DNA from: Candidatus Saccharimonadota bacterium
Lineage (GTDB): Bacteria > Patescibacteriota > Saccharimonadia > Saccharimonadales > Saccharimonadaceae
Direction: 5' to 3'
Length of the DNA stretch: 32,000 nucleotides
Assembly: GCA_016700015.1 (NCBI GenBank)
Contig: CP064995.1
Location: 780,001-812,000 of the forward strand
Shown: positions 1 through 32,000 of the stretch, piece after piece
Layout: every line of letters begins with the position of its first letter
Numbering within the stretch: the first letter of the stretch is position 1
Position numbers and translations under genes: made by a program
Notes under the pieces: generated by a model
What the model saw: only the letters and a program-made list of their open reading frames with translations
What the model was told of the DNA's origin: nothing
Databases searched by the model: none

Positions 1-2010
1 GCAGCGAAACTTGTTAAGGCTAGTGTTGTAGTACATGGCCCCGTTGAAACCACCTGGGTCAGTTGCTTGATTGTATGAATCGAGTACGAAGAGTGCGGCA
101 TTACTATCGGTTCCGGGTAGTCCTATCTGCACCGTAAAGTTAGTCGTGTCAGCCGTAAATAAATTTACTCCAGCGGCATTGTTGATCTGCACGGCCGTTG
201 TTGAATTGGTCGCATTCTGCAAATTCACTCGTCCACCTACACCGAAGTCACCATTAAACTGCACACTTTGCCCAACTGTCAGTGCACCGCTTATCTGGGC
301 TGCCGACCCAACACTCAGCCCGCCATTAATGATCGCGTCGCCCACCAACTGCGTGTTGCCATTAACAGACAACGTACCGAGCTCTGCCCCTCCGGCCTCG
401 AGTTGCTGAACGTAGGCACCACCGACGTCATAGGTTGTAAGTGTATTGGACGTGTAATTAATGACGTAGGCGTAGCGGCCAACAACGCTCACAGCGATTG
501 GCAAGTTACCGGTTCCAACAGTTCCAACACTAGCAGGAGCGGTCGGCGTCGATACATCATAAATACCGAGGGTGTTACCGGTTCCGTTTGTGACGTATAC
601 GTAGCGGCCTTGCACACTGAGAGACTGGGGTGAAGACCCAGTCGCAACTGAGCCGACGCTGGTTGGCGAAGCAGGATTCTTCACGTCAATCACATTGAGT
701 GCGCTACCGCCATTGTCAATAATATAGGCATAGCGACCCTGAACCGAAACTGCTTTTATATTCGTCCCGATTACTAGTGAGCCTATTACGCTCAGGCTGG
801 CGGGGTTACTAATATTCACAATGTTTAGTGTTGAGTTAGTATTATCAACAATATAGGCATACACACCCTGAATATAGACTGACTGCAATGCGCCTGCACC
901 GATACTAAGCGAACCTGCAACGATTGGTGCGGACGGATTACCGACATCGACAATGGTAAATGTGCCGCTGTTACTACCGACGTAGGCGTAGCGACCTTGC
1001 ACATACACCGAATATGCGCCAGCGACTGATGCTGACCCCATACTCGTTGGGCTTGCTGGGTTACTAACGTCATATATGCTTAATGTGTTACCAACTGCAC
1101 TTGTCACGTAGGCGTAGCGACCTTGCACCGCCACGAAATAGGCGTTAGTACTCGAGATGGTGCCAACACTGACTGGGCTTGCTGGGTTACTTACATCAAA
1201 GACTTTAAGGGCACCAGACGTCGAGTTTGTAGTATAAGCATAACGGCCTTGCACAGCGACTGATCGGGTCGCCGTACCCACGGCCACTGAACCAAGTGAA
1301 GCAGTTGGTAGTCTGCCGCTGACATAGAGTTGGCCAGTACTTGTGCCAAGCGTGCCAACCATGAGCCGATTTGCAGTCGTGTCAACCCTCATAACCGTCG
1401 TTGAGCCAGCTGCATTTTGAACCTGAAAAGCTGTTGCGCTATCAACCTTGATTAAGTTGGTAGACGTCCAGGTGTTACTTGCCCCTACCTGCGCAAAAGC
1501 ACTCGAATCCAACCCATCCAGTAGGTCGGAGTTGAAGCTGTAGGCGCTGGAGGCTAGTTTGTTTCTGGGGGTCATAGGTCCTTCAGTGTAGGATTCACAA
1601 GATGCACCAGTACAGGTAGCTGTAGCGGGGGTTGGGAGCTCTATCTCAAAGTACAGGGTAGCAGTGTCGGTGGTACTAAAGATATTAGCAGGCAGACTCG
1701 ATACATCACCGAGCTGGACACTGAACAGACCGCCAGTGGTGACAGTAACACCAGTACTAGCGCTATTGGCACGTTGCTCACTCCACTTTAGGGTTCCCCC
1801 ACTACTGGCATCATAGATACGGAATTTCATGTTGTAGGTACCAGCAGCCATAGGGTTACCAGAAGCATCGGTCAGGCGGCCTTGGAAGTTTAGCTTGTAG
1901 GGGATGGTGGTGAGGGCGTGAATATTATTAGATACGCAAAACAGCGCTACAAATCCGGAGATAAATGGTAGCGCGAACAATAACAACAACGATTTTTTAG
2001 TCGTGTTTAT
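1..2010 (-). CDS. Large secreted adhesin-like protein, paralogue A. The 3' end runs off the window. Contains a signal peptide, a conserved head module, seven LVIVD-like beta-propeller repeats and a MYYN..KFRC module. Start codon uncertain.
   Basis: The minus-strand frame is open from nt 2025 to nt 1. It has no stop in the window, so it is absent from the ORF track. My translation reads ..KKSLLLLFALPFISGFVALFCVSNNIHA/LTTIPYKLNFQGRLTDASGNPMAAGTYNMKFRIYD.., continues through seven ..VQGRYAYV.. repeats, and ends ..DPGGFNGAMYYNTSLNKFRC at nt 1. There is no ATG or GTG at the 5' end. ATA at 2010..2008 aligns with the TTG start of the paralogue; the first in-frame TTG is at 1989. Confidence 0.8.
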   Translation of the reverse strand, partial: MNTTKKSLLLLFALPFISGFVALFCVSNNIHALTTIPYKLNFQGRLTDASGNPMAAGTYNMKFRIYDASSGGTLKWSEQRANSASTGVTVTTGGLFSVQLGDVSSLPANIFSTTDTATLYFEIELPTPATATCTGASCESYTEGPMTPRNKLASSAYSFNSDLLDGLDSSAFAQVGASNTWTSTNLIKVDSATAFQVQNAAGSTTVMRVDTTANRLMVGTLGTSTGQLYVSGRLPTASLGSVAVGTATRSVAVQGRYAYTTNSTSGALKVFDVSNPASPVSVGTISSTNAYFVAVQGRYAYVTSAVGNTLSIYDVSNPASPTSMGSASVAGAYSVYVQGRYAYVGSNSGTFTIVDVGNPSAPIVAGSLSIGAGALQSVYIQGVYAYIVDNTNSTLNIVNISNPASLSVIGSLVIGTNIKAVSVQGRYAYIIDNGGSALNVIDVKNPASPTSVGSVATGSSPQSLSVQGRYVYVTNGTGNTLGIYDVSTPTAPASVGTVGTGNLPIAVSVVGRYAYVINYTSNTLTTYDVGGAYVQQLEAGGAELGTLSVNGNTQLVGDAIINGGLSVGSAAQISGALTVGQSVQFNGDFGVGGRVNLQNATNSTTAVQINNAAGVNLFTADTTNFTVQIGLPGTDSNAALFVLDSYNQATDPGGFNGAMYYNTSLNKFRC
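410..1300 (-). repeat. Seven tandem in-frame repeats of about 129 bp (43 codons), LVIVD-like, inside paralogue A
   Basis: The DNA motif gta(g/t)gc(g/a)ta(g/a)cg(a/g)cc(t/c)tgcac recurs near 472, 603, 733, 862, 990, 1115 and 1245. It encodes V-Q-G-R-Y-A-Y-V followed by ..L.(I/V).DVSNPasP..vG. Confidence 0.8.
1471..1920 (-). repeat. Copy 1 of a roughly 450-bp direct repeat (head-module coding sequence shared by the two adhesin paralogues)
   Basis: Hand alignment with 4080..4526 shows about 93 % identity over 1507..1920 versus 4113..4526, with one 3-nt indel near the distal end. Confidence 0.9.
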
Positions 2011-2081
2011 TATTTTTCTTCCCGTTTATTATTTATTTTCTCCACACCACTCATAGGTAATGAGAGTATGGCTCATAATAA

Positions 2082-2110
2082 GTTATACTGGTTGTGTTTA
2101 CAAATGTCAA
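2082..2110 (-). promoter_or_regulatory. Sigma70-type promoter upstream of paralogue A
   Basis: On the minus strand: TTGACA (2110..2105), a 17-nt spacer, then TATAAC (2087..2082). Confidence 0.5.
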
Positions 2111-2160
2111 ACAATCCAAGTGATGCCAGTACGCTAATCTGAGCGCAAAGGCTACTGCAG

Positions 2161-2652
2161 CTACTGTTTAGCCTTGAGCGCTTGGCTTATTTTGCTGTCA
2201 TCGCGGAGGTTCTGCCAAAACACTACTTGACTCGACTTTATGGCCATGGTGTCTTCTGGGCCGTATAGTTGGTCGCGAACACGCAAAAGCGTTGTAGTTT
2301 GCTCTGTATCTTTGTTACTCGCCTGCTGTGCAGGTGTTTGTGCGGTATACGGACTACTGACAACCAGGTATTCACCACGAGTATTCTGTAGTTTACCAAA
2401 GTATGCTTGTCCGTTTGTCAGATAGATCACTTGATACTTTGAGGGATCAATTGGTGTATCGCGACCATTCAGAGCATATAGCACTATCGCAAAAGTCAAG
2501 ATACCAGCAAGCATCACTGCACCCATTAGCGATAGTGAAGACGTTATTCGGGGTGTGCCTCGTCGCAACACAAACCGCTTGCGAGGTACAGCAACCGGGC
2601 GGCTCTCATCTTTTAGCGCTTCATCAGACTTTGACTTCACTTCTACCTTCAT
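2161..2652 (-). CDS. Small membrane-anchored protein (single N-terminal TM helix), function unknown
   Basis: 163-aa ORF with a basic N-terminus, the TM helix LSLMGAVMLAGILTFAIVLYAL and a soluble C-terminal domain. A TATACT box lies 6 nt upstream of the ATG. No family recognised. Confidence 0.7.
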   Translation of the reverse strand: MKVEVKSKSDEALKDESRPVAVPRKRFVLRRGTPRITSSLSLMGAVMLAGILTFAIVLYALNGRDTPIDPSKYQVIYLTNGQAYFGKLQNTRGEYLVVSSPYTAQTPAQQASNKDTEQTTTLLRVRDQLYGPEDTMAIKSSQVVFWQNLRDDSKISQALKAKQ

Positions 2653-2658
2653 ACCACT

Positions 2659-2664
2659 AGTATA
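2659..2664 (-). promoter_or_regulatory. -10 box (TATACT) 6 nt upstream of ATG 2652; putative leaderless promoter
   Basis: Minus strand reads ggTATACTagtggtATG, with TTCACA 18 nt further upstream. Confidence 0.45.
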
Positions 2665-2670
2665 CCTGAC

Positions 2671-3063
2671 TTACCGTGCGGTTGTGAATTCCATCTCGGC
2701 TTGCAAGTAGTCGATGTCGACTGTCCGAGCCGTCGTACCGACCGATTTGAGTATTTGTGAACCAAAACCAAGCGCTCGAGCAGTACCGGTCGGGATATTG
2801 GCCGTATGAGTCGCCACTAGTGTGCCATTGATATAGAACCCGACACTGGTACCAGCTGCATTGACAATGATGCCAAGTTTAACCCATGTACCTGCACCGA
2901 CTGCCGTGGTGGTGGTGGTCCACGTCCGAGTGCTGTTCGAAGACGTGACGACTTGCCAGTTTGCGCTCGCCGTCGAACCAGTCGATACACCACCTTCATC
3001 ATAGACAAAACTGACAGCATCGACTTGGTTAGCCGTGGTCGAATCATAGAAGCCGACTACCAT
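2671..3063 (-). CDS. LamG/ConA-like jelly-roll domain. Most likely the frameshifted C-terminal part of ORF 3057..4622 rather than an independent gene.
   Basis: 130-aa ORF with ..TWVKLGIIVNAAGTSVGFYINGTLVATH..IDYLQAE... Its frame stays open upstream of the ATG. It joins the 3057..4622 frame if one G is added to the G5 run at 3127..3131. Confidence 0.6.
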   Translation of the reverse strand: MVVGFYDSTTANQVDAVSFVYDEGGVSTGSTASANWQVVTSSNSTRTWTTTTTAVGAGTWVKLGIIVNAAGTSVGFYINGTLVATHTANIPTGTARALGFGSQILKSVGTTARTVDIDYLQAEMEFTTAR

Positions 3064-4622
3064 GCTATAGCGATTCGTCGCACCAGAAAGTGTCGTGACG
3101 TTGACGGCTGTTTCGTACAGTGTGAGCCCCCACCTAATGCTAATGCATTTGTTGTCGAGCCGAATGCCGCTCGTCCGGTCGTCGTCGTACCAGTCGTCGA
3201 ACGAAATGTACCAGGGCGGTTTGTGGCAATGGTTGCGTTACTCGTCGCTGTGGCAGCACCGGTGCCAGTCGAGCTGGCGAAAACATCACCCGTTGTCGTA
3301 AATGACCCCAGCAGGTCATTGGCATAGCGATAACCCGATGTAGAGTCAGTATTGCCGATACAATTACGCCATATGCCAGCTTCATAGCAGCGAAAGGCAT
3401 CTTTCGCGGTGCTATAGTACATCGAACCAGCAACCCCAGTCGGGTCGGATGCCGACGAGGCGTTGCTGAGTACAAGGGTAATTGGGTTGGTTGTTACCGA
3501 TGAGCCGCCGATATATATCCGCGCGCTTGTACTATCAGCGACAAATAGCTTTGTGCTGGCGGCAGTTTGTAGCGTGAAAGCCGTTGCCGACGCCGATGGC
3601 ACAGTAAATTGCGCTGCACCAGTGCTGCTAACATCAAAGAGCGCTGTACCGAGCCCACCGGCATTACTCCCCCGCACGGCAAATAACGTACCAGCAATGG
3701 TGGTATCGGCATCTTGAATATCGAACCCGGCCCGTGTGGCATCAGCCTTGATCTCCGGTGTTGTGCCACCAGTCGAGGCGGTGTAGGCCGTCTGCAGCGT
3801 CGCGCCGCCAGCAGCCGTAATACAATCCGTCCATGCGCCCTGGTAGCAACGAAACTTACCCGACGTTGAGTTGTAGTACATCGCACCGTTGGTCGATGTC
3901 GCACCCGCTCCAGGATCTGCAGTGTTAGTATCGAGCACCAGCACCTGACTAGTGCTATCTGCAGTGCCTATCTTGACCAGCGCATTTGCGGTATCAGCTG
4001 TCAGTACATTGGTACCACTTGCGCCAACAGTAAATGCCATGCTGCTCGACAGGTTCACGCCAAGTGTACCGGTAAAGCTGGTGTTACTCCCTACCTGTGC
4101 AAACGCCGCACTATCCAACCCATCCAATAGGTCACTGTTAAAGCTGTAGGCGCTGGAGGCGAGTTTGTTTCTGGGGGTCATGGGGCCTTCGGTGTAGGAT
4201 TCACAAGATGCACCAGTACAGGTAGCGGTAGCGGGGGTTGGGAGTTCGATCTCAAAGTACAGGGTAGCAGTGTCGGTGGTACTGAAGATGTTAGCTGGCA
4301 AGCTCGATACATCACCAAGTTGGACACTGAACAAGCCGCCAGTGGTGACGGTGACACCAGTGCTAGCGCTGTTGGCACGTTGTTCACTCCACTTTAGGGT
4401 TCCCCCACTACTGGCATCATAGATACGGAATTTCATGTTGTAGGTACCAGCAGCCATAGGATTACCAGAAGCATCAGTCAGGCGGCCTTGGAAGTTTAGC
4501 TTATAGGGGATGGTGGTGAGGGCGTGGACAGAGGCCGGGAACGCAAAATTGACCAGGAATGCCATGATTGCTGGTACAGCGAAGAATAACACCGCTTGAA
4601 TTTGTCTTTTAGTGAACCTCAA
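3057..4622 (-). CDS. Large secreted adhesin-like protein, paralogue B (probably truncated by a frameshift)
   Basis: 521-aa ORF with a TTG start and GGAG 7 nt upstream. Signal peptide ..FPASVHA/LTT. The head module is protein-identical to paralogue A. It carries two G.MYY..FRCY..W..C modules. The last roughly 22 aa (SHCTKQPSTSRHFLVRRIAIAW) look like out-of-frame read-through. Confidence 0.8.
   Translation of the reverse strand: MRFTKRQIQAVLFFAVPAIMAFLVNFAFPASVHALTTIPYKLNFQGRLTDASGNPMAAGTYNMKFRIYDASSGGTLKWSEQRANSASTGVTVTTGGLFSVQLGDVSSLPANIFSTTDTATLYFEIELPTPATATCTGASCESYTEGPMTPRNKLASSAYSFNSDLLDGLDSAAFAQVGSNTSFTGTLGVNLSSSMAFTVGASGTNVLTADTANALVKIGTADSTSQVLVLDTNTADPGAGATSTNGAMYYNSTSGKFRCYQGAWTDCITAAGGATLQTAYTASTGGTTPEIKADATRAGFDIQDADTTIAGTLFAVRGSNAGGLGTALFDVSSTGAAQFTVPSASATAFTLQTAASTKLFVADSTSARIYIGGSSVTTNPITLVLSNASSASDPTGVAGSMYYSTAKDAFRCYEAGIWRNCIGNTDSTSGYRYANDLLGSFTTTGDVFASSTGTGAATATSNATIATNRPGTFRSTTGTTTTGRAAFGSTTNALALGGGSHCTKQPSTSRHFLVRRIAIAW
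4080..4526 (-). repeat. Copy 2 of the roughly 450-bp direct repeat (head-module coding sequence)
   Basis: See the feature at 1471..1920. Confidence 0.9.
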
Positions 4623-4672
4623 TTACTAGCTCCGTTTAATGCGGCTAAGGTATAGTATACTGCTTATGACAA

Positions 4673-5560
4673 CTATTTGACAAGGATTCGAGTAACTTTT
4701 TTGTGAGTACGATACCTATGTTTTTTTCGTCGGTTATATACATAGAGCGCTATCACAATCAATGCAACGGCGATAATCGGCATGAGCCAGCGCCAGTAGC
4801 CAGTTATGGCAAAGACTACTCGTGATTTGCTGTCACCCCCAGTCGAGGCTTCAATTAGTACAAATCCGAAGTAATTACCCGGCTGTCGGTAGTCAATGGT
4901 ACGGGTCCGGCCACTAAAGACAAGTGGGCCCTTTGCCGTAGTGGTACCATAGGGCTTCATGTCAATTTTGATCTTAGGGAAGAAACCGGTGGACAGGTTG
5001 GGATCGGCCGTATTGGTAACTGCTAGCTGGGCCTGCACTACCTCACCAATCTGCAAAAATGGTGCCGAAATTTCACTAATCGTCGCATAGTGTTGAGAGG
5101 GAGTTCCGTTTTGGATCATAAGCAGTGTACCCACTCGCACTGATTGCATCGCACTCAATGAACCGATGGGTGTTGTCGACGCAAAAATCACTGCAAATAC
5201 ATCTCCCCCAGGCAACTTTTTACTATCGATTGCAAATGCCAGCCGCAGCGTCTCGCGCGGGCCAATCTGCGCTTCAGTGTAGTCAAGTCGTATACCCGCT
5301 GCAATTTGTTCGCTTGGGTAAAACTGCAGCGACCCGTCATCATCAATCTGACGAAATGCCTGGACCTCAAATCGAACCGTTTGCGCAGTGCTATCGCTGT
5401 TTGAAATATCCACGAACCCCTTTTTGGTTTCGCCTTTTGCGAGCGTAGTTTCGTAACTGAGTGGTGCGGTGCGCAGCGACAGTGCCGATGCGTGCGCACC
5501 AATTGCTACAGAAACTGTCAATGCGCACACTACACCCCAGGCTAGATGCAATACTCTCAC
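4673..5560 (-). CDS. Cell-surface protein: signal peptide, beta-rich ectodomain, C-terminal TM anchor with a basic tail (CscA/DUF916-like layout)
   Basis: 295-aa ORF. Its GTG start overlaps the upstream stop (GTGA at 5557..5560). Signal peptide ..AIGAHASA/LS, C-terminal helix WLMPIIAVALIVIALYVY, then NRRKKHRYRTHKK. Homology to DUF916/DUF3324 is unverified. Confidence 0.7.
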   Translation of the reverse strand: MRVLHLAWGVVCALTVSVAIGAHASALSLRTAPLSYETTLAKGETKKGFVDISNSDSTAQTVRFEVQAFRQIDDDGSLQFYPSEQIAAGIRLDYTEAQIGPRETLRLAFAIDSKKLPGGDVFAVIFASTTPIGSLSAMQSVRVGTLLMIQNGTPSQHYATISEISAPFLQIGEVVQAQLAVTNTADPNLSTGFFPKIKIDMKPYGTTTAKGPLVFSGRTRTIDYRQPGNYFGFVLIEASTGGDSKSRVVFAITGYWRWLMPIIAVALIVIALYVYNRRKKHRYRTHKKVTRILVK

Positions 5561-6936
5561 GGGGTCATCGTTCCTGTAGTGGTAATCACATTGGTATATG
5601 TGCCAGTAGGCTGACTCAAACTGACATCAAGCCGAAGCCGCATATTAAGCACGTCTTTAGATGAGGGCTGGCCAGTACGTGTATAGAATGTGGTGCTCGT
5701 TCCTGGAAACGCGGCATAGGCCGCGCCACTACTCCATTTACCCGGTATCGCTGTTGCGTTGGTACCATACAGCGTAAAGCCGAGTCCTTTTGTCGTCCCC
5801 TCTACCCACGTCACAGGGCTCGCTATCGTGCCCGACACTGCATTAATAGTATCGGCACCTTTAGTGAGGTCATTATTCTGATTAACAGCCAACGTATAGC
5901 CATTAATCGAATCAGTTAGCACCACCGCATCGTAATTGCTTGTCTGCGAAATACCAGGCACGATGCCAGATGCAAACCCTAGTCCGGCGGTATTCCCAGC
6001 CACACCCGCGTCATATTCAGCTTTTACCTCGCTTGGTGTAAATGAGCGATTAAACATTTTCACTTCGTCAAGCGAACCATTAAAATACCTACCGAGGCCA
6101 CGCATCGCACCAATCGTCAGATACGATGAGCTGTCCTGTAATGAACTTGGTATCGTCCCTAAACAGACAGACATTGGGCGAACAACACCGTCAATATATA
6201 CCTTTGCTCGATCGAGTGCAGTGCTCTGCGTCCCATCATAGACAAGCGCAACATGATGCCATGAACCAGCCGACCAGGCTCCGTCTGTGTCGACACAGTT
6301 TCCGCCTGTATCGCCCTGACTGCTCGCGATAAAAACGCGCAGGACACTTGCACTTGTCCCGGTCTGCAGCGCCCATGAACTACTTACTGCTTGATTCCAA
6401 TGTGCAATGAGCGCTTTGTCCGTCGAGGCGGATGCCTGATTTGCCCAGAGTGAAACCGTCATGTTCTGGCTAAACGTAAGGTTGGCGCTGTCAGGCACCT
6501 GCACATACGAACTGGCATTGGCGCTAACGCCGTTTCCTACTTTGCCGGTCACCCATGTTGCACCAACCTGAAGATCAGCATTATTCGTGTTTATGCTGCT
6601 ATCTCTCGTGAACGTACCTGAGTTTTCTTCTAGTGGATAGTAGGCTTTCAGACCACCCGGCTGCACTGTCAGTTGCAGACTGTTCTTCAACTGCGCCACG
6701 TATCCACCGGCCAACATGTAGCTACCGCCTGCGCCATTACCAACAATACTTTCTCCACCGCTACCCGTCAGCTTATAGCTTGTTGAACTCTCGCTGCCAC
6801 CGAAATTATTGGCAACACTAGCATCGATCACGTAACTTGTCGATGTAAAGCGATAGGCGGCAATAGTATCAACAAAGCATCCTGCCAACACCAGCACAAA
6901 TGCCGTCATCATCCCCTTGGTATACATACCTCTCAT
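5557..6936 (-). CDS. Secreted LamG (Laminin_G_3 / concanavalin A-like lectin) domain protein with a C-terminal WxL-like domain
   Basis: 459-aa ORF. The block LKAYYPLEENSGTFTRDSS..TVSLWANQ..WHHVALVYDG..KVYIDGV..LTIGA..YFNGSLDEVKMFNRSFTPSEV fits the LamG signature. The C-terminal roughly 125 aa resemble the 202-aa protein at 8679..9287. Confidence 0.8.
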   Translation of the reverse strand: MRGMYTKGMMTAFVLVLAGCFVDTIAAYRFTSTSYVIDASVANNFGGSESSTSYKLTGSGGESIVGNGAGGSYMLAGGYVAQLKNSLQLTVQPGGLKAYYPLEENSGTFTRDSSINTNNADLQVGATWVTGKVGNGVSANASSYVQVPDSANLTFSQNMTVSLWANQASASTDKALIAHWNQAVSSSWALQTGTSASVLRVFIASSQGDTGGNCVDTDGAWSAGSWHHVALVYDGTQSTALDRAKVYIDGVVRPMSVCLGTIPSSLQDSSSYLTIGAMRGLGRYFNGSLDEVKMFNRSFTPSEVKAEYDAGVAGNTAGLGFASGIVPGISQTSNYDAVVLTDSINGYTLAVNQNNDLTKGADTINAVSGTIASPVTWVEGTTKGLGFTLYGTNATAIPGKWSSGAAYAAFPGTSTTFYTRTGQPSSKDVLNMRLRLDVSLSQPTGTYTNVITTTGTMTP

Positions 6937-6963
6937 GCTATGTTTAGTATAGCAAACTGTAAT

Positions 6964-7797
6964 CTATAGCGCCAAAAACGCAATTCCAAGCAATACGATA
7001 CCCAGGCCTCTCAGGAAAAAGAGTGTGTGGTGACGGACAAGTAACGGCAGTGCATGAATATTCCACTTTAAAACTTGGTAGCGGATCCAATGATATGCGA
7101 TGAACATCGAATGCGACAGCACAAGCAGCGCAGTACCGCCAACTATCAGCCAAAAACGTAGTAGCATTTTGCCAACAGCTTCAGCATTCGAAGAGGGTGT
7201 TGCAATATCGAGTAGTATCATCCCCTTATGGACTAGTGTGCTCAAATTGTTAACAGGCTTGGTGGTGGCCGCCTGGTCGATTTGCTGGTTTAAATACGAG
7301 CTGGTATCGATGACTCCCTGGCGAGCATCGCGGATCACATTTGGAACAGTTGAAGGTGTGCCGTTACTCGGCTGAGCAGATGGGTTATATACGATGGACA
7401 CTAGGTCGGGCACGGAATTACTCGTAAATGGATCTAGACCCTGTACGGTAATGTCGTGGTTGCCTATTGGTACGGCCACACTTAATGTAACTTGTGATGA
7501 GCCAATATCGACTGCAACTGTATGGCTATATACCCCATCAATGTAAATCATTACTTGGCCGATGTTATGGACTTGTATCGTAACATCTACTGGTGATGAA
7601 TTGAATACTGTACCCGGTACTGGTGCGACAATATTCAAGACAGCAGGCTGACCATCATAGACGGTTGTGCTAATTTCAGTCTCCATCGCTCGCACCGGAA
7701 GTGATGTAATACAGCATAGCACACCAGTAACAGCTAGGCTGAGGGCGAGTTTAAATACGCCTACGAGGCGTGTGTTTACGCTTGTCGCGCAAAACAT
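6964..7797 (-). CDS. Membrane protein with an N-terminal signal peptide, an Ig-like beta domain and two C-terminal TM helices
   Basis: 277-aa ORF with ..SLPVRA/METE.., the beta-sandwich-like stretch PAVLNIVAPVPGTVFNSSPVDVTIQVHNIGQVMIYIDGVYSHTVAV and hydrophobic C-terminal segments. It overlaps the upstream gene by 47 nt. Confidence 0.65.
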   Translation of the reverse strand: MFCATSVNTRLVGVFKLALSLAVTGVLCCITSLPVRAMETEISTTVYDGQPAVLNIVAPVPGTVFNSSPVDVTIQVHNIGQVMIYIDGVYSHTVAVDIGSSQVTLSVAVPIGNHDITVQGLDPFTSNSVPDLVSIVYNPSAQPSNGTPSTVPNVIRDARQGVIDTSSYLNQQIDQAATTKPVNNLSTLVHKGMILLDIATPSSNAEAVGKMLLRFWLIVGGTALLVLSHSMFIAYHWIRYQVLKWNIHALPLLVRHHTLFFLRGLGIVLLGIAFLAL

Positions 7798-8668
7798 TTG
7801 CTCCCCCTACTAGTACAAGTACTCCTACCACAAGTAGCAGCCATCGTGGCACAACAAGCACTATAGACTCTGTAGTCTTGTTCTCATTCAATAGTTGACT
7901 CTGGACAGAGACTCTAAATAATCCGATCCAGGGAGAGTTGTCCCAAGCCAACTCTGTACGTCGCGTAGTACTAGGGAGAATAATATTTTCGCTGCTTGTA
8001 CTGAATTTTTCCTGTCCAAACAGGTCTTTTACGGTCATACGCGATACTGCATTAAAGTCTGTTTTACCTGTATTCTCAACGACAGTTTCACTTTTTATAG
8101 GGGCGGCGGGCTGGAAGAAATCGAGCAGCAGGCTTTTTACCTTCCCCACTGTTTGTGTCTCACCTTTTACATTTGTATATAGTATCAGCCCAAGTCTTTT
8201 CTTGCGCGCAACTCCCATCTCATCTCCGTTTGGTAGCACCATTGTCTCAACAAAAATCGTCCCGTAGTGTCCACCCGCTGGGATACCGGCACCAACTCGG
8301 ACAGTAAAGGGCACTGTTACCTTTTGCCCAGCTTCGAGATGCCATTTACTTTGCGGAAATGAAACCCATTTGTAGGCGTCTCCGTTGCCAGTCTGTGTAG
8401 TGAAGTCTTGCTCATATTGTTCACCTTTCACGGAATATGGTGCAGTATAGACGGTAAAATCATATGACGTATCGCCGTCGTTGACGACAATAAATGAGTC
8501 ATTTGTGGTACCTCCTGCTTCAAGCTGTAGCCTTTTGGCTGCCGGAGACAGGGTTATACTATCCCTCTGCTCAGCGGCCGCCACAGTGCCAAAAGGCACC
8601 ACCGTGAGAAACAGGGCTATTGCTAGCCCCGTTCTCAGGCAAGATTGTAGAGTCTTGGCAATATTCAC
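7751..8668 (-). CDS. Cell-surface protein: signal peptide, two beta-rich domains, C-terminal TM anchor with a basic tail (CscA/DUF916-like layout)
   Basis: The ORF track gives 7751..8704. I prefer GTG at 8668, which has AGGAAG 6 nt upstream and does not overlap the stop at 8679. That start gives MNIAKTLQSCLRTGLAIALFLTVVPFGTVAAA/EQ. Other features: ..IPAGGHYGTIFVET.., and the C-terminal helix WLLLVVGVLVLVGGA followed by RDKRKHTPRRRI. Confidence 0.7.
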   Translation of the reverse strand: MNIAKTLQSCLRTGLAIALFLTVVPFGTVAAAEQRDSITLSPAAKRLQLEAGGTTNDSFIVVNDGDTSYDFTVYTAPYSVKGEQYEQDFTTQTGNGDAYKWVSFPQSKWHLEAGQKVTVPFTVRVGAGIPAGGHYGTIFVETMVLPNGDEMGVARKKRLGLILYTNVKGETQTVGKVKSLLLDFFQPAAPIKSETVVENTGKTDFNAVSRMTVKDLFGQEKFSTSSENIILPSTTRRTELAWDNSPWIGLFRVSVQSQLLNENKTTESIVLVVPRWLLLVVGVLVLVGGANVLRDKRKHTPRRRI

Positions 8669-8678
8669 ACAATTCTTC

Positions 8679-9287
8679 CTATTTTGCAGTAGCCGTGTAC
8701 ACAACTACGTCGGAGTACGTACCGGTAGGCTTACTTGAGTCAACTTTCGCAGCATACCATATATCAGTTACTTCGTTTGTTGCAACTGCTGAGGTATCCT
8801 TCAGTGTGAACGGTGAGCCGCTTGCTGGCATACCAGCCCATTTGCTTGTCGCAGATGTTGAGCTCGATTCAGCAGAATATGTTGTGTCAAATGGTGCACC
8901 AGGTGTCGCAAAACCCCATGTATTAACTGCAAGCGTATTAGGAGAGCCCACTGTGTTCGAGGAAGCGGCAATAGTATACGCACCGCTCACTAAGGTAGTA
9001 GTAGCATCAACATCTTGTACAGTTAGTGTATACCCGCTTGTACTATTACAGTTAATCGTGATGGCATCTTTTGCACTCGACTCAACGGCGCTCGCACCAG
9101 GGAGCAAAGAGAAGCTGACTTTGTTTGCTGTGCCTTGGGAAGTTGTTGTCATGCTTATTGTCGAGTTCACAGTTGCTTCTACGGTGACGTTTTGTGTAAT
9201 AGCACTCGCTGTTGGTGCTACGACCAGCCCGACAACAGCAATAACGCCAGCACTGGCGACTAACGCTGATTTTATGGGTTGTTTCAT
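8679..9287 (-). CDS. Small secreted beta-rich protein, WxL-like (first gene of the surface locus)
   Basis: 202-aa ORF with SD AAAGGAAAC upstream. Signal peptide ..VVAPTASA/IT. Motifs SGYTLTV, NTWGF, SKWAG and a C-terminal KPTGTYSDVVVYTATAK are shared with the C-terminus of the LamG protein. Confidence 0.7.
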   Translation of the reverse strand: MKQPIKSALVASAGVIAVVGLVVAPTASAITQNVTVEATVNSTISMTTTSQGTANKVSFSLLPGASAVESSAKDAITINCNSTSGYTLTVQDVDATTTLVSGAYTIAASSNTVGSPNTLAVNTWGFATPGAPFDTTYSAESSSTSATSKWAGMPASGSPFTLKDTSAVATNEVTDIWYAAKVDSSKPTGTYSDVVVYTATAK

Positions 9288-9322
9288 GGTGGTTTGTTTC
9301 CTTTTTGTTAGTATCTGCGGTG

Positions 9323-9352
9323 ATTATCGCATAGCGCTAATGGTAATGTCAA
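9323..9352 (-). promoter_or_regulatory. Sigma70-type promoter of the surface-protein locus
   Basis: On the minus strand: TTGACA (9352..9347), an 18-nt spacer ending in TGc, then GATAAT (9328..9323). An SD-containing leader of about 30 nt follows. Confidence 0.55.
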
Positions 9353-9371
9353 GCCAAGTATTCTACCAATA

Positions 9372-9947
9372 CTATTGTGGATTTTGCAACAATCTTGCAA
9401 GCGCTTGCCTCGTACCGTCGTTGGTTACATGCCAAATACTCTGCATACCGGCTACTTCTGCTCCATCACAGTTTTCTTCGATATCATCAATCATCACACA
9501 TTCGCCAGTCGGTACTGCAAGTCGCTCAGCCATAAGTGTGAAAATGGCCGGATTGGGTTTGAGTAAATGTTCTTGGTACGAAAGCACTACGGCGTCAAAT
9601 AACTCATGTAGCTCGTCACCGAATAGCCGTTCCACCGTCCCGTTACTGACATTGCTCAGTAACCCGATCTTGTACTCACCATCTTTTTTTAGCAAGCGCA
9701 CAAACTCAACCAGCTCCTCATTACGTTGGTGTTTCATACGCAGTATGGTCTCAACGTCTTCGTACGATGCATCAAACAGTTCGGCAATCCCCGCTATATA
9801 GTCATGCGTTTCGATAAACCCATAGTCTGCTTGCTTATTGAGATCACGCAGGTCCTGGAGCCGATCCTCTGGGCACATACCGGTAATAGTGTTCAGGCTC
9901 CCGCCATACAGTACCCCAAAACAATCGAATACGATGCCACGCGTCAT
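9372..9947 (-). CDS. HAD-superfamily hydrolase (subfamily IA-like)
   Basis: Motif I IVFDCFGVL, motif II IGLLSN, motif III KPNPAIF, motif IV MIDDIEEN. The ORF track start is 9974. I prefer ATG 9947 (MTRGIVFD..), which has TATACT 6 nt upstream. Confidence 0.85.
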   Translation of the reverse strand: MTRGIVFDCFGVLYGGSLNTITGMCPEDRLQDLRDLNKQADYGFIETHDYIAGIAELFDASYEDVETILRMKHQRNEELVEFVRLLKKDGEYKIGLLSNVSNGTVERLFGDELHELFDAVVLSYQEHLLKPNPAIFTLMAERLAVPTGECVMIDDIEENCDGAEVAGMQSIWHVTNDGTRQALARLLQNPQ

Positions 9948-9953
9948 GCCTCC

Positions 9954-9959
9954 AGTATA
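9954..9959 (-). promoter_or_regulatory. -10 box (TATACT) 6 nt upstream of ATG 9947
   Basis: Minus strand reads gcgcTATACTggaggcATG. Confidence 0.35.
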
Positions 9960-9974
9960 GCGCGATAACCGCAC

Positions 9975-10580
9975 TTAGTAAATTTCGTCGAACTGTGGCT
10001 TAAAATCTGGGATTTGATTGACAAATAGTGCCTGTACTCGCCCCGAATCAGCGGCCATCGTACCCTTAGAACCGTTACAGGTGGTCGTCCACAGTGTGTG
10101 GTCTGCAGTGCCATCGTTCAATGATTCATATTTAAACGCCAGGCCATGAGTAGCGCAAACACCTCGAAAATCAACGCCTGTTGCACTGCGAGTTTTGGCA
10201 ATATCGGCTTTTTCGAGCGCGTAAACAAACTCTTCGTATGCGCGAGCAGTGTTGCTATAGGTCTTCGTATCTATCACCTGCTCTTCGTAGCCGCTATAGG
10301 TTACAAAGCTACGCTTAGTAGGAGTGATGGTGATAGCGTAGGTCTTAAACTTCTCGTCAGCAACAATCGGCCCGCGCACCGTCCAGCGAACAGCGCGGTT
10401 ATCACCAGTTTCGTGCAGTGCCGTTAGCACCGCTTCAGTTGATTCAACACCCGCCGGGCCCTGTGAGGTGCCGCTTGTGAACACCATGCGACCTACCGAA
10501 ACAATCGCCGCAATCACCAGCGCAATCACAAGAATGATAATGATGATGGGTAGAATACGTGGTCCTGATCCTCGATACAT
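9975..10580 (-). CDS. Membrane-anchored protein with an extracytoplasmic domain, function unknown
   Basis: The ORF track gives a TTG start at 10637. ATG at 10580 gives MYRGSGPRILPIIIIILVIALVIAAIV.., a single TM helix. The ectodomain contains two Cys. No family recognised. Confidence 0.6.
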   Translation of the reverse strand: MYRGSGPRILPIIIIILVIALVIAAIVSVGRMVFTSGTSQGPAGVESTEAVLTALHETGDNRAVRWTVRGPIVADEKFKTYAITITPTKRSFVTYSGYEEQVIDTKTYSNTARAYEEFVYALEKADIAKTRSATGVDFRGVCATHGLAFKYESLNDGTADHTLWTTTCNGSKGTMAADSGRVQALFVNQIPDFKPQFDEIY

Positions 10581-10626
10581 ACCACTATCTTGCCACTCCC
10601 AGTGCCAAAAGTCAAAGGTAAGCGTA

Positions 10627-11331
10627 TTAAGCCGCAAGTGCTATGCTGCGTATGCCCATCGCCTGTTGCACTGCCGTACGGTGTGTGCGCTCAAAGCTAT
10701 CTGAGTATTCAATCTCGCGCATTTGTTGCACCGCCACAATCATTGACTCTAGCGCCTCAATATCTTCGTAGTACACCGCGCCGTCGCAACCATCGCGGTA
10801 CTCAAGTTCGTACAAGTGCCATTTCTTGTCCATGCGGCCTTCGATGCGCAACTGGTCACGCGGCGGCGCAAACAATGCTGGGTGTTTACCGGAAGGCCAA
10901 TTACTGTAGCCTCTTGGCGCAACTTGGAGCCACAGTCGCCGAGCTGCGTCTATGTTGACCCTCAGAATTCGCGGTTCAACATAGCGACCATTCAACAAGT
11001 TTTGTTCAACAACAAGCCAACTCGTCGTGTCGCTCGGGTCAGTCCATGGGTCTTTGCGCACGGCAAGCAAACTGCCCGTCTCGGCAGAGTAGCCAGAGAA
11101 AACTGGTACCGAGAATACCCGTTCGTTTCCGTATACATCATGCCGCTTTGGCCAAGGGTGGTGACCAGCAAACCGTTCATTTGAGTCGGCGTGCCCTAGT
11201 AAGTTCCATTTCGTGGTGTCGTAGACCTGCATTTTTACCGGGTCGTCGACAAGCTGTTCGGCAAGACTATAAAGGTCTGCCTCTGGGCATGAGCCCAGTT
11301 TGTACTGCACCATTTTCATGCTGCTGTTCAC
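10627..11331 (-). CDS. Hypothetical protein (orphan)
   Basis: 234-aa ORF with a GTG start at 11331 (an alternative ATG lies at 11319, after AAGGGTG). No motif recognised. It sits in an operon position between two other orphan ORFs. Confidence 0.6.
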   Translation of the reverse strand: MNSSMKMVQYKLGSCPEADLYSLAEQLVDDPVKMQVYDTTKWNLLGHADSNERFAGHHPWPKRHDVYGNERVFSVPVFSGYSAETGSLLAVRKDPWTDPSDTTSWLVVEQNLLNGRYVEPRILRVNIDAARRLWLQVAPRGYSNWPSGKHPALFAPPRDQLRIEGRMDKKWHLYELEYRDGCDGAVYYEDIEALESMIVAVQQMREIEYSDSFERTHRTAVQQAMGIRSIALAA

Positions 11332-11414
11332 CCTTTTTCTAGACTTTTTGTGTTAGACGTACAAAAGCCTAATCCTGTAATACACCCTCTGCATAATAAA
11401 CACAAGTGAGATGA

Positions 11415-12389
11415 TCAATATAGGTAGCCAAATCGATTGTCAGTCAGTCCATGCTCACGGATGATCCGGTTGAGCATGTCACGAGCCGGTATATCATTCA
11501 CAAATCGAAAGTACGCAAGATCCCCGAAGGTATCTGGCAAAATACACAGTAGTATGGTTTGCGCTCGTTGTATACCGTGCCCGTTCATAACCACAACATA
11601 GCTTTGCTCATCAGCCCGCAGTCGCTCGTGCTCGGTCAATCGTCCTTCGTTCACTAGTTCATCAAGCCGATGGCGAAACGATGATGGTGTTTTAACATCA
11701 ATATTTACATAGCGACCGTCCTCCGGGTCAAGCACTTGCATATCAATCCCCATTGCATCATGCGAGCGGTCGGTCATATGGGCATGAAACCCGTTGTTGA
11801 TGGCAGCATAGTACAGCGCGATTTCGCGCGTCAGCCCACGAATGATTGCCGTCCATTGCTCATCGGTAAAACATGGCGCACCAACCCGTTTACATATACG
11901 ATCAGCGCATTGTTTGGTCGCCTCACTAAACCTCATGCGCTTTGCGTCATCCAGTAGCATCACGGTCGCCACAAGTGTATCGTTGAAATCAATAAGCTCA
12001 AATAGCCGCTCCTGCTTGTTGCGGTAGCCGTGAGGGTGTTGATCCATCTGTATTTGTGCCAGTACCGCCCGAGGCACTTGAACGAGCAGCGCTACCAGTC
12101 CATCATGTGCATTATTTGAGCGAGTAAACTTTTTGCGCAGCCTACTAATGTCTCTGTCGAGATCGTGAACCTCTGGACGCCGCTGCAGCATGCCCACCAC
12201 TTGCTCTTCGGCACATTCAAAGAAATCTGTGCTATTACAAACATACTGCACGTCCTCGCGCGGGCTAATAAATTGTCGGTCTCGCCGCCTATCTCGACGT
12301 TTGAACTGCCGATACGCATAGCGACTATGGCGAATACGGTGCGGCCCAAACCGACGCCAATGATGCCTAAATCCATGAAACATTGTCAT
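11415..12389 (-). CDS. Hypothetical protein with an Arg-rich N-terminus and a possible PD-(D/E)xK nuclease-like core
   Basis: 324-aa ORF. An ATGA overlap links it to the upstream stop. The N-terminus reads FRHHWRRFGPHRIRHSRYAYRQFKRRDRRRDRQ. The stretch ..TREIALYY..GIDMQVL..YVNIDVKT.. has E / D / DxK spacing. Confidence 0.6.
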   Translation of the reverse strand: MTMFHGFRHHWRRFGPHRIRHSRYAYRQFKRRDRRRDRQFISPREDVQYVCNSTDFFECAEEQVVGMLQRRPEVHDLDRDISRLRKKFTRSNNAHDGLVALLVQVPRAVLAQIQMDQHPHGYRNKQERLFELIDFNDTLVATVMLLDDAKRMRFSEATKQCADRICKRVGAPCFTDEQWTAIIRGLTREIALYYAAINNGFHAHMTDRSHDAMGIDMQVLDPEDGRYVNIDVKTPSSFRHRLDELVNEGRLTEHERLRADEQSYVVVMNGHGIQRAQTILLCILPDTFGDLAYFRFVNDIPARDMLNRIIREHGLTDNRFGYLY

Positions 12390-12760
12390 AAATCCTTGAT
12401 GTTTATTTCAATTTTTTTATGCCTTGCATCAGTATACCAAGCTTCGTAGATTTGTGCACAGTAACGCGCTACACCAGGGAGGCTGAGTACTTTTTTCGCA
12501 TGGGCCCTCGCATATAGGCCGAATTCTCCTTGGCTACTCTCTTTTGCGGTAAACGCCGTGAGCATCACTTCGGGGTTCGCCGCAATTGCTTTACTGTGCA
12601 GCGCATTTGTCTTACTGAACCACTCGACCGCACCAGCCTCGTACTTTGTCATTGTCACCGGTACTGCCCATGGCCTGCCCGAAGCGTCGATCGTCGCCAC
12701 GGTAATATGTGCAAGCCCTTTCATAAATTGCCGTACCTTAGTTATGTCCTGTGCTGCCAT
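12386..12760 (-). CDS. Pyridoxamine 5'-phosphate oxidase-like FMN-binding split-barrel family protein
   Basis: The stretch ..LAHITVATIDASGRPWAVPVTM..WFSKTNALHSKAIAANPEVMLTAF.. is typical of the PNPOx-like/general stress protein 26 family. The ORF track start is 12847. ATG 12760 follows GAGGAAAGGG and shortens the overlap with dut. Confidence 0.6.
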   Translation of the reverse strand: MAAQDITKVRQFMKGLAHITVATIDASGRPWAVPVTMTKYEAGAVEWFSKTNALHSKAIAANPEVMLTAFTAKESSQGEFGLYARAHAKKVLSLPGVARYCAQIYEAWYTDARHKKIEINIKDL

Positions 12761-13175
12761 ACGCGCCCTTTCCTCTTTTTGTATCGTCAAGACTCGCGGC
12801 GTCTTGCCAGTCAACTCTTTCGTATTGGCTGACAACCATTTGCGCAATCCTCATGCCTGGTTCAACAGTAAATACTTCATTGCTCGTATTGAGCAAAATC
12901 ACTCCCACTTCCCCGCGGTAGTCAGCGTCAATCGTGCCCACGCCATTGGCGGGCATTATGCCATACTTCGCCGCCATACCACTACGCGCCCGAATTTGCG
13001 CTTCGTAACCCGGCGGCAGCGCAATCGCAAAGCCAGTCGGGACAATCGCCCGCTCATGCGGTGCAATCGTCACTGGCGCATCGATACAAGCCACCACATC
13101 CATCCCTGCTGCATACTCAGTTTGGTACTCTGGGTACTGTGCGGCTTTGTGTAATTTTTTTATTCGGATCTTCAC
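12738..13175 (-). CDS. dut: dUTP diphosphatase
   Basis: The five dUTPase motifs are present: AAGMDV, RSG, GTIDADYRGE, RIAQMV and a C-terminal RGKGAYGSTG. The GTG start overlaps the HIT stop (GTGA). Confidence 0.95.
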   Translation of the reverse strand: MKIRIKKLHKAAQYPEYQTEYAAGMDVVACIDAPVTIAPHERAIVPTGFAIALPPGYEAQIRARSGMAAKYGIMPANGVGTIDADYRGEVGVILLNTSNEVFTVEPGMRIAQMVVSQYERVDWQDAASLDDTKRGKGAYGSTGHN

Positions 13176-13657
13176 CGCAGCTCCTTATAACTGTCGTTTG
13201 GGAAGATATTACGCACTCCACCACGCGGATTTTTCATATCACCCTGCCAGCGCGGCATAAGATGCAGGTGGAAATGCGGCACGCTCTGTCCCGCCTCAGG
13301 TCCATCATTAAGCCCAAAGTTAAATGCATTGGGTTCACCTGCCCGTAGCGCCAGGCTAGCAAGGGCACCTTGTTGTAATGAACGATTGGTGTCGTCTGCC
13401 GCTTCAAGCATTGTTCGGTAAAGTTGCTCAAGGTCTGTTTCACGAATCGTCTGCATCACCCAGCGCGCAAAACGCAGCAGGGTCGCATCTTCTTCATCGC
13501 TCAACTGCTCGATATACTGCACATGCCGTTTCGGTGTTCGCTCCACATGCCCGGGCGTCACAGGGTACAAATCCCAGCGGGCTCGCCGCAGCTCGGTTTC
13601 GGCGAACGTATTGTCACCCCGGCTCCACTCATCACAAAACACACATAGTTCTGACAT
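13172..13657 (-). CDS. HIT (histidine triad) family nucleotide hydrolase/transferase
   Basis: Histidine triad HFHLHLMPR, plus an N-terminal CVFC and ..YPVTPGH... Confidence 0.85.
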   Translation of the reverse strand: MSELCVFCDEWSRGDNTFAETELRRARWDLYPVTPGHVERTPKRHVQYIEQLSDEEDATLLRFARWVMQTIRETDLEQLYRTMLEAADDTNRSLQQGALASLALRAGEPNAFNFGLNDGPEAGQSVPHFHLHLMPRWQGDMKNPRGGVRNIFPNDSYKELR

Positions 13658-13664
13658 GATTTTT

Positions 13665-13670
13665 ATTATA
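13665..13670 (-). promoter_or_regulatory. Extended -10 box (TGcTATAAT) 7 nt upstream of ATG 13657
   Basis: Minus strand reads atTGcTATAATaaaaatcATG. Confidence 0.5.
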
Positions 13671-13683
13671 GCAATCTATCACC

Positions 13684-13689
13684 TATACT
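13684..13689 (+). promoter_or_regulatory. -10 box (TATACT) 7 nt upstream of ATG 13697
   Basis: Plus strand reads cacCTATACTctaagctATG. It is divergent from the HIT promoter within a 39-bp intergenic region. Confidence 0.45.
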
Positions 13690-13696
13690 CTAAGCT

Positions 13697-14104
13697 ATGA
13701 AGCCAGTGACCCTACAGGTGGGAGTAAAAGTACTACTCGTCAATAACGATGGGCAATTCTTGTTTCTCAAACGTAACCAAGCCATCTACCCAGGTGTAAA
13801 CGAGTGGGACATCCCTGGCGGCAGGATTGCCAACCATGAACCACTGCGCAACGCACTGGCGCGGGAAGTTCTAGAAGAAACGGGCCTAAAGCTGACCGGC
13901 GAACCCGTACTACTAAACGCGCAGGATATATTCCCCACTAGTAACTCAGTGCATGTCGTTCGGCTCACTTACAAAGCGAAAGCCAGCGGCACGGTGCAGC
14001 TTAGTAGTGAGCACATAGAGTACCAGTGGCTTACTTTAAATAACGCTCTCAAATACAACATCGATCCGTACATCCGCGTAGTGCTTACAGACCTAAAAAT
14101 ATAG
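13697..14104 (+). CDS. Nudix hydrolase
   Basis: Nudix box GGRIANHEPLRNALAREVLEETGL, matching GX5EX7REUXEEXGU. Confidence 0.9.
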   Translation: MKPVTLQVGVKVLLVNNDGQFLFLKRNQAIYPGVNEWDIPGGRIANHEPLRNALAREVLEETGLKLTGEPVLLNAQDIFPTSNSVHVVRLTYKAKASGTVQLSSEHIEYQWLTLNNALKYNIDPYIRVVLTDLKI

Positions 14105-14656
14105 TTTTATGGCTGCAATCAACACGACTACTTCTACCGACACAAAGAAAATCATCTGTGTAAGCCAGAAATGTTTATGCCTCATGAGCGACGACCATGC
14201 ATAGACAATAAAAAGCCAGACGAGATAGCATATAACGAGCAGGTTTGGTACGCCAGCATTTTGCATAAATACAACCGAAAATAGTAGATATGCACCAGCC
14301 ATAATCCAGGCAGTCACCTGATGAGCGTCTTTCAGGCTAATTGGTGCATGGAGGGTTTTTATACTAAGCGCAAATGCCTGAGCAATATCAAACGTTGCTG
14401 CAACTGCTAATATGCCCGCCGACCATCGTAGTTGTGTAGAAGGCCACATCCATAGAGCGAATATATAAAAGCATACGGCACCAATCACATGCATTGTGCG
14501 GTGCAATACTAGTGTGTCTTTGCCCGCAAGTGCGCTCTCGCTAATCGAGCGCCAAACCTTTCCTCGTTTACGTGCGATTGCAATGACTAATCCGTGCCAT
14601 AGATTCACGAAGATCAGGGGAACAAGCAGTGCAAACTGCACTATACCTCCCCCCAA
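14093..14656 (-). CDS. Polytopic membrane protein, function unknown
   Basis: 187-aa ORF with 5-6 hydrophobic helices. It overlaps the polA stop by 16 nt and the convergent Nudix 3' end by 12 nt. Confidence 0.6.
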   Translation of the reverse strand: MGGGIVQFALLVPLIFVNLWHGLVIAIARKRGKVWRSISESALAGKDTLVLHRTMHVIGAVCFYIFALWMWPSTQLRWSAGILAVAATFDIAQAFALSIKTLHAPISLKDAHQVTAWIMAGAYLLFSVVFMQNAGVPNLLVICYLVWLFIVYAWSSLMRHKHFWLTQMIFFVSVEVVVLIAAIKLYF

Positions 14657-17181
14657 TTCTCACCTACATGTACATCCACCTGCAACCGCACACCAAGCTC
14701 TGGATAAATATGTTCCATTGTGTCGACAAGCATTGTCGAAATGCTTTCTGCCATGTCCTTCGGGCACTCGATAAGAATCGAGTCGTGAATTTGCAGTAAC
14801 TGCTCGGCCGCCTTGAATTGCTGGTCAATGTTCGACTGCACTTTTAGCATCGCCATCTTCATTAGGTCGGCTTCGGTGCCCTGTATCGGCATATTAGCCG
14901 CCGCTCGCTCCGCCGCAGAGCGAACAACAAAATTACTCGACTTTACATCTGGTGTCCACCGCCTTCTACCAAACAGCGTTTCAACAAACCCATCGTCGTG
15001 AGCTTTTTTGACTGTCGCATCAATGTACCTACGAATGCTCGGGCGTACCCGAAAATACTCGTCGATAAACTTTTGCGCCTCAGCGAAACTCATATTCGCC
15101 GCCGCCGCAAGGCCGTGCTGGCTCATACCATACAGCACGCCAAAATTCACAACTTTGGCCTTGCGACGCTGCTCTTTGGTAACCGCATCGAGTGAGACAT
15201 GGTACACTTCGGCTGCCGTTTTTGCGTGAATGTCGGTGCCAGCATTGAAATCGTTGATCATGGCTGCGTCACCAGCCAGCACCGCAGCAAGACGTAGCTC
15301 GAACTGCGAATAGTCGGCGCTCACAAATACATTTCCCTTCTCGGGCACAAAGGCATTGCGTATTTGCCGGCCCAGCTCGGTACGAATGGGAATATTCTGA
15401 AGATTCGGGTCGGTACTGCTCAACCGCCCAGTCGCTGCCACGTCTTGCCGAAAGTCGGTATGGACTCGCCCACTTGCATCTGCTTGTTCGGGGAGCGTCC
15501 TGACGTAGGTATTTTGTAGCTTGGTGAGTTCACGAAATTGTTCAATTAGCTCAACTATGGGGTGCTGCCCGCGTAGTTTGTCGAGCTCTTTCTGGCCGGT
15601 GCTAAAGCCCGTTTTGCCCTTTTTTACTCCAGCCGTCGAAAGGCCAAGCTCGTCGTATAGTACCTCGGCTAGTTGTGCAGGGCTAGCGATATTAAACTCA
15701 TGTCCAACCATCGCATACATCGACTTCTGAATCTCGGCAATGTCGTGCGTGAGCATGTTGTCCATCTGGGCAAGCTTGCTACTATCAAGTTTGATACCGC
15801 GATGCTCCATGCGTGCCAGCACCGGAATCAGCGGAAAATCCATAGCGCGCGCCACATACCCAAGCTCTGGCAACGCATCGAGTGCTTGTGATTGCTCACT
15901 ATACAACGTCCAGATAGCACTAATTGCATACTTTGGATCGTCCACCGACTCAACACCTATAAGGTCGGCAAGTTCACGCGATTTACGCAGCGGGTTAAGC
16001 AAAAATGAACCCTGAGCCGTATCATGATGAACTTCGGGCAGCGTGGTGTGGCCCGCCGCCAGTAGCTGCTTCAGCAACACTTTCGTGTCGTGCCCCACAA
16101 TCGGTACACTTGCGATAATCGCTACCGCACCCGCCACATTTAGCTTGGCCGCTTTGCCCGGCTCATGGCTCAGCCACAGGTCATCACCGTCTGGGTACAC
16201 CACCAGTTCTTTCGCCATCGTTAGCAGGGCGAGTGCGTTCTTGCCCGTCAGTTCTTCGCTCACTTCCACTGCCGCTAGGTCTGGTGTACCGACGCTAGGG
16301 CTAGCGTCACGCATGTGTTCGGGCAGGTTGCGCAATAGGCTACGAAATTCCAGCTTGTTCAGCAGCTCTTTTAGCCGTGCGGTGTCGAGGTCGTGGGCAT
16401 CCATGTCGTCAAGGTTCAGCGCTACTGGCGCATCAAACCACAGCTCGGCAACTTTTTTACTCACTTCGGCGCTTGCGCGCCCGGCTTCGAGTTTTTTGGC
16501 TACGCTATCTTTTACCTGCCATAGGTTCTCATAAATATTTTCAAGCGTACCAAACTGCTGCAACAACCCCACGGCAGTCTTTTCACCAATCCCCGGTACA
16601 CCCGGTATATTGTCGCTGCTGTCGCCTTTGAGTGCCTTCAGGTCAAGGAATTGATCGACCCGTATGCCATACTTTTCCGTAAAACTTTCGGGCTTAAACA
16701 AATCGATATTAGTCAGCCCCTTTTTCAGTGCGTACACATGCACTAAGGGGCCAACCGTTTGCAGCGCGTCAAGGTCGCTCGTAATCAGGCAGGTCTCAAT
16801 CCCCTGCTCACTGGCTTTTTTGGCCAGCGTCGCCATTATGTCATCGGCCTCATAGTCGTCCAGTTCGTACAGCGGCCACCCAAACGCTTCCAGCAACTCG
16901 TGAAGCACTGGTATTTGCGCATAAAAATCAGCCGGTGCTGGCTTACGCCCGGCTTTGTAGTCTGGGTAGATTTCGAGGCGCTTGCGAATGTTTGTCTTGG
17001 GTTTGTCCCACGCGACGCACACATAGTCAGGCTTTAGCTTTTTATAAAGTTCCAGCGCCAGCGCCGCAAAGCCATACACGCCACCGGTCGGCGTGCCATC
17101 ACTGGTACTTAGCCCCGGCATCGCATAATAGCCGCGATAAAACACGCTCTTGCCATCGATAATCACCAACCGCTTTGTCAT
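14641..17181 (-). CDS. polA: DNA polymerase I
   Basis: 5'-nuclease domain (LVIIDGKSVFYRGYYA, GIGEKTA). Polymerase motifs A SADYSQFELR, B RRKAKVVNFGVLYGMS and C QIHDSILIE. The ORF track start is GTG 17202. I prefer ATG 17181 (MTKRLVIIDG), which has TATACT 7 nt upstream. Confidence 0.95.
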   Translation of the reverse strand: MTKRLVIIDGKSVFYRGYYAMPGLSTSDGTPTGGVYGFAALALELYKKLKPDYVCVAWDKPKTNIRKRLEIYPDYKAGRKPAPADFYAQIPVLHELLEAFGWPLYELDDYEADDIMATLAKKASEQGIETCLITSDLDALQTVGPLVHVYALKKGLTNIDLFKPESFTEKYGIRVDQFLDLKALKGDSSDNIPGVPGIGEKTAVGLLQQFGTLENIYENLWQVKDSVAKKLEAGRASAEVSKKVAELWFDAPVALNLDDMDAHDLDTARLKELLNKLEFRSLLRNLPEHMRDASPSVGTPDLAAVEVSEELTGKNALALLTMAKELVVYPDGDDLWLSHEPGKAAKLNVAGAVAIIASVPIVGHDTKVLLKQLLAAGHTTLPEVHHDTAQGSFLLNPLRKSRELADLIGVESVDDPKYAISAIWTLYSEQSQALDALPELGYVARAMDFPLIPVLARMEHRGIKLDSSKLAQMDNMLTHDIAEIQKSMYAMVGHEFNIASPAQLAEVLYDELGLSTAGVKKGKTGFSTGQKELDKLRGQHPIVELIEQFRELTKLQNTYVRTLPEQADASGRVHTDFRQDVAATGRLSSTDPNLQNIPIRTELGRQIRNAFVPEKGNVFVSADYSQFELRLAAVLAGDAAMINDFNAGTDIHAKTAAEVYHVSLDAVTKEQRRKAKVVNFGVLYGMSQHGLAAAANMSFAEAQKFIDEYFRVRPSIRRYIDATVKKAHDDGFVETLFGRRRWTPDVKSSNFVVRSAAERAAANMPIQGTEADLMKMAMLKVQSNIDQQFKAAEQLLQIHDSILIECPKDMAESISTMLVDTMEHIYPELGVRLQVDVHVGENWGEV

Positions 17182-17188
17182 ACCGTAT

Positions 17189-17194
17189 AGTATA
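17189..17194 (-). promoter_or_regulatory. Extended -10 box (TGgTATACT) 7 nt upstream of ATG 17181
   Basis: Minus strand reads gTGgTATACTatacggtATG. Confidence 0.45.
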
Positions 17195-17275
17195 CCACTC
17201 ACAGATACGTCGGGTGGTGCAGCAACATCATATTTGCTAGTTTCGTATCAAGTCCTAGTAAGGTAAACTAGAGGT

Positions 17276-17851
17276 ATGAACGATGAAAAAACTGTCAAAA
17301 TTTTGGCCTTTGTATGCCTAGCTGGTGCTGGCAAAACCAGTGCCGTCGACTATATTACCGCAAAAGGCGTGCCCAAGGTCTACTTTGGCGGCGTGGTACT
17401 CGACGCCATGAAAGAAGCGGGGCTGGAGTGGAATGAAACTAACGAAAAAGAATTCCGTGAAGGTATTCGCAAACGAGAAGGCAATGATTTTGTCGTCAAG
17501 CGTATCATCCAGCAAATCCACGACCTAGTCAATGCTGGGCAGCATCGCATCGTCGCCGATGGTATCTATTCGTGGACAGAATACAAAGCTATGAAGCATG
17601 AATTTCCTGGTGAACTCACAGTTGTAGCGGTAGTTGCCCCCAAACACCTGCGCCACCACCGGCTCACCACGCGCCCACTACGGCCGCTCACAGTTGAGCA
17701 AGCCAACTCGCGTGACTGGGCCGAGATCGAAAACCTCGAAAAGGGTGGCCCGATCGCTATCGCCGACTACTATGTCCACAACGATGGCAGCATAGAAAAA
17801 TTTTATACTCAAATCGATTTTATACTCAAAGCTATCAACTTCCTCGACTAG
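17276..17851 (+). CDS. P-loop nucleotide kinase-like protein (dephospho-CoA kinase / UPF0200-like)
   Basis: Walker A CLAGAGKT, and the C-terminal stretch ..SRDWAEIENLEKGGPIAIADYYVHNDGSIEKF.. typical of small nucleotide kinases. TAAACT lies 6 nt upstream of the ATG. Confidence 0.5.
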   Translation: MNDEKTVKILAFVCLAGAGKTSAVDYITAKGVPKVYFGGVVLDAMKEAGLEWNETNEKEFREGIRKREGNDFVVKRIIQQIHDLVNAGQHRIVADGIYSWTEYKAMKHEFPGELTVVAVVAPKHLRHHRLTTRPLRPLTVEQANSRDWAEIENLEKGGPIAIADYYVHNDGSIEKFYTQIDFILKAINFLD

Positions 17852-17900
17852 CGTATAGCTTATGTTATACTGTAGCTAATTAATCACTTAAGGAGTTCTT

Positions 17901-18560
17901 ATGGACCAAACACCAAACCAAGATCAACCACAACCAATTGAGCCACAGGCACAACCCGAAGCACAGTCTCAGCCAGTACCTACTCCTGTTGGAGCACCCG
18001 AGTTCACACCTGCTCCCGCCCCCGCAACTCCTACTCCTATGGTACAGGCAGAAAACCCCGGTAAAACACTCGGCATCGTCGGTATTGTCCTCGCATTGAT
18101 CGGACTCGCACCTATTGGCTTAATACTCAGTATCGTGTCGCTGCTAAAATCATCAAAGGCACATGCTTCTAAGACACTCGGTCTTATCGGCGTCATTCTC
18201 AATGCACTCGCCGTACTACTAATGCTTCTCCTTATTCCGGTTATTATCGTCGCGACGGTTGGCGTCCAAGACCGGACTAAAGACGCGTCTGCTCTCAACT
18301 ACGCGAATGACGTTGTTAGAAAAGCGGAAGTATATGGTGTCGAAAACAATGCGTATCCCTCATCAATTGCTGACTTTAACTCAAATAGCCTCTCAAAGCT
18401 TACTAGCAAAGAGTATACCGTCGTCGATGGCCAACCCACGAAATACAATGAGGTCGGCTACGAACTTTGTAGCGAAGACAAGGCTGTCATTTATTACTAC
18501 GTCACCACCGAAAATACCGTAAAAGCCGTCGCTTCAGACGGTTCCGGTACCGGCTGCTAA
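17901..18560 (+). CDS. Membrane protein: Pro/Gln-rich N-terminus, two TM helices (DUF4190-like), pilin-like C-terminal globular domain
   Basis: SD AAGGAG lies 5 nt upstream. TM helices GIVGIVLALIGLAPIGLILSIV and LGLIGVILNALAVLLMLLLIPVIIV are followed by QDRTKDASALNYANDVVRKAEVYGVENNAYPSS.. and two C-terminal Cys. Confidence 0.65.
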   Translation: MDQTPNQDQPQPIEPQAQPEAQSQPVPTPVGAPEFTPAPAPATPTPMVQAENPGKTLGIVGIVLALIGLAPIGLILSIVSLLKSSKAHASKTLGLIGVILNALAVLLMLLLIPVIIVATVGVQDRTKDASALNYANDVVRKAEVYGVENNAYPSSIADFNSNSLSKLTSKEYTVVDGQPTKYNEVGYELCSEDKAVIYYYVTTENTVKAVASDGSGTGC

Positions 18561-18577
18561 GCGCTCCTTGCCTTAAC

Positions 18578-18612
18578 AAAATATCCTCGTGTTTAGAGCG
18601 AGGATATTTTTT
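18578..18612. terminator. Bidirectional rho-independent terminator between convergent genes
   Basis: A 12-bp stem aaaatatcctcg / cgaggatatttt with a 9-nt loop. It is followed by a T-run on the plus strand and preceded by an A-rich run (T-run on the minus strand). Confidence 0.75.
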
Positions 18613-18625
18613 GGTAGAATAGAGC

Positions 18626-19618
18626 CTACTGCAGGTATTCGTATAGCTTCTTCGCGTCTTTATGCTTGCGCAGTTTTGCCAAAGCTTTGGCCTCAATTTG
18701 GCGTATGCGCTCACGCGTAACAGCAAATTCTTGCCCGACCTCTTCGAGCGTGTGGCTCTTGCCATTTTCTAGGCCAAAACGCATTTTGATGATTTTCTGC
18801 TCGCGCTCACTGAGCGTGCTCAGCACTGACTGTACTTGTTCTTTTAGCAGCTGGCTGCTCGCCGACTCTTCGGGTGTAGCACTGTCTTCATCTTCGATAA
18901 AATCACCAAGTACCGAGTCTTCATCTTCACCATCACGTCCCACGCCAGCGTCGAGCGAACTAATGTCTTGCTTGATTTTAATCACGTACTCAACCTTGTC
19001 CGGCTCCATTTCAAGCTCTTTGGCGAGTTCTTCAATAGTTGGTTCGCGGTTTAATTCCTGCGTCATGCGGCGCTGAGTACGTAGCAACTTGTTAATCGTT
19101 TCAACCATGTGTACAGGAATACGAATGGTGCGCGCCTGATCGGCGATGGCACGGGTAATCGCCTGGCGAATCCACCAGGTTGCGTAGGTGCTAAATTTAA
19201 AGCCTTTGTCTGGATCGAACTTTTCTACCGCACGCAGCAAGCCAGTATGGCCTTCCTGTATGAGGTCAAGAAAGTCTAGTCCGCGGCCGCTATAGCGCTT
19301 GGCGATACTCACAACCAGACGCATATTAGCCTCGGCCATCTTATCTTTGGCTTTTTTGTCGCCGGCAACTACTCGCTGAGCAAGCTCGAGTTCTTCTTCG
19401 GCGCTCAGCAGCGGGATCTTTCCGATTTCACGCAGGTGCAGCCGTACCGAGTCATCGCTGATATCATCGAAATACTGCCCGCTGTTAAGTACGTCCTCAG
19501 GCGTATCCTCGTCTTCATCTACTAGCTCATCAGGGGCTGGCTCATCAAATTCCGGAACAATTAGTTCTTCCTGCTCTTGTTCATGTAGGTCAATTGGTAC
19601 TTGGTCATCGTTTGCCAC
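18626..19618 (-). CDS. rpoD: RNA polymerase primary sigma factor (sigma-70 family)
   Basis: Region 2 [54 protein letters not shown]. Regions 3 and 4 present (..[22 protein letters not shown]..). Acidic N-terminus. Confidence 0.95.
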
Positions 19619-21350
19619 GCGGTATCTCCTTGATTAGTGTGTTGAGCGTCACCCGCAACTCGGTCGCCTGGGGTTCATTGCCCTCAGCCTCGGCGTTACG
19701 AAGTTGCTCAATTAATTCTTGTTGTCGGTGTTTCTTGTGTTCGGTTTCAATCAGCCGTAGTAGGCGCGCGGTTTCATATACTCGTTCTCGAGCATCCATA
19801 CCACCGTAGCGCGCCTCGGCACGTAATAGTAGTATTTTTACATACGTGTCATATTTTTGCAACTGTTCTGGCGTTTCAGTCAGTACCTGACCGGGATGAG
19901 TTGCGAAATAGCTTGCCACGGCGCGCCGCTCATCACCGATAAACATGTCGAGGTTTATGTGCCCAAATGCATCCTGGCTCGGCGCGTCGAGGCAAGTCGC
20001 TGCCAGTACGTCATCTTGGTGAACCAGTAACTCTGGTGTCGGCTCGATAGACGTAGCTTTGACGGGCCTCAGTGGCTTTTTATCCGTTGGTTCTTGGGCT
20101 AATTTGGTTCTGACGGCCTCTAGTGAACTGCCTGTCATCTCTGCGACGATACGCTCGTAGTGTTCTTGCTCAATAGGATCGCCAATAAGCCGTACGACAG
20201 CAAGTGCTGCGGTGGTAAAAGCTCGCTTCCCAGCGGCTGATTGTATGTCAACCCGCGCCCTATATTGTTCCAACACCCAATCGACTGCTGGTTGTTTGGC
20301 GTCAATCGACTGCTGCCATTGTCGCGGGTCACTTTTCACCAATTCATCGGGGTCTTTCACTCCTGCCGGCAACGAAATGATAGCTAACTCCACTCCAAGT
20401 TGTCCAGCAATGCCAATTGCTCGTTCAGTTGCTGCTATCCCCGCCTTATCGGCGTCAAACGCCAATCGCACGTCAGGAGTTAATCGCTTCAAGGCTCTTA
20501 AATGATGTTCGGTCATTGCCGTGCCAGCAGTGGCGACAACCTGTCGTATGCCCGCCTGGTGACTGCTTACCACATCGAGATTGCCTTCGACCACCACCAC
20601 ATACCCCTGCGCCCGGATGGCTTCTTTAGCTTGTGAAAAACCAAATACGTGCCGGCTCTTGTCATAAAGAAGCGTTTGTGAAGTGTTAAGATACTTCGGC
20701 GCACCCGGTTCATCGGCAAGTATACGACCCGTAAAGCCGACCACCTGGCCACTCGCGTCCATCAGTGGTACCATCATCCGCCCACGAAACATATCACCCC
20801 CATAGCGATTGGTTAATCCAGCGTCAGCCATTTCTTTTTTACTAAAACCACTTTTCGCCAATGCCATTGTCAGAGCATTCCCAGTATCGGGTGCATATCC
20901 CAACATAAACCCTTGCACGACCGCTTTACTTAGCTCACGCTTTTTAAACACGTACTCCATTGCATGCTGGTTGCGCAGCAAGCTTTGCTGATAGTATGTA
21001 GCTGCTAGTCGATTTGCCTCAAGCAGCCGCCTCTTGCGTTTGGCCAATTCTTGCGCATTTTGGTTCTCGTATAAACTTAGATCGACGCCGGCTTTTCGCG
21101 CTAAATGCTCCAGCGCCGCACGAAAATCCATGCCTTCGACTTCCATCACAAAGGCGAACACATCACCGCCTTTGTTACTACTAAAATCATGCCAAATATT
21201 CTTGTCGGGGCTGACAAAAAAACTAGGAGTTTTCTCGCCACTGAATGGGCTGAGTCCTTTGAAATTACGACCCGCACGCTTGAGCTGGACGTACTCGCCA
21301 ATCACATCTTCAATTGCAAGCTTGGCTCGCACCTCCTCTTTCGCGTCCAT
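19605..21350 (-). CDS. dnaG: DNA primase
   Basis: N-terminal zinc-binding-domain scaffold ([23 protein letters not shown]), TOPRIM domain ([22 protein letters not shown]) and a C-terminal helical domain. It overlaps rpoD by 14 nt in the classical dnaG-rpoD order. Confidence 0.95.
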
Positions 21351-21356
21351 GAAATT

Positions 21357-21362
21357 ATTATA
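21357..21362 (-). promoter_or_regulatory. Extended -10 box (TGcTATAAT) 6 nt upstream of ATG 21350
   Basis: Minus strand reads aaTGcTATAATaatttcATG. Confidence 0.5.
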
Positions 21363-21387
21363 GCATTCTTTACCTCTGTTACTGTTT

Positions 21388-22221
21388 ATGGTAAATTGGA
21401 ACTATATGTTTCCCAACCAGGCGCAGCCCTCACAGCAACCACCCACCTCGGCACCCGAGCCAGGTTCGGGACTGCCGCCAGTACTCAATCATTCCGGACC
21501 TGTCATACCGATTGACCCCAACCCGCCACAACTAGTGGCTAGTGAGCCCGCTCCAGATCCGCCGCAGCCATCAATCGTGCCTGTCGGCGTAGCTAACGCT
21601 ACCCCAGAGGACGCTCAACCAACAGTCAGTAATCTGAACATAGACTACCTCAATCAAATTGCACCAACACAACAAAAAACCGTCAATCGTTTTGCCATAT
21701 TCGGACTTATCGGCGGTGTACTCATGGCTGTTGTAGTTTTTTTGATAATTGTCGCAAACAGTGGCCCACCTAACATTAGTGCGCAGACTATAGCATTAAA
21801 ACAGCGTATCGCTACTTTACAGTCAGTCGCCGACACCCAACAGCCCCATATCCAAGACAACGATCTTAGCGTCGCCAACTCAACGCTTTCCTCGACACTT
21901 ACCTCTATGGCGACCGATCTTTCTGGTGTCATGAAAGCCAAGAATGTCAAAACAAACGAAAAATCAGCAACGGGAGCAACCGAAAAAACCTACGCGGCAT
22001 CACTGCAGAAAAAACTCGACGATTCGTATCAGCGCGGAACGCTCGATCGTACGTATGCGCCCCAAATGACCTATGAGCTCACTGTGCTACGCACCAAACT
22101 CAAACTCCTCCGCTCATCGAGTGGTGGCAGCAAAACAGTAACGTCGTTTTGCGATACATCACTTACCAATGTCGATGCAATCTTAAAAGCCTACGCCCGA
22201 AGCACAACACCTAGCAAATAG
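21388..22221 (+). CDS. Membrane-anchored protein with a Pro-rich N-terminus, function unknown
   Basis: 277-aa ORF with a Pro/Gln-rich first 90 aa, one TM helix FAIFGLIGGVLMAVVVFLIIV and a helical C-terminal domain. An alternative start at ATG 21406 lies 8 nt after TGgTAAATT. Confidence 0.6.
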   Translation: MVNWNYMFPNQAQPSQQPPTSAPEPGSGLPPVLNHSGPVIPIDPNPPQLVASEPAPDPPQPSIVPVGVANATPEDAQPTVSNLNIDYLNQIAPTQQKTVNRFAIFGLIGGVLMAVVVFLIIVANSGPPNISAQTIALKQRIATLQSVADTQQPHIQDNDLSVANSTLSSTLTSMATDLSGVMKAKNVKTNEKSATGATEKTYAASLQKKLDDSYQRGTLDRTYAPQMTYELTVLRTKLKLLRSSSGGSKTVTSFCDTSLTNVDAILKAYARSTTPSK

Positions 22222-22225
22222 TACC

Positions 22226-22567
22226 TTACTCGGTCACAAGTCGATGGCTTAGACGTGCTAAGTCTTTAATTTCGTCACTGCTCAACTGCCCGCTACAGAT
22301 TATAGTGATCCAGTGCTTTTTGTTCAGGTGGTAGCCTGGTAGCACCGTTTCATAGCGTTCGCGGAGCGTTTGCGCGAGCAGAGGATCACATTTTAAGCTA
22401 ACACGGAGCGGACTGCTACCGTCAGCGATCAACGCAAACATTTTTTCTTCTTGGCCGGGCACATCCTTATGACCAACTTTGTACACGCTTGTGCCTTCGC
22501 CAAACGGAAAATCAAGCCAGGCACCGGGCAGGCTTAGCAAATAAATTTCAAGTTCTTTATGCGTCAT
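22226..22567 (-). CDS. MmcQ/YjbR family protein
   Basis: The pattern ..LPGAWLDFPFGEGTSVYKVG..KMFALI....LKCDP..A..L.......PGYHLNKKHWITI.. fits the YjbR fold family. I prefer ATG 22567 over GTG 22570. Confidence 0.7.
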   Translation of the reverse strand: MTHKELEIYLLSLPGAWLDFPFGEGTSVYKVGHKDVPGQEEKMFALIADGSSPLRVSLKCDPLLAQTLRERYETVLPGYHLNKKHWITIICSGQLSSDEIKDLARLSHRLVTE

Positions 22568-22575
22568 CACGTATC

Positions 22576-22581
22576 ATTATA
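22576..22581 (-). promoter_or_regulatory. -10 box (TATAAT) 8 nt upstream of ATG 22567
   Basis: Minus strand reads cgaTATAATgatacgtgATG. Confidence 0.4.
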
Positions 22582-22590
22582 TCGTATAGC

Positions 22591-22635
22591 AAAAATGCCG
22601 TGCACTCCCCCTTTATGGTGTAAGAGTGCACGGCA
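22591..22635 (-). terminator. Rho-independent terminator downstream of the GC-rich gene
   Basis: A 12-bp stem tgccgtgcactc (22596..22607) / gagtgcacggca (22624..22635). On the minus strand it is followed by TTTTT (22595..22591). Confidence 0.7.
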
Positions 22636-22641
22636 GTGTTC

Positions 22642-23205
22642 CTATGGCATGTACCAGCTCGGCGGCGTGGGCGACTGACTGCCCTGGCGAGCGAGTGTGT
22701 CCCGCCACGGGTAGGCATGAGTACGCCAGTATTCTACCAGCGCTCCTCGCTCCCAGCCGCAATCGGCTGCCGATGCCATCCAGGGCAGTGGCGGGTGCTC
22801 GTCACCCGGGTAGGCGCGCACCACCACTGGGTTCTGGACGGTCCCTACCAGGTGTACCGTGAACCAAGAGGTTTTGGGAACCCAGCGCCGCTTCACGAAG
22901 GGCGAGAGCCCGCGCGACTTGGCGTGATGACCAGCGTGCTCGGCCCAGATGCGCTGCTCACGTGCGCGAGCTTCCACCACCGGCAAGTACAGCCGGTAGT
23001 CCATGGCCTCCGTGTCGAGCCGTACTGTCTCGACGATGTGCTGGTCGCCGTCCCACGGCTCAACGCCCTCCAGGACTTCCTGGACCAAAAGCGGCCAGCG
23101 GCCACCCGGCGCGAACAGCGGCGCAATATCGGCAAAGGGTGCCAACCCTACCGGCGCATTGCCAAGTTCCCACGGTGTCACACGAACCTCATTGAAGCGC
23201 GACAT
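22642..23205 (-). CDS. Hypothetical protein encoded by a compositionally foreign (high-GC) gene
   Basis: ATG 23205 follows GAGG with 6-nt spacing (the ORF track start is 23262). Third codon positions in this frame are overwhelmingly G/C. All six frames are open here, as expected for high-GC DNA. No family recognised. Confidence 0.65.
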   Translation of the reverse strand: MSRFNEVRVTPWELGNAPVGLAPFADIAPLFAPGGRWPLLVQEVLEGVEPWDGDQHIVETVRLDTEAMDYRLYLPVVEARAREQRIWAEHAGHHAKSRGLSPFVKRRWVPKTSWFTVHLVGTVQNPVVVRAYPGDEHPPLPWMASAADCGWERGALVEYWRTHAYPWRDTLARQGSQSPTPPSWYMP

Positions 23206-23276
23206 TGGTCGCCTCTTTCTCTTGTTGGAATAGGAACATTCTCGGTACCATTGTGCTGGCACAAAGTCTAACTTAC

Positions 23277-23304
23277 ATTATACAATAAATTCTTTATAAA
23301 TCAA
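23277..23304 (-). promoter_or_regulatory. Sigma70-type promoter for the GC-rich gene
   Basis: On the minus strand: TTGATT (23304..23299), a 16-nt spacer, then TATAAT (23282..23277). An AT-rich leader of about 70 nt with an SD follows. Confidence 0.45.
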
Positions 23305-23858
23305 TACTTACCTTTACCAAGATAGTAGTGCAGCTCCTCTATGCTGCCCCGTATATCTTCGAGTGCCCGATGCGCCTCGGGTTTAGCGAACTTTTTACCA
23401 TATTTGCCTTCCATCACCACTTTCCAGGCACTGACATCGAGCATGCGGTAGTGCAGCCGCTTCGCAAACTTCGGCCACCACTGGTCTATAAACTTTCGGT
23501 CTTGGTGAATTGAATTGCCTGCTAGTAGCACTGGCCCTTCGCCACAGTGTTCATCGATAAATGCCAGTAGTTCTCGTTCCACAGCGGCTTTCGTTTTAGT
23601 GGTAGCTCTATTCTGGGTCATTAACTGCTCGCGCGAGGCTGGCGCTTCCTCATACCAAAATTTTTTGTTCAAATCAAACCGCGCCTGGACATGCTTAGAA
23701 CACCAATGCACCGCACCTTCATAGGTCGCAACTTCTTTGAAATCCCAATCTGTCACCACAGCTGCGATTTCAAGCGGGTAGTCATTCACCGGGTCAAGCC
23801 CCGTCATTTCCATGTCCACCCATAGAATACGTGTCGGTTTAAAAGCAGTCTTCGTCAT
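23301..23858 (-). CDS. orn: Oligoribonuclease (DEDDh 3'-5' exoribonuclease)
   Basis: ILWVDMEMTGLDP..EIAAVVTD, GNSIHQDRKFI and HRALEDIRGSIEEL align with the Orn exo motifs I-III. Confidence 0.85.
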   Translation of the reverse strand: MTKTAFKPTRILWVDMEMTGLDPVNDYPLEIAAVVTDWDFKEVATYEGAVHWCSKHVQARFDLNKKFWYEEAPASREQLMTQNRATTKTKAAVERELLAFIDEHCGEGPVLLAGNSIHQDRKFIDQWWPKFAKRLHYRMLDVSAWKVVMEGKYGKKFAKPEAHRALEDIRGSIEELHYYLGKGKY

Positions 23859-23864
23859 GGCACC

Positions 23865-23870
23865 AGTATA
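23865..23870 (-). promoter_or_regulatory. Extended -10 box (TGcTATACT) 6 nt upstream of ATG 23858
   Basis: Minus strand reads ggTGcTATACTggtgccATG. Confidence 0.5.
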
Positions 23871-23900
23871 GCACCTCTCGCTATCTGTCTGCGAAACAGG

Positions 23901-23906
23901 TATAGT
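23901..23906 (+). promoter_or_regulatory. -10 box (TATAGT) 6 nt upstream of ATG 23913
   Basis: Plus strand reads caggTATAGTagctccATG. Confidence 0.4.
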
Positions 23907-23912
23907 AGCTCC

Positions 23913-24524
23913 ATGCTACGACCCGATATTTCCCAGCATCTAACGAATTTACTCGAGGCGTCCGACCATCTTAATGCTGTTGTCACGATCAGTGGACCAA
24001 CAGCAGCCGGCAAGTCACTGCTCGCGCAAATGATTCACGATGATTTCGGGTGCAGCGTTGTTATCCATACTGACGATTACTACCGCAGCGATGAAACCAT
24101 GCCTCCAGAAGTGTATGTTGGTGACGAAATTAACTACGACCACCCCCATGCCATTCAGCTCGGCCGCCTCGCTGGCGACTTAACATCCCTCACCGCTGGT
24201 TTGCCAGTGATTAAACCAACCTACGATATGAAGAAGGGTCAGCCTGGTGCCGCCGAAATAGTAGCGCCGCGCGAGCTCATTATCGTCGAAGGCTTAGTTG
24301 CTAACCACCCCACCATCCGCGCGCTCAGCAACTATGCCATCCTTGTCACTGCTCCCAAAGATATACGACTCGCACGACGCATTGAGCGCGATCTAAAACG
24401 CTACCGACGCCCAGCAAAACAAACGAAAGCTATTTTCAACGAGTTTACCCAGCCATCGTACTTTGCCTATCATGTTGCCAACGATGCGACGGCCAACCTT
24501 GTTGTTGACTCAAGTGAAGCGTAA
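23913..24524 (+). CDS. udk: Uridine kinase family protein (PRK/UK family)
   Basis: P-loop GPTAAGKS, DDYY, NYDHPHA, LIIVEG and RLARRIERD align with Udk. Confidence 0.7.
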   Translation: MLRPDISQHLTNLLEASDHLNAVVTISGPTAAGKSLLAQMIHDDFGCSVVIHTDDYYRSDETMPPEVYVGDEINYDHPHAIQLGRLAGDLTSLTAGLPVIKPTYDMKKGQPGAAEIVAPRELIIVEGLVANHPTIRALSNYAILVTAPKDIRLARRIERDLKRYRRPAKQTKAIFNEFTQPSYFAYHVANDATANLVVDSSEA

Positions 24525-24530
24525 TCTCGC

Positions 24531-25184
24531 CTACAACACAATCAGCGCAGCATCGCGACGGCTTATTGCAAACAAATAGTAGTAACCACTCTTACCGTCT
24601 ACGTGCGACCCGATGGGATTTAATCGACAGACGCTAAAGTCAGGATGGCTTTCCTGCCACCGGCGTAATATCAGCCACAGCTCATCCATGAGCGCATAGT
24701 AGCGATTACCCCACCCCGATGCAATCTCGGGCAATTCCTCATCGCCATTCGGTACGCGTTTATGCCAGAATGCTTCAAGCGGCAACGGCAAGCGAAAATT
24801 AATGACAACACTGTCATTGGGCGCAGTAGCGAGATCCAGCTCTTCGCCGCCAAGTGATTCCTCAAATTCACTCGGAGAATTGAGCGTCACGCGTGGTTCA
24901 TGCCAAGCGCGTTTCACTAGCGAGGCGCCAATGTTCTTTGGAACTGGGTCTGGGTAATTCCGCTCCCCAAGCTTATCCAAAAAGCGCGCCGCGTAACCGA
25001 CACGTAACTCGTCGGCCAACTCCTGGGCAGCACCAATCAATTCACTATCGTGTATCTCTCGCTCAAGCCGGTTCTTTCCTGTGCGATGATAGGTCGTATG
25101 GACGTCACCATCAACCCCGCTCGCATAAAGGATACGCGACTGGGGATGATGAAAAGGTAATTCTGTTGAAGGACGCTGTTTCAT
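24531..25184 (-). CDS. Hypothetical protein (orphan)
   Basis: 217-aa ORF with no recognisable motif and no signal peptide or TM helix. Confidence 0.55.
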   Translation of the reverse strand: MKQRPSTELPFHHPQSRILYASGVDGDVHTTYHRTGKNRLEREIHDSELIGAAQELADELRVGYAARFLDKLGERNYPDPVPKNIGASLVKRAWHEPRVTLNSPSEFEESLGGEELDLATAPNDSVVINFRLPLPLEAFWHKRVPNGDEELPEIASGWGNRYYALMDELWLILRRWQESHPDFSVCRLNPIGSHVDGKSGYYYLFAISRRDAALIVL

Positions 25185-25215
25185 GTAATCTGTTCAATAT
25201 ATTAGCATAAAAGGA

Positions 25216-25252
25216 ATAAAAAATCAAGAGGCCGCATAGCATTGCGGCCTCT
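25216..25252 (-). terminator. Rho-independent terminator after mscL
   Basis: Stem agaggccgca (25227..25236) / tgcggcctct (25243..25252) with a 6-nt loop. A T-run follows on the minus strand (plus-strand A-run at 25218..25223). Confidence 0.75.
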
Positions 25253-25272
25253 GTGGGTAAACGATCTGAAAC

Positions 25273-25614
25273 TTAGTCTTTTTTCTTGTCAGCGCGATCG
25301 AGTTTGAGTAAGTGGACGATAGCGTACACGACAAAAGCAACTGCCAGCAGACTGATGAGTGAGCTGACAAATGCGCCCCAAGTAAAGGTACCCATGCGAT
25401 CACCCACCTTCACGGTGAATTCAGCAGCTTTTAGGCCCTCCTGTGAGCCAATCATCAGCTGGACAAGCGGATCAATGAATGCACCAACAAGCTGCTTCAC
25501 TGTATCGCCAGCCGCAGTACCGATTGCTAGACCAACAGCCAACCCCACGACACCCTGCTCACGAATGAAGGTCATAAACCCGCCTGCGTGGCCTTTTACA
25601 TTTGCCTTTACCAT
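25273..25614 (-). CDS. mscL: Large-conductance mechanosensitive channel
   Basis: 113 aa. F..FIREQGVVGLAVGLAIGTAAG..V..LV..FIDPL and a second TM helix with the KKKD tail match the MscL architecture. SD GGGAGAG lies upstream. Confidence 0.8.
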   Translation of the reverse strand: MVKANVKGHAGGFMTFIREQGVVGLAVGLAIGTAAGDTVKQLVGAFIDPLVQLMIGSQEGLKAAEFTVKVGDRMGTFTWGAFVSSLISLLAVAFVVYAIVHLLKLDRADKKKD

Positions 25615-25685
25615 GATAATAACTCTCCCGTTATTGCTTAGTGATAGCTCGTATTATAAGAGCATACCGTAGCTAGTGACAAGCC

Positions 25686-27377
25686 CTACATACGCTCTGG
25701 CACGCTGATGCCGAGAATTCCAAGCCCATGTGCGAACACGTGGCTCACTTTTTCTAGCAAATCAAGCCGTGCCGACTTTTCTGCTTCACCAACTTCTTGA
25801 GTTGCGATCGGCGTCTGTTCGTAGTACCGGTTCATTTCGCGTGCCAGATTGTACAAATACGCAGCCACCCTATGCGGTTCAAGCTGCTCGGCAGCTATGC
25901 GTACAACTTGCGGGTAATCAAGAAGTTGAGCAACAATTGCCTTCTCGGGCTCATAGTCATATACGCCCATCGGCGTACGCTCAGGGTTGTCGCGTAACAA
26001 TTTGTTTACTCGAACCGCAGCGTATTGTACGTAGGGACCGCTCTTTCCGCTGAGCGCGAAAATTGTGTGCCAGTCGAACAATATGTTAGTCCGACGATCG
26101 GCCACGAAGTCCGTGTACTTAACCGCACCAAGCGCGATCTTCTTGATATCATCAGCACCAACCTCACGATCAGCCGTTACCTCGCGCGCCTTTTGCTCAG
26201 CGACATCGAGCAGTTCTTCCATCAGCACCACACCTTTGCGGCTGCTCATTTTTTGGCGCACGCCGTCGTCGCCCATTTGATCAATCACCCCAAACCACAG
26301 ATGGTACAGGTCAGTGGTAATACCGAGCTTTTTGGCCATCGCAAATAACTGTGAAAAATAAAATTGTTGTTCAGCGCCTACGCAATATACTACCTTGTCT
26401 GGGTGCCATTCGTTCTCGCGAAATAGTATCGTTGCCAAGTCAGTTGTGGCATAGAGCGCAGCACCATTGGACTTTTGTACTAGTAGCGGCACTTCAAAAC
26501 CAGCATCTTCGAGTGGCACGATCACCGAACCGTCACTGTTTTGCGTCGCTACACCAGACGCTATCAGCTGCTCAACCGCTGCTTTACCCTTTGGCACAAA
26601 AAACGATTCACCATATTCGTAGTCAGTCGATAGCTCAAGCCGTTCCATCACGGCATGGATATGCTGCATCGAAATTGTTTTAAAGCGGTTGCTATACTGA
26701 CGCGCTTCTGGGTCATCACGCTCGAGTCTGAGTAGCCATTCCTGAACCTCATCGGCCATCGCACGCCCACCTTGTTCGGCTTCTTCCTTGAGCGCGTTTT
26801 TTGTTTGTATGTACATTCTTCCAAGCTCGTACACACCATCTCTCTCTAGTGCTTCGTCACTGCTAAACCGCTGGAACCCCACTACCCATATGCCAAACGG
26901 CGCACCCGCATCACCAATATGGTTGTCGGTTATTACCCGCCATCCTGTTACCTCGAGTAATCGCTTAGCTGCCCACCCTTGATTACCTGGTCGCAGATGT
27001 CCGACACTATAGGGTTTGGCAACATTGGGGCTAGGAAACTCAACAACCGCCAGCCTACCCTCACCATCCTTAGAGCTGCCGTACTGGGCTGACCATTGGC
27101 TGGCGAGCGAGTCATACAGCTGGCGAGCCGAAACCCGCAAGTTGATAAATCCTGGTCCAGCGATTGTCACCTCATTGCACGTACCCGCCTGTGCTAGTGC
27201 TGCCCCTAGTTGCTCAGCGATCTCGCGCGGTGACTTGCCAAGCCTCCCAGCAATCTGTAACGCGATATTCGTCGCGTAGTCACCAAACTGCAAATCAGGA
27301 CGCTCTAAACGAACAGTAGCCTCAATGCCATAGAGTTCTGTGATTGTGCGTTCGATCTGCTGCGCGAGTTGCTCCAT
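25686..27377 (-). CDS. argS: Arginine--tRNA ligase
   Basis: Class I signature PNVAKPYSVGHLR, a KMSSRKG (MSTR-like) motif, and the C-terminal anticodon-binding DALR-type region. Confidence 0.95.
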   Translation of the reverse strand: MEQLAQQIERTITELYGIEATVRLERPDLQFGDYATNIALQIAGRLGKSPREIAEQLGAALAQAGTCNEVTIAGPGFINLRVSARQLYDSLASQWSAQYGSSKDGEGRLAVVEFPSPNVAKPYSVGHLRPGNQGWAAKRLLEVTGWRVITDNHIGDAGAPFGIWVVGFQRFSSDEALERDGVYELGRMYIQTKNALKEEAEQGGRAMADEVQEWLLRLERDDPEARQYSNRFKTISMQHIHAVMERLELSTDYEYGESFFVPKGKAAVEQLIASGVATQNSDGSVIVPLEDAGFEVPLLVQKSNGAALYATTDLATILFRENEWHPDKVVYCVGAEQQFYFSQLFAMAKKLGITTDLYHLWFGVIDQMGDDGVRQKMSSRKGVVLMEELLDVAEQKAREVTADREVGADDIKKIALGAVKYTDFVADRRTNILFDWHTIFALSGKSGPYVQYAAVRVNKLLRDNPERTPMGVYDYEPEKAIVAQLLDYPQVVRIAAEQLEPHRVAAYLYNLAREMNRYYEQTPIATQEVGEAEKSARLDLLEKVSHVFAHGLGILGISVPERM

Positions 27378-27384
27378 ACACCCC

Positions 27385-27390
27385 AGTATA
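27385..27390 (-). promoter_or_regulatory. Extended -10 box (TGtTATACT) 7 nt upstream of ATG 27377
   Basis: Minus strand reads cgTGtTATACT-like sequence gtgTATACTggggtgtATG. Confidence 0.45.
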
Positions 27391-27433
27391 CACGACCTTA
27401 GCGAGGTGGTGACGCTACTTGGGCTATACGCGT

Positions 27434-28246
27434 CTATTGATCGATATCGTTATGATCGACAGGTGTCCCCTCGGCTTGCGGTGGCAGTGCGCCCTCACGC
27501 TGCATCATATCCCGCTGCATAGCGAGCCGATATCTTTGTAGCTGTTGTTGACGCATCTTGGTTTCCTCGTTCACGCGCCTTCCCTCTGGCGTATTCACGT
27601 CATCACAGCGCTTGATCAAATCGGCAACATCGTTCGACTTGTTAATACCCAAGACTTTCTCAAGCCGACTCAGTACTTCGATTGACCTTGCAACTTCTCC
27701 CGCCACAACCAACTGCTTAATACGCGAGGCGTCGGCTGGCATATCGCCGTTTGAACAATACACATAACCGCTCTCTTGCTTATATCCCGCTTCAGATAGT
27801 GCCTCCATAAGAACCGTAGAACTAGGTGCAACAGAGTACCGTCCCACATGGTCTACATATGTAGTTATGCCGTTATTTGTATTGAATGTACCTACCCTGC
27901 CCACGCGTTCACGTACAATCTGTACCTCAAATTGATGCTCAATACCGTAAACTTTGGTTTCGACACTAGGGCTATCACCTGTGAACACGCCGCAGTCGTC
28001 AATACGCACGCCAGCCATTATCGCAAGCTCTGGGGGTAGATCAATACGACCCAGATTCTTTTCGATCGCAACTTTGGCGCAGTCTACCATACTTGCAGTC
28101 ACCTCACCAAGAGGCATAGCCTCGATTTCAGCCGTTACTAATTCAGCACCATGTAACTTCTCGTTACTCGAGACCGGTACCTCACTGTTATTCCAATCTC
28201 CCTGGGGTGTATCTTGTTGATGATCAAATACCTCTATATCTGCCAT
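27434..28246 (-). CDS. Hypothetical protein (orphan, acidic N-terminus, coiled-coil-like Q/R-rich C-terminus)
   Basis: 270-aa ORF with SD GTGGAG 5 nt upstream. No motif recognised. Confidence 0.6.
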   Translation of the reverse strand: MADIEVFDHQQDTPQGDWNNSEVPVSSNEKLHGAELVTAEIEAMPLGEVTASMVDCAKVAIEKNLGRIDLPPELAIMAGVRIDDCGVFTGDSPSVETKVYGIEHQFEVQIVRERVGRVGTFNTNNGITTYVDHVGRYSVAPSSTVLMEALSEAGYKQESGYVYCSNGDMPADASRIKQLVVAGEVARSIEVLSRLEKVLGINKSNDVADLIKRCDDVNTPEGRRVNEETKMRQQQLQRYRLAMQRDMMQREGALPPQAEGTPVDHNDIDQ

Positions 28247-28308
28247 ACGCGCTCCACTTTATGCTTATACTTATAATTGTATACTAGTGGGCCGAGCGTT
28301 GAAATAGA

Positions 28309-28455
28309 CTATTCACTGTCGCCGATGTATTCGGACTGTCGATAAACTGATGCCGGGGTTGCGCCGCGCACGTGCTCGAGCACATATTGCAGCGCACTTG
28401 CATCGTCCATGGTAAATTCTTCGGTTGCTTCTGTGTTAATTTTTTCTTCTGCCAT
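28309..28455 (-). CDS. Small acidic protein, 48 aa (below the ORF-track size cut-off)
   Basis: My translation: MAEEKINTEATEEFTMDDASALQYVLEHVRGATPASVYRQSEYIGDSE, then TAG. The ATG lies 6 nt downstream of a perfect TTGACA-17-TATAAT promoter. Confidence 0.45.
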   Translation of the reverse strand: MAEEKINTEATEEFTMDDASALQYVLEHVRGATPASVYRQSEYIGDSE

Positions 28456-28461
28456 GATTTC

Positions 28462-28490
28462 ATTATAGCATAATCATTACTAAATGTCAA
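28462..28490 (-). promoter_or_regulatory. Perfect consensus sigma70 promoter (TTGACA-17-TATAAT)
   Basis: On the minus strand: TTGACA 28490..28485, a 17-nt spacer ending in TGc, then TATAAT 28467..28462. Confidence 0.7.
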
Positions 28491-28496
28491 TCTTGC

Positions 28497-28525
28497 TTGA
28501 CTTGCTCAGCTTGTACCCTTATAGT
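28497..28525 (+). promoter_or_regulatory. Sigma70 promoter (TTGACT-17-TATAGT) 7 nt upstream of ATG 28533
   Basis: On the plus strand: TTGACT 28497..28502, a 17-nt spacer, then TATAGT 28520..28525. It lies back-to-back with the minus-strand promoter. Confidence 0.6.
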
Positions 28526-28532
28526 CTAGGCC

Positions 28533-28817
28533 ATGCAAAAACCAGTTACTGTCAAGGCATATGGGTTTATACCGCTCACTAGGCAAACATACAGTATCAT
28601 GCAAATAATTGTCTTGTTCGGAGCAGCCCCGCTACTTCTTGCCATATGTGCGCTTAACTACTACTTCTCGAACGACCAAAATCTATGGATGTGGTTAGGG
28701 CTGCTAACCGTTACGGCCATCGTCGGAGAAATTGTTGAAACCGCTGTCATGCTGCGTAAGTTTAAGCAAAAAGAGCGACAGCTAGTGTCTACACGCAGCG
28801 ATCAACCCGACAAATAG
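28533..28817 (+). CDS. Small membrane protein with two TM helices, function unknown
   Basis: 94-aa ORF with helices IMQIIVLFGAAPLLLAICALNYY and LWMWLGLLTVTAIVGEIVETAV. Its 3' end overlaps the convergent pyrG 3' end by 36 nt. Confidence 0.55.
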   Translation: MQKPVTVKAYGFIPLTRQTYSIMQIIVLFGAAPLLLAICALNYYFSNDQNLWMWLGLLTVTAIVGEIVETAVMLRKFKQKERQLVSTRSDQPDK

Positions 28818-30380
28818 TGGGTGCGCGCGAGTCGGACGGCTACGAAATTCCGGGTGTGCTTGAGTCGCAATAAAATAGTCGTTTTCGGGCGCTTCCACAT
28901 ATTCAACCAGCTTGCCATCTGGCGACATACCACTGAACACCAGGCCCCCGCGTTCAATTGCAGCTGCAAAGTGCTGGTTCACTTCGTAGCGGTGGCGATG
29001 CCGCTCAACGATATCCTGCTCTTTGTAGAGCCGATACGCCAATGAGTCGATTGTCAGGTGCGCCGGGTAGTCACCAAGACGTAGTGTACCGCCGGTGCTT
29101 TCTTTGCCCTGCTGGCCATCCATGATATACACCACATCATCCGTAGTATCTGGAGCAAATTCGGTACTGTTGGCGTGCTCGAGTCCGGCCTTACGTGCAG
29201 CGGCGATGACCGCTACCTGGAGCCCTAAGCAAATACCAAGATACGGCACGTTATGATCGAGTGCATAACGTGCCGCAGCGATTTTGCCCTCTATCCCACG
29301 CTTACCAAATCCACCCGGTACGAGCAAACCGTCAACTGTCGCAAAATCTGTCTCGCTGGCCGTTTCGGCATTGATCCATTTAACTACCAGCTCGACATCC
29401 TCGCGCCAAGCGGCACTTTTAAGCGCTTCGAGTACGCTAATATACGTGTCTTCATTATCAAGATACTTCGCCACCATGCCGATGGTGACCTTTTTGTTTT
29501 TCACAGCCTTCTGCCGTGTCACGAGGTCAGTCCATTTACTGAGGTCTGGCTTGTTATAGTTAGCGGTAAATTTATCAAGGATTGGCATCAAGCTGCTCGA
29601 TGCAATCTTCTCAGGGATACGAAACACGCTGTCGACATTGGGCATCATCAGTACTGCTCGCTCATCGACACCACCAAACATGGCAATTTTCCGCGCAATA
29701 GATTCTGGCGCAGGCTCATCAGTGCGCACAATCACGACATCGGGCACGATACCAAACCCACGTAGATCATTCAGCGCGTTCTGTGCCGGTTTACTCTTGA
29801 ACTCTTTACTGGTGCCGATGTACGGGACGTACACGACATGTACATAAAGTGCGTTTTCACGCCCCACTCGGCGCCCAAACTCACGTATCGCTTCGACAAA
29901 ACTAAGGCCTTCATAGTCGCCCACCGTACCGCCAATCTCCACAAAGTGCACATCGCTTTCCTTGCTTGCTTCGACAATGGCAGACTGGATTGCACCCGTG
30001 AGGTGCGGCACCAGCTGAATGGTCTTGCCACCAAACTTTCCCGCTCGCTCATCAGCGATTAGGTTGCTCATCAGTCGGCCCTGCAAGGTGGCATTTTTTT
30101 GAGTTAGTTCAATGTCAAGAAAGCGCTCGTAGTGGCCAAGGTCAAGATCAGTCTCAGCGCCATCTTTCGTCACAAAGCACTCTCCGTGCTCAGCAGGATT
30201 AAGTAAACCCGCATCTACATTGAGATACGGGTCACATTTTTGAATTGAAACGGCGGCACCTTTAGCCTGCAACACTGCGCCGATGCTGGCCGCAGTTATG
30301 CCCTTTCCTACCCCGGAAAGAACTCCCCCCGTCACGAAAATATATTTTGTCTGTTTGCCCATCGATGATTGCTCTTCCAT
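28782..30380 (-). CDS. pyrG: CTP synthase
   Basis: N-terminal synthetase domain KYIFVTGGVLSGVGKG and a C-terminal glutamine amidotransferase domain with GICLGLQ and HRHRYE. Confidence 0.95.
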   Translation of the reverse strand: MEEQSSMGKQTKYIFVTGGVLSGVGKGITAASIGAVLQAKGAAVSIQKCDPYLNVDAGLLNPAEHGECFVTKDGAETDLDLGHYERFLDIELTQKNATLQGRLMSNLIADERAGKFGGKTIQLVPHLTGAIQSAIVEASKESDVHFVEIGGTVGDYEGLSFVEAIREFGRRVGRENALYVHVVYVPYIGTSKEFKSKPAQNALNDLRGFGIVPDVVIVRTDEPAPESIARKIAMFGGVDERAVLMMPNVDSVFRIPEKIASSSLMPILDKFTANYNKPDLSKWTDLVTRQKAVKNKKVTIGMVAKYLDNEDTYISVLEALKSAAWREDVELVVKWINAETASETDFATVDGLLVPGGFGKRGIEGKIAAARYALDHNVPYLGICLGLQVAVIAAARKAGLEHANSTEFAPDTTDDVVYIMDGQQGKESTGGTLRLGDYPAHLTIDSLAYRLYKEQDIVERHRHRYEVNQHFAAAIERGGLVFSGMSPDGKLVEYVEAPENDYFIATQAHPEFRSRPTRAHPLFVGLIAACRH

Positions 30381-30388
30381 GGGATTTC

Positions 30389-30394
30389 ATTATA
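30389..30394 (-). promoter_or_regulatory. Extended -10 box (TGcTATAAT) 8 nt upstream of ATG 30380
   Basis: Minus strand reads caTGcTATAATgaaatcccATG. Confidence 0.5.
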
Positions 30395-30559
30395 GCATGA
30401 CGCCGCTACGACACACTATATCTAGCGTAGGGTGTTGTTCATTCTACTCTACTGGTGGACAAAGGTCTTTAAAGCTGCGTACCTACCGTCGGTTGTGGGC
30501 ACACTTACTGCTCGTTATTATTGCCCGCGAGCCAACAAAAATCAACTACCCAAGTCTGC

Positions 30560-30565
30560 TATACT
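30560..30565 (+). promoter_or_regulatory. Extended -10 box (TGcTATACT) 6 nt upstream of ATG 30572
   Basis: Plus strand reads tcTGcTATACTaacgatATG. Confidence 0.5.
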
Positions 30566-30571
30566 AACGAT

Positions 30572-31036
30572 ATGAAGGCAAAGTATACTGTCGGTATCGT
30601 GGCTGCGGTCGCAGCAATTGGCGCAGCGATCATTCTCATCCAGCAGAGGCCAGCACAAGCTCCTCACAAGGTTCTCTCGCCATCGACGAACACCACTGTC
30701 ACGCCTATAGCTACCACGACGCCCGCTCCCGGACGCTACACCGACTACTCACCAGAGGCAATGAGTGCGCCGAATTACACCGAGACCATCCTTTTCTTCC
30801 ACGCACCTTGGTGTCCAGAGTGCCGCGCCTACAATAGCGTACTAACAACTACGCCGCCGCCGACAGGCGTCCAGATTCTCAAAGTTGACCATGACAGTTC
30901 TACTGATCTGCGCAAACAATATGGTGTTGTTGTACAAACAACGTTTGTCAGAATTACACCTGCCGGGGAAAAGATCTCCGTCTGGCCGGCATATGGGAAA
31001 GAAAAATCTATCCAGGCGATTTTGGATAATACATAG
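30572..31036 (+). CDS. Membrane-anchored thioredoxin-fold protein (CxxC)
   Basis: N-terminal TM helix VGIVAAVAAIGAAIILI and active site FFHAPWCPECRAY. The ORF track start is 30521. I prefer ATG 30572 (MKAKYTVG..), which sits directly after a -10 box. Confidence 0.8.
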   Translation: MKAKYTVGIVAAVAAIGAAIILIQQRPAQAPHKVLSPSTNTTVTPIATTTPAPGRYTDYSPEAMSAPNYTETILFFHAPWCPECRAYNSVLTTTPPPTGVQILKVDHDSSTDLRKQYGVVVQTTFVRITPAGEKISVWPAYGKEKSIQAILDNT

Positions 31037-31753
31037 ATGGTACTGTTTCTTGCCGCGCTGCTTGCGGGTGTGTTCTCTGCGCTTTCCCCCTGCGTCCTGC
31101 CGCTTATCCCCATGATGCTCGGTACGCAGACACAAGGCGGGGTGCGCCGCAGCCTCCGTGTGCTCGCCGGGCTTGGCTTGTCGGTCATTGTATTTAGTAT
31201 TCTCCTCAAGTCCACGACGCTGTTTATCGATATCCCCCGTGAAGTCTGGCAGTTCATAGGTGGCGTGATAATTGGGTTATTTGGGGCATCACTGCTGTGG
31301 CCGAACGCGTGGGAGCAGCTAGTCCTCAAAACTGGGTTCGCCACTAAAGCCCAACAACTCATGTCGACCTCCTCCTCTGGGGCCGGCAATACCAAAGATT
31401 ACCTGCTCGGCGCCAGTCTTGGTCCGCTTTTCAACGTCTGCAGCCCTACCTACGCGCTAATTGTGGCGACAATTTTGCCCGTCGAACCACTCCACGGGCT
31501 ACTCCTGCTCGTTATTTACACTCTCGGACTAACCGCCACTCTTTACGCAGTTGCCGTCGGCGGCAGCCAGATTACCCATAGGCTCGGCTGGACACTCAAC
31601 CCGCATGGCGCCTTCCGGCGCATAGTCGGCGCCCTACTCCTAGTAATCGGTATCGCCATCATATTCGGCTACGATAAACTATTCCAGACTGCGCTCGTAT
31701 CGAGCGGCTTCTTCGACTGGCAGATCCTCGTCGAATCATTCCTCGCACGCTAG
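31037..31753 (+). CDS. ccdA: CcdA/DsbD-family transmembrane thiol-disulfide electron transporter
   Basis: LSPCVLPLIP in the first helix, a second conserved Cys in GASLGPLFNVCSP, and six hydrophobic helices. The ATG directly abuts the upstream TAG. Confidence 0.8.
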   Translation: MVLFLAALLAGVFSALSPCVLPLIPMMLGTQTQGGVRRSLRVLAGLGLSVIVFSILLKSTTLFIDIPREVWQFIGGVIIGLFGASLLWPNAWEQLVLKTGFATKAQQLMSTSSSGAGNTKDYLLGASLGPLFNVCSPTYALIVATILPVEPLHGLLLLVIYTLGLTATLYAVAVGGSQITHRLGWTLNPHGAFRRIVGALLLVIGIAIIFGYDKLFQTALVSSGFFDWQILVESFLAR

Positions 31754-31755
31754 CC

Positions 31756-32000
31756 CTATACGACTGTCAGCCAGATCAATACCAGGTTGAGCAGCACTAC
31801 CAGCGCGGTAATCGCACCGAGTATCATCGACACAAGGCGTGAGTTTGCCTGGTCGCCCATGACACTGCGCCTCGCCGAAACGATCGTCAGCGGCACCAAT
31901 GCGAATGGCACCCCAAAACTCAGCGCAACCTGCGAAATAATCAGCAAGAACAGTGGGTCAAAACTAACTACGAGCAAAAATAACGCCGGTATCATGGTGA
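31756..32000 (-). CDS. mntH: Nramp-family divalent metal transporter, C-terminal fragment (5' end off the window)
   Basis: ..LIISQVALSFGVPFALVPLTIVSARRSVMGDQANSRLVSMILGAITALVVLLNLVLIW.. matches the last two helices of MntH. The frame stays open to nt 32000. Confidence 0.75.
   Translation of the reverse strand, partial: TMIPALFLLVVSFDPLFLLIISQVALSFGVPFALVPLTIVSARRSVMGDQANSRLVSMILGAITALVVLLNLVLIWLTVV

Follow-up and report, generated by a model that had tools for sequence, protein, structure and literature searches.

A conserved Saccharibacteria operon with pilin-like, chaperone-like and fibre genes as a candidate adhesion apparatus

Which kind of surface structure is encoded by the nine genes, here called P1 to P9, at the beginning of the window, i.e. 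of the whole 32,000-nucleotide stretch of Saccharibacteria DNA that was analysed? A preliminary description took the locus for an analogue of the WxL/Csc cell-surface clusters of Gram-positive bacteria, fused to giant adhesins. Our best explanation, to which we give a probability of about 0.6 as a whole, is that P1-P9 form one operon with a strong promoter, conserved in Saccharibacteria and presumably co-transcribed, whose products form an adhesion apparatus that is anchored in the envelope and works by strand complementation.

Layout and conservation of the locus

All nine genes lie on the minus strand with tight or overlapping spacing, and hydropathy indicates an N-terminal hydrophobic segment in every product. 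The genes were found where the preliminary description had placed them, with a correction only for P6/P7, and the same is true for the GTGA overlap of P4 and P5 (5557-5560), the 47-nt overlap of P2 and P3 (7751-7797) and the promoter. The latter, a sigma-70-type TTGACA-18-GATAAT element with a TG upstream of the -10 box (9323..9352, minus strand; 11/12 match), marks the start of the operon and ranks first among the 19 promoter-like sites in positions 1..10000. Because shuffled sequences contain 12.7±3.7 such sites, the motif by itself is weak evidence. Of 65 related loci, 47 have a TTGAC[AGT]-17/18-nAnAAT site (up to two mismatches allowed) 33-50 nt ahead of their first P1 gene, therefore the position of the promoter is conserved and the promoter is real.

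The earlier reading had been made dependent on gene order being conserved in relatives. Both gene order and promoter are found again in other Saccharibacteria, over 73 species-level loci: P2 follows P1 in 70 of the 73, P3 follows P2 in 51 of 64, P5 follows P4 in 38 of 53, and a fibre gene follows P5 in 31 of the 47 loci with enough sequence.

WxLIP-like proteins and pilin-like subunits

P2 (7751..8668, minus strand, 305 aa from the GTG start that was called in contig L001, within an ORF that reaches 8704) is a membrane-anchored protein with two Ig-like domains in a PapD-like chaperone fold. It has a signal peptide, one C-terminal TM helix and a KRKHTPRRRI tail, as judged from hydropathy and an AF2 model (pLDDT 90.9). 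In a Foldseek search this model finds the solved E. faecium WxLIP on top (9i1y/9i25, E=2e-12), followed by CfaA and CsuC. Comparison of the P2 family with WxLIP (DUF916+DUF3324) by hhalign covers both domains with 97.6% probability (E=4e-12), a PDB profile search with P2 puts EfmWxLIP1 first (E=0.0016), and weak Pfam PF06030 matches occur in 27 out of 65 P2-family members; three profile matches also come with a precomputed PF06030 annotation. P5 (4673..5560, minus strand, 295 aa) repeats the layout of signal peptide, one C-terminal TM helix and basic tail (RRKKHRYR). Its family aligns with WxLIP at 91.3% (E=9e-7) and with the P2 family at 99.8% (E=1e-27), and P2 finds P5 directly in BLASTP with E=7e-4. 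Judged by these comparisons P5 is a paralogue of P2, both are real remote homologues of the Gram-positive WxLIP by hhalign and by Foldseek of the P2 model, and they share the fold of the PapD/CsuC-type pilus chaperones. This part of the preliminary description, which had compared proteins of this layout with DUF916/DUF3324 proteins, is borne out.

The subunits give a different picture. P1 (8679..9287, minus strand, 202 aa) is a secreted protein. Its signal peptide, with A-x-A at residues 27-29, leads into a conserved stretch of alternating hydrophobic residues near the N-terminus (aa 30-48), followed by a single Ig-like pilin-type domain. The pattern I/V-x-A/S-x-I/V-x-S-x-I-x-V is conserved immediately after the signal-peptide site, which makes this amphipathic strand a candidate donor strand. 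The AF2 model of P1 (pLDDT 88) suggests a pilin-like fold: the best PDB match is CfaB (E=4.5e-3, probability 1.0), followed by CsuE, CsuA/B, TasA, FimA and Caf1, and these top matches are all donor-strand-assembled subunits, although the matches are weak, with E-values from 4.5e-3 up and TM-scores of 0.37-0.54.

P4 (5557..6936, minus strand, 459 aa) is the large subunit and combines an N-module (aa 26-100), which is restricted to the P4 family, with a LamG/concanavalin-A-like lectin domain (aa 141-305, 6022..6516; Pfam PF13385, Laminin_G_3, E=1e-25) and a C-terminal P1-like pilin-type domain (aa ~325-459, 5560..5964). The profile of the LamG domain matches pentraxins and LamG-type carbohydrate-binding domains in the PDB. 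For the C-terminus, hhalign against the P1 family gives 97.2%, 30% identity and E=3.4e-11 over 130 columns, so that by sequence comparison the P1 domain is reused here and the locus truly has a small-plus-large layout. Among relatives the middle domain differs or is missing; two-domain tip adhesins have such a layout, with a shared C-terminal domain and a swappable middle domain.

Such a pair of proteins with one C-terminal domain in common, next to WxLIP homologues, agrees with how WxL clusters have been defined in the literature, as a WxLIP together with two WxL proteins (PMC10599100). The locus could therefore be a true, strongly diverged WxL/Csc cluster, in which P1 and P4 are the small and large WxL proteins with Trp replaced by Tyr, displayed on the WxLIP proteins P2 and P5 and on the cell wall as non-polymerising 1:1 complexes, as in Enterococcus and Lactobacillus. 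Like the WxL/Csc clusters of Lactobacillales and Listeria (PMC10599100, PMC9772566; PDB 9i1y, 9i25) the locus is tightly packed and all its products are secreted or anchored, the resemblance of P2 and P5 to WxLIP extending to the C-terminal TM helix and basic tail. A greedy hhalign alignment even places the G-Y-x-L of P1 on the G-W-x-L of WxL and a C-terminal Y-x-x-x-h-x-Y on Y-x-x-x-L-T-W, collinear over 146 columns, but with E=0.21 and a probability of 0.3%, and standard comparisons of the P1/P4 domain with WxL reach only 5-7% (0.3-7% over all alignments). The dual Trp-x-Leu motif is absent from this domain, neither the window proteins nor any of 55 P1-family members match Pfam WxL, and the solved WxL chain 9i25_A, although present in the PDB sequence copy, is missing from the 50 best structural matches of P1, where pilins are found instead.

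The gene content differs as well. The locus has two WxLIP paralogues and no LPXTG (CscD-like) gene among its listed genes, while P3 and the downstream MAT-type fibres are additions without Csc counterpart, and the host genome is that of a CPR bacterium instead of a Firmicute. P3 (6964..7797, minus strand, 277 aa) is a membrane protein with a signal peptide and one bacterial Ig-like domain, probably polytopic, as hydropathy indicates two further hydrophobic segments in its C-terminal part; 39 out of 48 members of its family match Glucodextran_B (best E=8.7e-8), and Big_7 and Big_13 matches also occur. We consider a diverged WxL/Csc cluster unlikely. The earlier analogy stands on the WxLIP side (P2, P5) and lacks support on the WxL side (P1, P4).

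Relation to chaperone-usher and Pam pili

The archaic and alternative chaperone-usher pili, such as Csu of Acinetobacter and CFA/I of ETEC, are also among the systems nearest to this locus. The P1 model resembles their subunits CfaB, CsuE and CsuA/B and the P2 model, after WxLIP, their chaperones CfaA and CsuC; the lectin-plus-pilin layout of P4 is that of tip adhesins with two domains. Pfam SCPU is weakly matched by 11 of 55 P1-family members, over the C-terminal 40 aa only and below Pfam's cut-off. This likeness is at fold level only and under family thresholds, and in contrast to these pili there is neither an usher nor an outer membrane here, and the chaperone-like protein is membrane-anchored.

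The closest functional precedent, an experimental one, as far as can be told from its described features would be the Pam pilus of Ca. Mycosynbacter amalyticus, whose Ig-like pilins are joined by donor-strand exchange, with PapD-like chaperones anchored in the membrane and a tail-fibre-like gene at the same locus (2026 preprint, bioRxiv 10.64898/2026.03.03.709456). Both systems belong to the class Saccharimonadia, follow an usher-less logic with Sec-exported Ig-like subunits, have two PapD-like chaperones anchored in the membrane by a C-terminal TM helix, one subunit of a single domain (PamT there) and a tail-fibre-like neighbour, and have a proposed role in host contact. One could therefore ask if P1-P5 are simply the orthologue of the pam operon and hence already described. 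However, compared by description, gene order and content differ (PamC-B-R-D-E-A-T, as inferred from accession numbers, versus P1-P2-P3-P4-P5-fibre), and PamA, PamB and PamE each combine a nine-strand NTD with a linker strand and several disulfides, while our locus lacks two-domain pilins of the PamA/B type with a linker strand and has the LamG-bearing P4 instead, with only three Cys, and P1 with one. ATP synthase belongs to the pam neighbourhood, whereas the P1-P9 locus is not beside it and lies between HAD/DNA polymerase I genes and, in relatives, hydrolase/Fpg/holA genes. No Mycosynbacter name appears among the P1 or P2 homologues, most of which are nameless. Orthology with pam is thus very unlikely.

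MAT-like fibres and the proposed assembly

The preliminary description ended the locus in two giant adhesin paralogues separated by a small anchored protein. There are indeed two fibres with P8 between them, but the first is broken by a 1-nt indel, and both are separate MAT-like fibre genes, not fusions. P6 (3057-4622, 521 aa) and P7 (2671-3063, 130 aa) together make up a fibre gene of ~650 aa with a signal peptide (2671..4622, minus strand). At 3127..3131 (minus strand) the window has a G5 homopolymer, while contig L001, 99.994% identical to the window across 16.5 kb, has G6 and an unbroken ORF; therefore P6 and P7 are one gene. Its MAT-type N-terminal domain (about 4278-4529) matches Bdello_MAT_N with E=1e-5 when the full ORF is searched and with 6.8e-8 when only the N-terminal fragment is, and the concanavalin-type tip (2710-3063) matches SO2946-like_C with E=4e-30, beginning at profile position 52 in P7. 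Of the second fibre, P9 (1..2025, minus strand), only the 5' part of at least 675 aa lies in the window, with a MAT-type domain (about 1687-1926; Bdello_MAT_N, E=2e-6) and an LVIVD beta-propeller region (about 391-1260; E=2e-41). The N-terminal ~145 mature residues of P6 and P9 are essentially identical in amino acids despite 30 synonymous codon changes. Bdello_MAT_N (NCBIfam) matches 39 of 40 related fibre N-terminal domains (best E=3.8e-12), with scores of the Saccharibacteria fibres under NCBI's 60-bit cut-off.

By these profile matches both fibres carry the N-terminal domain of the mosaic adhesive trimer (MAT) fibres of Bdellovibrio bacteriovorus, with differing tips. MAT fibres recognise prey surfaces, and their N-terminal domain was proposed to bind a cell-surface element in Bdellovibrio (PMC10769870). 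A constant N-terminus with exchanged C-terminal tips, lectin-type folds among them, is common to both groups (PMC10769870; NCBIfam NF053851), and both organisms make their living by attachment to other bacteria. The Saccharibacterium differs in its tips (SO2946-like and LVIVD propeller), its scores lie under the NF053851 subfamily cut-off, and it is a monoderm-like CPR bacterium with the fibre genes beside a chaperone/pilin-like module.

Since a fibre follows P5 in only the above fraction of loci, being absent in about a third of the informative ones, the two modules may be no more than neighbours. That P1-P5 are a structural or cell-wall-binding module of the envelope unrelated to the host, and the fibres a separate adhesin or prophage-derived cassette, would agree with the 404-nt and 171-nt gaps around P8, the promoter-like sites at 4683 and 2688 and the different phage-tail-like genes of variant loci, but is highly improbable, as tail-fibre-like genes stand beside chaperone/pilin modules in three arrangements (the P1-P9 operon, L029-type variants and the pam neighbourhood) and in the distant contig L087, and as the P4 lectin domain argues for ligand binding over pure structure.

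In the adhesion apparatus as we propose it, P2 and P5 would bind and stabilise P1 and P4 after Sec export by donating a beta strand that fits into their incomplete Ig fold, as seen in the solved complexes of WxLIP with WxL and of chaperones with pilins. The subunits would then be kept at the membrane or be passed on by donor-strand exchange, and polymerisation may yield a short P1 fibre with the P4 lectin at its tip. As the cells lack an outer membrane, an usher would not be needed. P4 would display its LamG domain between the private N-module and the pilin-type domain, and P3 may be an accessory or anchoring factor. The trimeric MAT-like fibres, possibly linked physically to this structure, would dock by their strictly conserved common N-terminal domain, and their tips, the concanavalin-type lectin of P6/P7 and the LVIVD propeller of P9, would supply host-surface recognition. 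The operon is a good candidate for host attachment by an episymbiotic Saccharibacterium and, if this reading is true, would be how such small cells stay attached to the bacteria they live on.

The small anchored protein P8 (2161..2652, minus strand, 163 aa) is bitopic with a TM segment at aa 36-64 according to hydropathy. It gave no match in family-profile searches and adjoins fibre genes in 26 related loci.

Organization and conservation of the surface-protein locus

The surface-protein locus at positions 1-9352 is real, conserved and coherent. Most plausibly it encodes a chaperone/pilin-type system for surface adhesion that works without an usher and has anchors from the WxLIP family (the DUF916 plus DUF3324 proteins of WxL/Csc clusters) and fibres of the MAT type (the mosaic adhesive trimers of Bdellovibrio). 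Neither a WxL cluster nor the pam operon could be demonstrated in it, and it may function in host attachment.

ORF, hydropathy and AF2 model checks bear out all coordinates, overlaps, tails and topologies of the preliminary description. The promoter (9352..9323, minus strand) lies 5' of P1 and is followed on the same strand by P1 (202 aa), P2 (305 aa), P3 (277 aa), P4 (459 aa), P5 (295 aa), P6 (521 aa), P7 (130 aa), P8 (163 aa) and P9, which is partial with at least 675 aa. Along the locus the intergenic spacings are, in order, 10, -47, 27, -4, 50, 404 and 171 nt. The GC content is about 50%, and the remaining annotated part of the window has housekeeping genes (sigma-70, DNA polymerase I, primase, ArgRS, CTP synthase). 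P1 is 100% identical to IPM09_04335, a protein of a "Candidatus Saccharibacteria bacterium", and the homologues of P2 include proteins named Candidatus Saccharimonas. P3 combines a bacterial Ig-like domain with two C-terminal hydrophobic segments, as judged by family matches and hydropathy.

By scanning the GTDB species genomes with the alignment A1 we obtained 73 loci, almost all of them labelled Saccharibacteria or Saccharimonadales. The gene order is conserved in these relatives. Profile searches of the ORFs, counted only for loci with enough sequence, place P2 after P1 in 70 of 73 loci and P3 after P2 in 51 of 64; P5 follows P4 in 38 of 53 and a fibre gene follows P5 in 31 of 47. The position of the promoter is conserved across related loci, and the genes upstream of the operon are likewise syntenic.

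P8 (2161-2652), a bitopic membrane protein which according to hydropathy is anchored N-terminally, is found beside the fibre genes in 26 related loci; Pfam/NCBIfam scans gave no family match for it.

Anchored chaperone-like proteins and their presumed subunits

The preliminary description had likened the locus to WxL/Csc clusters, and as far as the WxLIP component is concerned this was right, as family profiles and structure identify P2 and P5 as remote WxLIP homologues. The homology emerged only with family profiles; when the window proteins were scanned directly with Pfam/NCBIfam, nothing matched the WxL, DUF916 and DUF3324 models at E<=1. At E<=1e-3, a profile of 45 P2 homologues matched 11,050 cluster representatives. 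Among 65 diverse members of the P2 family, 27 weakly match PF06030 (WxLIP_PGBD), and no other family is matched as often. In a second profile search, three of the matches already bore a precomputed annotation as PF06030; one of these has E=2.7e-45 against the P2 profile. When six annotated DUF916+DUF3324 proteins from Firmicute plasmids were used as WxLIP reference in hhalign, the P2 family reached 97.6% (E=4e-12, 207 columns spanning both domains) and the P5 family 91.3%, again over both domains. P2 and P5 are paralogues (hhalign 99.8%), and both end in a C-terminal TM helix (hydropathy, for P2 also the AF2 model).

The AF2 model of P2 (pLDDT 90.9) is built of a pair of beta-sandwich domains with a helix at the C-terminus. 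Its top PDB fold matches in Foldseek are the E. faecium WxLIP structures 9i1y and 9i25 (E=2e-12); CfaA and CsuC, both pilus chaperones, rank next, ahead of RbmA. EfmWxLIP1 is the best PDB match of P2 by sequence profile too (E=0.0016). Among the best matches of the P2 model, WxLIP stands together with pilus chaperones of the classical, alternative and archaic kinds (CfaA, CsuC, DraB, CupB2; E=1e-7 to 1e-10). A link between WxLIP and PapD-like chaperones was not found stated in the cited literature. The modelled fold hints that the Firmicute WxLIP itself could be a membrane-anchored relative of PapD-like chaperones. With P2 and P5 the WxLIP family (DUF916/DUF3324), hitherto considered a Firmicute feature, is extended into the CPR and tied structurally to pilus chaperones.

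The WxL half of the earlier hypothesis found no support, since Pfam, hhalign and Foldseek detect no WxL domain in P1 or P4. The Pfam WxL profile (PF13731) matches neither these two proteins nor any of 55 P1-family members, and hhalign comparisons with either eight small WxL proteins or thirteen WxL domains give 0.3-7%. The P1 positions corresponding to the conserved Trp of WxL are occupied by Tyr, and the dual Trp-x-Leu motif is absent. A greedy alignment sets G-Y-x-L of P1 on G-W-x-L of WxL, without statistical support; although the motif looks alike by eye, we rejected P1 as a WxL domain for this lack of support. The small-plus-large logic of the proposal holds nevertheless: the domain of P1 is found again in the last ~135 residues of P4 (hhalign 97.2%, 30% identity).

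The AF2 model of P1 (pLDDT 88) matches donor-strand-assembled subunits best, if weakly (CfaB, CsuE, CsuA/B, TasA, FimA/F/G, Caf1). The solved WxL chain 9i25_A, which is in the PDB sequence copy, is not among the best 50 fold matches of P1. Eleven of the 55 P1 relatives weakly match the Csu pilin family SCPU of Pfam, only with their last 40 residues and with scores of 15-17 bits, short of the 22.4-bit cut-off. Residues 30-48 of P1, immediately behind the predicted signal-peptide site, form a conserved alternating hydrophobic stretch, which by its sequence resembles the N-terminal donor strand of pilins and may be one.

P4 is modular, with a private N-module, then LamG in most relatives and the pilin-type domain last. 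Across the family the N-module and the C-terminal pilin-type domain are kept and the middle varies: variants of 239-319 aa (L017, L023, L025, L082) have no LamG, and variants of 658-731 aa (L030, L045, L050, L054) carry about 200 extra, unassigned residues. Two further readings of P4 were dropped. The lipobox-like LAGC in its signal peptide is not conserved in the family consensus, and a match to TafC of the haloarchaeal Tat-fimbria reflects only LamG (36 bits, cut-off 410).

The fibre genes

The preliminary description needs one correction, in the first of its two giant adhesin paralogues: P6 and P7 are one gene. P7 matches Pfam SO2946-like_C only from profile position 52 onward, which suggested that the start of the domain is encoded in another frame. 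A near-identical contig (L001; 99.994% identity over 16.5 kb) differs by one base and has an uninterrupted fibre ORF: the minus-strand G-run at 3127-3131 is G5 in the window and G6 in L001. Therefore P6 and P7 together represent one gene of ~650 aa. Behind the G5/G6 difference is either an error in sequencing the homopolymer or slipped-strand on/off switching of an adhesin.

The mature N-terminal ~145 residues of P6/7 and P9 are identical in protein (4100-4550 and 1471-1920, respectively), while the DNA of these stretches is only ~90% identical, with 30 synonymous codon differences. These differences led us to reject recent gene conversion as the origin of the identical N-termini; they indicate instead that very strong purifying selection probably acts on this presumed docking domain of the fibres. 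Beyond it the fibres diverge, and their tips are confirmed as variable, P6/7 carrying a concanavalin-type tip and P9 an LVIVD propeller. Of 40 such fibre N-termini from relatives, 39 match NCBIfam Bdello_MAT_N (NF053851; best E=3.8e-12), all below the curated cut-off of 60 bits. In the MAT proteins of Bdellovibrio the variable tips bind prey, and for the invariant N-terminal domain binding to an unidentified cell-surface element was proposed (PMC10769870). The present locus places MAT-like fibres beside a possible anchoring machinery.

Near the 5' end of the P9 ORF (1989-2025) neither ATG nor GTG occurs, and a start at its first TTG (1989) would cost the signal peptide its charged n-region. 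The sequence GGGAAG, followed after 4 nt by ATA ATA, suggests that P9 may use a non-canonical ATA start.

Comparison with known systems and variant loci

Among the known systems the Pam pilus comes closest as a functional precedent. For the Saccharibacterium Ca. Mycosynbacter amalyticus, a preprint of June 2026 solved filaments in which Ig-like pilins are joined by donor-strand exchange; the pam operon has genes for a pair of PapD-like chaperones anchored in the membrane, for an anchored protein resembling RbmA and for a single-domain tip pilin, and a tail-fibre-like gene lies near it (bioRxiv 10.64898/2026.03.03.709456). The chaperones PamC and PamD have a C-terminal TM helix, PamT is the tip pilin, a truncated Ig-like C-terminal domain accepts the donor strand, and the pilins include PamA (WP_260763287) and PamB (WP_260763280); the Pam entries in the PDB are 25PZ and 25QA. 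The present locus shares this logic, with P2 and P5 as two membrane-anchored proteins of PapD/FimC-like chaperone fold that have a C-terminal TM helix. It differs in gene order, in a LamG subunit instead of pilins of the PamA/B type and in having few cysteines; these distinctions are drawn from the published descriptions of Pam. The domain common to P1 and P4 matches donor-strand pilins best, but weakly. The pam neighbourhood contains ATP synthase genes and a tail-fibre-like gene; here a tail-fibre-like gene is present, and the annotated window parts and the downstream regions of relatives showed no ATP synthase. No Pam protein of Ca. Mycosynbacter turned up by homologue names, by cluster look-up or by profile searches of the PDB copies used, which do not contain 25PZ and 25QA. 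The Pam preprint makes no mention of WxL or DUF916 (bioRxiv 10.64898/2026.03.03.709456), and the Southlakia Tn-seq paper contains no mappable mention of this cluster.

WxL/Csc clusters share with the locus the WxLIP with DUF916, DUF3324 and C-terminal TM helix, which P2 and P5 match as remote homologues. They comprise, however, at least two adjacent WxL-domain proteins (PF13731), which were not detected here, and most but not all of them a small LPXTG-anchored CscD, and no short protein of that kind is among the nine products. A chaperone-usher system requires an outer-membrane usher, and Pfam/NCBIfam scans found none among the nine products; its subunits belong to SCPU or fimbrial Pfam families, whereas the P1 family stays below the SCPU cut-off. 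As is established, Saccharibacteria have no outer membrane.

For the recognition and holding of bacterial hosts by the ultrasmall CPR episymbionts, type IV pili and, since recently, Pam pili are the main systems known so far. The locus would be a second, differently built candidate for host contact, conserved in at least 73 species-level genomes of Saccharibacteria. A further-reaching idea, which we consider rather unlikely, is that P1-P5 form the docking and assembly platform for the MAT-type fibres, i.e. the surface element postulated for Bdellovibrio, and that the WxL clusters of Firmicutes, the Pam pili of the CPR and the archaic pili of the chaperone-usher type all branched from a single ancient strand-complementation family, in which a membrane-anchored chaperone replaces the usher in monoderm-type cells. 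If true, hosts would be recognised via a lectin-tipped short pilus and swappable predator-style fibres from one operon. The locus itself opens two questions to testing, the binding partner of the MAT N-terminal domain and the use of donor-strand complementation by WxL clusters.

A variant operon was observed in eight related loci (L029, L039, L046, L058, L063, L070, L081, L084). Its genes are ordered P2, P1 (opposite strand), P1, P2 and P3, with divergent P1/P2 pairs and without P4 and P5; a phage-tail-repeat/Phage_tail_C protein and a Gly_rich_2 protein come next in L029. Finally, a distant JGI metagenome contig of 3.8 kb (L087) encodes two tandem P2-like proteins, one of them with precomputed PF06030, ahead of a MAT-like fibre and a small membrane protein whose N-terminus is HTH-like. 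This gene set indicates that the association of chaperone and fibre extends beyond close relatives.

Follow-up and report, generated by a model that had tools for sequence, protein, structure and literature searches.

The locus considered here lies in a 32,000 nt stretch (the window) of a Candidatus Saccharimonadota bacterium genome (GCA_016700015.1, CP064995.1:780001-812000) and raises the question of how two paralogous genes can encode the same N-terminal module, residue for residue, in DNA that is plainly not the same. In an initial annotation, about 29 substitutions had been counted by hand between the two copies of this module (the heads; 1507-1920 and 4113-4526, both on the minus strand), all of those translated being synonymous, and identity over 138 residues had been proposed. 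A MAFFT alignment with a codon tally bears this out: 29 of 414 aligned nt differ, 27 codons are affected, all synonymously, and 138/138 residues are identical. The differences comprise 21 transitions, five transversions and, at codon 131, a 3-nt serine switch (TCC/AGT). One codon further on the residues still agree, Ser139 being read from TCG in copy A but from AGT in copy B, which is the second switch of serine codon set; with this codon included, the copies differ at 32 of 417 nt without a single amino-acid change, and replacement at the usual rate, which the annotation had allowed for, can be discounted. Between the two copies dS is 0.34 (Nei-Gojobori), and the formal dN of 0.014 by the same method is contributed only by paths through the two serine switches. 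The differences are unevenly distributed (3, 0, 8, 6, 6 and 9 per 69-nt bin, the last bin being 72 nt).

Table 1. Features of the fibre locus, numbered from the first nucleotide of the window
Feature	Position	Strand	Description
Fibre gene A, 5' part	1..2013	-	Runs past the left edge of the window; 925 codons in contig L002
Signal peptide of gene A	1921..2013	-	Sequence unrelated to the signal peptide of gene B
Head copy A	1504..1920	-	139 codons, HALTT...LDGLDS; N-terminal domain of fibre gene A
p163	2161..2652	-	Small membrane protein between the fibre genes; adjoins head genes in other Saccharibacteria too
Fibre gene B	2671..4622	-	Signal peptide (4622-4527), head, stalk, C-terminal SO2946-like jelly roll
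G5 homopolymer	3127..3131	-	Frameshift site of gene B; G6 in three other assemblies
Head copy B	4110..4526	-	139 codons; protein of copy A, 32 nt different; N-terminal domain of fibre gene B
p295	4673..5560	-	Secreted, C-terminal membrane anchor
p459	5557..6936	-	Secreted LamG/concanavalin-like (PF13385, E = 1e-25); conserved upstream block by synteny
p277	6964..7797	-	Conserved upstream block; hydrophobic C-terminal segments
p317	7751..8704	-	Secreted, C-terminal membrane anchor; conserved upstream block

Gene A consists of a signal peptide, head, stalk, LVIVD beta-propeller repeats (Pfam LVIVD, E = 2e-41) and a further stalk; translation may start at TTG (1986-1984) or at ATA (2013-2011). 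The C-terminus of gene B matches Pfam PF22237 over positions 1-163 of 163 (E = 2.8e-41), across a repaired frameshift. The window has five Gs in a minus-strand run that reads G6 in L002, L003 and L004; restoration of one G yields an intact gene of about 650 aa, such as is carried by L003. In both genes the head begins at the predicted signal-peptidase site, between xHA and LTT. The signal peptides are unrelated, as first described, but the regions downstream of the heads, taken to be unrelated or loosely modular, retain a weak similarity (74.7% over the first 229 aa) and share a module at A604-682 and B345-423 (42%).

Purifying selection on the head is very strong across the clade. Head-to-head pairs gave nt/aa differences of 48/2, 44/2, 43/3, 34/3, 64/5, 70/5, 52/2, 53/2, 12/1 and 15/1, and when the heads of relatives were pooled (12 pairs), 33 of 564 nt differences, about 6%, changed an amino acid. 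Across relatives omega is about 0.03-0.06, with dS to the nearest of them of 0.73-1.0 (omega 0.04-0.06). Because so few differences in the family are replacements, none among 32 is not anomalous (P about 0.15 at the family's own rate); strong constraint thus stands as originally proposed, and the word 'extreme' does not.

Comparison with the Candidatus Saccharimonas aalborgensis reference reveals a mosaic. The two reference heads (rA and rB) show no difference over 444 nt, and copy A of the window shows 100% DNA identity to both. Mismatch between window and reference is 0% at 3780-2681 and at 2000-600, 3-15% at 4780-3780, 18-37% in p163 and about 40% upstream of 4800, and the identity block stops at the stop codon of gene A. 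In protein, gene A is 99.4% and the 3' part of gene B 99.3% identical to the reference, whereas ten neighbouring genes are only 28-76% identical; p163, unlike the fibre genes that flank it, reaches 67%. In a third lineage (L023) no difference separates the two heads within nt 1-276, and 12 sites differ beyond. Contigs of the metagenome assembly APMI01 (L046 and L047) terminate inside the head, as would be expected had that population carried it as an exact repeat. At codons 131 and 139 the serine codon-set variants recur across lineages. Judged from these sequences, gene conversion clearly acts on the head repeat in sister genomes, contrary to the initial annotation, which had set conversion aside on account of the DNA divergence. 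The divergence in place that it implied also fits poorly: the 29 differences are more likely to represent allelic divergence brought together by recombination, because the 1.4 kb block containing copy A shows 100% identity to a genome with such divergent neighbouring genes. When the LVIVD body of gene A was used as query, repeat-containing relatives of at most 54% identity were obtained, with no near-identical copies among the matches listed.

An old duplication of the head in this chromosome, followed by silent-only drift under purifying selection with neither conversion nor import, is rather unlikely. It would agree with the silence of all 29-32 differences, the constraint on the family is strong enough to permit such drift, and exchange with the reference lineage could have run in either direction. 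The 1.4 kb block argues against it, as do the paralogues of other genomes, which are identical or nearly so and have lineage-specific substitutions in common (both L023 heads carry T4A and L10M relative to the window). In addition, the window heads agree significantly better over their 5' third (3/35 polymorphic sites discordant, versus 29/66 elsewhere, P = 2.5e-4), and in the 3' third copy B has eight differences from the head of locus L033 and 15 from copy A. That one copy is an assembly duplication, or the region a two-strain chimera within a metagenome bin, is scarcely credible. The window does contain a homopolymer error, and blocks identical to another genome make the region mosaic, but five contigs from other samples and assemblers (L002-L006) cover the junctions and the two heads with 99.7-100% identity, without a difference in either head, while the copies differ from each other at 29 sites and their flanks differ. 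Contig L002 corresponds to window positions 4257..1, L003, which has exactly the sequence of copy B, corresponds to 6294..1838, and L004, L005 and L006 were also compared. Since these independent metagenome contigs show the same arrangement, assembly duplication, a possibility also raised in the annotation, is excluded on the sequence evidence; together with the alignment they led to the rejection of chance and assembly duplication as origins of the head identity.

It is also improbable that silent divergence was itself selected, synonymous changes lowering recombination between the repeats and so shielding the intervening 2.6 kb from deletion. Identical heads do coincide elsewhere with damage or rearrangement, and the longest perfect match between the heads of the window is merely 77 nt. 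Reference gene B is frameshifted exactly where its A-like tract ends, so that part of this tract could be a finishing artefact, and L033 resembles a head-to-head deletion or fusion variant of an L023-type locus (L023 ends inside its second head; the best match of the L033 protein in the protein collection is 63%). However, identical heads are tolerated in other lineages, and between gene B and the reference the adjoining, non-repeated stalk (residues 172-290; three aa differences) has a dS of 0.295, similar to the 0.34 of the head, which leaves no extra silent change to be explained. The same comparison bears on the order of events. The heads of the window may always have been diverged, with gene A donated to the reference lineage and the reference B head converted later, but the equal dS of head and post-head region would then be a coincidence. 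Protein-identical heads in different DNA are thus the product of strong purifying selection and recombination, without any unknown mechanism. The silent-site pattern is ordinary population genetics, yet it is a useful marker of tight constraint on the head.

What the head is constrained to do is suggested by its relatives. In an exhaustive representative search the domain was found on 14,364 cluster representatives, and in the 150 best relatives it lies nearly always at residues about 30-190. The C-terminal parts joined to it include the LVIVD propeller, the SO2946-like jelly roll, the right-handed beta-helix/NosD and, in relatives, tips that match no assigned family, in keeping with the constant handle and interchangeable C-terminal parts suggested by the initial annotation. 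The head matches NCBIfam NF053851 (Bdello_MAT_N) at E = 5.6e-8, over profile positions 8-81 of 162. Matches to this profile were obtained for 13 of 15 Saccharibacteria heads (best E = 9.4e-11), all under the curated cut-off, and no other NCBIfam family was matched by the heads. On the strength of these profile matches, the head is homologous to the N-terminal domain of the mosaic adhesive trimer (MAT) fibres with which Bdellovibrio recognises its prey, yet outside the Bdellovibrio subfamily. An AF2 model of the head is all-beta, with a core pLDDT of about 80. Modelled as a single chain, the segment after the head comes out disordered (pLDDT < 50); this would be compatible with folding only on oligomerisation, and proves nothing. 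A PDB fold search with the model gave no match at E <= 0.001, only T-cell-receptor or Ig-like sandwiches, and a PDB sequence-profile search with the head found nothing.

MAT fibres of Bdellovibrio bacteriovorus carry swappable tips after an N-terminal domain (Caulton et al. 2024, PMC10769870), which has no PDB homologue and is presumed to bind an element of the predator surface (PMC10769870). The likeness to the present genes lies in a long fibre in which a common N-terminus is followed by diversified C-terminal binding domains that can be swapped, in several paralogues per genome, in an organism that attaches to other bacteria, in significant sequence similarity to the N-domain model, and in the position of an all-beta head (as modelled) directly after the signal peptide. 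There are also differences. The heads fall below the family cut-off (32.8 versus 60 bits), only about their first 80 residues being matched, and the organism is a Saccharibacteria epibiont rather than a Gram-negative predator. The fibre genes belong to a conserved operon with four other surface proteins, an arrangement not described for Bdellovibrio, and the tips, which lack an S74 chaperone, are the LVIVD propeller of A and the SO2946-like jelly roll of B. Peptidase_S74 (PF13884) was matched neither by gene B nor by the C-terminal part of gene A, which would make them of the non-S74 type, although an S74 domain is present in some LVIVD relatives. Whereas MAT proteins form an intertwined trimeric beta-prism fibre displayed on the surface, the fibres described here are known from sequence and a single-chain model, and would be trimers by analogy. 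What bears on surface display and on recognition of a partner bacterium, for which the MAT fibres serve, are the signal peptides and the conserved operon with its membrane-anchored proteins.

Phage tail fibres and tailspikes likewise combine a constant N-terminal part that binds the baseplate with an exchangeable C-terminal receptor-binding part, and their mosaicism arises where modules meet and recombine. The present proteins have in common with them a constant docking module at the N-terminus and variable modules at the distal end, and the beta-helix and S74-type bodies found in relatives of the head proteins are typical of tailspikes. Unlike phage genes, however, the locus is a chromosomal operon adjoining polA, dnaG and rpoD, its neighbours are housekeeping and surface genes with no phage genes nearby, the head matches no PHROG family, and a viral fold library gave only weak Big-1 or BppU-like Ig matches to the modelled head (TM 0.35-0.5). 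Concerted evolution by gene conversion is a feature of paralogous surface-protein genes such as Neisseria opa/pil and Plasmodium MSP. As in those systems, paralogues within a genome are closer to each other than to orthologues, tract ends are sharp and old dimorphisms are shuffled between copies. Here, in contrast, a constant module is kept uniform rather than antigenic variants being generated, and no silent donor cassettes are seen.

The block p317-p277-p459-p295 upstream of the head genes is kept in roughly 25 Saccharibacteria loci, and p295 is the immediate upstream neighbour of the first head gene in almost every locus for which that stretch was recovered. Since these four genes invariably precede the head gene, a partner encoded in the locus, as first suggested, is plausible; the homology to the MAT N-domain, presumed to hold those fibres on the cell, agrees with an anchoring role, and p295 would be a candidate docking partner. 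No significant family was found for p202, p317, p295 or p163 in NCBIfam (E <= 0.1), Pfam (E <= 0.01) or PHROGs (E <= 0.01), the PHROGs family search covering these four only, and the literature searched yielded nothing on this locus in Saccharibacteria.

The account favoured here, with a probability of roughly 0.7, is one of MAT-like secreted surface fibres with a constrained common head, whose DNA has become a patchwork through conversion and inter-lineage exchange. Genes A and B would encode secreted fibres of the Bdellovibrio MAT kind, in the order signal peptide, all-beta head of about 139 aa, stalk and variable C-terminal binding part. The head would be the cell-proximal end, holding every fibre on one common element of the Saccharibacteria surface, the candidates for which are the proteins of the conserved four-gene block, two of them membrane-anchored, while the variable ends would contact the host bacterium. 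If all fibres must fit the same partner, the head protein would be kept identical. Paralogous heads within a genome would be repeatedly homogenised by gene conversion, and whole fibre genes probably also swapped between distant Saccharimonas lineages. Copy A of the window would then be of the aalborgensis type and copy B a different allele, some 7% removed from it, which would account for a difference that is silent only.

To our knowledge, how the ultrasmall epibiotic Saccharibacteria and other CPR bacteria choose and hold their hosts is largely unknown. Host attachment in Saccharibacteria has so far been ascribed mainly to type IV pili. The locus points to a second candidate system, MAT-like fibres with an invariant cell-side domain and swappable outer ends, belonging to an operon conserved across Saccharibacteria. 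The near-identical fibre genes amid much more divergent neighbours suggest that such determinants move between lineages. A broader and more tentative view, on balance doubtful, is that p317-p277-p459-p295 and the MAT-like fibres form a dedicated Saccharibacteria surface apparatus in which the head is a universal plug; fibre-gene cassettes would be traded between distantly related lineages of one community, host range would be horizontally transferable and the head repeat would drive fibre gain and loss. If so, host-recognition determinants of an uncultivated CPR group would become directly nameable and testable. Head-mediated deletion between the repeats is plausible in its own right.

Programmed frameshifting or a recombination hot spot after LDGLDS was at one point suspected, from short head matches (88-237 aa), several of them with out-of-frame-looking tails. 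These are attributable to the bias of a word-indexed search and to fragmentary contigs, and the idea was dropped, since the exhaustive search places the head on proteins of 186-2480 aa.

The predicted signal-peptidase site marks the start of a 139-residue N-terminal domain (the head) that fibre genes A and B share. In a gapless alignment of window 1507-1920 with 4113-4526 (minus strand), 29 of 414 nt differ, in 27 codons, and translation of the two copies gives the same 138 residues, in agreement with the initial annotation. Identity extends to codon 139, where the serine is encoded by TCG in copy A and by AGT in copy B; with this codon there are 32 differences in 417 nt and zero residue differences. 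The serine codon set is switched at two positions, codons 131 and 139. Codon-aware comparison (Nei-Gojobori) gave a dS of 0.34, and the formal dN of 0.014 comes solely from mutational paths via the two serine switches. The differences are unevenly spread (3, 0, 8, 6, 6 and 9 per 69-nt bin, the last bin being of 72 nt), and the longest perfect run common to the two heads is 77 nt.

The arrangement is not an artefact of assembly duplication, since contigs from five other samples reproduce both heads, at 99.7-100% identity and with zero changes within either. In gene B of the window, a run of five Gs at 3127-3131 (minus strand) generates a frameshift, giving a 521-aa ORF and a 130-aa ORF (2671-3063). 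This frameshift is atypical, because three independent contigs (L002, L003 and L004) carry six Gs at the site; their version encodes an intact protein of ~650 aa, the C-terminus of which matches the full Pfam SO2946-like_C model. The shorter run reflects an error in the assembly or else variation in homopolymer length.

Features of the window, contigs covering it and mismatch to the reference genome, Candidatus Saccharimonas aalborgensis CP005957.1
Feature	Window position	Strand	Remarks
Gene A	1 to ~2013	minus	Cut by window edge; 925 codons in L002
Gene B	4622-2671	minus	Signal peptide, head, stalk, jelly-roll domain
Direct repeats (family D2)	712-1262		129-nt period; LVIVD propeller blades of gene A
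Block p202-p317-p277-p459-p295	4673-9287		Conserved
Contig L002	4257-1		Plus 1.9 kb past window edge
Contig L003	6294-1838
Contigs L004, L005, L006			Smaller parts of the window
Mismatch to reference	upstream of 4800		~40%
Mismatch to reference	4780-3780		3-15%
Mismatch to reference	3780-2681		0%
Mismatch to reference (p163)	2680-2098		18-37%
Mismatch to reference	2000-600		0%
Mismatch to reference	600-1		1-6%

The silent differences had been ascribed to extreme purifying selection. Constraint is indeed strong (omega ~0.03-0.06), but the lack of replacements is ordinary. Heads compared between genomes differ by 48 nt/2 aa, 44/2, 43/3, 34/3, 64/5, 70/5, 52/2, 53/2, 12/1 and 15/1, and when 12 head pairs are pooled, 33 of 564 nt differences (5.9%) alter an amino acid. 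At this rate the probability of 0 in 32 is 0.15, a rough figure because the pairs are non-independent. The non-repeated stalk adjoining the head of gene B behaves likewise, with a dS of 0.295 between window and reference and three replacements in 119 codons. The window pair is an ordinary sample of the family constraint, and the silent-site pattern requires no new mechanism.

Evidence of recombination comes from several lineages. In the reference, a 444-nt stretch of DNA is the same in the two heads and in window copy A, the 29 differences being confined to window copy B. The reference gene B is frameshifted exactly at the end of this A-like tract (L001, the reference locus, 10001-11895), giving products of 169 and 445 aa; it is 4 nt short of an in-frame A/B chimera. 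The frameshift may be a gene-conversion scar or a finishing artefact. At L023/L024, loci of a third lineage, there are two heads separated by 3 kb. They match throughout nt 1-276, have 12 differing sites beyond, and share the changes T4A and L10M with respect to the window. The window heads are also significantly more alike in their 5' third, with discordance at 3 of 35 polymorphic sites versus 29 of 66 elsewhere (Fisher P = 2.5e-4). In the 3' third, copy B has 8 differences from the head of L033, a locus of the L023 lineage, and 15 from copy A. The serine codon variants (131, 139) recur across lineages. Contigs of metagenome assembly APMI01 (loci L046 and L047) terminate within the head, which is what an exact head repeat in that population would produce. 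In MAG MFD10512 bin63, one contig starts (L008) and another ends (L019) within the head, with 41 identical codons overlapping; the assembly is broken at the repeat, which hints at more than one head copy in this genome as well.

Comparison of window and reference reveals a mosaic of mismatch levels. Protein identity is 99.4% for gene A, 99.3% for the 3' portion of gene B, 67% for the intervening p163 and 28-76% for ten neighbouring genes; near-identity extends no further than the gene A stop codon. This pattern, observed for window 1-4800 and L002 1-5023 against L001, suggests cassette-like horizontal exchange of fibre genes, because the identity blocks stop at gene boundaries. The simplest account of head history is that within-genome conversion homogenises heads and distant lineages swap entire fibre genes, the window heads then being two alleles now ~7% apart. 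The order could be reversed, with the window lineage as donor and the reference B head converted afterwards. The initial annotation had excluded gene conversion, which implies divergence of the two heads in situ. Both points are probably wrong, given the identical reference heads, the identity of the L023 heads over nt 1-276 and the mosaic relative to the reference, and in situ divergence is an unlikely origin of the window pair. The conserved operon described below and the cassette-like swapping of fibre genes by distant lineages are of more interest than the silent differences.

The perfect run of 77 nt in the window heads is long enough for homologous recombination. In L033, the upstream 3.3 kb is 100% identical to L023 (2905-6417 in each compared), and a single head gene stands in place of the two head genes and p163 of L023. 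The 3' third of its head is of the second-head type and its body is different, a beta-helix. This structural polymorphism seems to have arisen through the signal-peptide-plus-head repeat, which is at least 470 nt long. L033 is a candidate for head-to-head deletion or the reciprocal insertion, having the look expected of either across the upstream 3.3 kb, the head and the L033 body.

The head has no match in Pfam or PHROGs. Its sole NCBIfam match is NF053851 Bdello_MAT_N ('mosaic adhesive trimer family chimeric fiber protein'), with E = 5.6e-8 and a score of 32.8 bits that falls short of the 60-bit cut-off. Of 15 Saccharibacteria heads, 13 have this model as their only match (best E = 9.4e-11). 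According to the paper in which the mosaic adhesive trimer (MAT) family was defined, its N-terminal domain is without a PDB homologue and presumably binds an element on the surface of the predator itself, and the C-terminal tips are diverse and swappable (PMC10769870). An AF2 model of the head predicts an all-beta sandwich (core pLDDT ~80), with no significant PDB match by structure or by sequence; viral models give nothing beyond weak, Ig-like matches. These results agree with the published description. In an exhaustive search, 14 364 cluster representatives carried the domain (217 with E <= 1e-30), almost always at residues ~30-190 of proteins of 186-2480 aa. The C-termini of close relatives are right-handed beta-helices, jelly rolls, propellers or domains without an assigned family. 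Genes A and B appear to be new representatives, from Saccharibacteria, of an already known type of system, the MAT-like chimeric fibres.

In ~25 loci of diverse Saccharibacteria, homologues of p317, p277, p459 (LamG) and p295 immediately precede the head gene, which is often followed by a p163 homologue. The upstream block p202-p317-p277-p459-p295 resembles a surface-assembly operon, with no family assigned. Both p317 and p295 combine a signal peptide with a basic-tailed C-terminal membrane anchor, and p202 and p459 have a similar C-terminal strand motif, PTGTYxxVxxxT. The block genes are themselves mosaic between lineages (window versus L023, 50% identity for p459 and 81% for p295). Selection and modular design were rightly recognized in the initial annotation. 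Its proposal of a docking module, with cassettes that can be swapped and a partner encoded in the locus, is a reasonable functional reading, because the head gene adjoins the conserved block in these loci, and it has a named precedent in MAT; the partner and the docking itself are putative.

The window is bacterial chromosome, with polA, dnaG and rpoD at 14-21 kb, and the reference is the closest named genome. Gene A encodes a signal peptide, head, stalk, at least six LVIVD propeller repeats, further stalk and a C-terminal domain without a family match. At its start (1978-2013), neither ATG nor GTG precedes the signal peptide. The sole standard starts are TTG codons within the hydrophobic core (1989-1978), and the Lys-Lys n-region is translatable only from ATA at 2013 or 2010, which follows a GGGAAG motif. 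The gene callers differ, choosing TTG in the reference and an internal ATG in L002. Sigma-70-like hexamer pairs, by consensus match only, immediately precede gene A, p163 and gene B (2075-2103, 2659-2688 and 4654-4683, minus strand), and two of the pairs share the -10 sequence TATACT.
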